A stretch of 64,000 nt of DNA from a virus. Below, one piece after another: positions 1 to 64,000 of the stretch. The notes below the pieces were generated by a model. It was not told where the DNA came from, made no database searches, and saw only the letters and a list, made by a program, of their open reading frames with translations. The position numbers and the translations under genes were made by a program. The number at the start of each line of letters is the position of its first letter. The stretch's first letter is position 1. Location of the stretch: the UHGV virus genome UHGV-1363143; one strand, given 5' to 3'.

Positions 1-12
1 ACTTTTTCTGAT

Positions 13-3000
13 ATGGATTTCTTAGATCCTTATTACAACAAGGCATTACACAAAGATAAATTTGGAAAAGATATAGATAATGATGAATATGTAGAATATA
101 AATCAAAAATGATTAATTCAACTGGTTATGCTATAGAAGCATTCCATAGAGTAGTGTTGGCATGGGTAAAAAAATTAATCCAAGACAACATCTATATCAG
201 TTTTTATGATATTAGAAGAGATGATATCTCTAAAGAGTTGAATGGATTAATTGAAGAAGTAACAGGCGAATCAGCATACAATAATGTTGGTTATTTACCT
301 GGAGATTATACTCAATCAGCTAATTCAACAAACTATTCCGCTTACAATATTCAAGAATATCAAAAGATAGAAAAAGAAAAAAAAGTAAATAAAATAGTCC
401 AACCTTTAACTGATAAAGGTAAGGATGTAGCAGATATAGTTAAAACATATGAAGGATCAATATTGACTGGAAAGATATTCTTACCTGTTCTATGTGCTGT
501 AATTCATGGAGATGATATGATTTATGGAAGAATAAAACAAAAGGATATTGGAACATTAAAAGTCAAAACTCGTCAATGTAGTTTACCTTTTAATGCCTCA
601 GATGAAGTTTCAGATGGAGAAAGAAATTTCAGAAAAATGATTAGAGGTCTATCAGCAACTGATCCTGAGGTAATGAATGGACTAGAAGCAATAGCTAGTG
701 AAAGCTACACTAAGCTAGAATCTGCATTGATAGACAGAAATCAAAAGCTATGGCTAAAAGCTTCAGAAGATCCTTCAGCATGGGTGTTACATTCATTCTA
801 TGACATGGTTACAAAAAATAAAAGAGGAAGAATGGCTAGAGCATTCCCTACTTATTATATGATGCTAATAGATGAAGGAAGAGAAATAGGATACTGGAAA
901 CTTCATGATAACTTCTATAATATGAATTCTATTGCAGAGATAGAAGTTACTAAGTCAAGAAAAATGCCAGCAGATACAGCTAATATAGTAATGACAAATA
1001 TGTTTAAAACTTTCTCTACTGAGGATGAAGATGTAAGAGTGAATTATGAACATAACGTAAGAGATGTATTTAATAGTATCTTCTCTCCTAATGTTTATTT
1101 TGAAGAAGAAGAAGCTAAGAGAATGGCTCAAATGAATATTCATAGAGCAACTATTAAACCAGGAGTAAGAATTCATTTAAGAATGGGATACTCAGGAGAT
1201 GCGTCAGAGTTACCTATATTGTTTAATGGTGTTGTTACAGAAGCAAGCACTGGAGAACTTATAGAAATCACAGCTCAAAGCGACGGACATGAAATAGTTA
1301 ATTCTCAAGTTTTTGCTGGCACAACTGCTGAAGATGCTGCAGACATAAAAAATGAATCTTCAATGTTTAAATGGTTTTATAACTTCTTTACTGAAGGTGC
1401 TACACCAAAGACATTAATAAGAAACATATTTACTGCTAAGAGTGGTTTCTGGGGCAAGATGGCTAATAAGTTTACTAATGGTAGATTCTTTAATGATAAT
1501 ATGTTTGGAATAACTCACTTTGGAGAAATAGACTATAAAGCTATTCACAAGGATGGAGAAATAATGCAAAACATATACGAGGCTGAAGGAAGAATGCCTT
1601 GGCAAAAAGAACCTACACCAGGATCAATGATGGATGAACATGTTATGGCTGAAGCTCCATCATTCACAATAGAGCTTAAAGATAAAAGTGTTTGGGATGT
1701 ATTAAATATATGTGCCAGCTCATCATTAGAGTTTATAACTGGAGTAGCTCCATTTGGAATAAGAAGCACTATATTTTATGGAAGACCACATTATTACTAT
1801 GCATATGATTATGCAATATCCGAAGAAGGAATGATTACTGAAAAACGTAAGCCATTCCAACAATATCATATCATTGATAGTTATTCAGATATTATAGGAA
1901 ATAACATAAAGGCTTCAGGTGCGGATATAAAAACTGTAGCAGTACCGATGTATAAAGGTCCTGGAAAAGCAAATAAAATTATAGAAAAGAAATGTAATCC
2001 AATATGGGCGGATTGGGATATATATCCTGAATTCCAAAAAACTATGGTAGTCAACACAGGACTTACTTGGAAAGCAAACAAAATGGGAGCCTTACTTGTC
2101 AATAAATTTAGAGATGAAGTTACAAAGAGCGGTGGTCAAAAGATTGCTTGGAGAATGGGAGCAACAGCTCTTAAAAATTCATTTAAAGATATGTATCAAG
2201 GAGAAGTCATAATAATTGGAGATACCAGCATAAAACCTTTGGATAAAGTTTTCTTACACGATGTTTACGAAAACATGAATGGAGCTGTAGAAGTAGAGGC
2301 AGTAGTCCATAGATTGAGTCCTGAGACAGGATTTACTTCATCAGTATTCGCAGACTGTATTAGTTGTGTAGACAGTAGATATGAAGAAATAGGAAGAATG
2401 TGGACATCTCAAATTGCGCACCAAATAGTTCTGGCTAAGAGTATATTCTATTTAAGTAGTTTGGCATTTGGGAATAGCACTAGACCAATGTTGAATGTAA
2501 TGGCTAGGACTGTCAACAAAGGTGCTTACAAAACAGCAGAAATGGCTAATAAAGCTATGGAGTTCATAGGAAAAGATGAATTGATTAAATACGGAAGTAT
2601 GGAAAAATGGTCAGATGCATTTTATAGTACAATGAATCTTTCATCTCAGGAAGTTGCTGTATGGAATAAAGTTAGCCAGCTCGGAGGAATTAAAAAGAAA
2701 ATATCAGTATTAGATATAAATAATATAGATTCAGCCTCAGATATTATTGATAACCTTGGAAACATAGTAAAAGCAACCGATGGATTTAGTCCTTCAGATG
2801 TAGCTGATACATTAGAAACTGCCTTAAAGAATGGATCTATCAAAAAGAAAGATATTAGTAATGTAGAGGCAACTATAAAAACATTAAGAGAAATAAAAAT
2901 AGATACTGATGGATTAACATCAAGTATTAAGCACTTATCATCATCAGTAGTTTCACAATTAGAATCGGTATCAGGTTTAGCGGATGAAGCTAAAGATAGC

Positions 3001-4359
3001 CTTAGGTATTTAAAAAGTATTCAGAACATGGAAAAAATAGATATTAAAAAGGCAATGGAATCCCTAGATAGTGTTAAAGATCTAGTTGATTTAAAGGATG
3101 ATATAAAGCAGTCTGCAAAGATAATAGGAGAATATGGTGACGATGTATTAAAAGCTATATCAAAAGCAGACGATATAGTCAAAGGTTCCAAGGTAGCCTC
3201 AGCTGTTACTGCTACCGTAACAACAGCTGGTGTAATATCTTCAGCATTATTAATAGCTGCTGAAATGGCTATAACATATGTCATAGAAAAAAATATATAC
3301 AACTGGATTGAAAACAGAATGGCTAGTTTTAATGTACTGACTGTTTACCCTCTTAAAAAGAATGGAGTAGTTCATGTAGCTGGCATAGATGGCCATAAGG
3401 GATTAGTTCATGGAAGTCCAACTTGGGAACAAGCCGGTCCTATTGATTCATTCATTAACTGGGTGTTTAAAGAAAGAGACACTAAATTCTATAAATTCTT
3501 AGATATATTTGTGTTTTCTGACGAAATGAAAGCTATTGCTGAAACTTATAAGAAAGATAATAAGTTGGGAAGTTATGCAGATGAAAAAGAGCAAACAGTA
3601 ACAGGATTATTAAAAAGCATAGCAGAAGGACAAGCAAGTTCTTATTCAAATTACAAAGCTATGGTTCATACGGAACGTATTACAGATATAAATGCTGCTA
3701 ATGCAAAATACACATATAAGAAAACCAGAGTAAAGTCTGATATATTAAATGATATACCTAATCACCCAGCAGTATTAAATGAGTTAGTTCCTATTGATGG
3801 AAGTAATGAGGCATTAGCTGAATATTTCTCTCCATTAAAAAGTCCTAGATTAAAAACTATACATTTGAGTCATACAGAATATGAGGGTGATTTAGACAAC
3901 AAGATTAGTTACGAAGAATTCAAAATAGATAATATTAAGAGTTACAATGGTGTAATTAGAGGAATTAGACTTTCAGATAACACAGTAGATATTCCATTCT
4001 TAAGACCTGATGCTTTTCAATTATTTAAAAGATTAATAGATCTTATAACAATAAAATCAGGTAATAAGGGATATGGAGATAACGAAAATAGTACAATCTG
4101 GTTCAAGTCAGGTACTATAGTTAATGATAACTCTTGGAGTTCAACTGGATATGTATTTAGGTTTGAAGTTACGAATATCAGTGATGATATAGTAAACCAA
4201 GCATTTGAGGATGCAGCTAAAGAACTTAGAGAAATATTTATTGATGAAAATAAACAAGACATTATAAACATATTCCAATATAGAAAAGTTAAAAATAGCA
4301 ATGCATACGAAGTGTTTGTATGCCCTAGAGATGAATACTTTAAACTACAATTAGATTAA
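13..4359 (+). CDS. tail tape measure protein-like giant protein, 5'-partial (frame open to window start)
   Basis: 1448-aa ORF. The reading frame has no stop between pos 1 and 13, so the N-terminus probably lies upstream. It has long Lys/Glu/Asp-rich coiled-coil-prone stretches (..SIKHLSSSVVSQLESVSGLADEAKDSLRYLKSIQNMEKIDIKK..) and hydrophobic helices (VASAVTATVTTAGVISSALLIAAEMAITYVI). It sits directly upstream of the baseplate-type genes. Confidence 0.45.
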   Translation: MDFLDPYYNKALHKDKFGKDIDNDEYVEYKSKMINSTGYAIEAFHRVVLAWVKKLIQDNIYISFYDIRRDDISKELNGLIEEVTGESAYNNVGYLPGDYTQSANSTNYSAYNIQEYQKIEKEKKVNKIVQPLTDKGKDVADIVKTYEGSILTGKIFLPVLCAVIHGDDMIYGRIKQKDIGTLKVKTRQCSLPFNASDEVSDGERNFRKMIRGLSATDPEVMNGLEAIASESYTKLESALIDRNQKLWLKASEDPSAWVLHSFYDMVTKNKRGRMARAFPTYYMMLIDEGREIGYWKLHDNFYNMNSIAEIEVTKSRKMPADTANIVMTNMFKTFSTEDEDVRVNYEHNVRDVFNSIFSPNVYFEEEEAKRMAQMNIHRATIKPGVRIHLRMGYSGDASELPILFNGVVTEASTGELIEITAQSDGHEIVNSQVFAGTTAEDAADIKNESSMFKWFYNFFTEGATPKTLIRNIFTAKSGFWGKMANKFTNGRFFNDNMFGITHFGEIDYKAIHKDGEIMQNIYEAEGRMPWQKEPTPGSMMDEHVMAEAPSFTIELKDKSVWDVLNICASSSLEFITGVAPFGIRSTIFYGRPHYYYAYDYAISEEGMITEKRKPFQQYHIIDSYSDIIGNNIKASGADIKTVAVPMYKGPGKANKIIEKKCNPIWADWDIYPEFQKTMVVNTGLTWKANKMGALLVNKFRDEVTKSGGQKIAWRMGATALKNSFKDMYQGEVIIIGDTSIKPLDKVFLHDVYENMNGAVEVEAVVHRLSPETGFTSSVFADCISCVDSRYEEIGRMWTSQIAHQIVLAKSIFYLSSLAFGNSTRPMLNVMARTVNKGAYKTAEMANKAMEFIGKDELIKYGSMEKWSDAFYSTMNLSSQEVAVWNKVSQLGGIKKKISVLDINNIDSASDIIDNLGNIVKATDGFSPSDVADTLETALKNGSIKKKDISNVEATIKTLREIKIDTDGLTSSIKHLSSSVVSQLESVSGLADEAKDSLRYLKSIQNMEKIDIKKAMESLDSVKDLVDLKDDIKQSAKIIGEYGDDVLKAISKADDIVKGSKVASAVTATVTTAGVISSALLIAAEMAITYVIEKNIYNWIENRMASFNVLTVYPLKKNGVVHVAGIDGHKGLVHGSPTWEQAGPIDSFINWVFKERDTKFYKFLDIFVFSDEMKAIAETYKKDNKLGSYADEKEQTVTGLLKSIAEGQASSYSNYKAMVHTERITDINAANAKYTYKKTRVKSDILNDIPNHPAVLNELVPIDGSNEALAEYFSPLKSPRLKTIHLSHTEYEGDLDNKISYEEFKIDNIKSYNGVIRGIRLSDNTVDIPFLRPDAFQLFKRLIDLITIKSGNKGYGDNENSTIWFKSGTIVNDNSWSSTGYVFRFEVTNISDDIVNQAFEDAAKELREIFIDENKQDIINIFQYRKVKNSNAYEVFVCPRDEYFKLQLD

Positions 4360-4372
4360 GGAGGAAGCAGTT

Positions 4373-4738
4373 ATGTCAGATTTTAGACATAAACTGCGTA
4401 AGGAAGTAGTAGATCCTGCTCTGAAAACGAGCAGGAAAGCTACACTTATAGCAGTAATTACAGATAAAAAAAGTAATTCATATACAATCCAATTTACAGA
4501 TGAAAATGGTGAGAAGCAAAAACAGTCAGGTATCTCTGCAAGAAGATATGGTAACGAAACTCCTCAAGGATATGAAATTAATGAAACTGTATTAGTAGAG
4601 TATGATGATACTGATAAAAAATATGAAATCATTTCAAGTTACGGAAGGGACTACGCCGAAGTTAAAGCAACAACTGAATTAAAGACTGACATATTTAGTA
4701 ATTTAATATCTAGTACTATTCCAGGATATCAATTTTAG
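4373..4738 (+). CDS. hypothetical small tail/baseplate-associated protein
   Basis: The start follows an AGGAGG RBS, which suggests translational coupling to the giant ORF. No motifs were recognised. Confidence 0.3.
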   Translation: MSDFRHKLRKEVVDPALKTSRKATLIAVITDKKSNSYTIQFTDENGEKQKQSGISARRYGNETPQGYEINETVLVEYDDTDKKYEIISSYGRDYAEVKATTELKTDIFSNLISSTIPGYQF

Positions 4739-4749
4739 GAGGGATAAAA

Positions 4750-5322
4750 ATGTCATTATATAGTAAATTACAGAAAGAAATAGACAGCGTATCTGATGTT
4801 CATCCAGATTTACTTAGTGAAGCTAAAGAAAGAGCCGAATATATGGATGACACAAACGATAAAGGTATAGTAAACCCTTCAACAGGTTCATCTGTTTTAG
4901 TGAGAGGGAATGGAGATATAACTTTAACTTCCAGTCTAATGTCACAATACAAAGTAACAGCTAGTGGACATGCAATAGAGGAAAGTATGGAAAGCCATAC
5001 AAGAACAGTTAGAAAAGTTATTGAGGCTGATGAAATAGTAGTTAATAATCATAAGCTTAATCCAGCTTTATATGAATTAAGCGATATGAGAAATTTATTT
5101 GGATACCAAGATATTTCCATAGGAAATCTTACAGTCAATACAACTGTATTAGTAAAGGCATGGGAACCTACACTTAAAAAATGGGTATTAATAAGAAGGC
5201 CAGCTAGAATACCACTTTTCTCTCCAGTACTTAATCTACCTGATTGTCCTGAAAACATGAATGTAGATACTGATATAAAAGATGAAATATTAAAAGCAAG
5301 CCAAGGAGGAATTAAAGGATGA
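4750..5322 (+). CDS. hypothetical baseplate-region protein
   Basis: Position in the post-tape-measure gene string. The start is preceded by an AGGAGGG RBS. Its stop overlaps the next start (ATGA). Confidence 0.3.
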   Translation: MSLYSKLQKEIDSVSDVHPDLLSEAKERAEYMDDTNDKGIVNPSTGSSVLVRGNGDITLTSSLMSQYKVTASGHAIEESMESHTRTVRKVIEADEIVVNNHKLNPALYELSDMRNLFGYQDISIGNLTVNTTVLVKAWEPTLKKWVLIRRPARIPLFSPVLNLPDCPENMNVDTDIKDEILKASQGGIKG

Positions 5323-5837
5323 TAGACTTTTTAATTACACCTTCAGGAGATTTAGCTTTTACTGAAATAGAAAAAGAAAACCAAACTCTTGAAATTTCAT
5401 TTTATAAAACCAAAACCCAAGCACTTAAGATAAACTTTGAAATGGATACATATCTAACAGACACGCCTAAAAAAGATTCTCTAGTAGTTTATTTTGATCT
5501 AACTAACATAAAAAATAATAAGAGAGCAATGTTAGTTGAAGATGATGCGTATAGAATGCAGCAAATATTTATGAGAATAAAAACTAGTTTAGGAGAATTA
5601 CCTGAACGCCCAGAAGTAGGCTCAAAGATTGAAACTGTAATGCACCAAAATATTCATGACAAATCAGTTCAAAGTAAAGTAGAGAACATAATAGGAGATG
5701 CAATAAAAGATATTGTTTATAACCATTCTGTAAAAGCTATCCCAACAGTTATTAAAGATAATGATTATAGGCAGATAATGAATGTAATGATTTATGAGGA
5801 TGATGATCTAATTTTTACTTATGAGATGGAGGGATAA
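5319..5837 (+). CDS. small baseplate protein (XkdS/gp25-like by position and size)
   Basis: 172 aa, immediately upstream of a baseplate-J-like gene. The 4-nt overlap gives coupled translation. The assignment is positional only. Confidence 0.3.
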   Translation: MIDFLITPSGDLAFTEIEKENQTLEISFYKTKTQALKINFEMDTYLTDTPKKDSLVVYFDLTNIKNNKRAMLVEDDAYRMQQIFMRIKTSLGELPERPEVGSKIETVMHQNIHDKSVQSKVENIIGDAIKDIVYNHSVKAIPTVIKDNDYRQIMNVMIYEDDDLIFTYEMEG

Positions 5838-5840
5838 CTA

Positions 5841-6641
5841 ATGAAAACGATGCAAGAAATTTATCAAAATATAAGAAATAAATTTTTCAAAGATACATCA
5901 ATAGATGTTGAGAGAGGATCCACCATAGATTACTATATCTTGGCAACTTCAAATATGATATCAGATGCTCACAAAGAAATAGAGAATAATAAAACTCCAC
6001 ATATATATTCTAGCTTAAAGGGAGAACAGCTAGATGACGCTGCAGTATTAGTTGGTTTAACTAGACGACCAGATGAATCCGATAAGAATTTTCTATACCG
6101 TATATTAAACTGGAATGTTTCCAATAAGGCTTCAAACCTAACAGCAATAGAAACTGCATTAATGGACATGCAATTTTGCTCTCACGTTACTTATGTTCCT
6201 CATACATTTGGATGTGGAACTTCAGCAGCTTATATTATACCTAAAAACATGAATGAAGAAGGTAAGGAGCTAGCAATAGAAGAAACTAAAGCAAGATTAA
6301 AAGATGTAGTATCTCCATCATCTTATATTGAATATATCATACCTAAAATATCTTCTGTAAAAATGAAAATTTTAATCAATGCAAAGGCAGCTGATGTAAT
6401 AACAATAAAGAAGAATATTGAAGACAAAATAATAAAATATGTAAATGGAATTGCTCCAGGAGAATATTTAGAAGTCGGAGAGATAAATAGATTAGGAACA
6501 AATGAAGCTAACGTAAAATACTTCAATGTAGGTAGCCTATTTATAAATAATAAAGAAACTGGTGCAATATCAATTCTTCAAAAAGTTGATAGCAAATTTG
6601 TTATGTCAGAGGCAGATATAATTTGGCTGGAGGTTGAATAA
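5841..6641 (+). CDS. baseplate J-like protein (XkdT-like)
   Basis: The N-terminal pattern is M..MQEIYQNIRNKF...ERGSTIDYYILATSNMISDAHKEIENN...LDDAAVLVGLTRRP. This matches the conserved N-terminus of baseplate-J family proteins (E.GS..Y..A.........LD..A...G..R.). It is shorter than typical. Confidence 0.5.
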   Translation: MKTMQEIYQNIRNKFFKDTSIDVERGSTIDYYILATSNMISDAHKEIENNKTPHIYSSLKGEQLDDAAVLVGLTRRPDESDKNFLYRILNWNVSNKASNLTAIETALMDMQFCSHVTYVPHTFGCGTSAAYIIPKNMNEEGKELAIEETKARLKDVVSPSSYIEYIIPKISSVKMKILINAKAADVITIKKNIEDKIIKYVNGIAPGEYLEVGEINRLGTNEANVKYFNVGSLFINNKETGAISILQKVDSKFVMSEADIIWLEVE

Positions 6642-9600
6642 AATGTTGATCACTAAAGAACTAGTAGAAAAATCAATTAAGCATTTTCCAAAATGGATGG
6701 ACATAAGAAAAAGACATTTCTCTTCAGTCGGAGGCAAACTATTGTCTTCGGTTGCTAGAGAAGTTGCAGAGATACAAGATTCTATTGATGAATATATAAA
6801 ACAGCACTTCATACCATTCTACGAAGATAAGTGTGAAAGAATACCCGACTTTATATATAAAGCAAATATAGGCAATGTAGATATTGAGAAAATCACATTA
6901 GTAGAACCTAACCTAGAAATAATAACAGATATAAAAATATTCTACGAGACAGATAATGTAGCATATTATCAAGATGGCTTTATTTTTATAAAGGATAAAA
7001 TGGATAATATCTTTTATATGTTAGATGGCTACAAGAATGAAGCTCAATTAGAAAAGATGCATGTATGGAACACATATGATGAATTCGCTGCGTTTGTAGG
7101 AATTGAAAGATATCAAGATGAGAGTAATCTTGAATTATTTAATAGAATAATAAATGTATCTAAAAATGTACTAAACAGTTCCGAAGAAGGAATTAAAAAT
7201 GCTATAACATCAAGTCTTATTAATATTATTCCAGAATTAAGCATTGAAGATATTAAGCTTGAAAGACCTACTGCTGAAAATCTTGTTAAGTATTATGATG
7301 AGTTTAATACTATATTAGATAAATTAGCAGATGTGAATAAAGATATCTTAAAAAACAAGAAATGGGATATAGACAAATGGAATAACGACTTTAAGCAAAT
7401 AGACTATATACCGCATACCTGGGATATTATATTAAAAGAAATAACAAACGGAATAGGAGATAACGATGATTTAAGGCCAATCTTTATAGATGCTATTAAC
7501 ACAACTGATGTAGATATTTCTTTCTATGAAAAGTCAGAGGAACATATAGATTCATTTATAAGAGATAAGGAAATTGATGATACTTTAAATCTATCTTTGA
7601 TTAAATATAATAATATGTTAAATCCTTACACAGCCAAGTATTCTATAACAGCAAGTGAAGCTGAAGAAATAGAATATGAAGTATCTGGAATGGGACAAAT
7701 ATCTGTAGACCTTTATGAAACCTTAAAAGGTAAACATACGAGAAGTATAGAAGATTTAATTATAGACTCATCAAGTCTAAAAGACATAGAGATTATAAGA
7801 GAAGGCCTGTTAGAAGAAGGTAAATTCTACAGAATCAAGTTTACTCCTAAGAGCAAATATGACACGATGGAAATTATTAATTGTCATGTAGCAAGTGAGT
7901 ATGGAAATATCATTACGGATAACGAGGGGAATCTACTTACTTACAAAGATCCTAAGGATAATTTTATTTTAAATGGAGACATACTAGTAAATAAATTAGT
8001 TAAGAAATCTATAACAACACTAGATGAGTTCAATGTTCATAAAAATGCAGTAGATATAGGTTCAGGAATTACTATAGATAAGATTAATGAAGAAAGTGAG
8101 TTAATCCTAAATACAGTAGGATATAGTGGTGAATCTGTAAAGATATTCTATGATAGTGAATTAAGTAAAGTTCCAGATAATGATATTCAGCTTAATAACT
8201 TCTTTTATGATGAACAAAAGAAAGCTTATGTCCCTGATGCAACTGGAGATACTAAAAGCATTACTGTAAACACAAAGGCAAATCAATTTAGTACAACAGT
8301 ATCTCAAGGACAATGCGTAGTTACTGCATTAATTAATGGCCAACCTGTAGAGCTTACAATGGAATATGTAAACGGAGAACTTGTTTATAGTACACCTAGA
8401 TTCAATGAACCTCAACAAATGTTAATTGAGATAGCAGCAATGTTCAACAATAATGTTGAGATCTCAAAGTTAATGTATTCTAACTACACTATTAAAGTTT
8501 ACACTGAAGCAGGTGAATTGATTAAAAATGAAGATGAAGATAATCTTTATTGGATGCCACAAGGATATGAAAATAAACTTTTCATTAAAATGAGAACTAG
8601 AACGCAATACAGCCCTATATTGAGAAGGGTATTTATCGGTACACCTATTGACAGTAACGAATCCTATGAAACTGATCTTATTGTAGGTATGGAGAATGCA
8701 TACCTAAAGATTACTAGTAATTGTAATGTTGAGTTATATGAAAGCTCTAAACCATTTGCAAAATGTGATAAATATAGTGTGGACCAAAAAGTTACAAGAG
8801 GATACTCGACAGATAAAATATATAGGGCCACTAGTAATGAAGCTTATATAATATTAAATACAGCAGAGTACTTTAATATAGATAGCATTGACATTGAAGA
8901 AGGAACATATGAAGTTACTGGTGAAGGAATTCTACAAAGACATATATTAAAACTTCGTAGTGGCCAAGGAGTAAGTAGCGTAACAATAACAGGACACTAT
9001 AACTCACTAATAGCTAGTAAATCAATTTACGACTTAATAAAGCGTGAAAATATAGCATATGAACCTTATGTTTTTGATGAAGATGGAGAATGGATATCAG
9101 GGTACAAGCTATATGCAAACAAGTTATTAAAATGCTTTGTAATTGAAAATAATAATTTTGAGCAAAGTATGGTTAAGATATCATCTGATAGTTTTGATTT
9201 AGGCAGTGATAGAGTTATTAGTGAAGCTGTAGTTAGTGGTTTGCCTGATTCATTACAAGGTGCATTCTCATCAATTGATGGAGATAATGGATATATTACT
9301 ATTGGAGATACTCATGGTGGAACATTTACTAACTTTTATATATATCCTAAATATGCAAAAGAATATATAGCTAGAAATGAATACACTACCTATGCTCATC
9401 ACAGAGAAGGAATAGAGATAGTTAACACATTCAATAATGGATATGAAGATGGTAAACTTATGATTTATCAAGTAAATCCAATTTCTAATGAAGAGTATGA
9501 TGTAACTTTTGATAATGGAAAGAATTGGAGTATCGGTAAGATTGGATTAACAATAGATCTTCATAAAGATAAAAACTATAATATGACACAAAAGATGATA

Positions 9601-11829
9601 ACTGAAGAAATAAAACTTGGCTCTACTATAAAGTTGAAAGATATTTACACAGCTGAAAATAAAGAGCTTGTAGAGTTAGATCAATATATAATCGACACAA
9701 CAGATAAAGACTATGATGTAGTTTATAAGTATGATATAAATAATACTGCATATGACAAAGCTGAATTTGTCACAGTAAAAAATGATGGATTCAACAAATT
9801 GAGATATAGCAATGTCTATGAAATTAAATACTTAGGTAAAGAAGTATTTGATGAAACAGACGATAGTATAGAGCAAATAAAAAAAGAAGCTTATGAGCTT
9901 GATAAGGAAAAAGGAATTATAATATGGAAAGATGAAGAACTTATAAATAGTGGAGCAAAATTATATATTATATATTCAATCAAAAAAGCTATAGCAATTA
10001 AATTTAATATAGATTCATTGTATAGAAAAATACAATATCCAATAAATGCTTATAAGAAAATTAATTCTTATAGATTAGACAATATTGAAAATGGTAGGAA
10101 GATTGATTTATTAAATCCTCTTATTGGTGATATTGAGCTTTCTAATAAAATTGCTAACGATTATAAGAAGAGTAGTGCAGTGTATGTTAATTGCAGACAA
10201 GCTGGATTTGCAGCTGAAAAGACTGATAATTTATTAGTTATTAAGAAAATAGCTGAGGCTAATACTCTTGCTATTAAGTCAGGCTGGTATTATTTATTAG
10301 GTAGAGAATATTATATGTTTGCTACAGACCAATCTCAGAATATAGTTGAAGATGAATATGCAACATCTCAAGAGGTTAGTAAGATTGATAATGAGTTATT
10401 ATTACACAAGAAAACATCAAACCATATAAAGAATTCAAAAATGATTCTTGGATCTTTGGCTAACTCGCATAGTATTTTTGACTTTGAAGATATAAAAACG
10501 TTAAGAGGAAGTAGTACTGTAAATTCAATAACTGCATGTGATAGTTATAATTATTGGCAAACTTTTGCAATGGACTTAAGTTTGACAGATGGATTAAACG
10601 GGTTAGGATTATTATTCAAACCACATGATAGACTCAATGTGGGATATGCATTATTGGATATCACTAAATACATTTCAGATAAAACACACATTTCTTTTTA
10701 CAATCCAGATAACCTATCAGTCTATATTGGTAAGGAAAAATTAATAAAGGACTTATCTTTAACAGACGCAGTTTCAATAGGTTCAATGTCAGAAATCACA
10801 GATAAAGACATAGACAATATTTATTATTCTACATTCAATAAAGAAGAAAACCATAAATACTATTTAATAGTAATGGGGCAAGGAATACTGGACGATATCA
10901 TTGTTCAAGATGGAGATACCCTTAATGTAGATCTTCATAAGAAAAATATCTCTAACCTAAACCTGGATTTATATGAAGCAACCACTTCAGGAGTTGTATC
11001 AAGAGTAATCTTAGATCAAGAAAAAGGCAATAAAAATAATGGTGCAGAAATTAATAGTACAGGGTATATAGTTAATGCCTCAAATATTGATTGGAATATT
11101 ACTAAGATAAAAAGTTATACTACTGAAAAGGATTGGCTATCAGGATGGGATTTAGAAAATGTAAATGTAACTAGAATCAATGATAAAGACTGTGCTTTAG
11201 TTACAGAAGGTACTTTAGGAAAAATAGTTACAAGACCTATTTATGTAGGAGATCCTAACACGATAAATAGCATTATATTTAAAATAAATAATGTGCCTAT
11301 AAAATCAATGCAAGGATTTGATGCTCAATTATTACAAGCACAAATTAGCAATGGTGCATACTTGCCTTGTAAGCAAAAACTAAATAATAGTTCAGCGTTA
11401 AACTACACTAAAGATTTAATGTATCCATATATAAAATTGTCTGTAGATATACAAAAAAATAAGGTAATAGACAATATAGAAATTTATATAGAGTACAAAT
11501 CTTCTAACCAATTTGCTCCTACAGAAAGAATAGAAGCAAACGGACAATTCCTAACAAAAGTTTTTGACAGTCACTATACTTCAACTTATAAGCTAAAGGC
11601 TGTTGAGATTGAAGATAAGGATGGGGCAGTAGACTTATTCATAAGAGCTGCTAAAGAGAAGTCAGGATTATCTGTATGGACAGATTGGTATCCAATACAA
11701 ATAAAGGATAAAGAAATAGTTAATAACATTGAATTTGAAGATTATAGATTCTTCCAAATGAAAGTGCTGTTAGGAGAAAAGGACTCTAAGATAAAGATTA
11801 AACATTTTGATCTAGAGGTGATGAAGTAA
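6634..11829 (+). CDS. giant baseplate/tail structural protein (1731 aa)
   Basis: Overlaps the preceding gene by 8 nt. Low-complexity Asn/Asp/Ile/Lys-rich modular protein. Structural by context. Confidence 0.35.
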   Translation: MNKMLITKELVEKSIKHFPKWMDIRKRHFSSVGGKLLSSVAREVAEIQDSIDEYIKQHFIPFYEDKCERIPDFIYKANIGNVDIEKITLVEPNLEIITDIKIFYETDNVAYYQDGFIFIKDKMDNIFYMLDGYKNEAQLEKMHVWNTYDEFAAFVGIERYQDESNLELFNRIINVSKNVLNSSEEGIKNAITSSLINIIPELSIEDIKLERPTAENLVKYYDEFNTILDKLADVNKDILKNKKWDIDKWNNDFKQIDYIPHTWDIILKEITNGIGDNDDLRPIFIDAINTTDVDISFYEKSEEHIDSFIRDKEIDDTLNLSLIKYNNMLNPYTAKYSITASEAEEIEYEVSGMGQISVDLYETLKGKHTRSIEDLIIDSSSLKDIEIIREGLLEEGKFYRIKFTPKSKYDTMEIINCHVASEYGNIITDNEGNLLTYKDPKDNFILNGDILVNKLVKKSITTLDEFNVHKNAVDIGSGITIDKINEESELILNTVGYSGESVKIFYDSELSKVPDNDIQLNNFFYDEQKKAYVPDATGDTKSITVNTKANQFSTTVSQGQCVVTALINGQPVELTMEYVNGELVYSTPRFNEPQQMLIEIAAMFNNNVEISKLMYSNYTIKVYTEAGELIKNEDEDNLYWMPQGYENKLFIKMRTRTQYSPILRRVFIGTPIDSNESYETDLIVGMENAYLKITSNCNVELYESSKPFAKCDKYSVDQKVTRGYSTDKIYRATSNEAYIILNTAEYFNIDSIDIEEGTYEVTGEGILQRHILKLRSGQGVSSVTITGHYNSLIASKSIYDLIKRENIAYEPYVFDEDGEWISGYKLYANKLLKCFVIENNNFEQSMVKISSDSFDLGSDRVISEAVVSGLPDSLQGAFSSIDGDNGYITIGDTHGGTFTNFYIYPKYAKEYIARNEYTTYAHHREGIEIVNTFNNGYEDGKLMIYQVNPISNEEYDVTFDNGKNWSIGKIGLTIDLHKDKNYNMTQKMITEEIKLGSTIKLKDIYTAENKELVELDQYIIDTTDKDYDVVYKYDINNTAYDKAEFVTVKNDGFNKLRYSNVYEIKYLGKEVFDETDDSIEQIKKEAYELDKEKGIIIWKDEELINSGAKLYIIYSIKKAIAIKFNIDSLYRKIQYPINAYKKINSYRLDNIENGRKIDLLNPLIGDIELSNKIANDYKKSSAVYVNCRQAGFAAEKTDNLLVIKKIAEANTLAIKSGWYYLLGREYYMFATDQSQNIVEDEYATSQEVSKIDNELLLHKKTSNHIKNSKMILGSLANSHSIFDFEDIKTLRGSSTVNSITACDSYNYWQTFAMDLSLTDGLNGLGLLFKPHDRLNVGYALLDITKYISDKTHISFYNPDNLSVYIGKEKLIKDLSLTDAVSIGSMSEITDKDIDNIYYSTFNKEENHKYYLIVMGQGILDDIIVQDGDTLNVDLHKKNISNLNLDLYEATTSGVVSRVILDQEKGNKNNGAEINSTGYIVNASNIDWNITKIKSYTTEKDWLSGWDLENVNVTRINDKDCALVTEGTLGKIVTRPIYVGDPNTINSIIFKINNVPIKSMQGFDAQLLQAQISNGAYLPCKQKLNNSSALNYTKDLMYPYIKLSVDIQKNKVIDNIEIYIEYKSSNQFAPTERIEANGQFLTKVFDSHYTSTYKLKAVEIEDKDGAVDLFIRAAKEKSGLSVWTDWYPIQIKDKEIVNNIEFEDYRFFQMKVLLGEKDSKIKIKHFDLEVMK

Positions 11830-13703
11830 TGCTGCTATCAAATAGTAGAATAGAAAAAAATAAGAGAGTTCAGTTTTATGAACAAGACATACTATTGGAT
11901 GATCATATTTACTCTGGAAACCTGCAAGTTACTATAGATTTAGATTATATAAGCCCAGGCATAGGCATAGCCCTCGTTTCTGACGAGGGTTTATCTTTAA
12001 ACGAGGATGGTGAAACATACTTATTTAGAGTTGGGCATAGTGACTATAGTATCGTTAGAAGGTATGGAGATAAAGTAGAAGTATTAGAAAATGGCCCTGC
12101 TATTAATATTAAACCTTTTAAAGAAAACATGAAGTTACAAATAAAGAAAATTAATAGCAGAGTTTATTTTTATGTTAATGATAAGCTTCTTAGCAAAAAA
12201 TATTTACCTACTAACTTAGAGAGCTTTATGATTGGATATTACAGTAATGCTGGAAACATAATTAATTCAATAAGTATTGCTTCGGAAATACCTGAAGGAT
12301 GGGTAGTTAATATGAGCAATACCAATGGAGGATATATCAATTTTTATCCTAATGCATTTGCTGTAACTAATTGCCTAGATAAGGCCGAAGTAGAACAAGT
12401 TAAAATTAAACTTAAAGCAAATACTCCAAGTAATCCTTATTATTATCTAAAATATAATAAAGAACCTATAAATGAGTGTAACGATTTTAATGCATTTGTA
12501 TTTATGTCAGATGATGATAGATATGTAGATGAAGATAAAAATATTTTAGATAAATATAATAGGTTCATATTAAAGGATGATTCTGAAATCAACTTAAAGT
12601 TTGTTGGTACAATAGGGAAAATTAAGGACATTCAAATATCTGATAGGAAAGATGATTTCTATGTAGGTACAGATTATGAAATGACAGAAATAAAGGAAAG
12701 CTTTATAAGAATAAAGACTAATGACCTTGTAAAAATAGAATGGTCTGGAGTTATATATGGAACTCCTGAATATGACATTGATATTCCAAATCCTGAAAAG
12801 TTCGGAGTAATTAAAGATAATGATAAAATTTATTTTCCAGAGCAATGTGGAGTTGAAGTTGGAAAAGAATTCAAATATGAATACACACTGGAGTTAAATA
12901 AAAATAATCCAAAAGATAAGTTTATAATCAAGCATGATAAAGAGACTAATTATCTAGATGTAAATATAATAGATCAAGTTACTATATTTGAAAATGTAGA
13001 TGCAATTATAGATAAGTTAATTCTATACAAAGAAGATGGAACAATTGTTGACATAATAATAGAAGATACTAAAAAACAATATGTGCCATCATCAATTAAA
13101 AGTCCAATAATAGTAACAACAGAAACAGAAGAACCTCTTGATCTATCATCATCTTATAGAGTTATAGAAAAAGATGGCATCACAAACTATGTATTTACAA
13201 ATGTAGAAAGAGAAATCTTTGCACCAAGCAATAGATTAAAACTTACAAATAGACCATCTAATAAGTTGGACACCATTGTAATATATGGAGTATTGAAAGA
13301 ATCCAACATTAATGAAGATAAAATAATGCATTCAGTAAAAGAAGATATAAGAGATATAAGTCTTTATGCTGATAGCTTTGAAATAATAAATGAAGCCTCT
13401 ATGTACAGAGTAAATAAAGATACTGGAATAATAGTAATCACAGACCAAGATGATAATTATATTAAATCTAAATATAGCAAATTGGTAGTTGATTATTTAA
13501 AGAGCAATAGCTATGCGATCAACTATAAGCATGAACTTGGAAGTTATGAGGTTGATATATCTACATCAGAAAATACAAAAATGTATTATGATGGAGCTTC
13601 TCAAGGAGACAATAATGAGCTTGTAAATATACAAGAATATAAATTATTAAACACTGTATTTAAAAATAATAGTTACATCGTACTAAGGGAAGGTGATAAG
13701 TGA
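11829..13703 (+). CDS. hypothetical structural protein
   Basis: Translationally coupled: the stop and start overlap at both ends. 624 aa, no catalytic motifs. Confidence 0.3.
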   Translation: MLLSNSRIEKNKRVQFYEQDILLDDHIYSGNLQVTIDLDYISPGIGIALVSDEGLSLNEDGETYLFRVGHSDYSIVRRYGDKVEVLENGPAINIKPFKENMKLQIKKINSRVYFYVNDKLLSKKYLPTNLESFMIGYYSNAGNIINSISIASEIPEGWVVNMSNTNGGYINFYPNAFAVTNCLDKAEVEQVKIKLKANTPSNPYYYLKYNKEPINECNDFNAFVFMSDDDRYVDEDKNILDKYNRFILKDDSEINLKFVGTIGKIKDIQISDRKDDFYVGTDYEMTEIKESFIRIKTNDLVKIEWSGVIYGTPEYDIDIPNPEKFGVIKDNDKIYFPEQCGVEVGKEFKYEYTLELNKNNPKDKFIIKHDKETNYLDVNIIDQVTIFENVDAIIDKLILYKEDGTIVDIIIEDTKKQYVPSSIKSPIIVTTETEEPLDLSSSYRVIEKDGITNYVFTNVEREIFAPSNRLKLTNRPSNKLDTIVIYGVLKESNINEDKIMHSVKEDIRDISLYADSFEIINEASMYRVNKDTGIIVITDQDDNYIKSKYSKLVVDYLKSNSYAINYKHELGSYEVDISTSENTKMYYDGASQGDNNELVNIQEYKLLNTVFKNNSYIVLREGDK

Positions 13704-15505
13704 TGAAGATATATCCAGGTAAACATAGAATATATAATGTTACAGAAATAGATACCAATAGAGATATTGCATTAGGATATCTTGATTCAGAGTTTTTAGA
13801 AGAAAAAATAATAATAAATGTGAATGATGAGCTTAGCGTAGATAGTTCTACTGAGCTCCTTCCATATACTTCTTTAAAGTCAGCTGAAATAACTTTGTTT
13901 GATAAAGATGGCAAACCATTAAATAAAGATGAACAGGAAAAGCTATTAATCAAACAAATTACAGGGAATTATATTTATACTCCTAAAGCTTCAGTTACTT
14001 TTGAACCACTTACTTTTGGATATAAAGTACTTGCAAAAAAGAATATGAAGTATCTAACATCTAGAAAATATAACGTCAAAGCTGCATGCTCAGATAAAGA
14101 ACTGGCAAGCAGAATGATTCAATTCTTCTCAGATTCATATGAAAGAAACTTATGTCCTACCAATATAAAATTCAATAATGGAGATAAAAAACTAGAATCC
14201 TTATTTAACTCTTCAATTGAAGATATTGATTTTATATTTATAAATTCTGAAGATGGAAAAACATTTGATGGTGATACTGAGATACCTATAAATGAATATA
14301 TAGATAAAAATACTATTCCATGGATTATATGCGACAACCTACCAGATGAGGATGAAATAGATTATAACGAACAGGAAGCTTTAAAGTTTGAAATATTAAA
14401 TCCAAGTGTAACAAATGCTAGTTCCTTTGAAACCTCATATTATTTTAAAGTACCTAATAATGTTAGGCATTTGTTAAAGAATGAAGAAGTGGCATCAGTT
14501 ACCTATCATAACATTTTCAAACATCATAATGATGTGACTCCTATATTAATAAAAGAAGTGGTTAATAAAGGGTTCGTTATTTATACAAACTCAGAATTTA
14601 TGTCAAGAATATCTGAATTATCAGATGTCTTTTATGAAGTTTTAATGTACGTTTACTTTAGAAGTTATATAGCGACTCAAACCATTACAGAATGGATCAC
14701 TGATGTAATGCCAAACTATATAGTGCAAAATGGTAGATTAACTCAAAAAGAAAAATTTACATCTCATATGGAACTCCATAAATTATTAGGATTAAGAGAG
14801 GGAGATGCAACCCCTATCAATGTTGAAATAGAAGAACCAAAGATTGCTTACTATACTGGTATGTCAAGTAACTATTTAGTATTTAAAAAGATACCTAAAG
14901 CTGAAACAGCAGATCCTATAAAAGATGAAGAGCAAATCTCTATATTCACTGAAAGAAAAAATATTATGTTTTATGACAACTTTGTATATGTAATAAAGGA
15001 AGATATTTCAGATAAAATATCATGCTCAGTGGATAATGGTGTACTTAGGGCAACAGTTAAAAGCTTTAAACATACTGATTTAGATACAGGTTCATACCAA
15101 ACAGAAACTGCTTTTTATGAATTGAATAGCGAATTAATGTCGCAAGAAATTAAACTTACATGGAACAAAAACCTTAAAACTATTGAACTAGTTTCTGAGT
15201 TAAGAGATGAACTTATTTTAATGGCTGGCATTCAGGTAATAAAAGAAAAGAAAGATTCAAAACTATATGATATGCGTCAAAGAGGAGGAGGGCTTCCAGA
15301 AAGCCAGGAAGATAATTATGATTGTCTTGATATTGGACATGTACTTGGTAGGCCATACAGAAAAGGCGGATCATTAATAACAACAGTAAGTATTCCTAAG
15401 AAATATGAATATAAAAAAGATACTGTTTATGAAATCATATATAACACAATTAGAAAGCATATGATAGCAGATGATTATCTTGTTTTAAATCTTGAATTTA
15501 AATAG
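13700..15505 (+). CDS. hypothetical structural protein
   Basis: ATGA overlap with the upstream gene. 601 aa. Confidence 0.3.
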   Translation: MMKIYPGKHRIYNVTEIDTNRDIALGYLDSEFLEEKIIINVNDELSVDSSTELLPYTSLKSAEITLFDKDGKPLNKDEQEKLLIKQITGNYIYTPKASVTFEPLTFGYKVLAKKNMKYLTSRKYNVKAACSDKELASRMIQFFSDSYERNLCPTNIKFNNGDKKLESLFNSSIEDIDFIFINSEDGKTFDGDTEIPINEYIDKNTIPWIICDNLPDEDEIDYNEQEALKFEILNPSVTNASSFETSYYFKVPNNVRHLLKNEEVASVTYHNIFKHHNDVTPILIKEVVNKGFVIYTNSEFMSRISELSDVFYEVLMYVYFRSYIATQTITEWITDVMPNYIVQNGRLTQKEKFTSHMELHKLLGLREGDATPINVEIEEPKIAYYTGMSSNYLVFKKIPKAETADPIKDEEQISIFTERKNIMFYDNFVYVIKEDISDKISCSVDNGVLRATVKSFKHTDLDTGSYQTETAFYELNSELMSQEIKLTWNKNLKTIELVSELRDELILMAGIQVIKEKKDSKLYDMRQRGGGLPESQEDNYDCLDIGHVLGRPYRKGGSLITTVSIPKKYEYKKDTVYEIIYNTIRKHMIADDYLVLNLEFK

Positions 15506-15520
15506 GAAGGTGAACTAAAG

Positions 15521-17566
15521 ATGGATTATAAACAATTAAAAATAATTGATTTCTCTCAAGGTATAAAATCTTCAGAAGTAATGAATAACGACCTTTCACT
15601 TCAAGAGCAGATAGAGAGAGAAAGATTGGCCATAGCTGGATATGGAATAAACTATGGGCTAAAGCTTAAATTAGCTGAGTCATTCAAACTACGTATTGAA
15701 GATGGAACAATAGTTGATAAAGAAGGTAAAGAACAATTTATACAAGGAAGAACATTTGATATTGAGAAACCTAACTTAATACTTAAAAAGCAAAAGGTTT
15801 TCTCAACAGATAAAGGAGCTATTACTCTTGAGGATGTTCCTTATTCAGAAAGCAGAACTGAACCCTCTGAATTTACAGAAAGTAATATGGATTGGGGTAT
15901 AGAGGCATATTATGAAGATGATCCTTCAACTGAGCTTTTTATATCTGCAATAAAAGGAAATGTAATATATACAAGTTCTAAAAACGACAAGAGAGCAATT
16001 ATTGTAAATTATAATGTAGCTTACGATAGAATTGATACTGTTTATATTAACACGGATTATCAAGTTGCTATTAAAGCTGGAATAGATTCTACTACTCCTT
16101 CAGCATATATTCCTGAAGATTGTAAATATGTTTTAGGATTTTTAAAAGTTGTTAGCCATTTCTATGATGAAGATAAAAAATATCCTTTGGCTAATGTTTC
16201 TATTATAGAAGAATTTAATAATAGAAGAACAATTTATACAGATATAAATAATAATTTATATTTATGTGGGATACCATTTGAAAGTCTTTTAAGAATATAT
16301 TTTGAAGAACCTAAGGATCCAAAAGAAGGAATGCTTTGGTATGACATGACTACCAATAAGCTTAAAATATGGAGAAGAACAGACTTCTTCATGTTTACTG
16401 ATACAGTAACATATACAAGTATTGATCCATCTGATAAGCAGATATTTAAAACTAGTGTAGGTTACAGAGGAGAACAGCTTTCAGTATATGTAGAAACCAG
16501 AGCTGTTTCAGGTGATAAGGTATGGACTAAGCTGACTGATGAGCAATTAGAGTTATTTGTGGATTTAGATCCTTCTGAAATCGGAAAATTAGAATCTAAA
16601 GAATTTAGAATAATACCTAAGATAGTACCTAACACAAAAGTTAAGTACACAATCAATAGATATGATGATAGTTATTACTGGGTTCCTATAAATGATACAT
16701 CTTATATATCAGCAAATGAATACAAAATGTGGGCCCCAAATGATACAGGCGAAAATCTGGTTGAGTATTTACCAGGATTAAATCTAGCAGAAATGCAAGA
16801 AGATAGGCCTAATCATGACCTTAGAAATTTCTTATTTAAGTCAAGTGAACTTAATTTAAGATTTACTCCATATAAGAATGAACTAAGTTTAATGATTGAC
16901 CAAATACCATTGCATAGAGATCAGTTTATAGAAATAACAGTAGAGGATGTTTTAAACAGTTCCGAACTTACTGAACTTGCAATTAATCATTATGGATATA
17001 CTACTGAATTCTTACAAGATTTAAAGGAAACCTACAAAGAACTTGGAATAGGATTCAAGTTAGTTAATAGCCTGGATAAACCTGCATTCATAGAAGTAAA
17101 CATCCAACATAGAGTAAATGATTCTATATTAAAGAATAAGTTCCAAAGAAATGCAACATTTGCAAAAACACAAACTCTTGTATATAACCCAGACAGTGGA
17201 TTAACTCCATTATCTACAAAAGATAACTTAATTCATGTCTTTACATTAATACCATATAGATATGGAGAAGAACAGCTTGAAGTATTTGTAGATGGAAAAA
17301 GAATTAAGAATGAATTAATTACAGAAGTTACTTCTGGAGAACCTGTTCTTGGAGCAATGTGTAAGCAATTCTCATTAAATCCAGATGAAGTTGGGCTTGT
17401 TAAAGGTTCAGAAATAACATATAAAATAACAACCAATGTTTATTCATATGACCATGTAGAGTCAGTTATAAGAGAATCTCAGCAAGAACTTAATAATAAG
17501 ATTGCAGATCTTGAGGAGATAATAAATGAACTAAAAATAAAAGTAGACAACATAATAGATTATTAA
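15521..17566 (+). CDS. hypothetical structural protein with C-terminal coiled coil
   Basis: GGAAGGTGA RBS. The C-terminus ..SQQELNNKIADLEEIINELKIKVDNIIDY is heptad-like. A strong terminator follows. Confidence 0.35.
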   Translation: MDYKQLKIIDFSQGIKSSEVMNNDLSLQEQIERERLAIAGYGINYGLKLKLAESFKLRIEDGTIVDKEGKEQFIQGRTFDIEKPNLILKKQKVFSTDKGAITLEDVPYSESRTEPSEFTESNMDWGIEAYYEDDPSTELFISAIKGNVIYTSSKNDKRAIIVNYNVAYDRIDTVYINTDYQVAIKAGIDSTTPSAYIPEDCKYVLGFLKVVSHFYDEDKKYPLANVSIIEEFNNRRTIYTDINNNLYLCGIPFESLLRIYFEEPKDPKEGMLWYDMTTNKLKIWRRTDFFMFTDTVTYTSIDPSDKQIFKTSVGYRGEQLSVYVETRAVSGDKVWTKLTDEQLELFVDLDPSEIGKLESKEFRIIPKIVPNTKVKYTINRYDDSYYWVPINDTSYISANEYKMWAPNDTGENLVEYLPGLNLAEMQEDRPNHDLRNFLFKSSELNLRFTPYKNELSLMIDQIPLHRDQFIEITVEDVLNSSELTELAINHYGYTTEFLQDLKETYKELGIGFKLVNSLDKPAFIEVNIQHRVNDSILKNKFQRNATFAKTQTLVYNPDSGLTPLSTKDNLIHVFTLIPYRYGEEQLEVFVDGKRIKNELITEVTSGEPVLGAMCKQFSLNPDEVGLVKGSEITYKITTNVYSYDHVESVIRESQQELNNKIADLEEIINELKIKVDNIIDY

Positions 17567-17568
17567 TG

Positions 17569-17600
17569 TGAAGAGGCCATATTATTAGGCCTCTTTGTTT
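17569..17600 (+). terminator. rho-independent terminator
   Basis: AGAGGCC-atattatta-GGCCTCT followed by TTGTTT. Confidence 0.6.
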
Positions 17601-17644
17601 AAGTAATGAATTATTAGTGACAAATAAGAATGAGGTGATTCAAA

Positions 17645-18085
17645 ATGAAGAATGCAAATGTCAATTGGTTTGTAAAAGAGCCTGATGACGTATATGTTGC
17701 TCATACAGAATATTATGCGGGCTCTTGTAATTCTATGGAAGACTTCGTTATTGATATAGAGCTTTGGAATAATAGATGGAACAATAAAGAAGATGCAGCT
17801 CACATGAGAAATGCTAAATTAGTTATTAGTTTCGCTAATGCAGAAGACTCTGTTCTTTTATCTTTATGTGAAGTAAAAGTTAATGACGGAACCTTCAATA
17901 AACCAGATACAAGTGAATTCAATAGAGGGATAGTTGAACTCGGAACAATATCTGGCTCTAAGAACAATGGCCATGAAAGCAATACAGACAATTATAGAAA
18001 AATAACTTTAAAATTTTCTAATATACCTAACAATTTTAGAAGTGGCTTGAAATCATTATTCCTTGACACACAATTTGATGAATAG
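17645..18085 (+). CDS. hypothetical protein
   Basis: GAGGTGA RBS. 146 aa. Confidence 0.3.
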   Translation: MKNANVNWFVKEPDDVYVAHTEYYAGSCNSMEDFVIDIELWNNRWNNKEDAAHMRNAKLVISFANAEDSVLLSLCEVKVNDGTFNKPDTSEFNRGIVELGTISGSKNNGHESNTDNYRKITLKFSNIPNNFRSGLKSLFLDTQFDE

Positions 18086-18096
18086 GAGGAATTAAC

Positions 18097-19236
18097 ATGG
18101 CTTTTCAAATTAATGAAAAAATGATGGCCCATGATCGTGCCATAATCACACGTAACAAAACAGAAAAGGATTTATTGAAAGATGATGTTGTAAGGTTTAA
18201 ACCTGGTATGGCTCATTATATTTCAGAGAATCAAAAATTATGGTTAAGTGTTGAACCAAAAAAACTTTCTGATAACAGCATAAGAAAATTCTTGGAAGTG
18301 ATAACCGATGTTAGGTTAACACAAATCCTACTAGACTATGTTAATAGAGATGGTGGTTCTAAGAACAGTATGAGAGGACCATTGCATTCAGTAGTTACTA
18401 CAGGAACCTCACCTTTTGTTATAGCAAGTACAACAAAGGTAGAAAATTTAAATGTAGACAGAGTAGATGATATGCATGTAAGTGTGCCTACAGCTAATAA
18501 TACTATAGTCGGTAGAGACACTTCTGGAAATATCAACGTAAACACTACTATTAATTTTAACAAAGACAAAATTGAAAATACTGCAACTGGATTAGAGTTG
18601 AAGAAAAAGGATGGCTCAGGATATACTGATTTATCTGTAGCAACTATCAATTCCTCTACTGGCATATTAAGAGCAGGTAATGCATCTACCAAAGGAGTTA
18701 TTGAATGGAAGAATAATGTATGGAATGTTGGAGTCGAAGGCAATACCTCTGAAATTGTAACAAAAAGTTTATATGGACATGGCAAAGGTATCAACGCTGA
18801 CATGGTTGATAATAGACATGTTGATGACAGCCAAATAAGCACTAGTCATTTATGGACATCTAAAAAAATAGATGATTCAAAAGCACCTAGAGGATTTGGA
18901 CTTGGAACAGATATAAATTCTATCCCTAATAACGATTGTAATGCAATTAATGGTACTGGATTCTTTTCAGGAACTACTCCTGCTAATGGAGTTGCAAATG
19001 AATCTGGTGAAGTTTTGATTCAATCTTATATTAGTTCAGAGAAACAATTTCAAACAATAGAATATACAGTTTCAAAAAAAATATATACAAGATATAAAAT
19101 AGACAACACATGGACAGCATGGAATAAAATAATGACCAAAATTGATGTTTCTGATGAAGTGGTACATATCGTACTTAGTTCTTCAGAGCCAGCTAAAACA
19201 AATAATGAAGATATTTACTGGTATGAAATACTATAA
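18097..19236 (+). CDS. hypothetical tail-fibre-region protein
   Basis: AGGAGG RBS. 379 aa, Asn/Thr/Gly-rich. Confidence 0.3.
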   Translation: MAFQINEKMMAHDRAIITRNKTEKDLLKDDVVRFKPGMAHYISENQKLWLSVEPKKLSDNSIRKFLEVITDVRLTQILLDYVNRDGGSKNSMRGPLHSVVTTGTSPFVIASTTKVENLNVDRVDDMHVSVPTANNTIVGRDTSGNINVNTTINFNKDKIENTATGLELKKKDGSGYTDLSVATINSSTGILRAGNASTKGVIEWKNNVWNVGVEGNTSEIVTKSLYGHGKGINADMVDNRHVDDSQISTSHLWTSKKIDDSKAPRGFGLGTDINSIPNNDCNAINGTGFFSGTTPANGVANESGEVLIQSYISSEKQFQTIEYTVSKKIYTRYKIDNTWTAWNKIMTKIDVSDEVVHIVLSSSEPAKTNNEDIYWYEIL

Positions 19237-19248
19237 AGGAGGATAAGG

Positions 19249-20775
19249 ATGAGTTTTGTAATTAAAAAATCAAGCAATAATAAGGTTACGAAAGCAATTT
19301 CAAAATGTGATAATCATGCTCCAGTAATAAAAATGGTAGGATTAGATGCTTCTAACATTAAGACTGGAAAGGATGGACAAACTGTACTTGATCATATAAA
19401 TGATTCTAAGATCCATCTTACAGAAGAGAACATTATCAAAATAGTTAAAAGTAATAAAACATGGATTGCTTCTAAAGTTGAACCATCTACAGAAATGCTA
19501 TGGATAGATACAAGCAATATTAACAATGTTTTGATCAAATGGCATAACGGAAGTGACTGGGTTGCAATTAGTGGCAACATGGATAATGCAAATAGTATAA
19601 AAAATAATTTTGAAAGTACTACTTATCCAAGACCTACAGATGATACTAGTGAAGGATATAGCGTTGGAAGCATGTGGATCAATACTAATACTAAAATTTT
19701 ATATATATGTATGGATTCAGCTGTTGGATCTGCAGTATGGATACCAATAAGCGGAAAGGCTAAAGTCGGATGTATAGAAAATATAATAGCATTTATATTT
19801 GACAATACACATCCTGGAAGAGTAGAAGGACAAAAGAAGTTCATGTTACCAAGATTTGAAAGCAAAAATTTTTATATAGAGCTTTCTTTAAATGGTATAG
19901 AACTTATAAGAAACTATGATTATATAGTGACTCATGTAGACAAGGATACATTTGTTGAACTTATTAATCCTACAGAATTATCTGATTTAATCAATGGAGA
20001 AATATATCAAATGGATTCTACTAGTGCTGTTATAGATTTCATGTTTGATGAAACTATGCCAGGCAGAGTAGAGGGGCAAACTAAATTCCCTTTAACAAAG
20101 TTAAGGGATGATATATTTTATGAAGAAATATCTCTTAATGGTATAGAACTGATAAAAGATGTAGATTACGAAATAACTAAAAATTATGCTACAAACATGA
20201 TGTCCTTAGATATGAAAAAGCCAACTCAATTAACAGACACTATAAACGGAGAGTTATTTGTAAGTGCAGAGTTCGAATATGAAGATGTGTTAACATATCC
20301 ATCTAAATTGAATCAAATAGTTATTCAGGATATTGGGGGATTCAAAAAAGGAGATTCATTAACAGGAATGTCTCTAGGTGAAATAATCGAAAAACTATTA
20401 TGTTATGAAGAATCGCAAGAGCATGGAGCTCCGACATTTATAGGACTAATAGATTTTAAGCCTATAAATGAAATAACATATAAAGACTTAGATTCAGAAA
20501 ACATTGATAAAAATGCTATTACTAAAAGCTATACAGCATATGTTCATAAAGGCAACCTGGCTTTAGCTAAAACATGCGTAGTAGCTTTCCCTAAAGAGTT
20601 TGGTTCTATCTCTGGAATAGTTGATGCTGCAAAGATATCAATTACAGGAAGCTATCACTGGATAGAAACAAGCTTAGATATACCTGGAATTGGCAAAGTT
20701 GATTATATTATAAGTTCAGCAAAAAGAGCTCAAATTTATAATAATGGAACATCTGTTGTGTGGAATATTGAATAA
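19249..20775 (+). CDS. hypothetical structural protein with internal ~90-aa duplication
   Basis: AGGAGGA RBS. Two consecutive copies of F.FD.T.PGRVEGQ.KF.L......YE..SLNGIELI...DY..T. Confidence 0.35.
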   Translation: MSFVIKKSSNNKVTKAISKCDNHAPVIKMVGLDASNIKTGKDGQTVLDHINDSKIHLTEENIIKIVKSNKTWIASKVEPSTEMLWIDTSNINNVLIKWHNGSDWVAISGNMDNANSIKNNFESTTYPRPTDDTSEGYSVGSMWINTNTKILYICMDSAVGSAVWIPISGKAKVGCIENIIAFIFDNTHPGRVEGQKKFMLPRFESKNFYIELSLNGIELIRNYDYIVTHVDKDTFVELINPTELSDLINGEIYQMDSTSAVIDFMFDETMPGRVEGQTKFPLTKLRDDIFYEEISLNGIELIKDVDYEITKNYATNMMSLDMKKPTQLTDTINGELFVSAEFEYEDVLTYPSKLNQIVIQDIGGFKKGDSLTGMSLGEIIEKLLCYEESQEHGAPTFIGLIDFKPINEITYKDLDSENIDKNAITKSYTAYVHKGNLALAKTCVVAFPKEFGSISGIVDAAKISITGSYHWIETSLDIPGIGKVDYIISSAKRAQIYNNGTSVVWNIE

Positions 20776-20790
20776 AGAGAGGTAATAAAT

Positions 20791-21168
20791 ATGACGAAGA
20801 ATTTTTTATCTAAAATAGAAAATAGTTATATTGTGCCCTCATCTATAATGATTGGAAGTGGCAATGAACCTACTGATATCAGACAAATATGCGATACTGT
20901 CGAGGATTTTCAAGAGATTGCAGATTTGGGTATGGAACTTAGATATGATGGGCTAATAACATATGAACAATTAACTGGGCGTTGGAAAGGGTGTAAGAAA
21001 GTAGGAGATTCTTTTGAATGGATTACTATAAACCCTACACCAGAAGAATTAGGATTAGATAATTATGCAAAAAAAGATCATACCCATGTAGAATATCTTC
21101 CAGAAGTATCAGAAAAACAACCTGAATTCAGTAGGCCAATAGGGCATGTATGGCTAGAATCAAATTAA
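20791..21168 (+). CDS. small fibre-associated protein sharing C-terminal motif with downstream fibre
   Basis: The C-terminus ..KKDHTHVEYLPEVSEKQPEFSRPIGHVWLESN resembles the end of the 21188 fibre (..PTDRPEGHVWLEIVQ). It also has an HxH motif. Confidence 0.35.
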   Translation: MTKNFLSKIENSYIVPSSIMIGSGNEPTDIRQICDTVEDFQEIADLGMELRYDGLITYEQLTGRWKGCKKVGDSFEWITINPTPEELGLDNYAKKDHTHVEYLPEVSEKQPEFSRPIGHVWLESN

Positions 21169-21187
21169 CAGCAGAGGAGAATAAAAC

Positions 21188-23062
21188 ATGGCAAAAAGTA
21201 TTAGAAAACTAAAGGCAGAATTAAGAGCAGCCGCACTTGAAGACCAAATCATCAAATCAGCTAAGTACAGAGTCAAAAATGAAGAAGGTAAATATGAAGT
21301 AATTCATTTTGAAACATCAGCTGAACAAGTAAAAACAAGTGATGAAAAACAATTTGTAAGTGCTGCAGAAAAAGCTGAATACGCTGACAAATACACAAAA
21401 GCAGAAGTTGATGCAAAAGTTGCAACTGTAGATTCTGATTTCAAGGCAGCTGATAAAGTATTAGATGATAGAATCACAGCTGTAGAAACAGAACTTGGCG
21501 AAGCTGGAAAAATAAAAGAATTAAGCGATGCTATAGAAGCTTTAGCTGCAGAGGATCTAGAATTAGATTCAAAAATTGAAAACACGAAAACAGATTTAGG
21601 AGAATTAACAAAAACTGTTGGAACTAATAAGTCTGAGTTAGAAGGAAAAATAACTACACTTAAAGGAGAAGTAGATACTTACAAAACTGACAATGATGCT
21701 AGAGTTGGAGCTTTAGAAACTGGTAAAGCTGACAAGGTTCACAGTCATGCTATAGCTGATGTAACTGGATTAAGTGATCAATTAGCAACTTTAGAAACAA
21801 AAGCAGAAGTTGATAAAAAGGTTGCAGCAGGAGTAACTGAAGCTAAGGCTTATACTGATACTGAAGTTGAAAAAGTTTCAAATAAGGTTGACGCAGCGAA
21901 GACTGAGTTAGAAGCTAGTAAAGTAGCTAAAGCAGATGTTGTGAATGCATTAGATGTTGTAGAAGAAGGAAAAGTTTTAGATGCTAGAGCTGGTAAAACT
22001 TTAAAGGATTCTATAGATGCTAAGGCTTCATTAGCTGAAATGAATACTGCTTTAGCAGGTAAGGCTGAAAAAGAACATACACATAATGTTTCTGATGTTA
22101 AAGGATTAGGAACAGCTGCTACTATGAACGTTGGTGTTCAAGAAGGAGAATTAGTAGCTGTTGGAGCAGGCAATAAGATAGATGTTTCATTATTACCTTC
22201 ATTAGCTATTAATGAAACAAAGGTAGTTGCAAGTGTTGAAGAAGCAATGTCTGTACAAGTTGAAACTGGAGACATAGTAATTATAAATGCAGAAGCTGTT
22301 GATTTATATAATGCAAGTGAAATGCTTATAAAGAGTATCGCAGCAGGAATAAAAACTTTCATAGTTGTAGATCCAACATCAGAAGACTTTGATGTTAAGT
22401 TTAGACCATTAGTATCTGGATCTGATTCAATATCAAAGGGAGAAGTTGAACAAGCTTTAGCAGGTAAGTTAGATAAGTCAACTTACGCAACTGATAAAGA
22501 ACAAATAAATGCATCTATTGCTACAAAAGCTAATAGTGCTGATGTTTACACTAAGACAGAGATTGATGGAAAGACATCTGCTTTAACTCAAGCTGATGAA
22601 GAAATTAGAGGAGAATTAACTAGCTCTGTATCAGATTTAGAAGGAAAGATTGCTAAGAAAGCTGACGCAGCTGAAACAACTGCAGCAATTAATGCTAAAG
22701 CAGATAAGACTTACGTAGATGCAGAACTAGGTAAGAAAGCTTCTATAGATGACGTTACAGCAGCTGTAGAAGTAAAAGCAGATAAAACTTATGTAGATAA
22801 CACAATGGCTACTAAGACTCAATTAACAGAAGGCTTAGCTTCTAAGGCAAATGTAACTGATATAGAACAAGTAAATACTAAGTTATCTGAGAAAGCTAGC
22901 AAAACAGAACTTACTGATGGATTAGCAACTAAAGCTAATGTAGAAACAACATATACAAAAGTAGAAGTTGATGCAATCGTTAAGAGCTATGCACCAACAG
23001 TAAGTAATATACAACCAACAGATAGGCCAGAAGGACATGTTTGGTTAGAAATAGTACAATAA
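21188..23062 (+). CDS. tail fibre protein, alpha-helical coiled-coil type
   Basis: 624 aa, dominated by Ala/Lys/Glu/Thr/Asp heptad-like repeats (KAEVDAKVATVDSDFKAADKVLDDRITAVETELGEAGK...). It has two HxH motifs (DKVHSHAIADVTGL, EKEHTHNVSDVKGLG). A terminator follows. Confidence 0.5.
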   Translation: MAKSIRKLKAELRAAALEDQIIKSAKYRVKNEEGKYEVIHFETSAEQVKTSDEKQFVSAAEKAEYADKYTKAEVDAKVATVDSDFKAADKVLDDRITAVETELGEAGKIKELSDAIEALAAEDLELDSKIENTKTDLGELTKTVGTNKSELEGKITTLKGEVDTYKTDNDARVGALETGKADKVHSHAIADVTGLSDQLATLETKAEVDKKVAAGVTEAKAYTDTEVEKVSNKVDAAKTELEASKVAKADVVNALDVVEEGKVLDARAGKTLKDSIDAKASLAEMNTALAGKAEKEHTHNVSDVKGLGTAATMNVGVQEGELVAVGAGNKIDVSLLPSLAINETKVVASVEEAMSVQVETGDIVIINAEAVDLYNASEMLIKSIAAGIKTFIVVDPTSEDFDVKFRPLVSGSDSISKGEVEQALAGKLDKSTYATDKEQINASIATKANSADVYTKTEIDGKTSALTQADEEIRGELTSSVSDLEGKIAKKADAAETTAAINAKADKTYVDAELGKKASIDDVTAAVEVKADKTYVDNTMATKTQLTEGLASKANVTDIEQVNTKLSEKASKTELTDGLATKANVETTYTKVEVDAIVKSYAPTVSNIQPTDRPEGHVWLEIVQ

Positions 23063-23070
23063 TAGTTTTT

Positions 23071-23104
23071 ATGGAGCGTATTTCTCTACGCTCCATTTTT
23101 TATT
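23071..23104 (+). terminator. rho-independent terminator
   Basis: GGAGCGTA-tttctc-TACGCTCC followed by ATTTTTTATT. Confidence 0.75.
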
Positions 23105-23129
23105 AGAAAATAATAAGGAGGATTAATAG

Positions 23130-24971
23130 ATGTCAAACCATAATGTGAAACTTAGAAGAAAAAACGGCTCTGAGTGGGACATTTTATATCCTGAATCTAT
23201 AGCGTCCAATATTAAGATGAAGTCAGGTAAAAATGTACAAGAGTTTGTTGATGATGTTAATGATAATATAAAATCATTACAAACAAATAAGGCAAACACA
23301 GATCACAATCATGATGATAAATACTTTAGAAAAATAAGAGATGTGGGCGCTAATGTTAATTTAGATACATTGACAACTACTGGTAGGTATCATCAAAGTT
23401 CAAGTGCAAATGCAACAATAGAATTGAACTATCCAGTAGCAAAAGCTGGATTATTGAAAGTATATAATGATGGATATATTTATCAAGAATATCATTGCTT
23501 CGATAACTCGGGAGCTTATAGAAGAACTCAATATAATGGAACTTGGTACAAATGGACTAGCCTTCAAGGACCAAAGGGGGATACTGGAGCAACAGGTCCA
23601 CAGGGATTAAAAGGGGATACTGGTGCACAGGGGCCACAGGGATTAAAAGGAGATATAGGACCTCAAGGAATTAAGGGAGATGTAGGAGCTGTAGGGCCAC
23701 AAGGACCTAAGGGTGAAACTGGAGCAACAGGATCTAAGGGTGCAACTGGAACAAGTATAAGATTTAAAGGAGCGTGGTCATCAACAACTGCTTATGTTAG
23801 TGACGCTAGTTATGTAGATATAGTAACAAGTGGCGGAAATACTTATAGATGTAAAGCTAGTAATACAAACCAAGCTGTAACCAATACTACTTATTGGGAG
23901 TTAATTGTTCAAAAAGGATCTCAAGGTCCAACTGGAGCTACTGGACCACAAGGGCCCAAAGGAGACACTGGAGCACAAGGGCCTCAGGGAATAGCGGGGG
24001 CTAAAGGCGCAACAGGTGCTCAAGGACCTGCTGGAATTACTCCTACAATTAAAGCAGGAACAGTTACTACTGGTGCAGCTGGAACAAATGCAGCTGTAAC
24101 TGCTAGTACTTCAGGTACAACTACCACATTTAACTTCACAATTCCAAGAGGAGCTACTGGAGCTCAAGGACCACAAGGAGCAGCAGGAGCCAAAGGTGCA
24201 ACTGGAGCAGCTGGGCCTAATACCGTAACAACAGCGACTACTACAAGTGGTTTCACTAATGGACACTTTCTATACAATAATAATGGAAAAGTTGGCGCAA
24301 AGGCAATAACTGCTGCCTCAATAGGAGCTTTGGCTTCAAGTGGTAAAGCTGCTGATTCATCTAAACTTAATGGCGTAGCAGATGCTATAGCGGATACAGC
24401 TAATACCATAGCAAAAAGAGATGGTTCTGGAGATATATCTTGTAGATTATTAAAAAGTTCATATGCTAATCAAGCTACTATTTCAGGAGCATTAGCTTTT
24501 AGAAGTAATAATAGTTCCGATAACTACATTAGATTCTGTTCAGATACGACAGCTATTAAAAAATGGCTTGGTGCTGGAAATCTTAGGGAAATTAAACATT
24601 ATGGCAATGTCAAGACAGCTACTATAATATTTGATAAAACTAAAATGGTAAACGGTGTTAGAGTAGCATTTATAACTAGTAATAAGCAAGGAACAGATTC
24701 TTGGCATTATGCCTTAAATGGTAAATGGACAGATGGCTGGACAAGTAATGGTGATGCAAAACTAAGTTTTGAGATAACTAAATTAAATGCAGCTGGAACA
24801 GTTTGGTTTGTTGAAGTATGGTTAGCTAATAGATACAGAGAATCTGCAGGTTCAAGAAGATATGATGGTTCTTCTTTAGTACACAGAGGAGAACTTAATA
24901 CAATAATGGCATACCTTGATCATGCTACAAATATATTAGAAAACCTAACTACTGTTGTTGAATATTTCTAG
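23130..24971 (+). CDS. collagen-like tail fibre protein 1
   Basis: Gly-X-Y triplet runs ([29 protein letters not shown]...). Shares the N-terminal anchor (HNV/IKLRRKNGSEW..LYPE.IA.N) and the motif [51 protein letters not shown] with fibres 2 and 3. Unique C-terminal head domain. Confidence 0.7.
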   Translation: MSNHNVKLRRKNGSEWDILYPESIASNIKMKSGKNVQEFVDDVNDNIKSLQTNKANTDHNHDDKYFRKIRDVGANVNLDTLTTTGRYHQSSSANATIELNYPVAKAGLLKVYNDGYIYQEYHCFDNSGAYRRTQYNGTWYKWTSLQGPKGDTGATGPQGLKGDTGAQGPQGLKGDIGPQGIKGDVGAVGPQGPKGETGATGSKGATGTSIRFKGAWSSTTAYVSDASYVDIVTSGGNTYRCKASNTNQAVTNTTYWELIVQKGSQGPTGATGPQGPKGDTGAQGPQGIAGAKGATGAQGPAGITPTIKAGTVTTGAAGTNAAVTASTSGTTTTFNFTIPRGATGAQGPQGAAGAKGATGAAGPNTVTTATTTSGFTNGHFLYNNNGKVGAKAITAASIGALASSGKAADSSKLNGVADAIADTANTIAKRDGSGDISCRLLKSSYANQATISGALAFRSNNSSDNYIRFCSDTTAIKKWLGAGNLREIKHYGNVKTATIIFDKTKMVNGVRVAFITSNKQGTDSWHYALNGKWTDGWTSNGDAKLSFEITKLNAAGTVWFVEVWLANRYRESAGSRRYDGSSLVHRGELNTIMAYLDHATNILENLTTVVEYF

Positions 24972-24981
24972 GAGGTGCAAT

Positions 24982-25311
24982 ATGAGATATGTAATTATAA
25001 ATAAACTTACTAATAATTTAGTTGAAAAAATAATTTTTCCTGAAGGTGGGTTCGAACCTGTCCCTGAAATGTTGCCAAGCTACTTGGAACTTATAGTTGA
25101 CAATAATGACGTAGTAACTAATTGTCATATGAAATATGATGAATCATCTCAGTCTTTTGTAACAATATCTGATGATGATAGGGATAATCCTAAAATAGCT
25201 AGAGAACTATTGGATATTAAGACAGCTATTGCTGAGATGTCAGAAGAAAAAGATTCTGAAATAATAAAATTAAAACTAGCTTTAGTTGAGCTAGCGGAAG
25301 GAATGATTTAA
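24982..25311 (+). CDS. tail fibre assembly chaperone (copy 1a); start moved to ATG after TAGGAGG
   Basis: The track start at 24955 is probably TTG. An in-frame ATG at 24982 sits 7 nt after GGAGG. The C-terminal LKTAIAEMSEEKDSEIIKLKLALVEL matches the chaperone downstream of fibre 2. Confidence 0.5.
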   Translation: MRYVIINKLTNNLVEKIIFPEGGFEPVPEMLPSYLELIVDNNDVVTNCHMKYDESSQSFVTISDDDRDNPKIARELLDIKTAIAEMSEEKDSEIIKLKLALVELAEGMI

Positions 25312-25312
25312 T

Positions 25313-25447
25313 ATGGTAGAAATTTACGCAGATTTGGTTGAAGCTGGCAAAAGGAGTCTAGACGGTGCCAATGGTGTGCCAAAAGTTCCAGCAAAATATT
25401 TAGACGCTGTTATAGCCAAGCTAGAAAAAAGAGGCTATTTTAATTAA
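25313..25447 (+). CDS. 44-aa XkdX-like small fibre-associated protein (not in ORF track)
   Basis: ATG 2 nt after the stop of copy 1a. Encodes MVEIYADLVEAGKRSLDGANGVPKVPAKYLDAVIAKLEKRGYFN. Its C-terminal LEKRGYFN equals the end of the fused chaperone at 27515..27865. Confidence 0.5.
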   Translation: MVEIYADLVEAGKRSLDGANGVPKVPAKYLDAVIAKLEKRGYFN

Positions 25448-25570
25448 ATATAATACACATTACAGACAGCTCTTAAGCTGTCTATTTTTTTTATAAAATA
25501 CTTATCTACTTTATAGCAAAAAGTAAGGTAATAAATAAAACAGAATATAGTAATTGAAAGGAGATTTGAG
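25448..25570 (+). repeat. intergenic unit (terminator + leader), copy 1 of 2
   Basis: Near-identical to 27866..27974: ..atacacatta.agacagc...gctgtctattttttt...aag.aaggtaataaata.....attgaaaggagat.. Confidence 0.7.
25462..25493 (+). terminator. rho-independent terminator
   Basis: AGACAGC-tcttaa-GCTGTCT followed by ATTTTTTTT. Confidence 0.75.
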
Positions 25571-27502
25571 ATGACTGTTCATAATATTAGAATGAAAACA
25601 AAGAACGGCTCTGAGTGGATAACACTTTATCCTGAGACAATAGCAAATAATGTAATTGCTACGAGCGGGAAAACTGTTCAACATGAATTAGATAATCATA
25701 CCCATAAATATGCTGGATCTTCATCAGCTGGTGGTGCTGCAAATAGTGCTATAAAGTTAGCAACTGCTAGAACCATTAACGGAATAGCTTTTGATGGAAC
25801 AGCTAATATTAACATAACGGATAATAGCAAAGTATCTCCAACTGGTACCATAGCTGCCAACAGAGTTGCAATATTTAATGATACCACGGGAAAAACAATA
25901 AAAGACAGTGGGTTTACTATTAGTTCATCTGTTCCAGCCAATGCAAAATTTACTGACACTATTTATACTCATCCTACAACATCAGGAAACAAACACATAC
26001 CTAGTGGAGGAGCCGCTGGACAAGCATTAAAATGGTCGGCTGATGGAACAGCAGTATGGTCTTCTGAACCAGTTCCGCATAATCATGACTCTGTTTATTT
26101 TAGAAAAGTTAAAGATATAGGCGCAAATGTTGATCTAAATACGTTAACAGCTACAGGTAGATATCATCAAGGCTCAAGTGCAAATGCAACTACTGCCTTA
26201 AATTATCCAACAACAAAGGCTGGATTACTAAAAGTTTATAATGATGGATATGTGTATCAAGAATATCACTGTTTCGATAACTCAGCAGCTTATAGAAGGA
26301 CTCTATATAATGGAACCTGGTATGCATGGACTACTCTTCAAGGACCAAAAGGAGCAACAGGTCCGCAAGGTATAGCAGGTGAAAAAGGTGCACAGGGTTT
26401 ACAAGGAGTTAAAGGTGATACTGGAGCTACAGGTCCCCAAGGGCCTGCGGGTGCTAAAGGGGCGACTGGTCCACAAGGGCCTGCGGGTATAACTCCTACG
26501 ATTAAAGCTGGTACTGTTACAACTGGTAATGCTGGGACGAATGCTGCTGTTACCGCAACGACTTCTGGTACTACTACTACTTTTAATTTTACCATTCCTA
26601 GGGGTGCAACTGGACCTCAGGGAGCACAAGGACCGCAAGGAGTAGCTGGTGCCAAAGGAGCTACTGGTGCGACTGGACCTGCTGGGCCTAATACAATATC
26701 AACAACAACTACTACCAGTGGTTTCACTAATGGGCATTTTTTATTTAATAATAATGGTAAGGTTAGTGCAAAAGCAATAACTGCCGCTTCAATAGGAGCA
26801 GTGCCAGCTACAGGTGGGACAGTAAATGGAACAATAAATGCAACCAATTTACAAGTTGGTGGAAATAATGTTTATCATACTGGAAGAAAACCTACATTGA
26901 CTGATATTTCTGGAGCTTATGGTTTTCAAGGTTTACTTGGTGACAATGAGGATTTAAACAACTATACAAAAACTGGTTTTTATACACAAGGTTCAAATGC
27001 AAATGCATCAAGTGGTACTAATTATCCAAGACCATATGCTGGAGTGTTAGAGGTGCATGGCGCTACTGATGGAGGTATGATTTGGCAAAAATATCACATA
27101 TATGGTTGGGATAATTCTGTTTGGGTAAGAACTTATTATGCAAACACTTGGAATCCTTGGAGAGCCTCAGCTTATGCATATGATTTAAGTCATGAAGCTT
27201 ATGTAAAGCCAACTTTTCAAAATGGTTGGAAGTCTTATGGTGGTACTTATGATGTTAGATTTACCAAAGATTCTATGAGAATGGTACATTTAGAAGGGCT
27301 GGTTACTGGTGGGACAATGGGTAAAACTATTTTTAATCTTCCAGTAGGTTATAGACCAAAACAAGGTTTTCAACAAGCCGTAGCCAATAATTTTAATGGA
27401 TATGGCCAAATAGTAATATATCCTGGTGGAGACGTTTCAGCATATTGTGGTTCTAGTGGTTGGATGTCATTAGATGGAATTACTTTTGTAGCTGATGTAT
27501 AG
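25571..27502 (+). CDS. collagen-like tail fibre protein 2
   Basis: The N-terminal 130 aa are about 85% identical to fibre 3. Gly-X-Y runs. The [17 protein letters not shown] motif is repeated in the C-terminal head (FYTQGSNANASSGTNYPRPYAGVLEV). Confidence 0.7.
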   Translation: MTVHNIRMKTKNGSEWITLYPETIANNVIATSGKTVQHELDNHTHKYAGSSSAGGAANSAIKLATARTINGIAFDGTANINITDNSKVSPTGTIAANRVAIFNDTTGKTIKDSGFTISSSVPANAKFTDTIYTHPTTSGNKHIPSGGAAGQALKWSADGTAVWSSEPVPHNHDSVYFRKVKDIGANVDLNTLTATGRYHQGSSANATTALNYPTTKAGLLKVYNDGYVYQEYHCFDNSAAYRRTLYNGTWYAWTTLQGPKGATGPQGIAGEKGAQGLQGVKGDTGATGPQGPAGAKGATGPQGPAGITPTIKAGTVTTGNAGTNAAVTATTSGTTTTFNFTIPRGATGPQGAQGPQGVAGAKGATGATGPAGPNTISTTTTTSGFTNGHFLFNNNGKVSAKAITAASIGAVPATGGTVNGTINATNLQVGGNNVYHTGRKPTLTDISGAYGFQGLLGDNEDLNNYTKTGFYTQGSNANASSGTNYPRPYAGVLEVHGATDGGMIWQKYHIYGWDNSVWVRTYYANTWNPWRASAYAYDLSHEAYVKPTFQNGWKSYGGTYDVRFTKDSMRMVHLEGLVTGGTMGKTIFNLPVGYRPKQGFQQAVANNFNGYGQIVIYPGGDVSAYCGSSGWMSLDGITFVADV

Positions 27503-27514
27503 GAGGATTTTTTT

Positions 27515-27865
27515 ATGATAAAAAAAGTATTAAAAATAGATAAACAAGGTTTTTATATAGAAGATGTTATTTTGCAAGATACTGAGCTTACTCCATCTGA
27601 TTGTGTGGAAACACATTGTCCTGAAGGTTTTTACAAACCTAAATGGGATGGAGAAAAGTGGATAGAGGGTTATACTCAAGAAGAAATAAAAAAGATCCAG
27701 GAAGATGCTGAAAGGAATAGAATACCAAGTCCATATGAAATTGTAAAAGAAGAAAATCTAGAACTAAAACTAGCTATTGCTGAAATGTCAGAAGAAAAGG
27801 ATAATGAAATAATGGAATTAAAGCTGGCTTTAGCTGAGTTAGAAAAAAGAGGTTATTTTAATTAA
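27515..27865 (+). CDS. tail fibre assembly chaperone (fused form, copy 2)
   Basis: TAGGAGG RBS. The C-terminal LKLAIAEMSEEKDNEIMELKLALAELEKRGYFN equals 1a joined to the end of the 44-aa ORF. Confidence 0.55.
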   Translation: MIKKVLKIDKQGFYIEDVILQDTELTPSDCVETHCPEGFYKPKWDGEKWIEGYTQEEIKKIQEDAERNRIPSPYEIVKEENLELKLAIAEMSEEKDNEIMELKLALAELEKRGYFN

Positions 27866-27974
27866 ATATTATACACATTATAGACAGCTAAAACGCTGTC
27901 TATTTTTTTGTAAATATACCTAAAAGCAAGGTAATAAATATGCTAGAAAACACTAATTGAAAGGAGATTGAGAT
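27866..27974 (+). repeat. intergenic unit (terminator + leader), copy 2 of 2
   Basis: See 25448..25570. Confidence 0.7.
27882..27909 (+). terminator. rho-independent terminator
   Basis: AGACAGC-taaaac-GCTGTCT followed by ATTTTTTTG. Confidence 0.75.
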
Positions 27975-30473
27975 ATGGCTATTCATAACATTAGAATGAA
28001 AAAAAGAAACGGTTCTGATTGGATAACACTTCATCCTGAAACAATAGCAGAAAATGTAATTGTTAAAAATGGGAAAACTGTTCAATATGAATTAGATAAT
28101 CATACTCACAAATACGCTGGATCTTCGTCAGTTGGCGGTGCGGCAAATAGTGCTATAAAACTAACAACAGCCAGAACAATAAATGGTGTAGCCTTTGATG
28201 GGACAGCTAATATTAATATAGTCGATAGTAGTAAAGTGGCTCCAACCGGAACAATAGTTGCTAATAGAGTTGCGATATTTAATGATACTACAGGAAAGGT
28301 GATAAAAGATAGTGGCTTTACTATTGCTTCATCAGTACCAGCCAATGCAAAATTCACAGATACATGGAGAGGTGTTCAAGACAATTTAACATCTACTATG
28401 ACAGACCAATCACTTTCAGCAAATCAAGGAAGAATATTAAAAGGATTAGTAGATGGCAAAGCGTCCTCTTCACACACACATAATTACCTACCATTGAGTG
28501 GTGGGACTATAACCATGTCTGATTACTATGGGGTAGTCATTAAAAGAAATCATGCTAGTAATGGTAGCAGCATTGCATTTAGTAACACTACAGAACAATT
28601 AGGTGGAGTTGGATTCCAAACTGGAAGGTTTGTTGTAAGCAGTAAGACAGGCACTGACGGCGATTTAATGATAATTAATAATACTGATGTAGCATTTGGA
28701 AGTAAAACTGTAACTGCCACTAAATTTACTGGAGCATTAAGTGGTAACGCTACTACAGCAACAACACTGCAAACAGCTAGAACAATAAACGGTACAAGTT
28801 TCAATGGAAGTGCAAATATCACTACTGCAACTTGGGGTACTGCTAGAACACTAACAATAGGCAGTGCTAGTAAATCTGTAAATGGATCTGCTAATATATC
28901 ATGGACATTAGCTGAAATAGGAGCGTCTCCAACTAGTCACCTTCATGATGATAGATACTTTAGAAAAGTACAAGATATAGGTGCTAATGTAAACTTAGAT
29001 ACGTTAATAACTACTGGTAGATATCATCAAAACTCTAATGCGAATGCAACAACAGCTCTAAATTATCCAGTAGCAAAAGCTGGATTACTAAAGGTTTATA
29101 ATGACGGATATATTTATCAGGAATATCACGCTTATGATAACTCAGGGGCTTATAGGAGAACTAAGTACGGCGAGACTTGGTACAAATGGACTAGCTTACA
29201 AGGTTCATCTGGTGCAACTGGACCTCAAGGGCCTCAAGGACCACAAGGTCCAACTGGGGCGACTGGACCTCAAGGGCCAGCTGGAGTGACTCCTACGATT
29301 AAGGCAGGTACTGTAACCACTGGCGCAGCAGGAAGTAATGCAGTCGTAACTGCAACAACTTCTGGAACAACTACTACATTCAATTTTACAATTCCTAGGG
29401 GTGCTACAGGTGCTACTGGCCCACAGGGAGTTGCAGGAGCAAAAGGAGCTACTGGGGCGACTGGTCCACAAGGACCTGCTGGAGTAACACCTACAATAAA
29501 AGCAGGAACAGTTACTACAGGCGCAGCTGGAAGTAACGCTGCTGTTACAGCAACGACATCGGGTACAACTACTACTTTTAATTTCACAATTCCTAGAGGA
29601 GCAACGGGTGCTCAAGGTCCTCAGGGTGTTGCAGGTGCGAAGGGAGCTACAGGAGCTACTGGTCCACAAGGAGCAGCTGGACCTAATACTATATCAACAA
29701 CTACTACTACCAGCGGATTTACTAATGGACACTTTTTGTATAATAATAATGGAAAAGTAGCTGCACAAGCAATAACTGCTGCATCTATAGGAGCAGCAAC
29801 TTCAGGTCACAATCACGATTCTGTATATGCTAAAACATCACACTCTCACAGTTATCTTCCAACATCAGGGGGTTCATTAAGTGGAGCTCTTAATGTAAAT
29901 AGTCAAATATATCTAAATACTGGTTCAGCAACTAACTCTCATTGGTATATGAATTCAAAATGGAGTGGTAATAGTGGTACAGAATGTAGTATTTATCCAA
30001 GTAGAGAACAAGGATATGGATTCGTAGGTGCTAATAGTAATCCTATATTCCAGGGATATGCTTATAAATGGGTAGTTGCATCTAGAAGAACTGCTAAATA
30101 TAGCATTAATAAAATTTCTTCTGAAGATATGTATGACTATATTAAAAATTTAAATATTTATTTATATAGACATGATTCAAGTTCGTACAATCCTGAAACT
30201 AAAATGTTTGAAGAAAATATGAGACAAGATTTACAGTTAGGTTGTATGATAGACGAACTACCTACAGAAATTGTTAATTATGATTGCGAAGGCGGAGACG
30301 GAAAATCGGTTGATTTATATTCATATAGCACTATGATACTTGGTGCAACAAAATACCTACAAGATAAAATAGAAACTCTCGAAAATGAAAATGAATACAA
30401 AAATACAAGAATAGAAGAGTTAGAATCTAGGTTAGATAGAATGGAGGAGCTATTAAATGGCATTATTAGTTAA
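27975..30473 (+). CDS. collagen-like tail fibre protein 3 with C-terminal intramolecular-chaperone-like domain
   Basis: Gly-X-Y runs. Contains an internal 66-aa tandem duplication and multiple HxH motifs. The C-terminal ~140 aa (..[25 protein letters not shown]....[15 protein letters not shown]...coiled-coil [25 protein letters not shown]) looks like the autoproteolytic C-terminal chaperone of fibres and spikes (S74-like). No separate chaperone gene follows. Confidence 0.65.
29277..29672 (+). repeat. in-gene tandem duplication, 2 x 198 nt (66 aa)
   Basis: [22 protein letters not shown](V/A)[23 protein letters not shown](T/Q)[19 protein letters not shown] occurs twice in a row. The two copies differ at about 35 synonymous sites but at only 2 amino acids. 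Confidence 0.8.
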
Positions 30474-30777
30474 AGATCAAATTAATCAGTTCGGAGTACA
30501 AGAAGAATATTGGAGAATATTAAAAATAAATCTTGACCTTAGATATAGATTTTGCGATATAACAGTAGGTTCGTATTATGATAAAAACACCAGGGAAGCT
30601 GGATCGGAACCTATGAACGTCAAGAAGATTAGAGCTAAGTGGTCTGACGACGAATTTAATAAATATTTCTCACCAGAAGCAATGGAATCTAATAATGAAA
30701 ATAAAAATATATATCAAATTGCCTATAACTATATAAAAGAAAAAGAAGATATCTTTGTAAATGCTTTGAATTGCTAG
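30457..30777 (+). CDS. hypothetical protein
   Basis: 106 aa. Overlaps the fibre 3 stop by 17 nt. A terminator follows. Confidence 0.35.
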
Positions 30778-30778
30778 T

Positions 30779-30808
30779 AGACAGTTTTATACTGTCTCTT
30801 TTATTTCT
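30779..30808 (+). terminator. rho-independent terminator
   Basis: AGACAGT-tttat-ACTGTCT followed by CTTTTATTTC. Confidence 0.65.
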
Positions 30809-30873
30809 TAAATTCTAGATATGTAAAACAATTAAAAGATTAGGTAATTAGGTAATGAAATAAAAAAATAGGA

Positions 30874-31125
30874 GTGATAAGAATGGATATTATGAATCTT
30901 ATTGTTGACCAAGCTTTAGTACTTATACCTGTACTATATGTAATTGGTAGGTTTTTAAAAATCTCCAGTATACCAGATAAGTATATTCCAATTTCATTAT
31001 TAATCTTTGGAATAGTTTTATCAATGCTTTTAATAGGTGTATCTGTTGAAGGATTTATACAAGGAGTTTTGGTAGCGGGAGCAGCTGTATTCACTAACGA
31101 GCTTGTAAAACAATCTAACAGATAA
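30874..31125 (+). CDS. holin (two-TM, LL-H/phage_holin_4-like); ATG at 30883 likely true start
   Basis: About 80 aa with two hydrophobic helices (LVLIPVLYVIGRFL ; ISLLIFGIVLSMLLIGV) and a charged C-terminal tail (KQSNR). GGAG RBS. Confidence 0.6.
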   Translation: MIRMDIMNLIVDQALVLIPVLYVIGRFLKISSIPDKYIPISLLIFGIVLSMLLIGVSVEGFIQGVLVAGAAVFTNELVKQSNR

Positions 31126-31129
31126 AAAG

Positions 31130-31162
31130 ATAAGCGGCTGCAATAGGTCGCTTATTTTTATT
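31130..31162 (+). terminator. rho-independent terminator
   Basis: ATAAGCG-gctgcaataggt-CGCTTAT followed by TTTTTATT. Confidence 0.6.
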
Positions 31163-31193
31163 GTTTAATAATAAATAAAGAAGGTGATTATAA

Positions 31194-33443
31194 ATGGGAC
31201 AAGTACAAAGTGGATTTTATCCTCTTAGAAATCCTAATGCTGTTAGATTAATTGTGTCGTGGACGGAACAGTTATCTGGAAATAAAAATACAGTAAACTT
31301 TAGTATGACTGTTTATAGTAAATATAGAATAAGCGGTACTTGGAAATGTAGTTTTATTGCAGATGGCACTGATTTTGGAGCTCCAAGAGTAAGAATAAGT
31401 CATGGTGGCAAAACTACTCCTGGTTCTACAGTAGTAAGAAGTAACATGGTAAAAACATTTACCTATAGTGGTAGCAAAAGTATAAGTATTACTGCTGCTC
31501 TACCAGATATGGATTATTACGATGTTGATGAAGGATCAGGCAGTAGCCAAATTTATAGACCATCATTTACGACTACAATAAATTTAAAAAATAATAATTC
31601 AGCTCCTCCTACACCTAGCATTAGTTGTAATAATAGCAAAGTAGGCTCTAATTATTTGGCTGAGGGTACATTAGATATTACACTCTCTAGTGTAAAAGAT
31701 CCTGATGGAGATACTGTCAGATATGTAATTTATGGTGAACGTAAGGAACCTGGAAAAACTTATTGGGAGAAGATTGGAGATGGTAATAGTTGTTTATTAT
31801 GGTCAACTACTGCTAGAAGTGTTTCGCACAAAATAACACAATATCCAAGAGGTACTCAGTTTAGAGTATGGGGACACGCAGAAGATGGTAAGACAAAATC
31901 TGGAACAACATCAACCATAAGTAACATATGGAGAAATAAAATACCCAATCCAGTAAATGAAATACTTCCTAAAGAAGGATATTTTAATAGCGATAGTTTT
32001 ACTATAAACTGGGATAAGCCAAGCGATCCAGATGGTAATATACCTACAATTAATTTATGGTTAAGTAAGGATGGAGCAGATTATGTTAAAGTGCTCAGCA
32101 ATTCATCTGCAACAAGCTATACACAAAATATTGCTAATGATGCAGAAGGTACCCAATATAAGTTTAAAATATACTCATATGATGGGTTGGTAGAAAGTGC
32201 CGTTACTACATCTTCGACTTATGTAAAAAATACAAAACCAACTAAACCTACTCAAATATTTCCTAATGAGGGATTTGCTTTAGGAAGTACCTTAATCTCA
32301 TGGAATAAGTCTACAGATCCTGAAGGTAGAGGAATAGACCATTATATAGTTTATATAAATGACATAAAAGTAGGGACATCAAAAACAACTTCCTATACAT
32401 GGATAATGCCAGATTCGGATCCATCTGAAAAAGAATATACTGTTTCAATTGAAGCTGTCGATGTAGATGGTAAAAGCAGTGATAGAGGATATGCCACAGG
32501 TTCATTTAAAAAAGCTAAGCCTCCAGCAGCTCCAGCATGGATAAAGCCTCAAGATACCTATTTTGAAAATAATATCCCTTTAACTTGGGAGAATATTTCA
32601 AGTAATGGAGTATCGGTAACTTATGAATTATCATATAGAATTAATGGTGGGCAATGGATCGTTCTAACAAACACATTGAGATCTCCTCAATATACTCATA
32701 GCATTACAGAAATAACTAGAGGAAATAGTATTGAATATAGAATAAAATGTAGCAACACATTTGGACAATCATCTCCTTATGCATATAGTAAAGTATATTA
32801 CAGAAATAGAATTCCACTAGCACCTACTATTTCGTATCCACTTAAAAACTCTAAAGTTCATGATAGTACGCCAAGAATAGCATTCACTATTCATAAGGAA
32901 CTAGATTCACAAAAACAAACGATTTATGTGAAATGCGGAGGTAAGGTATACAATAGTATAACTCATGCAAGTATGTTTTCTAAAAAAGCTGGTTCATACT
33001 CTACAGAAGAAAAAGTAGTGTTCACATGTGATGAGCTTTCAAATGGTTCTCAAACTATAGTAATTTATGTTAATGATGGTTTAATAAATAGCCCTGAGAG
33101 TTCTAGAACATTCGCTGTAGAGAATAGTACTTTAAATGCACTTAAGAGTGATCGAATCACAGCAGAGCTATTTAATACTATGAGAACGCAAATTAACACT
33201 ATAAGAAAAGCTTACGGATTAAGTGAATATGTTTATGATACCAAAATAACTATAGGAGCTTTGATAAGATTTAAGTATATCGAAGAAATGAGATCTGCAA
33301 TATTGGATGTCAGAAATGTAATCAATGATTATGATTCAAGTAATCCAGACAAATTAAATACAACATGGGAGAATTCAGGGAAAGATAAATTGATAAATGC
33401 ATCTATAGTTCAGCAAATCATAGATATCATAAAAAACACATAA
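31194..33443 (+). CDS. large protein with repeated FN3-like modules (DPDG-containing)
   Basis: Recurring ~90-aa modules with DPDGD / DPDGNIP / DPEGRG turns and W-anchored beta-strand patterns typical of fibronectin type III repeats. No peptidoglycan hydrolase motifs. Confidence 0.4.
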   Translation: MGQVQSGFYPLRNPNAVRLIVSWTEQLSGNKNTVNFSMTVYSKYRISGTWKCSFIADGTDFGAPRVRISHGGKTTPGSTVVRSNMVKTFTYSGSKSISITAALPDMDYYDVDEGSGSSQIYRPSFTTTINLKNNNSAPPTPSISCNNSKVGSNYLAEGTLDITLSSVKDPDGDTVRYVIYGERKEPGKTYWEKIGDGNSCLLWSTTARSVSHKITQYPRGTQFRVWGHAEDGKTKSGTTSTISNIWRNKIPNPVNEILPKEGYFNSDSFTINWDKPSDPDGNIPTINLWLSKDGADYVKVLSNSSATSYTQNIANDAEGTQYKFKIYSYDGLVESAVTTSSTYVKNTKPTKPTQIFPNEGFALGSTLISWNKSTDPEGRGIDHYIVYINDIKVGTSKTTSYTWIMPDSDPSEKEYTVSIEAVDVDGKSSDRGYATGSFKKAKPPAAPAWIKPQDTYFENNIPLTWENISSNGVSVTYELSYRINGGQWIVLTNTLRSPQYTHSITEITRGNSIEYRIKCSNTFGQSSPYAYSKVYYRNRIPLAPTISYPLKNSKVHDSTPRIAFTIHKELDSQKQTIYVKCGGKVYNSITHASMFSKKAGSYSTEEKVVFTCDELSNGSQTIVIYVNDGLINSPESSRTFAVENSTLNALKSDRITAELFNTMRTQINTIRKAYGLSEYVYDTKITIGALIRFKYIEEMRSAILDVRNVINDYDSSNPDKLNTTWENSGKDKLINASIVQQIIDIIKNT

Positions 33444-33482
33444 GAATCAGATTTTTAATGTTATAAATTTAATCTTAAGATA

Positions 33483-33516
33483 GCCGCACTATAAAATTAG
33501 TGCGGTTTTAATTTTG
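33483..33516 (+). terminator. rho-independent terminator
   Basis: CCGCACTA-taaaat-TAGTGCGG followed by TTTTAATTTT. Confidence 0.75.
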
Positions 33517-33580
33517 GCATGGATAGGGCGTTTTTAGAAAGTAATATAAAAATAGATTCAAACTTTAAAGAGGTGATTAA

Positions 33581-36500
33581 ATGTTCAGTGGAAACAGACG
33601 TTTTAATGGTAGACAGGGCGAGCAAATATACAACGAAGAATTGTATACCCTGTATGAACTATTAAAGCATTTTTTAGATGTTCCTTCTAATCCAGATCCT
33701 AAATTTGGACCACAGTCAGGATTAGAAAAGCCTGGTGCACTATGGTTAGATCGTCAGAACTATCCAGGCTATGGTCACTTAATGTATAGAGATAGTGATC
33801 AAGTATGGAAGCCAATGTTTGACGACTGGTTCAAGATAATTAAAGAAATAAGGAATCCTGATGGTGAACCTGAAGATGCAAAAGAAGGTCAGTTATGGAT
33901 TAACGATAGTGGAGTACTACATTGGTATAATGGCTCAATGTTTGTTCCTATAAAGTCTAAGATGGCGGACGCAGTTGAATTTGATTCTAATTCATTTGAA
34001 AACTTTTTAATTATAGATCCTTTAAAAATGACAGGCGGATATATAGTTGAGAATTTATCAAAATTAGCTCAGGTTGCAAATGGAATAAACGAGTGGAAGC
34101 CCAATACTTTATATCAGATAGGTGATTTAGTTTATCACACAGACTATGAAAATGAAACTAAATTTTATCAATATGTAGATACATTTAATGATTGGTGTGA
34201 TGAGCCACATACAAGCGAACTGACTTTTGAAGAAGAACTTGACTCAGGATTTCTAGTAGCTATTGATTTAAAAGCTCAATATCTTATACCTTCTGAAGTT
34301 TTAGATAAAGTGTTTATTGATGGATATTACACAGGTGATGATGTTTATGAGAAATTATCAGATGTATGTATTCAAATATCTTTAAGTTTATACCAAGACA
34401 AGATAGTAGCAGCAGTCCATGTTAATCCAGTTGCATTAAAAAATATTAGAAAAAGAATAGTAAGAATTGAAAAAGATCCTACTGTATATAACGAATACGG
34501 GATGATTAAAGTTGGTCCAGACAATACAGAGTATTATGGATTCATTAATGGATTTGGTCAATTCTTAAATAAAGGCGAAGACTATATAATTAAGGCCAAT
34601 GGTATTCAATTAATAGGAGACGCATTAGAAATATACGATTTTGTTTATTGTGTTACTTATGATTTTGAAACCAGAATTAAAAACCCAGGAGCCTTATATA
34701 GAGGAAGAATTAAGCTTTCAAATCAAACTTGCATTTGGATAGGGCAAATAGAACCTACAGATAAATTAGTTGTATTTACCCAAGGTTTATGTTTAGAAGA
34801 TTTCTACTATAACTATGATGTATATGATTCATCAGGATTAGTTAAATTTAATGGTTACGATAGTGATGGGAAAATTACAGATGATCCTACTAAAATGGTT
34901 AAACCATTATTTGAAAGTAAAACTGATGTTGCAATTATGAGATTTGATAAGAAAACTAATGTAGGTGTATTCACACCAGATATGCTTGAGAATGAAAAGG
35001 TGGATCCAGCAGAAACACAAAATGAAGGTACTTATTTAAAAGATGGTAAATCAAGATTTATAGCGTCTATTGAAATACCAACAGATTTTATTCAGCCTTT
35101 AATATTTGTACAAGGTCCAAACTTAAATCTAACTCTAGGAGATTACACTATTGAAGATGGTAAAGGAATAATAAAAGATGCTATACCAGGAAGTGCTTAC
35201 TACATCGTAGATGCAGTTAGAAAAGATGGATTTAATATGTTTGTAGAAGAAGGCGTTGTTAATTCTGAAGGAGTAATTCCTATAACAGATCCTGAAATAT
35301 TATCAGGAGAATGCCAACCATTATTATTTGTAGAAGGATTCTATATCTCAGTAAGAGATTTTGATACATCAGATCCTACTTGTTTACAAATATATGGACT
35401 TTCCGAAGGTCAAGATTATGTTCTATTAAAAGATAAAAATGATGAAAGATATCAACTTTTATTTGATGGAGAAATATCGTTCACAACTATACCTATGGCT
35501 TCAGACATAGATGATGCTTTAGTTTATATAGGTAACACAGTGATCGTCGATGGTGCTGCGTGTACTACAACATCTAATAATACAGATTACGCAGTAAGTA
35601 ATGAAATTAGACTCATAATTTCTGAGGGTAAACAAGAGTGGTGCTCATACAATGCTGGTAATAAAGCTTGGTATCCAATAAAGGATGAAGATTATATTGT
35701 AATGCTGGATGCATCTAGTTCAGGATATACAGTTGATACAAAGACAATAAATATCCTTCAAAACTTCGGTGAAGTTGACTGTACTTATTATGCATACAGA
35801 TTTGCTGATAATATCGAAATGCCATTAATCAAAGGATACACAAGTAGCTATATTGAACAGGGAGATGAATTATTCTACAAAATAGATTTTAGACATTCAT
35901 ACCCTATGGGCGAAAATGCTTTATCTGTATGGATGAATGGAGTTAAACAGAATATTAAAGAACATTATATTGTAGAAAAGAAAGATGAAAACGGAAGCGA
36001 AGAGAAAATAGTTCAAGGATTCCTTTTACCTAAACCAACAGATATACATGGCAATGAATTAGAAAAGAACCCAACTTGTTTCTATATCATAGAAAGACCT
36101 GAAGCTGGAGAAATAAAGTCATGTGTTGTAGAAGAATTAAAAGAGCCTGTTGGAATAAATACTTATATAACAAGTGAAGCGATATTAGCTCCAGGAGTAC
36201 CAAGGGTATTTATTGATGGTTACAGACAACCTCAAAATGCTTACATGATAAATAATATGAATACTATAACTTTAATTGAACCAGTATTAACAGAGGCTAA
36301 AAATACGGTAATGGTAACTAATGAATATGGCGAGAACAAGTTCGTAGAAGTTGATTCTAAGTCCATTGTTACTGTTGAAGTTAGAAGAGATTATAGATTA
36401 AAAGAAAAAACAGTTGAACTTACCGCAGAAACACTTGAATATATGCTTCAAGGAGCTACAGCTGTATTTGATCCTGGAATGATATTTGCAAAAGATCAAA

Positions 36501-36676
36501 AGCTTCCTAGTGAATTATTTATATCTAAATTAAGTGAAATAAATATATTTATCAATGGAGCTGCTTACGGAAAAGACTTTACTAAGATGAAAGATCAGGA
36601 TGCTATAGTGCTTACTAATTTAAATATAGTTAAGTTATTACAACCTGGCGATAAAATAACTTTTGAATGGAGATGA
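33581..36676 (+). CDS. hypothetical large structural-like protein (1031 aa)
   Basis: GAGGTGA RBS. No motifs recognised. Confidence 0.3.
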   Translation: MFSGNRRFNGRQGEQIYNEELYTLYELLKHFLDVPSNPDPKFGPQSGLEKPGALWLDRQNYPGYGHLMYRDSDQVWKPMFDDWFKIIKEIRNPDGEPEDAKEGQLWINDSGVLHWYNGSMFVPIKSKMADAVEFDSNSFENFLIIDPLKMTGGYIVENLSKLAQVANGINEWKPNTLYQIGDLVYHTDYENETKFYQYVDTFNDWCDEPHTSELTFEEELDSGFLVAIDLKAQYLIPSEVLDKVFIDGYYTGDDVYEKLSDVCIQISLSLYQDKIVAAVHVNPVALKNIRKRIVRIEKDPTVYNEYGMIKVGPDNTEYYGFINGFGQFLNKGEDYIIKANGIQLIGDALEIYDFVYCVTYDFETRIKNPGALYRGRIKLSNQTCIWIGQIEPTDKLVVFTQGLCLEDFYYNYDVYDSSGLVKFNGYDSDGKITDDPTKMVKPLFESKTDVAIMRFDKKTNVGVFTPDMLENEKVDPAETQNEGTYLKDGKSRFIASIEIPTDFIQPLIFVQGPNLNLTLGDYTIEDGKGIIKDAIPGSAYYIVDAVRKDGFNMFVEEGVVNSEGVIPITDPEILSGECQPLLFVEGFYISVRDFDTSDPTCLQIYGLSEGQDYVLLKDKNDERYQLLFDGEISFTTIPMASDIDDALVYIGNTVIVDGAACTTTSNNTDYAVSNEIRLIISEGKQEWCSYNAGNKAWYPIKDEDYIVMLDASSSGYTVDTKTINILQNFGEVDCTYYAYRFADNIEMPLIKGYTSSYIEQGDELFYKIDFRHSYPMGENALSVWMNGVKQNIKEHYIVEKKDENGSEEKIVQGFLLPKPTDIHGNELEKNPTCFYIIERPEAGEIKSCVVEELKEPVGINTYITSEAILAPGVPRVFIDGYRQPQNAYMINNMNTITLIEPVLTEAKNTVMVTNEYGENKFVEVDSKSIVTVEVRRDYRLKEKTVELTAETLEYMLQGATAVFDPGMIFAKDQKLPSELFISKLSEINIFINGAAYGKDFTKMKDQDAIVLTNLNIVKLLQPGDKITFEWR

Positions 36677-36682
36677 TGAGAC

Positions 36683-38686
36683 ATGGCTTATACAATTAAA
36701 CCAAGTATAGGAATGCTACCTATAGAAGATATGGACAAAGTTATGGTAGCACAAGGCTTTATAAAAGGTCTTGCCGCTAACGATATAGAAGAAGTTACTC
36801 AAGAGAAAGATCCTGTTACAGGAGCAGTAAAAACTCCAGGTATAACAGATCCCTCAAGAATAGCTATATGTGCAGGAAAAAGAAATTCTAATGGAACAAT
36901 TGATAGAGAAACAATTAAAAATGCACTTAACCTTAATGGTAAAGGAGCAGACGAATTTCTTGATAAAGAAGACAAGGATGAAATAAGCGAAGTAATAAGC
37001 TTAATTAATAAAGCTCACTCAGATGAAATTCAGTTACTTAGAGATGAATTATATCATTTAAAAGCTGAGTTAGTTAAGACTGGTACTGTAGAAGACACAT
37101 TGGTTGCTGATGGTTATATTGATGGATTTAAACATTCTAACGTCAAATATAACACAGCTAAAACTGACCTTGAAACTGTTAATGGATTAATAGTTAGACA
37201 AGTTGAAAATATCTTTGATAAAAATGACTGGTTAATAGTTAGAAAAGATAAAGCAGATGTTCAAAGTAATACTTTAGCCACAGTCACTAAAGAAACAGGG
37301 AACGACCTTCAATTAGATATTGGTACTGCTAATCTTTCAGAAGAAAGAACAGTATTATTCAAATCACTTGGAGAATATAACAGAGGAACATATTCATTCA
37401 GTAAAGTATCTCATGGAACCCCTAGCTCAAAGGAAAACTATACTATGCTTAATGATGATAGTAATATTTATAAGCACAAGATTGATAGTAGTTATACTGG
37501 ATTCGCTACAGTTATAAAAATTCCAAATAGATGCGCAGGATTTTTAACTAAGTTCTCTGTACACGGAAAAGCATTTGGTAATCCAGGTTCTCTAACTTGT
37601 CATGTAATAAAAGGCTCATATGAATATATAAATCAATTAGCTAAAACTAATGGATTATCTCAAGCAGCGACAGATGGAAATTTACTTGCAAAGTCATCAC
37701 CTGTAAATGCAAATATAAAAGATGATGAAATAGTATTTGATTTCACAAAATTAGATTACGATGTAAATGATTCTACATCAACTTTATATCCTGAAGTTGA
37801 AGGAACAGAATACTGCTTTGTAATTGAAGCTGATAATGTAAACTCACAAGATTACTGGCAACTAGAATTTGGCCATAAAAAGAATGCACCAATGGATTTA
37901 CAAACTAACAATAAAACTTTTAAGTTCTATAATAAAGACTTAATTTCTGTCACTGAAAATTCATTTGTTGAAATGGCAGATATAGATATGTTATACATGG
38001 CTATAACTAGACCTAAAATGCAGGAAGATGAAGTTCCTTACTCTACTGGACTTTATACAACTTTAAACCCAATTAAACTTTCTGCACCAATCAAAGCTTC
38101 AAGAGCTAGACTTACTTTAGAAGTTAATAAGGAAGGTAACTTTGTAACAGTAGACCAAGGTGTAATAAGAGCAGAACTAGATACAATAGAATTTAGAAAT
38201 TTTGATGGTTCTTATGCAGAACAAACAGTTTTAGGTGGAGGAGACCATGTAATTATAGGCAATAATATTGCAAAGGTTAAAACATCAACACCTAATACAG
38301 TTACTATTGATAAGAACATTTATGTATTACCAATGACACCAATATATAGATGCGGATATTCTGCTCAAATAAAAACACACTTAATTGAAGAAGCTGAAGA
38401 TGGATCACCTACAATAGTTCCTGGTTCGGAAAGAATATATCCATTAGAGCTAGTAGCTGTAATCCCAAGTGGTAGGGAAGATAGTTCATCAGTATCCGAT
38501 AGATTAATATTTGAAGTTAATATAGATAATTCAGCTAAAGAAATATCTTACTTCAATGAAGCTGAACTTCAAGTAAAGTGGAATAGTTTCTTAGCATCAA
38601 ATATAATCCATTCTCAAGCATCAAAGGGTAATGATTATGTTGGTAGAATTCATAGCTTAAGTTTAGCATTTGATAAAATAGTTTAA
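36683..38686 (+). CDS. hypothetical large protein (667 aa)
   Basis: Tightly spaced after the previous gene. Confidence 0.3.
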   Translation: MAYTIKPSIGMLPIEDMDKVMVAQGFIKGLAANDIEEVTQEKDPVTGAVKTPGITDPSRIAICAGKRNSNGTIDRETIKNALNLNGKGADEFLDKEDKDEISEVISLINKAHSDEIQLLRDELYHLKAELVKTGTVEDTLVADGYIDGFKHSNVKYNTAKTDLETVNGLIVRQVENIFDKNDWLIVRKDKADVQSNTLATVTKETGNDLQLDIGTANLSEERTVLFKSLGEYNRGTYSFSKVSHGTPSSKENYTMLNDDSNIYKHKIDSSYTGFATVIKIPNRCAGFLTKFSVHGKAFGNPGSLTCHVIKGSYEYINQLAKTNGLSQAATDGNLLAKSSPVNANIKDDEIVFDFTKLDYDVNDSTSTLYPEVEGTEYCFVIEADNVNSQDYWQLEFGHKKNAPMDLQTNNKTFKFYNKDLISVTENSFVEMADIDMLYMAITRPKMQEDEVPYSTGLYTTLNPIKLSAPIKASRARLTLEVNKEGNFVTVDQGVIRAELDTIEFRNFDGSYAEQTVLGGGDHVIIGNNIAKVKTSTPNTVTIDKNIYVLPMTPIYRCGYSAQIKTHLIEEAEDGSPTIVPGSERIYPLELVAVIPSGREDSSSVSDRLIFEVNIDNSAKEISYFNEAELQVKWNSFLASNIIHSQASKGNDYVGRIHSLSLAFDKIV

Positions 38687-38699
38687 TTTGATAGATAGT

Positions 38700-38715
38700 G
38701 GGGGAGAGATCCCCC
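38700..38715 (+). other. GC-rich stem-loop GGGGGA-gaga-TCCCCC
   Basis: Perfect 6-bp G/C stem with a tetraloop in otherwise AT-rich DNA, 20 nt upstream of the AGGGAGG RBS of 38738. No clear T-tract follows. Confidence 0.5.
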
Positions 38716-38737
38716 TTATACCAAGGGAGGAAATAAC

Positions 38738-40150
38738 ATGGCTCACGGAGTACGTAAAGTCAATGAGTTTATAGTAAGAGACGGTAGAGCATTAATAATG
38801 ACACAAAACGTTGCATCCAGTACATCTCAAACTCAATGGGATAGCATAGCAGATGGAACATTATATATTGCTCCGACTAATGGAGATATTAAATATAAGA
38901 GTAAAGGCAGTGCACCTAAAGCATGGACCAGATTCTTACCAGGAAATTTATTTATAGATCAAGATATAACTGGGAATTTCTTAAAAGATAAAACAGTTAC
39001 AGAAATTAAAATGGCAGATAGTTCTGTAAGCACTAGGTCAATCATTAATAGAAATGTTACATCCCCTAAAATTGCATTAGGTGCAATTCTTACAGAGCAT
39101 TTTCAAGAAAATAGTTTAGACGGCAAAGTAATAAAAGATAACACTTTGAATGGAAACAAATTAATTAATTTATCTTTAGAAGGAATTAAATTAAAAGACA
39201 GAACTATTGATGGTGTCAAATTAAAACAACTCACTATTACAGATGCTGAATTAGCAAGTAATTCTGTAATCACTAGAGTAATCAAAGATTTAAATGTAAC
39301 TGAATCTAAATTAGCTAATGATTCCGTTAGTACCAGAACCATTAAAGATCTAAATGTAACAACTCCTAAATTAGCAGACTTGTCCGTAACTAATCCTAAG
39401 ATAGGAGAAAAGGCAGTAGACTGGAAGAACGTAAATGATGATGCAATTAGGACAAGTCATATTCTAAACCTAAATGTAACGGAACCAAAATTAGCTAACA
39501 ATGCAGTTATTACTAGGGTTATAAAAGACTTAAGTGTAACTACTCCTAAGTTAGCAAATGATGCAGTTACTACTCTTAAGATTCTAAACAAAAATGTTAC
39601 CTTAGCAAAACTTGAAGATAGTGTTCAATCTGTAATTAGAAATGCAGTAGTGCATGATGGAGATTACGCTACAGTCAATGCAAATCTAAGAGTTAAAGGA
39701 AATATAGTTGCAGATCCTAATAATTTAACTAAGACCATTTCAGGATTCAAAGTTTATAATCCATTATTCGCTGATTACGCAGAAGGATTTGTAGTAACTG
39801 AACCAGTTGAAGAAGGACATATAGTTGAAATAGATAAATATGGCTGTGTAAAAAAAGCCGAAGCTTATTCTAGAAAAATAGTAGGAATAGTTTCTGAAAG
39901 GTATGGTATGTGTTTAGATGCCGATGAAGAAGATATAAAGAGTGGTGCTAAAACAGCAGTAGGACTTATTGGTAAGGTTCCTGTACAAGTTGTAGGTAAA
40001 GTTAGTGCTGGAGATTTTATTATATCTTCAGGAGATGGAATAGGTATGGCAACTAAGAAACATTTTGTAGGTTCGATAGTTGGTAAGGCCTTAGAAGATA
40101 AAGATACTTACGGACTAGGATCAGTCTTATGTTTAATACAGCCTATGTAA
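38738..40150 (+). CDS. tail-fibre-like protein with 11 tandem ~20-aa repeats (XkdV-type repeat)
   Basis: Central region NVTxPKLAxxxVxTRxIKDL repeated about 11 times. The C-terminal ~150 aa form a separate globular domain (..GLIGKVPVQVVGKVSAGDFIISSGDGIGMA..). A terminator follows. Confidence 0.5.
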   Translation: MAHGVRKVNEFIVRDGRALIMTQNVASSTSQTQWDSIADGTLYIAPTNGDIKYKSKGSAPKAWTRFLPGNLFIDQDITGNFLKDKTVTEIKMADSSVSTRSIINRNVTSPKIALGAILTEHFQENSLDGKVIKDNTLNGNKLINLSLEGIKLKDRTIDGVKLKQLTITDAELASNSVITRVIKDLNVTESKLANDSVSTRTIKDLNVTTPKLADLSVTNPKIGEKAVDWKNVNDDAIRTSHILNLNVTEPKLANNAVITRVIKDLSVTTPKLANDAVTTLKILNKNVTLAKLEDSVQSVIRNAVVHDGDYATVNANLRVKGNIVADPNNLTKTISGFKVYNPLFADYAEGFVVTEPVEEGHIVEIDKYGCVKKAEAYSRKIVGIVSERYGMCLDADEEDIKSGAKTAVGLIGKVPVQVVGKVSAGDFIISSGDGIGMATKKHFVGSIVGKALEDKDTYGLGSVLCLIQPM

Positions 40151-40153
40151 TAA

Positions 40154-40180
40154 AGCCAGTAATACTGGCTTTTTCTTTTG
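40154..40180 (+). terminator. rho-independent terminator
   Basis: AGCCAG-taata-CTGGCT followed by TTTTCTTTT. Confidence 0.75.
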
Positions 40181-40229
40181 TGCTTTAAGTGCAATCTATA
40201 AAGTAATAGAACAAAAAGAGGTGATACAA

Positions 40230-41168
40230 ATGGATATAAAAAATATGTTTGACTTCGAATCCAAAATAGATTTTCTGCTGAAGTCTTACGATGAAAATAT
40301 AATTGATAATATAAAACATCAAGAAAGCTTTTTAGATAGTGAAACTGCTAATGAGAACTTTTCTAAAATTGAAAACTATCTAAATGATATGTATGAAAAG
40401 GTTAGAGTCCTAGAAGAAGTTATTGACTATGCAAAGATATATGTTAATAACGAGATTGATACAACAATAACTGAATGTAGAGATTTGTTAAGTGAAATAG
40501 AAAATATGAATGACAATATATTTAATGATTCTAAGAATTTTAAAGTAATAAATGTTTCTTTAGCTAATAACGATGTTGAACAATCTCCCGATAGAGATGG
40601 AACTTCTCTAAAGACATGTGAAATATACAATAATGTTATTTCATTGTCAGGTACTATAAAGAACACCATTGATATAAAGGATGTATCAGTTAAAAGAGAA
40701 GAACAAGCTTATGAAAGTAATTACAAAGAACTACTAGACGGAGAACCATACAGAGTCCATTACTTACTTGATGCAATATGTAAAAATGGAGTTTCAGAAA
40801 CAATAAGATTTGACTTTAGCGAACCTAGAGAAATTAATTCTATCAAAGTTAAATTATCTAATTGTAAGATCACCGACATAATATATATGCATGAAGATAA
40901 TACAGAAACTATTGATTCTGATATTTCAAAAGGAGTTATTCCTGTTAGAACAGTCAAGGGAATTAAGTTGGCATTAAACAGCACCAATTATTCTCCTAAA
41001 TCTCTTTCAGTATCAACTACAGAAAACAATAAGTTTGAAGACCTAGATAAAGCATGGAAGGAATACCATGAAGAAGTAAAGGAAAAAGATTATATATATT
41101 CTAAAGGTGAATATAAAAATCAAATGTGCAATTACTTAGAAGAAATTTATTTAAAGGAGGTTAAATAA
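40230..41168 (+). CDS. hypothetical protein (start moved to ATG after AAGAGGTGA)
   Basis: The track start at 40221 is GTG, inside the RBS. ATG at 40230. N-terminal coiled-coil-prone. Confidence 0.35.
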   Translation: MDIKNMFDFESKIDFLLKSYDENIIDNIKHQESFLDSETANENFSKIENYLNDMYEKVRVLEEVIDYAKIYVNNEIDTTITECRDLLSEIENMNDNIFNDSKNFKVINVSLANNDVEQSPDRDGTSLKTCEIYNNVISLSGTIKNTIDIKDVSVKREEQAYESNYKELLDGEPYRVHYLLDAICKNGVSETIRFDFSEPREINSIKVKLSNCKITDIIYMHEDNTETIDSDISKGVIPVRTVKGIKLALNSTNYSPKSLSVSTTENNKFEDLDKAWKEYHEEVKEKDYIYSKGEYKNQMCNYLEEIYLKEVK

Positions 41169-41833
41169 TGTCTAAATTGCCATATTCAGATTATGCAGAC
41201 AATTTAGTATCAACTTTAAATACAGATGCTAAAGCTCCAACACCACCTTCTTCTCCTAAGCCTGATACAGAAAATTCTACAGATACAATAGTATCTAAAA
41301 AATATTCATATCATTTTGGTATTGATTCAATCAATTTTTCGCAAGTAAGAATAGAACAAAATATGTGTTTCATAAGCGAAAATATTGAAGTGGGTTATTT
41401 ACAAGAAGATGAATATATTCAATTAACTTCTGAATTTAATACTGGCGAAAATGGCTCGATAGAATTTTATATATTAGATGGTTCAGAAGCTAAGTCCATC
41501 TTACCTATAGGAACAGAAGTAGTACTTAATGAAAAGATATTTTTTGGACTTAGGCCAAGATTCTCTATAAATAATAATGAGCCAATTACTATAAAGAAGA
41601 ATGGAGTAGTTGTTGATGTAAGCTTAGAACAAGCTATTAATAGTAATGAAGATGGATATACAGTAAGCTATTCTCCATTAGATGCTCATGACTTGATTGT
41701 AAAAAATGATGTTGTAAAAGTTAAAGCTATTCTTAGAACTTACAATAAGAATACTGAAGCACCATCTATAAAAAGATTGGCGATAAAAAAATATGGGAGG
41801 AACTCTTTATGGAAAGACAGTACAATCAATTAA
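41168..41833 (+). CDS. hypothetical protein with Pro-rich linker
   Basis: PTPPSSPKPDTEN linker near the N-terminus. Confidence 0.3.
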   Translation: MSKLPYSDYADNLVSTLNTDAKAPTPPSSPKPDTENSTDTIVSKKYSYHFGIDSINFSQVRIEQNMCFISENIEVGYLQEDEYIQLTSEFNTGENGSIEFYILDGSEAKSILPIGTEVVLNEKIFFGLRPRFSINNNEPITIKKNGVVVDVSLEQAINSNEDGYTVSYSPLDAHDLIVKNDVVKVKAILRTYNKNTEAPSIKRLAIKKYGRNSLWKDSTIN

Positions 41834-43185
41834 AAAAAGAGGAGTATGCTAGAAATCTAGCTCTTAACGGCTATGTAGATAGGGCCAAAGAAATTATTCT
41901 TCAAGATGATTATGAACCAATTCTTAAGCCTGTAGAAATACATCCTGAAACAGAAATAAGTAAAGATGATATTAATCAAGTATTTGATGATATAAGCGCA
42001 GATTTAGATATTGTAAATAGTAATTTATCTATAACATCTGCAAAGTTTAAAAATATGCTAGAAACAACTAGATTAAAATTAAATGATATTAAAAGAATTT
42101 TAAGAACCGAAAAGGAAAGGCAAGAAGATATAAATATACTTTGCAATAAATACAGTGACTTTTCAAATGTAATTCTTATTTCTAATGAAAATTCATCTGG
42201 AGATCTATCTTATGATAAAAGCACATTTTCTATTAAAACCTCTAACTCAAAAGTAGTTAAAGGAGAAATTGTAGAGATAATAGGAAATGGATATGAAGGA
42301 AACAATTATGTTTACAAGAATAACGATTTTGTAAGCAATGTAAGTAATAGTTCCAATAAGGATTACATAACTGACGATAGTCTTATAACTTACTACGAAT
42401 ATTCAAGAATCACAGCAAGCAACTCTGAAAAGGAAGTTTTTCCTTTAGTAAATTTTGATTCCATAATGGCAAGATGCTCTATATTAATTAAAGCAAATGA
42501 CTTAATAAATACAATAGAAATGACAATGGAAACTGATGACGTGATTTTAGAATCATTAAGTACATCAATTGATGGTAAGACTTTTGTTCAATCTGAATTA
42601 AGAGACGTAGCAATAAATAGTAAGAAAGCACGTTTTGATACAAATGATTATATATTTGGATCAGGAATACTTTCATTCCAGGATTGTAACTATGTGAAGC
42701 TAGTTTTAAGAGCTGGTAAAAATTCAAATGATTCTATTGCTTTTATGAAAAAGGATTCCAATAATGTTGAAACACTTATGAAGCTCAAGACAGCTAAAAG
42801 AAGTGTCATAAGAATTAATAATATAGCTCTTGGAAGAAAGACATATGAATTATCTGGACAACTAGTATTTAACGATTTTATAACGGATCCAGTTAAATCT
42901 ATAGCAGTATTTGCAAATGAATACGTGGCTGACGAAATAGATTTAAGAAATAGTATTAAATATAATCTAACCATAAACGGTTTAGATTATGAAATAATCC
43001 CAATTAACTCTCAATATAATGGCAAGAAGATAATTAGAACTACTAGCCACACCATCCCTGCTGAACATGTTCATTATATAAATGAAAGCATTAAAAGTGC
43101 TACTTTGACAATCAATATGAAGAGTTCAAAACAATATACTAGCCCTTTTATTTCTGACTTGAAAGTACTTATTGGAGGTGAGTAA
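41809..43185 (+). CDS. hypothetical protein
   Basis: GGGAGG RBS. Overlaps the previous gene by 25 nt. Confidence 0.3.
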   Translation: MERQYNQLKKEEYARNLALNGYVDRAKEIILQDDYEPILKPVEIHPETEISKDDINQVFDDISADLDIVNSNLSITSAKFKNMLETTRLKLNDIKRILRTEKERQEDINILCNKYSDFSNVILISNENSSGDLSYDKSTFSIKTSNSKVVKGEIVEIIGNGYEGNNYVYKNNDFVSNVSNSSNKDYITDDSLITYYEYSRITASNSEKEVFPLVNFDSIMARCSILIKANDLINTIEMTMETDDVILESLSTSIDGKTFVQSELRDVAINSKKARFDTNDYIFGSGILSFQDCNYVKLVLRAGKNSNDSIAFMKKDSNNVETLMKLKTAKRSVIRINNIALGRKTYELSGQLVFNDFITDPVKSIAVFANEYVADEIDLRNSIKYNLTINGLDYEIIPINSQYNGKKIIRTTSHTIPAEHVHYINESIKSATLTINMKSSKQYTSPFISDLKVLIGGE

Positions 43186-44379
43186 ATGTTTAAGGACATT
43201 GAACTTAAATTGAATTATCATAAAGAAAGAATAATAACTAACTTCATAAAGAGAGGCATATATCCTGATAATAGATTGATACAATCTCAATTAAATGATA
43301 TAGAGCTAAGACTTTCTATTTTTAAAAATCCTAAAATAAAAGAAGGTTCTCAATTTAACACTGACATAATTAATGATTCGATTAAATACATCTATGATGA
43401 TTTAGCTATATTATATAAATTGCTATATGAAGTTACAGTAACTGAGTACAATAGATTGAGTTACTATATTAACTCTCACTTAAGAGAGTTGGAAGATACA
43501 GCTCAAATGTATTTAAAGCGTGCCAACTTAGAAAGCTATAGCACAGCATTAGGTAAATCAATTTTATTTAAACATAATGACTTTGAAATAGATAAGAAAG
43601 ATAATAATACAGTAATAAATCTAGGAAAGATTTCAATATCAGACGCTACTAAAATAGCCTGTATAGGAAATATAAATAATGTAGAGCACAATAATGTTGT
43701 ATTTAAGTTCAGGGAATCAGGAGTTGATAATCCTGCCACAGTATCATGTAATTCATATTCATACAATAGGGACTTCGTAGTGTTCCCTGGAGAATTAGAA
43801 AAAAAAGAATATGAAATAAGTATTAGTGAATCTCAAAAAATCAATAGTACTTTAGAATTGCCTATAGTTGCAACTGATCCTAACAATGGAAAATTCATAA
43901 CATTAGCTGGAAAAGATAAAATTCTATATAAGATGGCAAATGAGAATGGTGAAATAATAGAAGAAAAGCCAATAGCTATTAATGCTTTAAGTTTTAAAAG
44001 TCATTCGTATATAGACTTTTATATTGTTGGTGGTTCTAGTGTTACATTCAGATTTAATAAAAAACCTCTAGCAACTAACTTCAACACAAATGTAAATAGA
44101 ATCGAGAACTTAGATTACATTCATCATTTCTTTATAGAGTGTGATGAAGACTTTAGTTTCGATTTTGAATTAGAAAGAGGCTCTGTATATGCAATTAAAG
44201 AGAATACTTTAATTAATCAAGAGAAGTTTTATTATAGTGGGCAAGTAGACGTTAAGGATTTTATGATAGTACATTTTCTATCAAAGGAACCTAAGGAATA
44301 CGATGCAACTGTAGAGATCTATAATACATCAATATCAGAAGATGATATAGAGAGCATAATGATTAAAAAGATAGGATAG
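43186..44379 (+). CDS. hypothetical protein
   Basis: Directly abuts the upstream stop. Confidence 0.3.
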   Translation: MFKDIELKLNYHKERIITNFIKRGIYPDNRLIQSQLNDIELRLSIFKNPKIKEGSQFNTDIINDSIKYIYDDLAILYKLLYEVTVTEYNRLSYYINSHLRELEDTAQMYLKRANLESYSTALGKSILFKHNDFEIDKKDNNTVINLGKISISDATKIACIGNINNVEHNNVVFKFRESGVDNPATVSCNSYSYNRDFVVFPGELEKKEYEISISESQKINSTLELPIVATDPNNGKFITLAGKDKILYKMANENGEIIEEKPIAINALSFKSHSYIDFYIVGGSSVTFRFNKKPLATNFNTNVNRIENLDYIHHFFIECDEDFSFDFELERGSVYAIKENTLINQEKFYYSGQVDVKDFMIVHFLSKEPKEYDATVEIYNTSISEDDIESIMIKKIG

Positions 44380-44389
44380 GTGAAATTGT

Positions 44390-44641
44390 ATGATAACTTA
44401 TAATCATAAATATAGGGGACCATTTGAATATGAAAAATTTGCGCTTAATATTCTATCTTTTCACAATGCCATCAATTCTTTAGAAACTATTGAAATCCAA
44501 GGCACTAATGAAGAGATAGCTACATTAATGTCTATGAGTGATGACATTAATAATATTTTCAATTCCTTTACTGGAAAGAACGGCATATGTGAAAAAAGTT
44601 TCTTACTTGGACTAAAGGAAAGGAAGTGTATTAAATTATGA
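44390..44641 (+). CDS. hypothetical small protein
   Basis: 83 aa. Overlaps the next gene. Confidence 0.25.
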   Translation: MITYNHKYRGPFEYEKFALNILSFHNAINSLETIEIQGTNEEIATLMSMSDDINNIFNSFTGKNGICEKSFLLGLKERKCIKL

Positions 44642-45792
44642 TACCAAGAATGACAAGTCATGAATTAAACAACATACTTATAGAGGCAAATTCAAAGCTT
44701 TCAGGAGTAATTACTGATATAAAATATCTTAAGAATGATATGAGTAAAAAGCTAAAGATATTAAGATATGAATCGGAATATATGGAATATCAAATGGCAG
44801 ATTTGAAGAGAATACACAAGGAAACTTCTAAACCATCAGTTCCAGGACAAAACAACAAGGTATTTGTATTACCTGATCAATCTCTTTCAAACTCGTATGA
44901 ACAATACGGATGTACAATAACTCCTAAATTTAAAAGTGTTCCTGTTAATGTATTTAACATAATGACCACAGCTACAAGTGAAGCTTTCTATAGAGATATA
45001 GCAGAAGTATCTATTAATAATGTAGTTAAGGAAGAATATAAGAATATATTAAAACACGATAGCTTGAAGGAGAAAGAATTATTCTTTGAAGAAATTGATG
45101 GAGATAATCCAGCGATGAATATAAGCATTGTATTAGACAAAACAAAAGTTTTAGGTAATTCACTATTTAATATGATAGAGTTAGACATGTTCTTAAATGG
45201 TTCTTACACAATAGAATATATAAGACTTTTTACTGAAGATGTAGTAAACAATGATGAAATAACTAGTAAGTATGATGAATTTACTAACATTAAAGAAGCT
45301 GGAAAAATGAGATTAGTATTTAATAAAGAATACTCATTCAATAGAGTAGATATTAAAATAATTCCTAAATTCAATACTCAGGTTAATGGAGTGATGAAAT
45401 CACCTATAGGAATAAAACATATATACTTCTACAATGCGAAATTCTTATCCAATTCATATGCTATAGCTGAAATAGAATCAGAAGAATTTATTGATAAAAT
45501 AGATAATGAATTTACACTGATAAAACCAAATGAATCTATAGAATTAAATGCTGATTCAGAAAATATTCAATTCTATTTAAGTTATACAACTGATCCTTCA
45601 ACAGGCGAACCTATATTAAGCTCACCACAAGAAACAAGCAAGCCTGACAACACAAAAACAATAAGTGTTAACGTTAAGAAGATATATGCAAAGATACCAT
45701 TAAAAATACTTTTATCTTCTGATAAAAATTCTGATGTAAATAATCAATCTATAATAGGATTTGTATTTAATATATCATCAAAAATATTATAA
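44638..45792 (+). CDS. hypothetical protein (last gene of + strand late block)
   Basis: 384 aa. Followed by a bidirectional hairpin. Confidence 0.3.
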   Translation: MIPRMTSHELNNILIEANSKLSGVITDIKYLKNDMSKKLKILRYESEYMEYQMADLKRIHKETSKPSVPGQNNKVFVLPDQSLSNSYEQYGCTITPKFKSVPVNVFNIMTTATSEAFYRDIAEVSINNVVKEEYKNILKHDSLKEKELFFEEIDGDNPAMNISIVLDKTKVLGNSLFNMIELDMFLNGSYTIEYIRLFTEDVVNNDEITSKYDEFTNIKEAGKMRLVFNKEYSFNRVDIKIIPKFNTQVNGVMKSPIGIKHIYFYNAKFLSNSYAIAEIESEEFIDKIDNEFTLIKPNESIELNADSENIQFYLSYTTDPSTGEPILSSPQETSKPDNTKTISVNVKKIYAKIPLKILLSSDKNSDVNNQSIIGFVFNISSKIL

Positions 45793-45796
45793 AAAT

Positions 45797-45840
45797 AGCT
45801 CCCAGCACACAAGCTAGGGAGCATTTCTACTTTTCAAGTT
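45797..45840. terminator. bidirectional stem-loop between convergent genes
   Basis: GCTCCC-agcacacaagcta-GGGAGC, with T-rich sequence on the + side and A-rich sequence on the - side. Confidence 0.5.
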
Positions 45841-45994
45841 GATCTTTATATTTTTCAAGCAATAATTCCACTGCTTCATCAAGAAGTTTTGATCGTGGAA
45901 TTCTTGTATTTTCTTTTAAAATATTTAGCTTTTCGTATAAATCATTGTGAATAGCATCACCAAGTTTAGTTCTATTAACAAGTTTTCCGGCCAA
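45827..45994 (-). CDS. ribbon-helix-helix (CopG/Arc/MetJ-type) DNA-binding protein, 55 aa (not in ORF track)
   Basis: Minus-strand ORF with a TTG start 5 nt after GGAAGGTGA. The alternative GTG start at 46003 overlaps the RBS and is less likely. Product LAGKLVNRTKLGDAIHNDLYEKLNILKENTRIPRSKLLDEAVELLLEKYKDQLEK has a beta-strand, helix, helix layout with the conserved R/K-x-T pattern of RHH repressors. Confidence 0.55.
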   Translation of the reverse strand: MAGKLVNRTKLGDAIHNDLYEKLNILKENTRIPRSKLLDEAVELLLEKYKDQLEK

Positions 45995-46027
45995 TATAGT
46001 CACCTTCCTTTAACTTTTCATAATATA

Positions 46028-46056
46028 AATATAGCACACATTTTTATTACTTGCAA
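46028..46056 (-). promoter_or_regulatory. sigma-A-like promoter for RHH gene
   Basis: Minus strand: TTGCAA - 17 nt - TGcTATATT. Confidence 0.5.
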
Positions 46057-46070
46057 GTGCTATGAACTCC

Positions 46071-46099
46071 TTGCAACTACTAGGAGTTTGTGTTATAAT
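46071..46099 (+). promoter_or_regulatory. sigma-A-like promoter with embedded palindromic operator AACTaCTAGgAGTT (46075..46088)
   Basis: TTGCAA - 17 nt - TGtTATAAT (extended -10). The spacer carries a CTAG-centred inverted repeat. A 45-nt near-copy lies at 54413..54441. Confidence 0.6.
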
Positions 46100-46130
46100 T
46101 TATTTACACATTAAGAAAGGAAGAGAGTAC

Positions 46131-46748
46131 ATGGAATTAATAGATTTTTATTATTATAACTTAGGTGAAGAACCTAATAAAAGCGAAAAAACAATAACTG
46201 AAAATACATTCGGATTCTTAAAGGATAATAATTATACAGATAGCGATATTATGAGAATGCTAAAAGATTTTCCAGCTAAGATGGCATTAACACCGGATGA
46301 TCTTCCAGAATATCTTTGGGAAGGAAGTTTGACCAAGAGAAATGTTTTCTATTATCACAATGAACTTCACATAACATCCCCAGCTCCATACTGGGATTTT
46401 GAAAATGATAAGATTGTATCCAGTAGGTTTTTCTTAGAAATGAAAATAAAATATAGTATAGATGATTTAATTAAATATTTTTATAAAAGCTTTCCTATGG
46501 ATGGAAGCTTAGTAGATAGCAAAAAAGATAAAGGCTCTATGGAGTATCTCCTTAACAAATATAAGAACATTGATTTTATTGAGCCATTAGATTTTATATT
46601 ATATCTAATTGATGAAGCTGTTAATAATGAAACAGAGATTATTGAAATCATCGAATTAAAAAGATTTGAAAAGGCAACATTTGAATACTTAAAAATAAAA
46701 ACTTTAAATGCTGCTGTGGAGAAAATGAATAAAATAATTTGGAGGTAA
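46131..46748 (+). CDS. hypothetical protein, first gene of replication operon (start moved from 46062)
   Basis: The track ORF begins inside the promoter. The ATG at 46131 follows AAGGAAGAGAG. Confidence 0.4.
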   Translation: MELIDFYYYNLGEEPNKSEKTITENTFGFLKDNNYTDSDIMRMLKDFPAKMALTPDDLPEYLWEGSLTKRNVFYYHNELHITSPAPYWDFENDKIVSSRFFLEMKIKYSIDDLIKYFYKSFPMDGSLVDSKKDKGSMEYLLNKYKNIDFIEPLDFILYLIDEAVNNETEIIEIIELKRFEKATFEYLKIKTLNAAVEKMNKIIWR

Positions 46749-46752
46749 CACA

Positions 46753-47766
46753 ATGGACTGGTACATTGAATGCGGTGGAATATATGACATAAACAATCAA
46801 AAAATATTTGGTAGAAAGGTTTTTGTTAAGCCAGCAGAATTAGATACTACAATTAAAAAACGTTTCAAGAATATTGATGTTTACTCTACTAATTTCTTGT
46901 ACAATACTGAAGATCAGAATGAGAGCGATTTAATCGGACCTTTGTATATAGACTTGGATGGAGAAATACATGATGAAGAAAGCTACAATAAAGTAAAACA
47001 AGATACCTTAACTGCTATAAGTTATTTAACTACAAACCTTAAGGTACCTAAAGAATACATAAGAATATACTTTAGTGGAAATAAAGGATTTCACCTAATA
47101 GTTCCTTATACTGTATTTGGAATTACTCCTTGTAAGGATTTAAATGATAAATATAAGATGATAGCTTTAGACATAAAGAAATATTCATTAAATCAAACAA
47201 TAGATACAAGAATATATGACAAGAAGAGATTAATAAGACTTCCTCATTCAATAAATGGAAAGACAGGTCTTTATAAGGTTCCTCTTACTGAAGATGTCCT
47301 TAGAATTTCTACTTATGCAAGCATGAAGCTATATGCAAGTAAAGATAGAAAAGTTGAATATACAGAAACTAAGCTAGTGGAAGATGCTAAGAGAGCATTT
47401 ATAGAAGCTACAAAAGTTAAACCTAAGATAAAGAAAAACGTAAATACATCATACATTAATCCTAATTATGAGATACCACTATGTATAAAATATATTTATG
47501 CAAAAGGATCTGTGCAAGGAGCTAGAAATAACACCTTAATGATATTAGCTTCTTCGTTACTACAAAAAGGCATGGAACTAGAAGAATGTATTGATACACT
47601 AGTCGAATGGGATGAAGAGAAAAATGAGCCATCAATGGGTGAAAAGGAAGTAGAGACAACTGTTAGAAGTGCATATAGAAACCTAATAGATGGCAGAAGA
47701 TACGGCTGTGCATCAGTAATGGAATTAGGAATGTGCGTAGGAAAGCAATGCAAATTATACAAGTAA
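46753..47766 (+). CDS. DNA primase-polymerase, archaeo-eukaryotic primase (AEP) fold with PriCT-like C-terminal domain
   Basis: AEP catalytic motifs are present: LYIDLDGE (DxD), YFSGNKGFHLIV (sGxGxH) and DKKRLIRLPHSINGKTG. The C-terminal ..ARNNTLMILASSLLQKG.. looks like primase C-terminal (PriCT) domains. Confidence 0.65.
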   Translation: MDWYIECGGIYDINNQKIFGRKVFVKPAELDTTIKKRFKNIDVYSTNFLYNTEDQNESDLIGPLYIDLDGEIHDEESYNKVKQDTLTAISYLTTNLKVPKEYIRIYFSGNKGFHLIVPYTVFGITPCKDLNDKYKMIALDIKKYSLNQTIDTRIYDKKRLIRLPHSINGKTGLYKVPLTEDVLRISTYASMKLYASKDRKVEYTETKLVEDAKRAFIEATKVKPKIKKNVNTSYINPNYEIPLCIKYIYAKGSVQGARNNTLMILASSLLQKGMELEECIDTLVEWDEEKNEPSMGEKEVETTVRSAYRNLIDGRRYGCASVMELGMCVGKQCKLYK

Positions 47767-47781
47767 CGGAGGAGAATAATA

Positions 47782-48855
47782 ATGAACGACACTTTAGCAA
47801 AAGAATTAGAATTACATAACATAGATGAAATAACACCAATAAGTAATGAAGAAGAAAAAGAAATTTCAATGGAAGATTTCTTTGCAACATCCACTGCTGA
47901 CTTAGAAGCATTTGATACTAATGCTTGGAGCAAGGGAGATGGATTAACTTTACCAAACTATCCATATATAACTGAACAATTAGAAGGTTTAGATTCAGGC
48001 CTATATTTATTCGCTGGTAAATCTAATCATGGTAAATCAGCTGCAATGATGAACATAATGGAAGATGCATGTTCACATGAACCTAATAAGTTGTATGGAC
48101 TATATTACTCGCTAGATGATAGTAAGAATGAAATAATTCCAAGACTTATTGCTATGGATCAACGTATTCCAATAGGGGTTGCTGCTAAACCTCAAAGATA
48201 TCAAAATATGATAGATAACATGGAAGAAGGTTCTGCACAATATATTGAAATGCTTGAAAAAAGACAAGCAGGTTTAGATAAACTTAAAGCTAATGTAAAT
48301 AAATTAAAGATAGAGGATTCAAGTAAGATTAAAAATGCTGATGATATCCATGAACATATAAAGATGGTATTAACTTATCTTAGAGCAATAGATCCTGAAT
48401 ACAGAATATTAATTGCTATAGACTCTATCAATGACGTTAGATTAACATATACTCCTAAAGATAACGATGTATTAGCAGAAGTAGCTAGAGTAGTTAAAGG
48501 ATGGACTGTAGAATTTGATTGCCCTATATTTGCTAGTACACATATAAGAAAGCTAAATGGTAATAGAAGACCTACTATAGAGGACTTAAAGGATTCTACT
48601 GTATTGGTATATGAAGCTTCTGTAGTTTGGATAGTATTTAATGATGTATCTGAAAACAAACAAGCAGCCAAGATATTCCAAGTTAATCCTAATACTGATA
48701 TGAAACTTCCTATCTTAGAAATAGATTGGGCTAAGAATAAGAAATCTTCATACAAAGGAAGGAGCTTTTGCTACTTTAGACCAGAATACTCTAAAACTAT
48801 TGAGTGCGATGAAGAAGCTATTAAAAGATATTCTGCGTTAGTTTATGAGGCCTAA
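47782..48855 (+). CDS. RecA-fold replicative helicase-like ATPase (DnaB C-terminal-domain-like)
   Basis: Walker A LFAGKSNHGKSAAMMN. Walker B-like ILIAIDSIND. No N-terminal DnaB domain. Confidence 0.5.
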   Translation: MNDTLAKELELHNIDEITPISNEEEKEISMEDFFATSTADLEAFDTNAWSKGDGLTLPNYPYITEQLEGLDSGLYLFAGKSNHGKSAAMMNIMEDACSHEPNKLYGLYYSLDDSKNEIIPRLIAMDQRIPIGVAAKPQRYQNMIDNMEEGSAQYIEMLEKRQAGLDKLKANVNKLKIEDSSKIKNADDIHEHIKMVLTYLRAIDPEYRILIAIDSINDVRLTYTPKDNDVLAEVARVVKGWTVEFDCPIFASTHIRKLNGNRRPTIEDLKDSTVLVYEASVVWIVFNDVSENKQAAKIFQVNPNTDMKLPILEIDWAKNKKSSYKGRSFCYFRPEYSKTIECDEEAIKRYSALVYEA

Positions 48856-48915
48856 ATTATAGTTTTTTAAAAAAATAACATAATATAAAACCAGTAGAAT
48901 ATAGGAGGAATGATT

Positions 48916-49323
48916 ATGGCACTTTATAGTAGAGAACAAACTAAAAGCTTCTTTTCAGAAATAGCACATGAACAAGATGTGTGTTTATATTGTGAAAAGG
49001 CTATATCCGAAAAATTAAATACTGGTAAAATTAATCGTGATGAAATGCACAAAGAACTAAAGCTTCTTAAAGGCAAACTTACTGGTAAGAGAGTTATGAA
49101 ATTCAGATATGTAGGACACGATTTCTGTATATGTCCTGAATGCGTAAGCAATATAAATGCAGAAATCAATCCTGCACCTAAAGAGGAAAATCCTGTGCCT
49201 AAAGAGCAAGAAGTAGTATCAGATGATAGTTCAGCTGAAGCAACTGATGTAGAGCCAGTTACTGAAACTGTAAAGCCTGATAGCAAAGGTAAAGGAAAGG
49301 GAAAGTCTAATGCGTCCAAATAG
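48916..49323 (+). CDS. zinc-finger protein with Lys/Gly-rich tail
   Basis: CLYCEKAIS ... CICPEC forms a C4 site. C-terminal KGKGKGKSNASK. Start taken at the ATG 7 nt after GGAGG. Confidence 0.4.
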   Translation: MALYSREQTKSFFSEIAHEQDVCLYCEKAISEKLNTGKINRDEMHKELKLLKGKLTGKRVMKFRYVGHDFCICPECVSNINAEINPAPKEENPVPKEQEVVSDDSSAEATDVEPVTETVKPDSKGKGKGKSNASK

Positions 49324-49570
49324 ACAAAAGACAGTACATGATGTAAGGGGCAGTAGAATTAAATGTATTAATTTTCAAAAATGCCCTTTATGCTATGGAT
49401 GCAGAAGATATAGCTCTATAGATCCTGAATGTAGAATCTGCTTACTAGAAAATAAAAAGCAAAATATATGTAATGTAAATCTTCATAGAGATGAAGTTAC
49501 AGCAAAGATGATAACTAAAGGAAATATATTATTACAAGGTAGCTTAGACTTTAAAAGCATGCCTGTTTAG
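49310..49570 (+). CDS. Cys-rich small protein
   Basis: CINFQKCPLCYGC...DPECRICLLE - multiple CxxC pairs. Confidence 0.35.
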   Translation: MRPNRQKTVHDVRGSRIKCINFQKCPLCYGCRRYSSIDPECRICLLENKKQNICNVNLHRDEVTAKMITKGNILLQGSLDFKSMPV

Positions 49571-49582
49571 GAGGAACAATTA

Positions 49583-50056
49583 ATGATCAACTTTGAAGAG
49601 TTACACCAAAACCAAGCAATGTATATTGATAAAATTAAGATAAGTCCATTAAAGAATTTTGTTATAAGTTCTTTAGCTCAATTTAGTACAACTACTAAAT
49701 TAAAGAAAGCTAATAAAGTAGCTGATATAGTATGGCAAAAGTTTGAGCATTTAGGATATATAACTGCAACTGCTCAACAACAATTCGTTGATATAACTAT
49801 CGCTGGATGTTTACTTCATAACTTATTCTATTCAGAAGATGATATATCAACAATATTAAAACATAGAACTAAGTTAGCTGAAATAGCTAAAGATACAGAA
49901 ATTGATGAAAGACTACTTGCTTTGGTTTATGAAATAATTGAATCGCAGTTAGGTGAAAATCATCCTATTCAAAAATTAAAGCCAACTACTAATAGTCCAA
50001 GCTACACATTCGCAGAAGCAGTATGGCAAGTTAATGGATATAAAGCAAGAGTTTAA
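49583..50056 (+). CDS. hypothetical protein
   Basis: AGGAGGA RBS. 157 aa. A terminator-like hairpin lies at 50063..50090. Confidence 0.3.
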   Translation: MINFEELHQNQAMYIDKIKISPLKNFVISSLAQFSTTTKLKKANKVADIVWQKFEHLGYITATAQQQFVDITIAGCLLHNLFYSEDDISTILKHRTKLAEIAKDTEIDERLLALVYEIIESQLGENHPIQKLKPTTNSPSYTFAEAVWQVNGYKARV

Positions 50057-50062
50057 TTACAG

Positions 50063-50090
50063 GCCACACTAAAAAGTGTGGCTATTTTAG
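50063..50090 (+). terminator. stem-loop / weak terminator
   Basis: GCCACACT-aaaaa-GTGTGGC followed by TATTTT. Confidence 0.5.
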
Positions 50091-50102
50091 AAGGTGAGTT
50101 AA

Positions 50103-50768
50103 ATGAGTAAGTATGTTATAAGTGATATACACGGAATGTATGATAAATTCTTAGCTATACTAGAACTTATAAACTTCTCAGATAAAGATGAGCTTTACAT
50201 ACTTGGGGATGTAATGGATAGAGGTCCAAAGCCCCTAGAGATAATTGATTATATTATAAATCACAAAAACATTCATCTTATAAAAGGTAATCATGAAGCT
50301 ATGTTTACTGAATACTTTGAAGAAGGTTCTCTAAATTTATGGTATATGAATGGTGGCAATGCTACTCATTCACAAATAGTACAAAGAGATTACCTTTATG
50401 AAGAGAGTTTATATAAATATATCAAAAAACTTCCATACTATATGGTTATAGATAAGTTTATCCTAACTCATGCTGGATTTTTCTTTCCTGAAAATCATAA
50501 TGATATGACTATTGAAGAGTTCTTGAGTTGGCAAGATGAAGATACTAGCCTATGGAGTAGAAGTAATATACACTCTACTAAATCCTTTAAAGACTATAAA
50601 ATAGTGTGTGGTCATACACCAGTTCAAAGTATAAATAATAACTATGATGATGTTAAGATGATTCATACACCTGGTCATATTTATATCGACTGTGGTTGTT
50701 GTTTTACTAAGGCTAATGGTAAGTTAGCATGTTTATGTTTAGATGATATGAAAGAATACTACGTATAA
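50103..50768 (+). CDS. metallophosphoesterase (lambda-PPase / Ap4A hydrolase-like Ser/Thr phosphatase)
   Basis: The calcineurin-like motifs occur in order: ISDIHG, GDVMDRGP, GNHE, then the later His motifs. Confidence 0.75.
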   Translation: MSKYVISDIHGMYDKFLAILELINFSDKDELYILGDVMDRGPKPLEIIDYIINHKNIHLIKGNHEAMFTEYFEEGSLNLWYMNGGNATHSQIVQRDYLYEESLYKYIKKLPYYMVIDKFILTHAGFFFPENHNDMTIEEFLSWQDEDTSLWSRSNIHSTKSFKDYKIVCGHTPVQSINNNYDDVKMIHTPGHIYIDCGCCFTKANGKLACLCLDDMKEYYV

Positions 50769-50779
50769 ATCAAGGAGGT

Positions 50780-51064
50780 TTGTTTATGGGAAGCATTATA
50801 GATAAATACTGGAATGGATATAAATTCACTTATATGGGTGACTTAGAGTTAAGTATCTTTGGTCAGGACATTATCCCAGGCAAACCTTTCTATGTTCCTA
50901 GAAAGACAGCACATGCAATATTAAACAATATAACTCTAGAAGAAAGATTTAATTTTATATATGAAAAAGTATTATTAAGTAATTATATGAGAGGAGATCT
51001 ATCTCGCTCAGAAGTAATTAGGATAGTTAACGAAAGGAGTCCTAAGAACAATGAATTTAACTGA
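50780..51064 (+). CDS. hypothetical protein
   Basis: AGGAGG RBS. 94 aa. Confidence 0.3.
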   Translation: MFMGSIIDKYWNGYKFTYMGDLELSIFGQDIIPGKPFYVPRKTAHAILNNITLEERFNFIYEKVLLSNYMRGDLSRSEVIRIVNERSPKNNEFN

Positions 51065-51752
51065 TGAACAATTATTTGATTATATATCATGTCCTGCTTA
51101 CTATGATATGAAACACAATAAGAGATTGGGATACCAAGAAGGACCTACAATGCAAAAACTGCTTGATCATGTGGCAAGATATTTCTATACAAACCTACTT
51201 AATAAAAAGATATGCTCAATGGACGAGCTTAAAAAGAAATGGGACTCAGTATGTAGTAACAATAAAGAGTATATTAATAGCAAAAGAAATATTGAAGGAA
51301 TGAACTACATTATCAATTTTGCTAGATGGGCCTCCAACAATAAAATAATGCTGGCTGACTTTGATAGCTCATATACAGTATCAGTAGATGATATTCAGGT
51401 ACATGGAACTATTGGACCTGTCGCAGTACTACCTGGGAGAAAGTGCGAATTGCTTGTAAATAGATTTAGCAATAGAGAACCAGACCAATATGATATTGAT
51501 AGAAAGCTTAAGTATACATTAGATTGTTATGCTTTTAAAAATGCATACCAGCATGATATTGACGCAGTTAAAGTTGTACATTTTAAGAATAATAAAGAGT
51601 TCTTAACTCATAGAACGCAGACAGATTATGATAGGCTAATATCTACTATAAGAGGCGTTGCTAATGGAATATCTGCTGAAGCTTACTATCCTAGAGAAAG
51701 CGTATTTTGTAGCACATGTGAGATGAAACCATATTGCAAATACTGGAGCTAA
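51051..51752 (+). CDS. Cas4/RecB-family-like nuclease with 4-Cys Fe-S cluster signature
   Basis: N-terminal Cys (ISCPAYYD) plus C-terminal C-x2-C-x5-C (CSTCEMKPYC). This is the cysteine arrangement of Cas4/AddB-type PD-(D/E)XK nucleases. The catalytic D/ExK motif is not confidently placed. Confidence 0.45.
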   Translation: MNLTDEQLFDYISCPAYYDMKHNKRLGYQEGPTMQKLLDHVARYFYTNLLNKKICSMDELKKKWDSVCSNNKEYINSKRNIEGMNYIINFARWASNNKIMLADFDSSYTVSVDDIQVHGTIGPVAVLPGRKCELLVNRFSNREPDQYDIDRKLKYTLDCYAFKNAYQHDIDAVKVVHFKNNKEFLTHRTQTDYDRLISTIRGVANGISAEAYYPRESVFCSTCEMKPYCKYWS

Positions 51753-51850
51753 TTTATATTTATATGTTAAATAGATAAAAAGATAAGTAATAGAATTGGT
51801 ACGGAAGGCGAAACGCCACAAGCACCATTGAATCAAGGAGTGAGTTTAAA

Positions 51851-52006
51851 ATGTCAATTACTATAAAAGAATTTGATGGTTATAATTTAAAGGAAGAGGT
51901 GAACTCAATGGCTAAAAAGTGTGCCCCAAAAAAGAAGGAAGCTTGCGCTCCTACTAAGAAGAAAAACACTAAAGAAGCTTGCAAGACTAAAAAGAAAAAG
52001 AAATAA
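51851..52006 (+). CDS. 51-aa Lys/Cys-rich basic protein (not in ORF track)
   Basis: AAGGAGTGAG RBS. Encodes MSITIKEFDGYNLKEEVNSMAKKCAPKKKEACAPTKKKNTKEACKTKKKKK, with three (E)AC..KKK repeats. Confidence 0.45.
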   Translation: MSITIKEFDGYNLKEEVNSMAKKCAPKKKEACAPTKKKNTKEACKTKKKKK

Positions 52007-52016
52007 TTCTAAGGAT

Positions 52017-52058
52017 AGACTATTGCTAGTAATTTCTAGTAGTAGTCTTTTCTTTTTT
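52017..52058 (+). terminator. imperfect hairpin + T-tract
   Basis: GACTAttgCTAGtaatttCTAGtagTAGTC followed by TTTTCTTTTTT. Confidence 0.5.
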
Positions 52059-52143
52059 AAAAACATAATATTTAAACAAGAGTGAATAAGAGAACTTTAT
52101 TAGAAATTCAGTTCTCTATCGTTTAAATAGGATGGTGTAAAAC

Positions 52144-52695
52144 ATGGCTTACAAAAGAAGATTTACCCGTAAGAAGAAGACAACTGATGATAAGAAATCA
52201 GAAGTCAAAAAGATGGGTAAGATTAAACATAAGATTACTGAAGTAGACGGTATCAAGTTCCATAGCAAGATGGAATCAGATTACTATATATACTTAAAAG
52301 ATTTAAAAGCTCAAGGAATTGTAAAGAGTTTTAAACTACAACCTGAATTCATATTGCAAGACAAATTTATTGTTGTAGATGGAGTGGTATATGAAGGATC
52401 TCATGAAGACTTTAATAAGCTCAAGCGTAAGACCAAGGCTCCAACAGTACAAGCAATTAAATATATATCAGACTTCGAAGTAGAATATACTAATGGAGAA
52501 GTGAGGATAGTAGACACCAAAGGGCAAGAGACAGCAGACTTCAAGATTAAGAAAAAGATGTTTGCATATAAATACCCACATCTTACTTTAGATGTAATAA
52601 TACTAGATAAAGAAAAAGGCTGGATACCTTATGATGAATACCAAAAGGACAAGAGATTAAGAGCTAAAGAAAAGAAATTAAGAGGTGCATCATAA
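52144..52695 (+). CDS. DUF1064-like PD-(D/E)XK nuclease (putative Holliday-junction resolvase) with Lys-rich N-terminal extension
   Basis: ..EVDGIKFHSKMESDYYIYLKDLKAQGIVKSFKLQPEFIL....YISDFEVEYTNGEVRIVDTKG....KKKMFAYKYP.. This is the pattern of the small phage resolvase-like family (D...E.E...D.KG). Confidence 0.45.
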   Translation: MAYKRRFTRKKKTTDDKKSEVKKMGKIKHKITEVDGIKFHSKMESDYYIYLKDLKAQGIVKSFKLQPEFILQDKFIVVDGVVYEGSHEDFNKLKRKTKAPTVQAIKYISDFEVEYTNGEVRIVDTKGQETADFKIKKKMFAYKYPHLTLDVIILDKEKGWIPYDEYQKDKRLRAKEKKLRGAS

Positions 52696-53579
52696 TGGCA
52701 AACTACGACAATGAAAATCAAAGACTTGAAGAAAAACAAGAAGAATGGTCCGATATTGAAGAATATGTAATGATTTATAAAAAACAATTTGAACCTGGAG
52801 CTACTAGCAAAGATATAAGAGAAGCTAAAGACGCTGCTCAAGAACTGGTGGCAAGATTCAATCCTTTATTTAAAAAATATATAATGCTATTCAAAACTGG
52901 CCAAATAGATTTTAAAGATTCAGATGTAAAAACATTCATCAGTACATTTATAGATGATCCAAGATTACATAGAGCTTTAAAAAGACAGAAAAGTAGAACT
53001 GAATACAGGTCAGACATCTATAAGAAATTCGGTTTCGTTCTTGAAACCTACGGACAACTCCCAGAAGAAGATATACTTATCGACATGCAGATGTTATTAT
53101 TAATACTTGCTAAAAGATATAAGCAAGTTGGTAAAAACTTCTGTGCCTACGTACACAACTGCTTCAGATATGAAGTAAGTAGACATATCAAGAAATACAT
53201 CAAGAATCCATTAAACATTTCATACAAAAACACATCATACGAAGACACAAGCAATGGACAAGGTGATACTAATATCACTATGATTCATGAAGATCTATAC
53301 TACGAGCCACACAACGGAATTCCAAATATGACTTGGATAAATGGCGAAACATGTTCTGAAATTTTCTCTTTATTAAATCCACTTGAAAGAAAGATTATCG
53401 TCAAATACTATGCAGAAGAATACAATGACAAGCAAATAGCTGATGCATTAGGATTACATATAAATACTGTTAATCAAAAGCGTAGACAAGCTATTGCAAA
53501 ATTAGCTAAAGACCTTAACATAAACTTAGATTCTGTTAAGCGTAATAGACATAGTGGAAGACAATCAAATAGCTTTTAA
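52695..53579 (+). CDS. sigma-70-family RNA polymerase sigma factor (phage-encoded)
   Basis: Region 2-like ..LLILAKRYKQVGKNFCAYVHNCFRYEVSRHIKK.. and region 4 HTH ..LERKIIVKYYAEEYNDKQIADALGLHINTVNQKRRQAIAKLAK.. TAATG overlap with the upstream gene. Confidence 0.65.
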   Translation: MANYDNENQRLEEKQEEWSDIEEYVMIYKKQFEPGATSKDIREAKDAAQELVARFNPLFKKYIMLFKTGQIDFKDSDVKTFISTFIDDPRLHRALKRQKSRTEYRSDIYKKFGFVLETYGQLPEEDILIDMQMLLLILAKRYKQVGKNFCAYVHNCFRYEVSRHIKKYIKNPLNISYKNTSYEDTSNGQGDTNITMIHEDLYYEPHNGIPNMTWINGETCSEIFSLLNPLERKIIVKYYAEEYNDKQIADALGLHINTVNQKRRQAIAKLAKDLNINLDSVKRNRHSGRQSNSF

Positions 53580-53643
53580 CTTGTTTCATGCATAATATTA
53601 CGCCATTGTCATTTTGACAACATCGTTAGAAAGGATAGATATT

Positions 53644-53976
53644 ATGGAAAAATTCAATAAGATAAATATCTTAGGAACAGTATATGAGTTCAAAATTACA
53701 AAGAGGGAAAATGATCCTAATCTAGATAATAATGATGGATATTGTGATTCCTCTACTAAGACTATAGTTGTTGAGGATATGATTCCTGAAAAGTATTCTA
53801 AAGCGAACTTAGAAGAATATACAAAACAAGTAGTTAGACATGAAATGATTCATGCATTCTTATCAGAAAGCGGTCTTGCGGCTTGTAGCTGGGCAGATAA
53901 CGAGGAAATGGTAGATTACTTTGCTATACAACTACCTAAGATAGTTAAAGCAATGAAATTGATGGATGTATTATAG
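53644..53976 (+). CDS. small HExxH zinc-metallopeptidase-like protein (SprT/ImmA-like); start moved to ATG after AAAGGA
   Basis: VVRHEMIHAFLSESG contains HEMIH. 110 aa. Confidence 0.4.
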   Translation: MEKFNKINILGTVYEFKITKRENDPNLDNNDGYCDSSTKTIVVEDMIPEKYSKANLEEYTKQVVRHEMIHAFLSESGLAACSWADNEEMVDYFAIQLPKIVKAMKLMDVL

Positions 53977-53992
53977 AAAGGATTGATGATAG

Positions 53993-54259
53993 ATGAAAGA
54001 GTTAACTATTAATAATTTGGAAAATTGTTTTATTGCAGCCAAAAAAAATGGAGCAAGATTTGTAGGAGTTAAGATATCTATGAAGGGATTCCCAGTTCCA
54101 GAAGTAATCATAAATGAATATCCTAACTTCGATAAAAAGCTAGAGTATTATAAAGGGGCATATAATACAGACCTAACATTAAAAGCTACAGATGCTATCA
54201 AAATAATAGGATTTACTTATGGAGACAGCTATAAAGAAATCCAAAAGGACTTAATCTAA
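53993..54259 (+). CDS. hypothetical protein
   Basis: 88 aa. Confidence 0.3.
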   Translation: MKELTINNLENCFIAAKKNGARFVGVKISMKGFPVPEVIINEYPNFDKKLEYYKGAYNTDLTLKATDAIKIIGFTYGDSYKEIQKDLI

Positions 54260-54340
54260 AATGAAAGAATTAATTAAAAGATTTATAGGCTTTTGGATGC
54301 TCCCTCCAAAAACAATGAAAGATCTTATATACGTATAATA

Positions 54341-54371
54341 AAAACAGCTTATTAGGCTGTTTTATTTTTTT
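54341..54371 (+). terminator. rho-independent terminator
   Basis: AAAACAGC-ttattag-GCTGTTTT followed by ATTTTTTT. Confidence 0.8.
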
Positions 54372-54412
54372 ACATTCCTTTTAATCTTTTTTCAAAAACT
54401 CCCAGTAACTAC

Positions 54413-54441
54413 TTGCAACTCCTAGCAGTTTGTAGTAAAAT
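54413..54441 (+). promoter_or_regulatory. sigma-A-like promoter with palindromic operator AACTcCTAGcAGTT (54417..54430)
   Basis: TTGCAA - 17 nt - TGtaGTAAAAT. About 45 nt near-identical to 46069..46108. The palindrome is the near reverse complement of the copy at 46075. Confidence 0.55.
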
Positions 54442-54499
54442 ATATTTACAGAAATGAATTACATAATATATTAATAGATTCAACAAAGGATGTGAGTGA

Positions 54500-56230
54500 A
54501 TGATTTGGAAGCAAAATAGAGAAATTACTTCTGAATATATAGAAGAACTTGCTAGAGAATTTGAAACAAATGAATTACTAGTAAGAATACTACTTAACAG
54601 AAAAAACGATAAAGAGTTTGCAAGAATAGCTCTTAGGGATTTATACGAAGCTATCATTCCTGCTGAAAGACTAGTAAATGGTCAAGCAGTAGCAGATGTA
54701 ATAGCAAGACATATTAGAAATGGTAGTAAAATTTACATTCACGCTGACTATGATGCAGACGGCTTAAATAGCGGATTCATTATGTATGAAACAATTAAAG
54801 AAGTTATTGAAGTCGCTCAAAGTAATGCTTACGTAGAAGTTTACTTCCCTGAAAGAATTAATGGATATGGATTATCGTTTGATTTTGCTAACAATCTAAT
54901 ACAAACAAAAGGTGATGAAGATATATTAGTAATTACTGTAGACAATGGAATTGCTCAAGTAGAGCAAGTGGAATTACTTATGAATAATGGTATTGAAGTA
55001 GTTGTCACTGACCATCACATGAGTAAAGAAGATGGTATTCCTAATTGCTTAATCTGTGATCCACATAATGAATATATAGAACAAGACGATACATTTAAAC
55101 ATTTATGTGGTGCTGGTGTAGCATTTAAAGTTTGTGAATTACTTCAAAAGAACTTTGGATATCACGATATGTATAGATTTGTTACTAATGTAGCAATAGC
55201 TACTATAACAGATGTTATGCCATTAAATGCAGAGAATATGGCCTTTGTAAGATATGGATTAGATATTATTAATTCAGAATACTGTCCTGTAGGAATTAAA
55301 GCTATGAAAGAGTTCTTAGGAATAACAGTTATGAACTCAGCAAACATAGCTTGGGAAATAGGTCCAAGACTTAATGCCTGTGGCCGTATGAATAATACTA
55401 AGATAGGTGGAGCCTTATTAATGGAAACTGACTATCATATGGCAGTAGACCTTGTAAATGAAATTGAATTAATAAATGAATCTAGAAAAGAGAAAACCAA
55501 AGAAGCTGAAGAACAATTATCATCAATGAACTTTGACAATGACTATGTATGCATTATTAAACTTGAAGAGTTGCCAGAAGGTATAGTCGGAATAATTGCT
55601 GGAAGAGCTGCTGAAAGATTTGGTAAACCATCAATAGTTGTAACTGAATCAGAAGATGGAATATGTAAAGGATCTGCTAGAAGCATTTCAGGATTAGATT
55701 TACATTATCTATTCAACATAGAAGTTTCTAAAGGTAATATAGAAAACTTCGGTGGACATAGTGAAGCAGCTGGTATCTCATTTAGAGAAGATAAGCTAGA
55801 AGAATTAAAAGCTAGTTTAAACGAATCAATACAGAATCTAGCGTTATCACAACAACATGACTTAAGTGTTGTAGAAGAAGAACCAGTATTAATGATTGAT
55901 GAATGTATTGAAATAAAACATTTAAATCAGAATACTTTCAACTTAATAAATGAACTACCTTATGATAAAGATACATTTGCTAAGCCAGTTTTTGCATTAG
56001 TTGACTGTGAGGTTAAAGACTTTGTACCAACTAAGACTAAACCCGAAAACTTATGGCTAACAGTTAAGCAAGGTAAACAGACTGTTAAGTTATGGTGCCA
56101 AGGAATGACAGAAGTTTATAAATCAAAAGGTTGTCCTAAAGTAATACATTTAGCTGGCTACATTGAAAAGAACTTTATGTCAGGCAGACCATATATTCTA
56201 AAAGTAATAGATATAGCTGATGCTTCATAG
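54500..56230 (+). CDS. recJ: single-stranded-DNA-specific exonuclease RecJ (DHH/DHHA1)
   Basis: YIHADYDADGLNS (DHH motif I-II), VVVTDHHMS (DHH), NFGGHSEAAG (DHHA1 GGH). Confidence 0.8.
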   Translation: MIWKQNREITSEYIEELAREFETNELLVRILLNRKNDKEFARIALRDLYEAIIPAERLVNGQAVADVIARHIRNGSKIYIHADYDADGLNSGFIMYETIKEVIEVAQSNAYVEVYFPERINGYGLSFDFANNLIQTKGDEDILVITVDNGIAQVEQVELLMNNGIEVVVTDHHMSKEDGIPNCLICDPHNEYIEQDDTFKHLCGAGVAFKVCELLQKNFGYHDMYRFVTNVAIATITDVMPLNAENMAFVRYGLDIINSEYCPVGIKAMKEFLGITVMNSANIAWEIGPRLNACGRMNNTKIGGALLMETDYHMAVDLVNEIELINESRKEKTKEAEEQLSSMNFDNDYVCIIKLEELPEGIVGIIAGRAAERFGKPSIVVTESEDGICKGSARSISGLDLHYLFNIEVSKGNIENFGGHSEAAGISFREDKLEELKASLNESIQNLALSQQHDLSVVEEEPVLMIDECIEIKHLNQNTFNLINELPYDKDTFAKPVFALVDCEVKDFVPTKTKPENLWLTVKQGKQTVKLWCQGMTEVYKSKGCPKVIHLAGYIEKNFMSGRPYILKVIDIADAS

Positions 56231-56260
56231 TGTCAGCTACCTACAAAAGGAGAAGTATAA

Positions 56261-56626
56261 ATGAATATATTTGATAGAAAAGAGAACCTTAAACTCAAGA
56301 GAATTATTCATTTATCTACAAGTAAATCTTTAAGTGTAAATCCATTTACAATAGAACTAGAACTAACATTTTCATTTAGTACTGTAGCAAATACTCCTGA
56401 AGAATATTTTTATAGTATCAATAAAGAAGATGTAGCTTACTACTTTCCTATGATAAGGAACTATAGCTTATCAAACTTTGATGCAATATCTAGAGAAATA
56501 TCCTATGGAACAGATACAGACTCATTATTTACAATAACCTATGCGGCAAGCAACCCTCTAGCCCATAGACAAGTTAGAAAAATTAGGGATGAGATAGGGA
56601 GGATATCTTATGAATATATTCGATAG
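56261..56626 (+). CDS. hypothetical protein, paralog A (shared N-terminus MNIFDRKE.LKLK)
   Basis: AAAAGGAGAAG RBS. Confidence 0.35.
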   Translation: MNIFDRKENLKLKRIIHLSTSKSLSVNPFTIELELTFSFSTVANTPEEYFYSINKEDVAYYFPMIRNYSLSNFDAISREISYGTDTDSLFTITYAASNPLAHRQVRKIRDEIGRISYEYIR

Positions 56627-57113
56627 AAAAGAGCTTAAGTTAAAGCAGAATATAGCAAACTTTGCTACCGATATAAGAAAGGCTCCTACATATAACCCAA
56701 TTAATTTTGCTATTGAAATGGATATAAATGTTGAGATATTAAAAGGATTAGATTACTGGTCAATTCCTGTAGAACCGATACTAGAATACATTGGGCCAGG
56801 CAAGATAAAAAGTGTTAAATTAGAATTGGAGTCTATGACTATACTAAGTGTAGCACTAGGAGAAACTAAAACAAGACAAGCAAGATTAAGATACGTAGGT
56901 GAGTACGAAGAAAAACCACGAAGAGAAGCAATATATATAGGCACATCTCAAACTACCAACTGGGAAGAATTCTTAAGACCTCAAGTTCTTACATCAGCTC
57001 CTATATATACTGATGAAAGTGTAAGGGGTGCAAGAGGCACAAGAGGCACAAGAGGTCTAGAATGGAGATTTGAAGATCATACTTATGGATTAGGATTGAA
57101 TGACGAAGAATAA
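56610..57113 (+). CDS. hypothetical protein, paralog B (shared N-terminus, RG-repeat C-terminus)
   Basis: GGGAGG RBS inside the 3' end of paralog A. C-terminal RGARGTRGTRG is encoded by a 9-nt triple repeat. Confidence 0.35.
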   Translation: MNIFDRKELKLKQNIANFATDIRKAPTYNPINFAIEMDINVEILKGLDYWSIPVEPILEYIGPGKIKSVKLELESMTILSVALGETKTRQARLRYVGEYEEKPRREAIYIGTSQTTNWEEFLRPQVLTSAPIYTDESVRGARGTRGTRGLEWRFEDHTYGLGLNDEE

Positions 57114-57128
57114 CTGGAGGATAATTTT

Positions 57129-60100
57129 ATGAAAAACTTTACTCATATACACGTACATGATTATTTTAGCTTCTTAGATGGATACGGCTCACCTGCAAGT
57201 AAAGCAAAGAGAGCTAAAGAACTAGGAATGACAGCAATAGCTACAACTAACCATAATCACTTAGGAGGTTGTGTAGAATTCCAAAAAGCTTGCTTTGATG
57301 AAGGAATTAAGCCAATACTTGGAGTAGAACTTTATTACACAGAAGATACTTCTATATTAAGTAAAGATTCAAAAGTAAGGTATCAATTAGCTTTAGATGC
57401 AGCCACTGAGGCTGGAATAGTAATACCACCAAAGGCTAAGAAGAAAGATATAGCAGAATTAATAGCTCCATATGAATATAATACAAAGCAACACCACATT
57501 ATATTCTTAGCAAAGAATCAAACTGGCTGGAAAAACTTAATTAAGCTACAATCAGAAGCTGCTAAGGTATGCACTTATAATGGAAGATTCCTATGTGATG
57601 ATGATATGATACTTAAATATAGAGAAGGTCTAATAATGACTACTGCTTGCTTAGGTAACATAGTAAATCAATATTTTATTAAAGGCAAAGTAAAAGAAGC
57701 ATATAATCAACTAGATAAATGGCATACTATATTCGGTGAAGATTTTTACATTGAAATACAACCTTTAAATCAAGGCGATCAAGCATTATGCAACTATTAT
57801 TTAATTGAATATGCAAAAACTCATAATATTAAGATTATAGCAACTAATGATTCGCACTATACTTATGAAACCGATATAGATGACCATGATACATTATTAT
57901 GTATAGGGTTAGGTAAATTAAAAGAAGACAAGGATAGGATGAAATACGCTCCTGAATTTTGGTTAAGAAGTTATGAAGAAATGCAAACTGCATTTACAGC
58001 ACAATATTTAAACAGTCCTCTTTTAAGAGAAAAGATGTCTTTGGAAGAATACTTAGCTGTTACAGAACTTGCACTAGATAATACTAACTTAATAGCTGAT
58101 AAAGTAGAAGCAAATATAAAGCTTGGTTCGGACAAGCCAATACTTCCAAAACTTGATATACCAAACGGATTTACATCAGAACAATACTTAACTCTATTAT
58201 CATACAAAGGTTTATTTAAATACTTATCAAAACATAAAGAATTAAACATACAAGAATACTTAAATAGATTAGCCTTTGAATTAAATGTAATCAACACTAA
58301 AGGATATGCTGACTACATGCTTATAGTTAAAGACATAGTTGACTGGTGCCAGGAAAATGATATTCCAGTAGGTCCAGGTAGAGGAAGTGCAAGTGGTTCA
58401 TTATGCCTATTCGTTAATGGAATTACTAAGTGTATAGATCCTATAAAATATGGATTACTATTTTCAAGATTCTTAACTATGGATAGAACAGCTTTACCTG
58501 ATATTGACACTGACTTCTCATATTTAAACAGACAAGAAGTTATTCAATATTTAAGAGATAAATATGGAGAAGACTGTGTATCGTTCATAGGAACTTATAC
58601 TGAATTAGGTGTAAAGAATGGACTTAAAGATGTTGGTAGAGTTCTTAATATAGATTTTACTACAATGAATGCATTATCTAAAAAGATAGATGAATGGACA
58701 GGAGAAGCTCCTTCAATTAAATTCAAAGATTTAGATAAGCTTGCTAATGGTAATGCTATGGATAAAGAAATCTATGAAGAATTTAAAGAAACTGAAAACC
58801 AATACTCAGAATTATTTAGATTAGCTAGAGCATTTGAAGGCACACCAAGAAACCAAGGTGTTCATGCTTCAGGAATATTGGTTACTCCAATGCCAATAAA
58901 TGATATGTTTCCTACAAGAGTTGATAAAGAAGGAAACTTAGTTACATTATACACTGGACCACAAGCTGAAATGGTTGGTGGAGTTAAGTTGGATATACTA
59001 GGACTTAAAACTCTTGATGTATTAGATTTAACAATTAAAGCAGTTAGCCCTGAAGCAACAGTATATCAATTATACGATATTGTAGATGGTCATTTAGATG
59101 ATGAGGAAATGTTCTCAGCATTATGCAGAAAAGAAACTGAAGGTATCTTCCAATTAGAATCAGCTTTATTTAAAGGAATGATTTCAGACATGCTACCAGA
59201 TAAGTTGGATGATATAACTCTTATTACTTCATTCGGTAGACCTGGACCATTGAGTGCTGGACTTCATACTGAATTTGCGAATAGAAAGAAAGGCGAAAGT
59301 GAAGCAAGAGAACCACTTCCTAATACATGGGATATAGTAGAGGATAGCTTAGGTGTATTAGCTTACCAAGAACATACAATGAGAATAGCTCAAAGAGTAG
59401 CTGGATTTGATGATAACCAAGCGGACTCATTCCTTAGAAAGGCTCAAGCAAAGAAAAAGAGAGCATTACTAGACCTATGTAATCAATGGTTTGTATATGG
59501 AAAGATTAATGAAGAGCCACCAACTGGATATGATTATGAAAACAAGAACCAACCTTATTATGATCCAACAGCTAAATATGGCTCAGAAATTAAGGGTGGA
59601 ATAGCAAATGGATATAACGAACAAGATCTTATAGATTATAACCATATGATAGATGGATTCTGCTCATACCTATTTAATAAGAGTCATGCATGTGCATATT
59701 CATTTATAAGTGTTTGTACAATGTACTTAAAGACTTATTATAGACCTCAATTCATGGCTGCATTATTAAGCTTACAATCTAAGCCAGAAAAGATAGACTT
59801 ATATTGCAAGGTTGCACAAGGATATGGAATAGAAATGGCAGCACCAAATATAAACCTATCTAATGAACACTTTACTGCAATAGATAATAAAATCCTATAT
59901 GGATTAGGCTCAATAAAGGGAGTAGGGGCTACAGCAATTCCAACACTAATAGCATGCAGACCTTATACAGATGTTGCGGATGCATATGAGAAAGCTGGTA
60001 AAAAAGCATTCAATAAAAAGATTGGTGAATCTTTAATAAAAGCTGGAGCATTTGAGTTCCAAGATGAAAACAGAAACAAAGTTCTTAATATCTTCCAAGA

Positions 60101-60560
60101 TGTTAGAAAAGCCAAAAAGGAAGAAAGATTCGATGAAGAAGCTTATAATGAAGCACTTTGTATTGAATATGAGAAGAATACTCTTGGTAGTGCAATAACT
60201 TACAGACCATATTGGGATACAGTACAAGCTGGAGAAGTAGTTAATGTAACTATGACTCTTAAATCAGTAAGAGAGAAGATAGATAAGAACGGTAATATGA
60301 TGGCGTTCATAAATGTTGACATAGAAAACACAGACTTAAAAGGAGTTGTGTTTGCAAGCACTTACTGTAAGAATGTAGATGTTTTTGATATGAACTTAAA
60401 TACAGAGGTCTATGCTACAATTAAGAAAGATGATAAAGGCGGCTTTATAGTAAATAGAATATTAAAGACTCCACCTAAAACAAAAATAAATACTCCAAAA
60501 GAAGTTACTGATAATATGATTGGGACATTCGATAAGTTATTATCAAGAGTAGCAAGCTAG
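57129..60560 (+). CDS. dnaE: DNA polymerase III alpha subunit (DnaE-type, PHP domain)
   Basis: N-terminal PHP motif HIHVHDYFSFLDGYGSP. Catalytic LPDIDTDF. 1143 aa, length typical of DnaE. Confidence 0.85.
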   Translation: MKNFTHIHVHDYFSFLDGYGSPASKAKRAKELGMTAIATTNHNHLGGCVEFQKACFDEGIKPILGVELYYTEDTSILSKDSKVRYQLALDAATEAGIVIPPKAKKKDIAELIAPYEYNTKQHHIIFLAKNQTGWKNLIKLQSEAAKVCTYNGRFLCDDDMILKYREGLIMTTACLGNIVNQYFIKGKVKEAYNQLDKWHTIFGEDFYIEIQPLNQGDQALCNYYLIEYAKTHNIKIIATNDSHYTYETDIDDHDTLLCIGLGKLKEDKDRMKYAPEFWLRSYEEMQTAFTAQYLNSPLLREKMSLEEYLAVTELALDNTNLIADKVEANIKLGSDKPILPKLDIPNGFTSEQYLTLLSYKGLFKYLSKHKELNIQEYLNRLAFELNVINTKGYADYMLIVKDIVDWCQENDIPVGPGRGSASGSLCLFVNGITKCIDPIKYGLLFSRFLTMDRTALPDIDTDFSYLNRQEVIQYLRDKYGEDCVSFIGTYTELGVKNGLKDVGRVLNIDFTTMNALSKKIDEWTGEAPSIKFKDLDKLANGNAMDKEIYEEFKETENQYSELFRLARAFEGTPRNQGVHASGILVTPMPINDMFPTRVDKEGNLVTLYTGPQAEMVGGVKLDILGLKTLDVLDLTIKAVSPEATVYQLYDIVDGHLDDEEMFSALCRKETEGIFQLESALFKGMISDMLPDKLDDITLITSFGRPGPLSAGLHTEFANRKKGESEAREPLPNTWDIVEDSLGVLAYQEHTMRIAQRVAGFDDNQADSFLRKAQAKKKRALLDLCNQWFVYGKINEEPPTGYDYENKNQPYYDPTAKYGSEIKGGIANGYNEQDLIDYNHMIDGFCSYLFNKSHACAYSFISVCTMYLKTYYRPQFMAALLSLQSKPEKIDLYCKVAQGYGIEMAAPNINLSNEHFTAIDNKILYGLGSIKGVGATAIPTLIACRPYTDVADAYEKAGKKAFNKKIGESLIKAGAFEFQDENRNKVLNIFQDVRKAKKEERFDEEAYNEALCIEYEKNTLGSAITYRPYWDTVQAGEVVNVTMTLKSVREKIDKNGNMMAFINVDIENTDLKGVVFASTYCKNVDVFDMNLNTEVYATIKKDDKGGFIVNRILKTPPKTKINTPKEVTDNMIGTFDKLLSRVAS

Positions 60561-60565
60561 ACATT

Positions 60566-60598
60566 AAGACTAGGTTTTTCTTCCTAGTCTTTTGTTAT
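60566..60598 (+). terminator. rho-independent terminator
   Basis: AAGACTAGG-tttttcttc-CTAGTCTT followed by TTGTT. Confidence 0.7.
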
Positions 60599-60645
60599 AT
60601 CAATATCACTCACACGTAATATTTATTATGAAATACGATTAAGGA

Positions 60646-62022
60646 GTGATAATTATGGCTTTAATAAAAGGAAAGCAAATAGAATCCATAATCGCTTCTC
60701 AAGTTATAGAAACAGATGATAAAAAATTTGTATCTCAAGCTGAGAAAGATGAATGGAACAATAATAGTGGTAATGGATTGACAGATGAAATACTTGCCAA
60801 AATTAACAAAGCTGACGAACTAAAACATAGTCATGATAATAAAGAAATTATTGATAAATTCTCTTTAGTAGATGGTGTTCTTTTATTTGATGGAAAAGAA
60901 ATCGAAGGATCTGCTGGAGAACCAGGACAAGATGGTAAATCAGCTTATGACATCTGGCTTGAAGAAGGTAACACTGGAACTGTAGAAAAATTTCTACAAT
61001 CTCTTATAGGACCACAAGGTAATACAGGGAATGACGGTAATAGTATAGAGCTTAGAAAAACTGCCACTAGTATCGAATGGAGACAAGTTCCACATAAAAT
61101 TATAACTGCAGATTTTAATGCAAGTAAAACTATGATGACAGCAAAATCAAGTGATATCCTAGAAAAAGTAGTTATAAATTCTTTTCCAAGAAAAGCTAAA
61201 TATGCTCAAATAAAAACAATAACTGTTTACGGAGCAGATAAGGATGGAAAAGATCTAATAAACTCAAATCCTTCTATATCTACAGCTCCTCCTGGAGTGA
61301 CGTTCCCTGAGTTTGGTGGATTTGATCCTGTTACATCAGAAAAAATAGATTTAACTATCAATCCTGAAATAATAGGTAATGCAAGTATAAAAACTATAAT
61401 GGAAACTTATTTGCCAGACTTGCAAAAGTATAATCCAGAAGTAACTCATGTAAATAAGTTTTGTTTATGGGTTCATTTTTTAGATGAAAACAATGAAGAT
61501 ATTAAATTTGTTACAGCTTACTGTCATATAACAGATAGTAGAACTGGCACAAAAACAATAGATGTAGATAGTGAATGGAAAGAATTAATACCATTAGCAG
61601 CTATCACTGGTAAAGATGGAGAACAAGGTCCTCAAGGGCCACAAGGAGAGATTCCTAATATAGATCACTTAGCAACTAAAGAATATGTAACTGAAGCTAT
61701 TAATAAAATAAATGGAAACAATCATAGCCATACAAACAAAGAAGATGTTTTAGATAAATTATCTGTTGTTGATGGAAAACTTAATTTTGATAATATTCCA
61801 ATCCAATCAGAGATAGCTTCAATAAATACATCAGATATTCAAGAATACGCAGCTTCATTAATAAACGGTGAAGAACAGCTATTAATAACTAGGGAAGATG
61901 GTTCTATATATTTTACTAACGGAAAAGGTTCATATATACAATGCGGTGTTTCAAAAGAAAAGTACGACAAACTCGAACAAAGATTAATAGAATTAGAGAA
62001 TATTATTAAGGCAGCCAACTAA
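60646..62022 (+). CDS. tail-fibre-like protein displaced into replication region
   Basis: N-terminal ..KKFVSQAEKDEW.. parallels ..KQFVSAAEKAEY.. of the 21188 fibre. Short collagen-like GEPGQDGKSAYDIWLEEGNTG and [14 protein letters not shown]. Two HSH repeats (KHSHDNKEIIDKFSLVDG / NHSHTNKEDVLDKLSVVDG). Confidence 0.5.
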   Translation: MIIMALIKGKQIESIIASQVIETDDKKFVSQAEKDEWNNNSGNGLTDEILAKINKADELKHSHDNKEIIDKFSLVDGVLLFDGKEIEGSAGEPGQDGKSAYDIWLEEGNTGTVEKFLQSLIGPQGNTGNDGNSIELRKTATSIEWRQVPHKIITADFNASKTMMTAKSSDILEKVVINSFPRKAKYAQIKTITVYGADKDGKDLINSNPSISTAPPGVTFPEFGGFDPVTSEKIDLTINPEIIGNASIKTIMETYLPDLQKYNPEVTHVNKFCLWVHFLDENNEDIKFVTAYCHITDSRTGTKTIDVDSEWKELIPLAAITGKDGEQGPQGPQGEIPNIDHLATKEYVTEAINKINGNNHSHTNKEDVLDKLSVVDGKLNFDNIPIQSEIASINTSDIQEYAASLINGEEQLLITREDGSIYFTNGKGSYIQCGVSKEKYDKLEQRLIELENIIKAAN

Positions 62023-62035
62023 AGGCTGCTTTTTC
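62011..62035 (+). terminator. rho-independent terminator (stop codon in loop)
   Basis: GCAGCC-aactaaa-GGCTGC followed by TTTTTC. Confidence 0.7.
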
Positions 62036-62105
62036 ATTAGTTTGTTTTTGAACTTTTGCATAATATAGTTATATATGAAAAAAAATAAAAAACGGAGGAT
62101 ATAAT

Positions 62106-63242
62106 ATGTTGAAGCGTAGAGATTTTAAAGTATACCGCTTCAAGACAATGAACAAAACTATTATATACGTAGGCTACACAGGAAAAGCTATTATAGAAAG
62201 ATTCCTTGAACATGCTAAAGATAAATACTGGATAAACGAAGTTGTTGAAGTGGAAGAGTGCACTATAGAAAATGAGGCACAAGCAAGGTTAGTAGAGATG
62301 TACTACATAAACTCTCTTAAACCTATATTTAATGCAAAGGATAAGTTTGCAGGAGCTATCCTAAGTAAATTAAGACCTCAGGAGAAGAAATTTACTCATA
62401 GTTTTTATGTATTAAATGGGACTGCTACAACTTGTGTAGCTAGAACTAATGACGATTATACATTAGTAAATTTTATTCAAGTTGTTGATACTCATATAGG
62501 TATGTATTACGATTCATACTTAAACCTATATTATTCAGCAAATGATATATGTAAAGCTCTAGACATCAAATCAAAAGATTTAATTAATTTGGCTAAAAAT
62601 AATGATATGTTTATCAAGACTTCATACGATTACGTGCATAAAGGAAAAGATAAAACATCAGATTTATATTTATGTACTTATGAAGCAATAGATAGTATTT
62701 TGGCATTATCAAATAGTGAATTTAAAGCTCAATGTAGAAATAGATTATCCATCTCAAGAAGATGTGCTGATATAGCTGTTATTTATAAAAATCCAGAAGA
62801 AGCTCTTTCTGTTAAGACAACTTATGATGAGCAACTAAGATTCTTATCTGGTAATAGATATGAAGATTCAAACATAAAAAGAAGATTAGTATTTAAGGCA
62901 CTTAACTGTGATAGAGGAATGGAAGTTGTAGTACATTCATATAACCAACAAATGAATACCTATGATATAAAATTCCCAGCAGAAATATTGGCCTGCGATA
63001 TTTTCTCTATGGTAGAAGATTTAAGTAACGAATACAATCTTTCTTATAAAGACGTATTCTCAGAATTCAATGAATTTCTGATTAAATATAAAAACCTTAA
63101 CTTTTGGCAAATCAACAATTCTACAAAAAAGAAGTTTAAAGACTTCTCATTACAATCTCATTTTATAGTAGCCTTAAATAAAGATCTACTATATAATCAT
63201 TTCTTAGAATTCTATAATAAAAATATTGAGAATGCGGCTTAA
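62106..63242 (+). CDS. GIY-YIG family homing endonuclease
   Basis: N-terminal IIYVGYTGKAIIERFLEHAK ... YYINSLKPIFN gives the GIY-YIG Y...Y..R..EH...N signature. A long C-terminal region could bind DNA. Flanked by strong terminators on both sides. Confidence 0.6.
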   Translation: MLKRRDFKVYRFKTMNKTIIYVGYTGKAIIERFLEHAKDKYWINEVVEVEECTIENEAQARLVEMYYINSLKPIFNAKDKFAGAILSKLRPQEKKFTHSFYVLNGTATTCVARTNDDYTLVNFIQVVDTHIGMYYDSYLNLYYSANDICKALDIKSKDLINLAKNNDMFIKTSYDYVHKGKDKTSDLYLCTYEAIDSILALSNSEFKAQCRNRLSISRRCADIAVIYKNPEEALSVKTTYDEQLRFLSGNRYEDSNIKRRLVFKALNCDRGMEVVVHSYNQQMNTYDIKFPAEILACDIFSMVEDLSNEYNLSYKDVFSEFNEFLIKYKNLNFWQINNSTKKKFKDFSLQSHFIVALNKDLLYNHFLEFYNKNIENAA

Positions 63243-63266
63243 ATGGCACTCGCACGCTACTCAGTT

Positions 63267-63305
63267 AAAAAAAAGTGGACCAGGTGAAATCCTGGTCCTT
63301 TTTGT
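63267..63305. terminator. bidirectional rho-independent terminator
   Basis: AAAAAAAA-GTGGACCAGG-tgaaat-CCTGGTCC-TTTTT. Confidence 0.8.
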
Positions 63306-63325
63306 GTACTACAAATACTATTAAT

Positions 63326-63502
63326 TTATTTTATAGTTATTTCATTATTATTAATAGTTAATTCAATTGCAGTTAAACAGTTATCACAATCATGGATAAC
63401 CTTTTTATTCATTTCTCTAATAGTAATAGTATCGCCTTCATAATACATAAGATTACATTCTGGGCATTGAAAAGTGTTTTTTATTATCTTTGTCTCACTC
63501 AT
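63326..63502 (-). CDS. 58-aa zinc-ribbon protein (not in ORF track)
   Basis: AAGGAG RBS. Product MSETKIIKNTFQCPECNLMYYEGDTITIREMNKKVIHDCDNCLTAIELTINNNEITIK with CPEC...CDNC. Confidence 0.45.
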   Translation of the reverse strand: MSETKIIKNTFQCPECNLMYYEGDTITIREMNKKVIHDCDNCLTAIELTINNNEITIK

Positions 63503-63562
63503 GCGTTGTCTCCTTTATACTCTTTTAAATTAAGTACTGTAGCACACATTAGTGAGATGCAT

Positions 63563-63835
63563 TTAAACTCTGCTTAAAAAATCCATAGCACTTTCTAAAC
63601 ATTCTATATCATAACGTTTATTCTTATCTTCTATAGTCTCTGGAAAACCAGTATAGTCTTCTACACTATCTGAAATTGATCTAATTAATTGTTGTAAGTA
63701 ATATATAGTTACACTCTTGTGTTTTGAATATAAAATAGGTTTATTTTTTTCAGCTTTATAAGCACCCCTATATTCTCCAACTTTAAATGCAAGTATTGTT
63801 ATAAATAATAAAAAAATAATATCAAATATCATCAA
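63563..63835 (-). CDS. small membrane protein (N-terminal TM helix)
   Basis: MMIFDIIFLLFITILAFKV... GGAG RBS. Confidence 0.4.
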   Translation of the reverse strand: MMIFDIIFLLFITILAFKVGEYRGAYKAEKNKPILYSKHKSVTIYYLQQLIRSISDSVEDYTGFPETIEDKNKRYDIECLESAMDFLSRV

Positions 63836-63844
63836 TTTGACTCC

Positions 63845-64000
63845 TTAATATCTGTTGCGAGATGATTCGCAATACTTATTTAATTCTTTTTTAAAGCTAT
63901 CATAATTTTCATTAGATCTCTTTTCAATATCCTTTTCCATAAGAAATATCTTATTTGCTAGAAACTCAGCAATCATATGATTCACTTCTCTTTTAGCATG
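63845..64000 (-). CDS. hypothetical protein, 5'-partial at window end
   Basis: Open minus-strand frame running into the window edge. It ends ..KYCESSRNRY just upstream of the RBS of the 63835 gene. Confidence 0.3.
   Translation of the reverse strand, partial: HAKREVNHMIAEFLANKIFLMEKDIEKRSNENYDSFKKELNKYCESSRNRY

Follow-up and report, generated by a model that had tools for sequence, protein, structure and literature searches.

The window analysed here, a 64-kb stretch of viral DNA from a ∼240-kb genome, has a low GC content (about 31%) and carries nearly all its genes on the + strand. The proteins it encodes are 96–100% identical to those of a 241-kb IMG/VR contig. Searches among GenBank phages, performed with the locus described below and with the 24 kb around it, returned no DNA matches; no cultured relative of the phage has been sequenced, and identity to the nearest DnaE is just 35%. 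The search for Rfam families across 44–56 kb gave no match. The features on which the analysis rests are as follows:

44638..45792: 384-aa gene, convergent with the RHH gene
45801..45818, − strand: terminator-like hairpin directly 3′ of the RHH gene (6-bp stem with four GC pairs, then a T run), lying between that gene and the 384-aa gene
45827..45994, − strand: predicted 55-aa RHH_3 Arc-like repressor gene, TTG start, monocistronic
46028..46056, − strand: leftward promoter of the RHH gene (−35 TTGCAA at 46056..46051, 17-nt spacer, TGc-TATATT, −10 at 46033..46028)
46045..46088, + strand: candidate operator array O1 (TATTACTTGC, AAGTGCTATG, AACTCCTTGC, AACTACTAGG + AGTT)
46071..46099, + strand: rightward promoter of the 205-aa/primase/helicase operon (TTGCAA-17-TGtTATAAT)
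46131..46748, + strand: 205-aa protein of unknown function, first gene of the operon
46753..47766, + strand: AEP primase with PriCT_1
47782..48855, + strand: DnaB-like helicase
52017..52048: terminator, the probable end of the primase/helicase transcription unit
52144..54290: operator-free unit with DUF1064 resolvase-like, sigma-like and SprT-like genes, between the terminators at 52017–52048 and 54341–54363
52695..53579: sigma-like protein with a Sigma70 region 4, conserved in all relatives
54341..54363, + strand: terminator-like hairpin 5′ of the recJ promoter (10-bp stem, then ATTTTTTT)
54397..54430, + strand: candidate operator array O2 (AACTCCCAGT, AACTACTTGC, AACTCCTAGC + AGTT)
54413..54441, + strand: recJ-dnaE promoter (TTGCAA-17-TAAAAT)
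54500..56230, + strand: RecJ, first gene of the second operon, followed by two small ORFs
57129..60560, + strand: DnaE-type polymerase; the operon ends at a terminator at 60566..60591

An earlier, sequence-only reading of this DNA had placed a 55-aa ribbon-helix-helix (RHH) gene with a TTG start on the minus strand, and this was borne out. Translation of 45827–45994 on that strand yields LAGKLVNRTKLGDAIHNDLYEKLNILKENTRIPRSKLLDEAVELLLEKYKDQLEK followed by a stop codon, and the TTG lies 8 nt 3′ of an AGGAAGG sequence. The mechanically generated ORF list contained a 58-aa version starting at an upstream GTG that falls inside the Shine-Dalgarno sequence. The TTG start is judged to be the right one because the homologues from a diverged clade (72% identity) begin with an ATG that aligns with it. 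The same reading had called the gene unannotated, which proved incorrect, since 11 public contigs already carry calls for exactly this 55-aa protein, labelled PF12651. Nor does the TTG codon seem to be why the gene was missed from the ORF track, its small size (under 60 aa) being the probable cause. No other RHH_3-like ORF was found in the 64-kb window.

The 55-aa protein matched Pfam family RHH_3 (PF12651) along the entire profile (positions 1–44 of 44; 60.2 bits against a cutoff of 21.6; E-value 1.8e-16), while no other Pfam family, including Arc (PF03869) and RHH_1, was matched at E-values up to 10. It also matched PHROG 3180, ‘Arc-like repressor’, and it is from this label only that the name ‘Arc-like’ derives. 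An AlphaFold2 model (pLDDT 83) showed the expected RHH-like arrangement, with an extended N-terminus followed by helices at residues 17–30 and 34–48; the β-ribbon is absent, and the strand unpaired, because a single chain was modelled. The leading Foldseek matches in the PDB were all RHH proteins, with TM-scores of 0.6–0.76. CopA_SO, CopG, ORF56, ParD, Arc and Reg576 were the nearest solved structures; CopA_SO, ParD and VapB stood among the top matches, and AmrZ was also found among the fold matches. These results support the assignment of the 55-aa protein to the ribbon-helix-helix proteins. Its N-terminal residues include N7-R8-T9, with a leucine at position 5. The segment A2–I15 is almost invariant across the clades of relatives and includes an invariant LVNRTK.

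The back-to-back promoters proposed earlier, TTGCAA-17-TGcTATATT and TTGCAA-17-TGtTATAAT, are present at 46056..46028 (−) and 46071..46099 (+), respectively, and the downstream genes were confirmed to encode an AEP primase with PriCT_1, a DnaB-like helicase, RecJ and DnaE. The window contains a single exact match to TTGCAA-N17-TATAAT, the rightward promoter. A new transcript starts at the recJ promoter, since the terminator at 54341..54363 ends the preceding unit. A scan for σ70-like hexamer pairs found 99 in the window against 114 expected. Such generic pairs thus show no enrichment in DNA so rich in AT, and hexamers are no proof by themselves; the generic promoter scan being uninformative, the evidential weight falls on the element that the two operon promoters share.

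This element is rare within the window. Two exact copies of the 21-nt promoter core TTGCAACTNCTAGNAGTTTGT are present in the 64 kb, at 46071 and 54413, where 0.04 copies would be expected; allowing up to three mismatches retrieved the same two sites only, and none of 100 shuffles reached two. The primase and recJ promoters align over about 44 nt with about 84% identity, in agreement with the near-copy of some 45 nt reported earlier in front of recJ-dnaE. Each spacer contains a palindrome, AACTACTAGGAGTT at 46075..46088 and AACTCCTAGCAGTT at 54417..54430. The search for further copies suggested by the sequence-only reading, run in the 64-kb window, found exact matches to AACTNCTAGNAGTT at 46075 and 54417 only. 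The palindrome at the second site had been described as inverted. Its flanks, however, point the same way at both sites, and the differences are confined to two unconstrained N positions.

Closer comparison revealed both palindromes to be part of longer arrays of 10-bp-phased units of the form AACTNCTWGS, four at the divergent promoters (O1) and three at recJ (O2). The last unit of an array, together with AGNAGTT, forms the 14-bp palindrome (AACTNC-TA-GNAGTT); in O1, the last unit plus AGGAGTT gives that at 46075..46088. Junctions 1|2 and 3|4 of O1 (TTGC|AA) constitute the two −35 boxes, so that O1 spans the −35 regions of both divergent promoters, with its last unit filling the rightward spacer. 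The units of O2 cover the −35 box and spacer of the recJ-dnaE promoter. The palindrome proposed at first was confirmed, but as part of a longer candidate operator, an array of three to four units that in O1 takes in the −35 box of the RHH gene itself. In a position-weight scan of the 64-kb window for three phased units, O2 was the highest-scoring three-unit site, and no third site in the window exceeded the shuffled maximum. No phased-unit operator was found at the unit at 52144..54290. A perfect 7-bp inverted repeat (ATAGCAC/GTGCTAT, at 46031–37 and 46057–63) also lies between the divergent genes; it is not kept in relatives and was treated as chance.

Homologues of the 55-aa protein were identified in metagenomic contigs at 93, 91, 82, 72 and 58% identity, all of them encoded divergently from the 205-aa/primase/helicase operon; the small ORF and its layout are thus conserved in related phages. 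The geometry of the leftward promoter is kept (TTGCAA-17-TGgTATATT in L002; TTGCTA-17-TGaTATACT in L007 and L059), as are the TG extension and geometry of the rightward promoter in all the relatives. The arrays are kept too. In the 72% clade (L007), the primase array reads AACTTCTAGC AAGTCCTAAA AACTTCTTGC AACTTCTAGG AGT and the recJ array AACTTCTAGC AACTACTTGA AACTGCTAGA AGTT, while the primase array of the 58% clade reads AATTCCTAGC AACAGCTACT TACTCCTTGC AATTGCTAGG AGTT. Position five is free to vary in every unit, and the positions next to it are fixed. In the flanking genes, just 36–38% of the 4-fold degenerate sites agree when the window is compared with the L007 clade, indicating that synonymous sites are saturated, yet the O1 core (units 3–4 plus AGT) is identical at 21 of 23 positions over the same comparison. 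These observations support the view that the shared element behaves as a protein-binding site under selection.

Conservation of the palindrome is less uniform. It is kept at the arrays across clades, as the earlier reading would have it, but was lost at recJ in the L002-type phages, a close lineage in which it has degraded to AACTCCTTGCAATT and the three direct units persist. This decay suggests that the direct repeats are at least as important as the CTAG-centred symmetry, and it leaves the exact recognition unit uncertain. In the 241-kb relative the recJ site has AATTACT in unit 2, and a strict-pattern scan of IMG/VR matched only its primase site. One additional exact motif match in L002 (position 3961) corresponds to the stem of a terminator hairpin, equivalent to that at 52017..52048 in the window, and is not an operator.

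The conserved block coincides with promoter elements, and it could accordingly be asked whether the shared 45 nt are anything other than a duplicated, strongly conserved promoter, with UP-like region, −35, spacer and extended −10, read by the host σA or by the phage sigma-like protein, with the RHH protein acting on a target elsewhere. The sigma-like protein, with its Sigma70 region 4 and its conservation in all relatives, could read part of the block, and with two copies an operator and a promoter are inseparable from this genome alone. We nevertheless consider this explanation improbable. Spacer positions that σA does not read are kept at saturated divergence, in a 10-bp pattern with free N positions. 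Moreover, the same spacer palindrome is found beside RHH_3 genes that have different cargo in Bacillus phages and chromosomes, as shown by comparing RHH_3 gene, site and cargo at each locus, and related Arc proteins bind exactly such sites.

The loci behind this comparison were found in several kinds of element. Among the IMG/VR matches listed for a 14-base pattern, which were mostly due to chance, L021, L028 and L039 contain AACTACTTGC AACTACTTGC AACTACTTGT AGTT TGTGATATAAT, a 35-nt promoter-operator that is identical at 31 of its 35 positions to the O1 operator-promoter of the window; it lies between a 53-aa RHH_3 gene (51% identical) and a TnpB/OrfB_IS605 gene. The cultured Bacillus phage vB_BceS_LY4, whose RHH protein is 55% identical, has TTGC|AACTACATGTAGTT-N5-TATAAT before its ‘transposase’, and phage IEBH carries an RHH/TnpB pair as in LY4 with the half-sites spread apart. 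A profile scan of genomic contigs, performed with a nine-sequence alignment, identified 40 Bacillota loci encoding RHH relatives, 18 of which have TnpB as a neighbour. A site differing by at most one mismatch from AACTNCNNGNAGTT was present just upstream of seven of the 40 genomic homologues, against eight of 1258 control windows. The layout also recurs, with different cargo, in Bacillus chromosomes (L180, L185 and L195). Judged from these sites, the RHH_3 protein and the operator architecture travel together whatever their cargo, which is the strongest in silico argument that the 55-aa protein would bind the element.

In other members, different palindromes occupy the same position: Clostridium phage BG3P, for example, has AAGTCATATGACTT there, and Paenibacillus and Cohnella have AATTGAATTCAATT. 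The β-strand residues seem to covary with the half-sites among LY4, IEBH, BG3P and others (BG3P, for example, has NRIQ with AAGTCA); the data are suggestive but too thin. A further locus, P0011, encodes an RHH protein 60% identical to that of the window; its setting, among large PKD-domain and transglutaminase genes, is unrelated and contributes nothing to the comparison.

The closest experimentally studied counterparts are the ‘Arc’ RHH proteins of IS605-type elements. ChIP-seq and RFP reporters showed these to bind the divergent arc/tnpB promoter over the −35 region and to repress it; mutation of Asn5, Asn7 and Thr9, or of single operator bases, relieves repression, and most Arc-like proteins adjoin diverse other genes (Moon, Zedaveinyte, Wiegand & Sternberg, bioRxiv 2026, 10.64898/2026.09.24.754181). 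The likenesses to the window are several. Both genes encode small RHH proteins (about 50–60 aa) and are divergent from the gene that is controlled or, in the window, would be controlled; the IS605 motifs lie over the −35 of the cargo and over the arc gene's own promoter, just as the units of the window, by their sequence anatomy, span both −35 boxes; and RHH_3 homologues 51–55% identical to the window protein adjoin TnpB with a near-identical promoter-operator. The predicted contacts of the IS605 proteins are Asn/Asn/Thr in the β-strand; the window protein has N7-R8-T9, with leucine at position 5. The shared family, the TnpB context and the N-R-T motif suggest that the window protein is homologous to the tested Arcs. 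The species of the latter, P. xylanilyticum and C. botulinum, were not among the 40 Bacillota loci of the genome scan. There are also differences. The cargo in the window is a phage replication operon and not tnpB/tnpA; tblastn detected no TnpB in the 64-kb window, the neighbours being the 205-aa/primase/helicase genes and the 384-aa gene. Further, the window has a second, remote candidate operator at another operon, and three to four phased units where IS605 elements have two opposed motifs.

Taken together, the 55-aa protein is probably an autoregulated Arc-like repressor that would occlude the −35 and spacer regions of the primase and recJ-dnaE promoters, as well as its own promoter. Its dimers would insert the N-terminal β-ribbon (LVNRTK) into successive major grooves of the 10-bp-phased array, occupying successive 10-bp units cooperatively. 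At O1, the four units (46045..46088) would place dimers on both −35 boxes and on the rightward spacer. Such coverage, with cooperative binding, is proposed to shut off the primase/helicase operon and to autoregulate the repressor gene. At O2, the three units (54397..54430) would place dimers on the −35 and spacer of the recJ-dnaE promoter. Transcription of the replication genes would then probably be throttled or switched off as the repressor accumulates. Binding, its stoichiometry, repression rather than activation, and timing are what we infer here; what was observed is the fold family, the layout and conservation of the sites, how unique they are statistically, and the presence of RHH_3 homologues alongside them. 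The idea of a two-operator switch is supported in part, by the conserved shared element and the divergent promoters, but does not extend to the whole replication module, the unit at 52144..54290 lacking an operator.

Several well-studied RHH repressors offer parallels for this proposal. CopG (RepA) of pMV158 is a 45-aa RHH repressor of replication-gene transcription that recognizes a 13-bp pseudo-symmetric element at the −35, several dimers binding cooperatively on one face of the DNA. It is among the best structural matches of the window protein (2cpg, 1ea4). However, copG is co-transcribed with and lies upstream of rep, belongs to RHH_1, has one operator and is plasmid-borne, whereas the window gene is divergent, monocistronic, of the RHH_3 family and phage-borne. 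Arc and Mnt of Salmonella phage P22 (immI) are phage RHH repressors that bind, as a dimer of dimers, a roughly 21-bp operator lying over or between two opposed promoters. The window protein has no match to Pfam Arc (PF03869) and only weak structural similarity to P22 Arc (probability 0.13–0.2), and the P22 proteins serve antirepressor control in a temperate phage, while the sites in the window are at replication genes. Reg576 of the Bacillus plasmid p576 is an autoregulating RHH repressor of several σA extended −10 promoters; its sites consist of phased heptamers immediately 5′ of the −35, plus a copy in the spacer that runs the other way, and are bound by one dimer per heptamer with high cooperativity (PMC6294495). 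The Reg576 heptamer is TTATCCC with a 9-bp phase, compared with AACTNCT and a 10-bp phase in the window. Reg576 differs from the window system in having a third helix and plasmid establishment cargo; its sequence similarity to the window protein is undetectable, and it ranked 32nd in the Foldseek search.

Some units lie 5′ of the −35, near −45 and −55 in the case of the recJ promoter. Their position might instead reflect an RHH protein that does bind here, its main role being to activate or time transcription, for example through recruitment of RNA polymerase or the sigma-like factor. Some RHH proteins, such as AmrZ, which appeared among the fold matches, are known as dual regulators. This alternative is likewise improbable, since the units with the best conservation overlap the −35 and occupy the spacer, a classic geometry of occlusion; the promoters already have a near-consensus −35, 17-nt spacing and an extended −10; and the experimentally tested relatives repress.

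An interpretation of the 10-bp direct repeats as origin iterons, bound not by the RHH protein but by an initiator such as the 205-aa protein, is very doubtful. The phased repeats do adjoin an AT-rich stretch at the start of the replication module, and the operon opens with a gene of no known function. However, the two arrays are in register with each other when aligned on the −35 and −10 hexamers, the same element lies 5′ of tnpB and other non-replication genes elsewhere, and an inflection of the GC skew is absent near 46 kb and 54 kb. Finally, many RHH proteins are antitoxins, and CopA_SO, ParD and VapB rank among the top structural matches, but that the 55-aa protein should be the antitoxin of a toxin-antitoxin pair can hardly be credited and is taken as excluded, because its gene is monocistronic with a terminator directly 3′ and has convergent or divergent neighbours on the other strand, an arrangement repeated in all the relatives (no same-strand neighbour that might be a toxin partner was found in the window or in 12 related loci).

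A repressor acting at both operons would make a switch that is well supported but ordinary, its kind having already been shown experimentally in related mobile elements, and general concepts are left unchanged: for phages and plasmids, small RHH repressors with palindromic or phased operators are textbook material. No paper on this system was found in the literature on RHH_3 (PF12651) and on ribbon-helix-helix proteins of jumbo phages. What the analysis offers is a concrete, testable circuit in an uncultured lineage of ∼240-kb, low-GC phages, in which one 55-aa protein would act through two operators on three promoters, and which would extend the newly described Arc/IS605 repressor-promoter module to the control of phage replication.

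How such a circuit arose can be addressed only tentatively. It is possible, although we would not favour it over other histories, that a cassette composed of an RHH_3 gene and a TTGC|AACTNC-WW-GNAGTT site was captured by a lineage of ∼240-kb phages and rewired to replication, its promoter-operator being copied to a second operon and the arrays expanded to three or four phased units that nucleate a CopG-like filament across the two back-to-back promoters. The tnpB-silencing cassettes of IS605-type elements and of Cecivirus Bacillus phages are of the same kind as the cassette whose capture is proposed. If this were so, it would document the exaptation (or donation) of a transposon-type regulatory module as a timer of replication genes in a jumbo phage. 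The operator type is in any case common to phages, transposons and Bacillus chromosomes, and the 35-nt promoter-operator with its 55-aa repressor might provide a compact switch for synthetic biology in Gram-positive bacteria.

The two divergent promoters that lie between the gene for the 55-aa ribbon-helix-helix (RHH) protein and the primase/helicase operon (46027..46057 and 46070..46100) were found to be mutual inverted copies; they extend over 31 nt, are 74% complementary and include TGTGTGCTATA and TGTGTTATAA. This suggests that the bidirectional promoter region arose by inverted duplication of a single promoter. The operator-promoter is invariably followed, immediately 3′, by the gene that heads the primase operon:
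46131..46748, plus strand, gene for a 205-aa protein, conserved at 57-91% identity
Searches of Pfam and PHROG with this protein gave zero matches; an initiator or a loader is a candidate role for it.

The operator ahead of recJ was compared with its counterpart in related phages whose RHH protein is 93% identical (L002 type):
L002:1560-1640, minus strand, recJ operator, counterpart of window 54397..54441
It reads AACTCCAAGT AACTCCTTGC AACTCCTTGC AATT. Relative to the window, the CTAG palindrome has gone and one unit is doubled; there are two overlapping TTGCAA boxes spaced 10 bp apart. Closely 5′ of the recJ promoter in the window lies a phage gene for a sigma-like protein, which all relatives retain:
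52695..53579, plus strand, sigma-like protein of 294 aa, Sigma70 region 4 (30 bits, over the Pfam cutoff)
This phage protein may recognise part of the conserved promoter element.

A further near-match to the operator motif was present in the arms (ACTATTGCTAG...CTAGTAGTAGT) of a hairpin:
52017..52048, plus strand, terminator with a 13-bp stem, ending the primase-operon transcript
Its L002 counterpart matches AACTNCTAGNAGT exactly. It was rejected as an operator, the likeness being judged a chance one.

Both Cecivirus Bacillus phages and IMG/VR contigs 39-178 kb long contain RHH_3 ‘Arc-like’ genes divergent from TnpB/OrfB_IS605 genes:
L055 (Bacillus phage vB_BceS_LY4) 1773..3153, RHH_3/TnpB pair
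L167 (phage IEBH) gp72/gp73, RHH_3/TnpB pair
L028:13530-13800, RHH_3/TnpB pair
L039:7857-9043, RHH_3/TnpB pair
These pairs share with the window the promoter-operator TTGC|AACTAC-WW-GTAGTT, which suggests that the RHH_3 cassette would hold phage-borne TnpB genes silent. The pairs fit the new ‘Arc represses IS605’ preprint (bioRxiv 10.64898/2026.09.24.754181).

The layout was unchanged at the loci of more distant RHH_3 homologues (L169, Clostridium phage vB_CpeS_BG3P, 2393..2500; L186; L188), where a perfect 14-bp palindrome in the spacer begins with the final AA of the -35 TTGCAA. The half-sites differ (AAGTCA-TA-TGACTT; AATTGA-AT-TCAATT), and these palindromes offer a natural series for studying RHH specificity change.

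Skew, steadily positive over the preceding 62 kb of the window, falls to about zero in 62000..64000 (GC skew -0.014, AT skew 0.024). Minus-strand ORFs emerge there (e.g. 63563..63835), together with a further feature:
63277..63298, bidirectional terminator
This stretch is possibly the boundary of a module or a strand switch.
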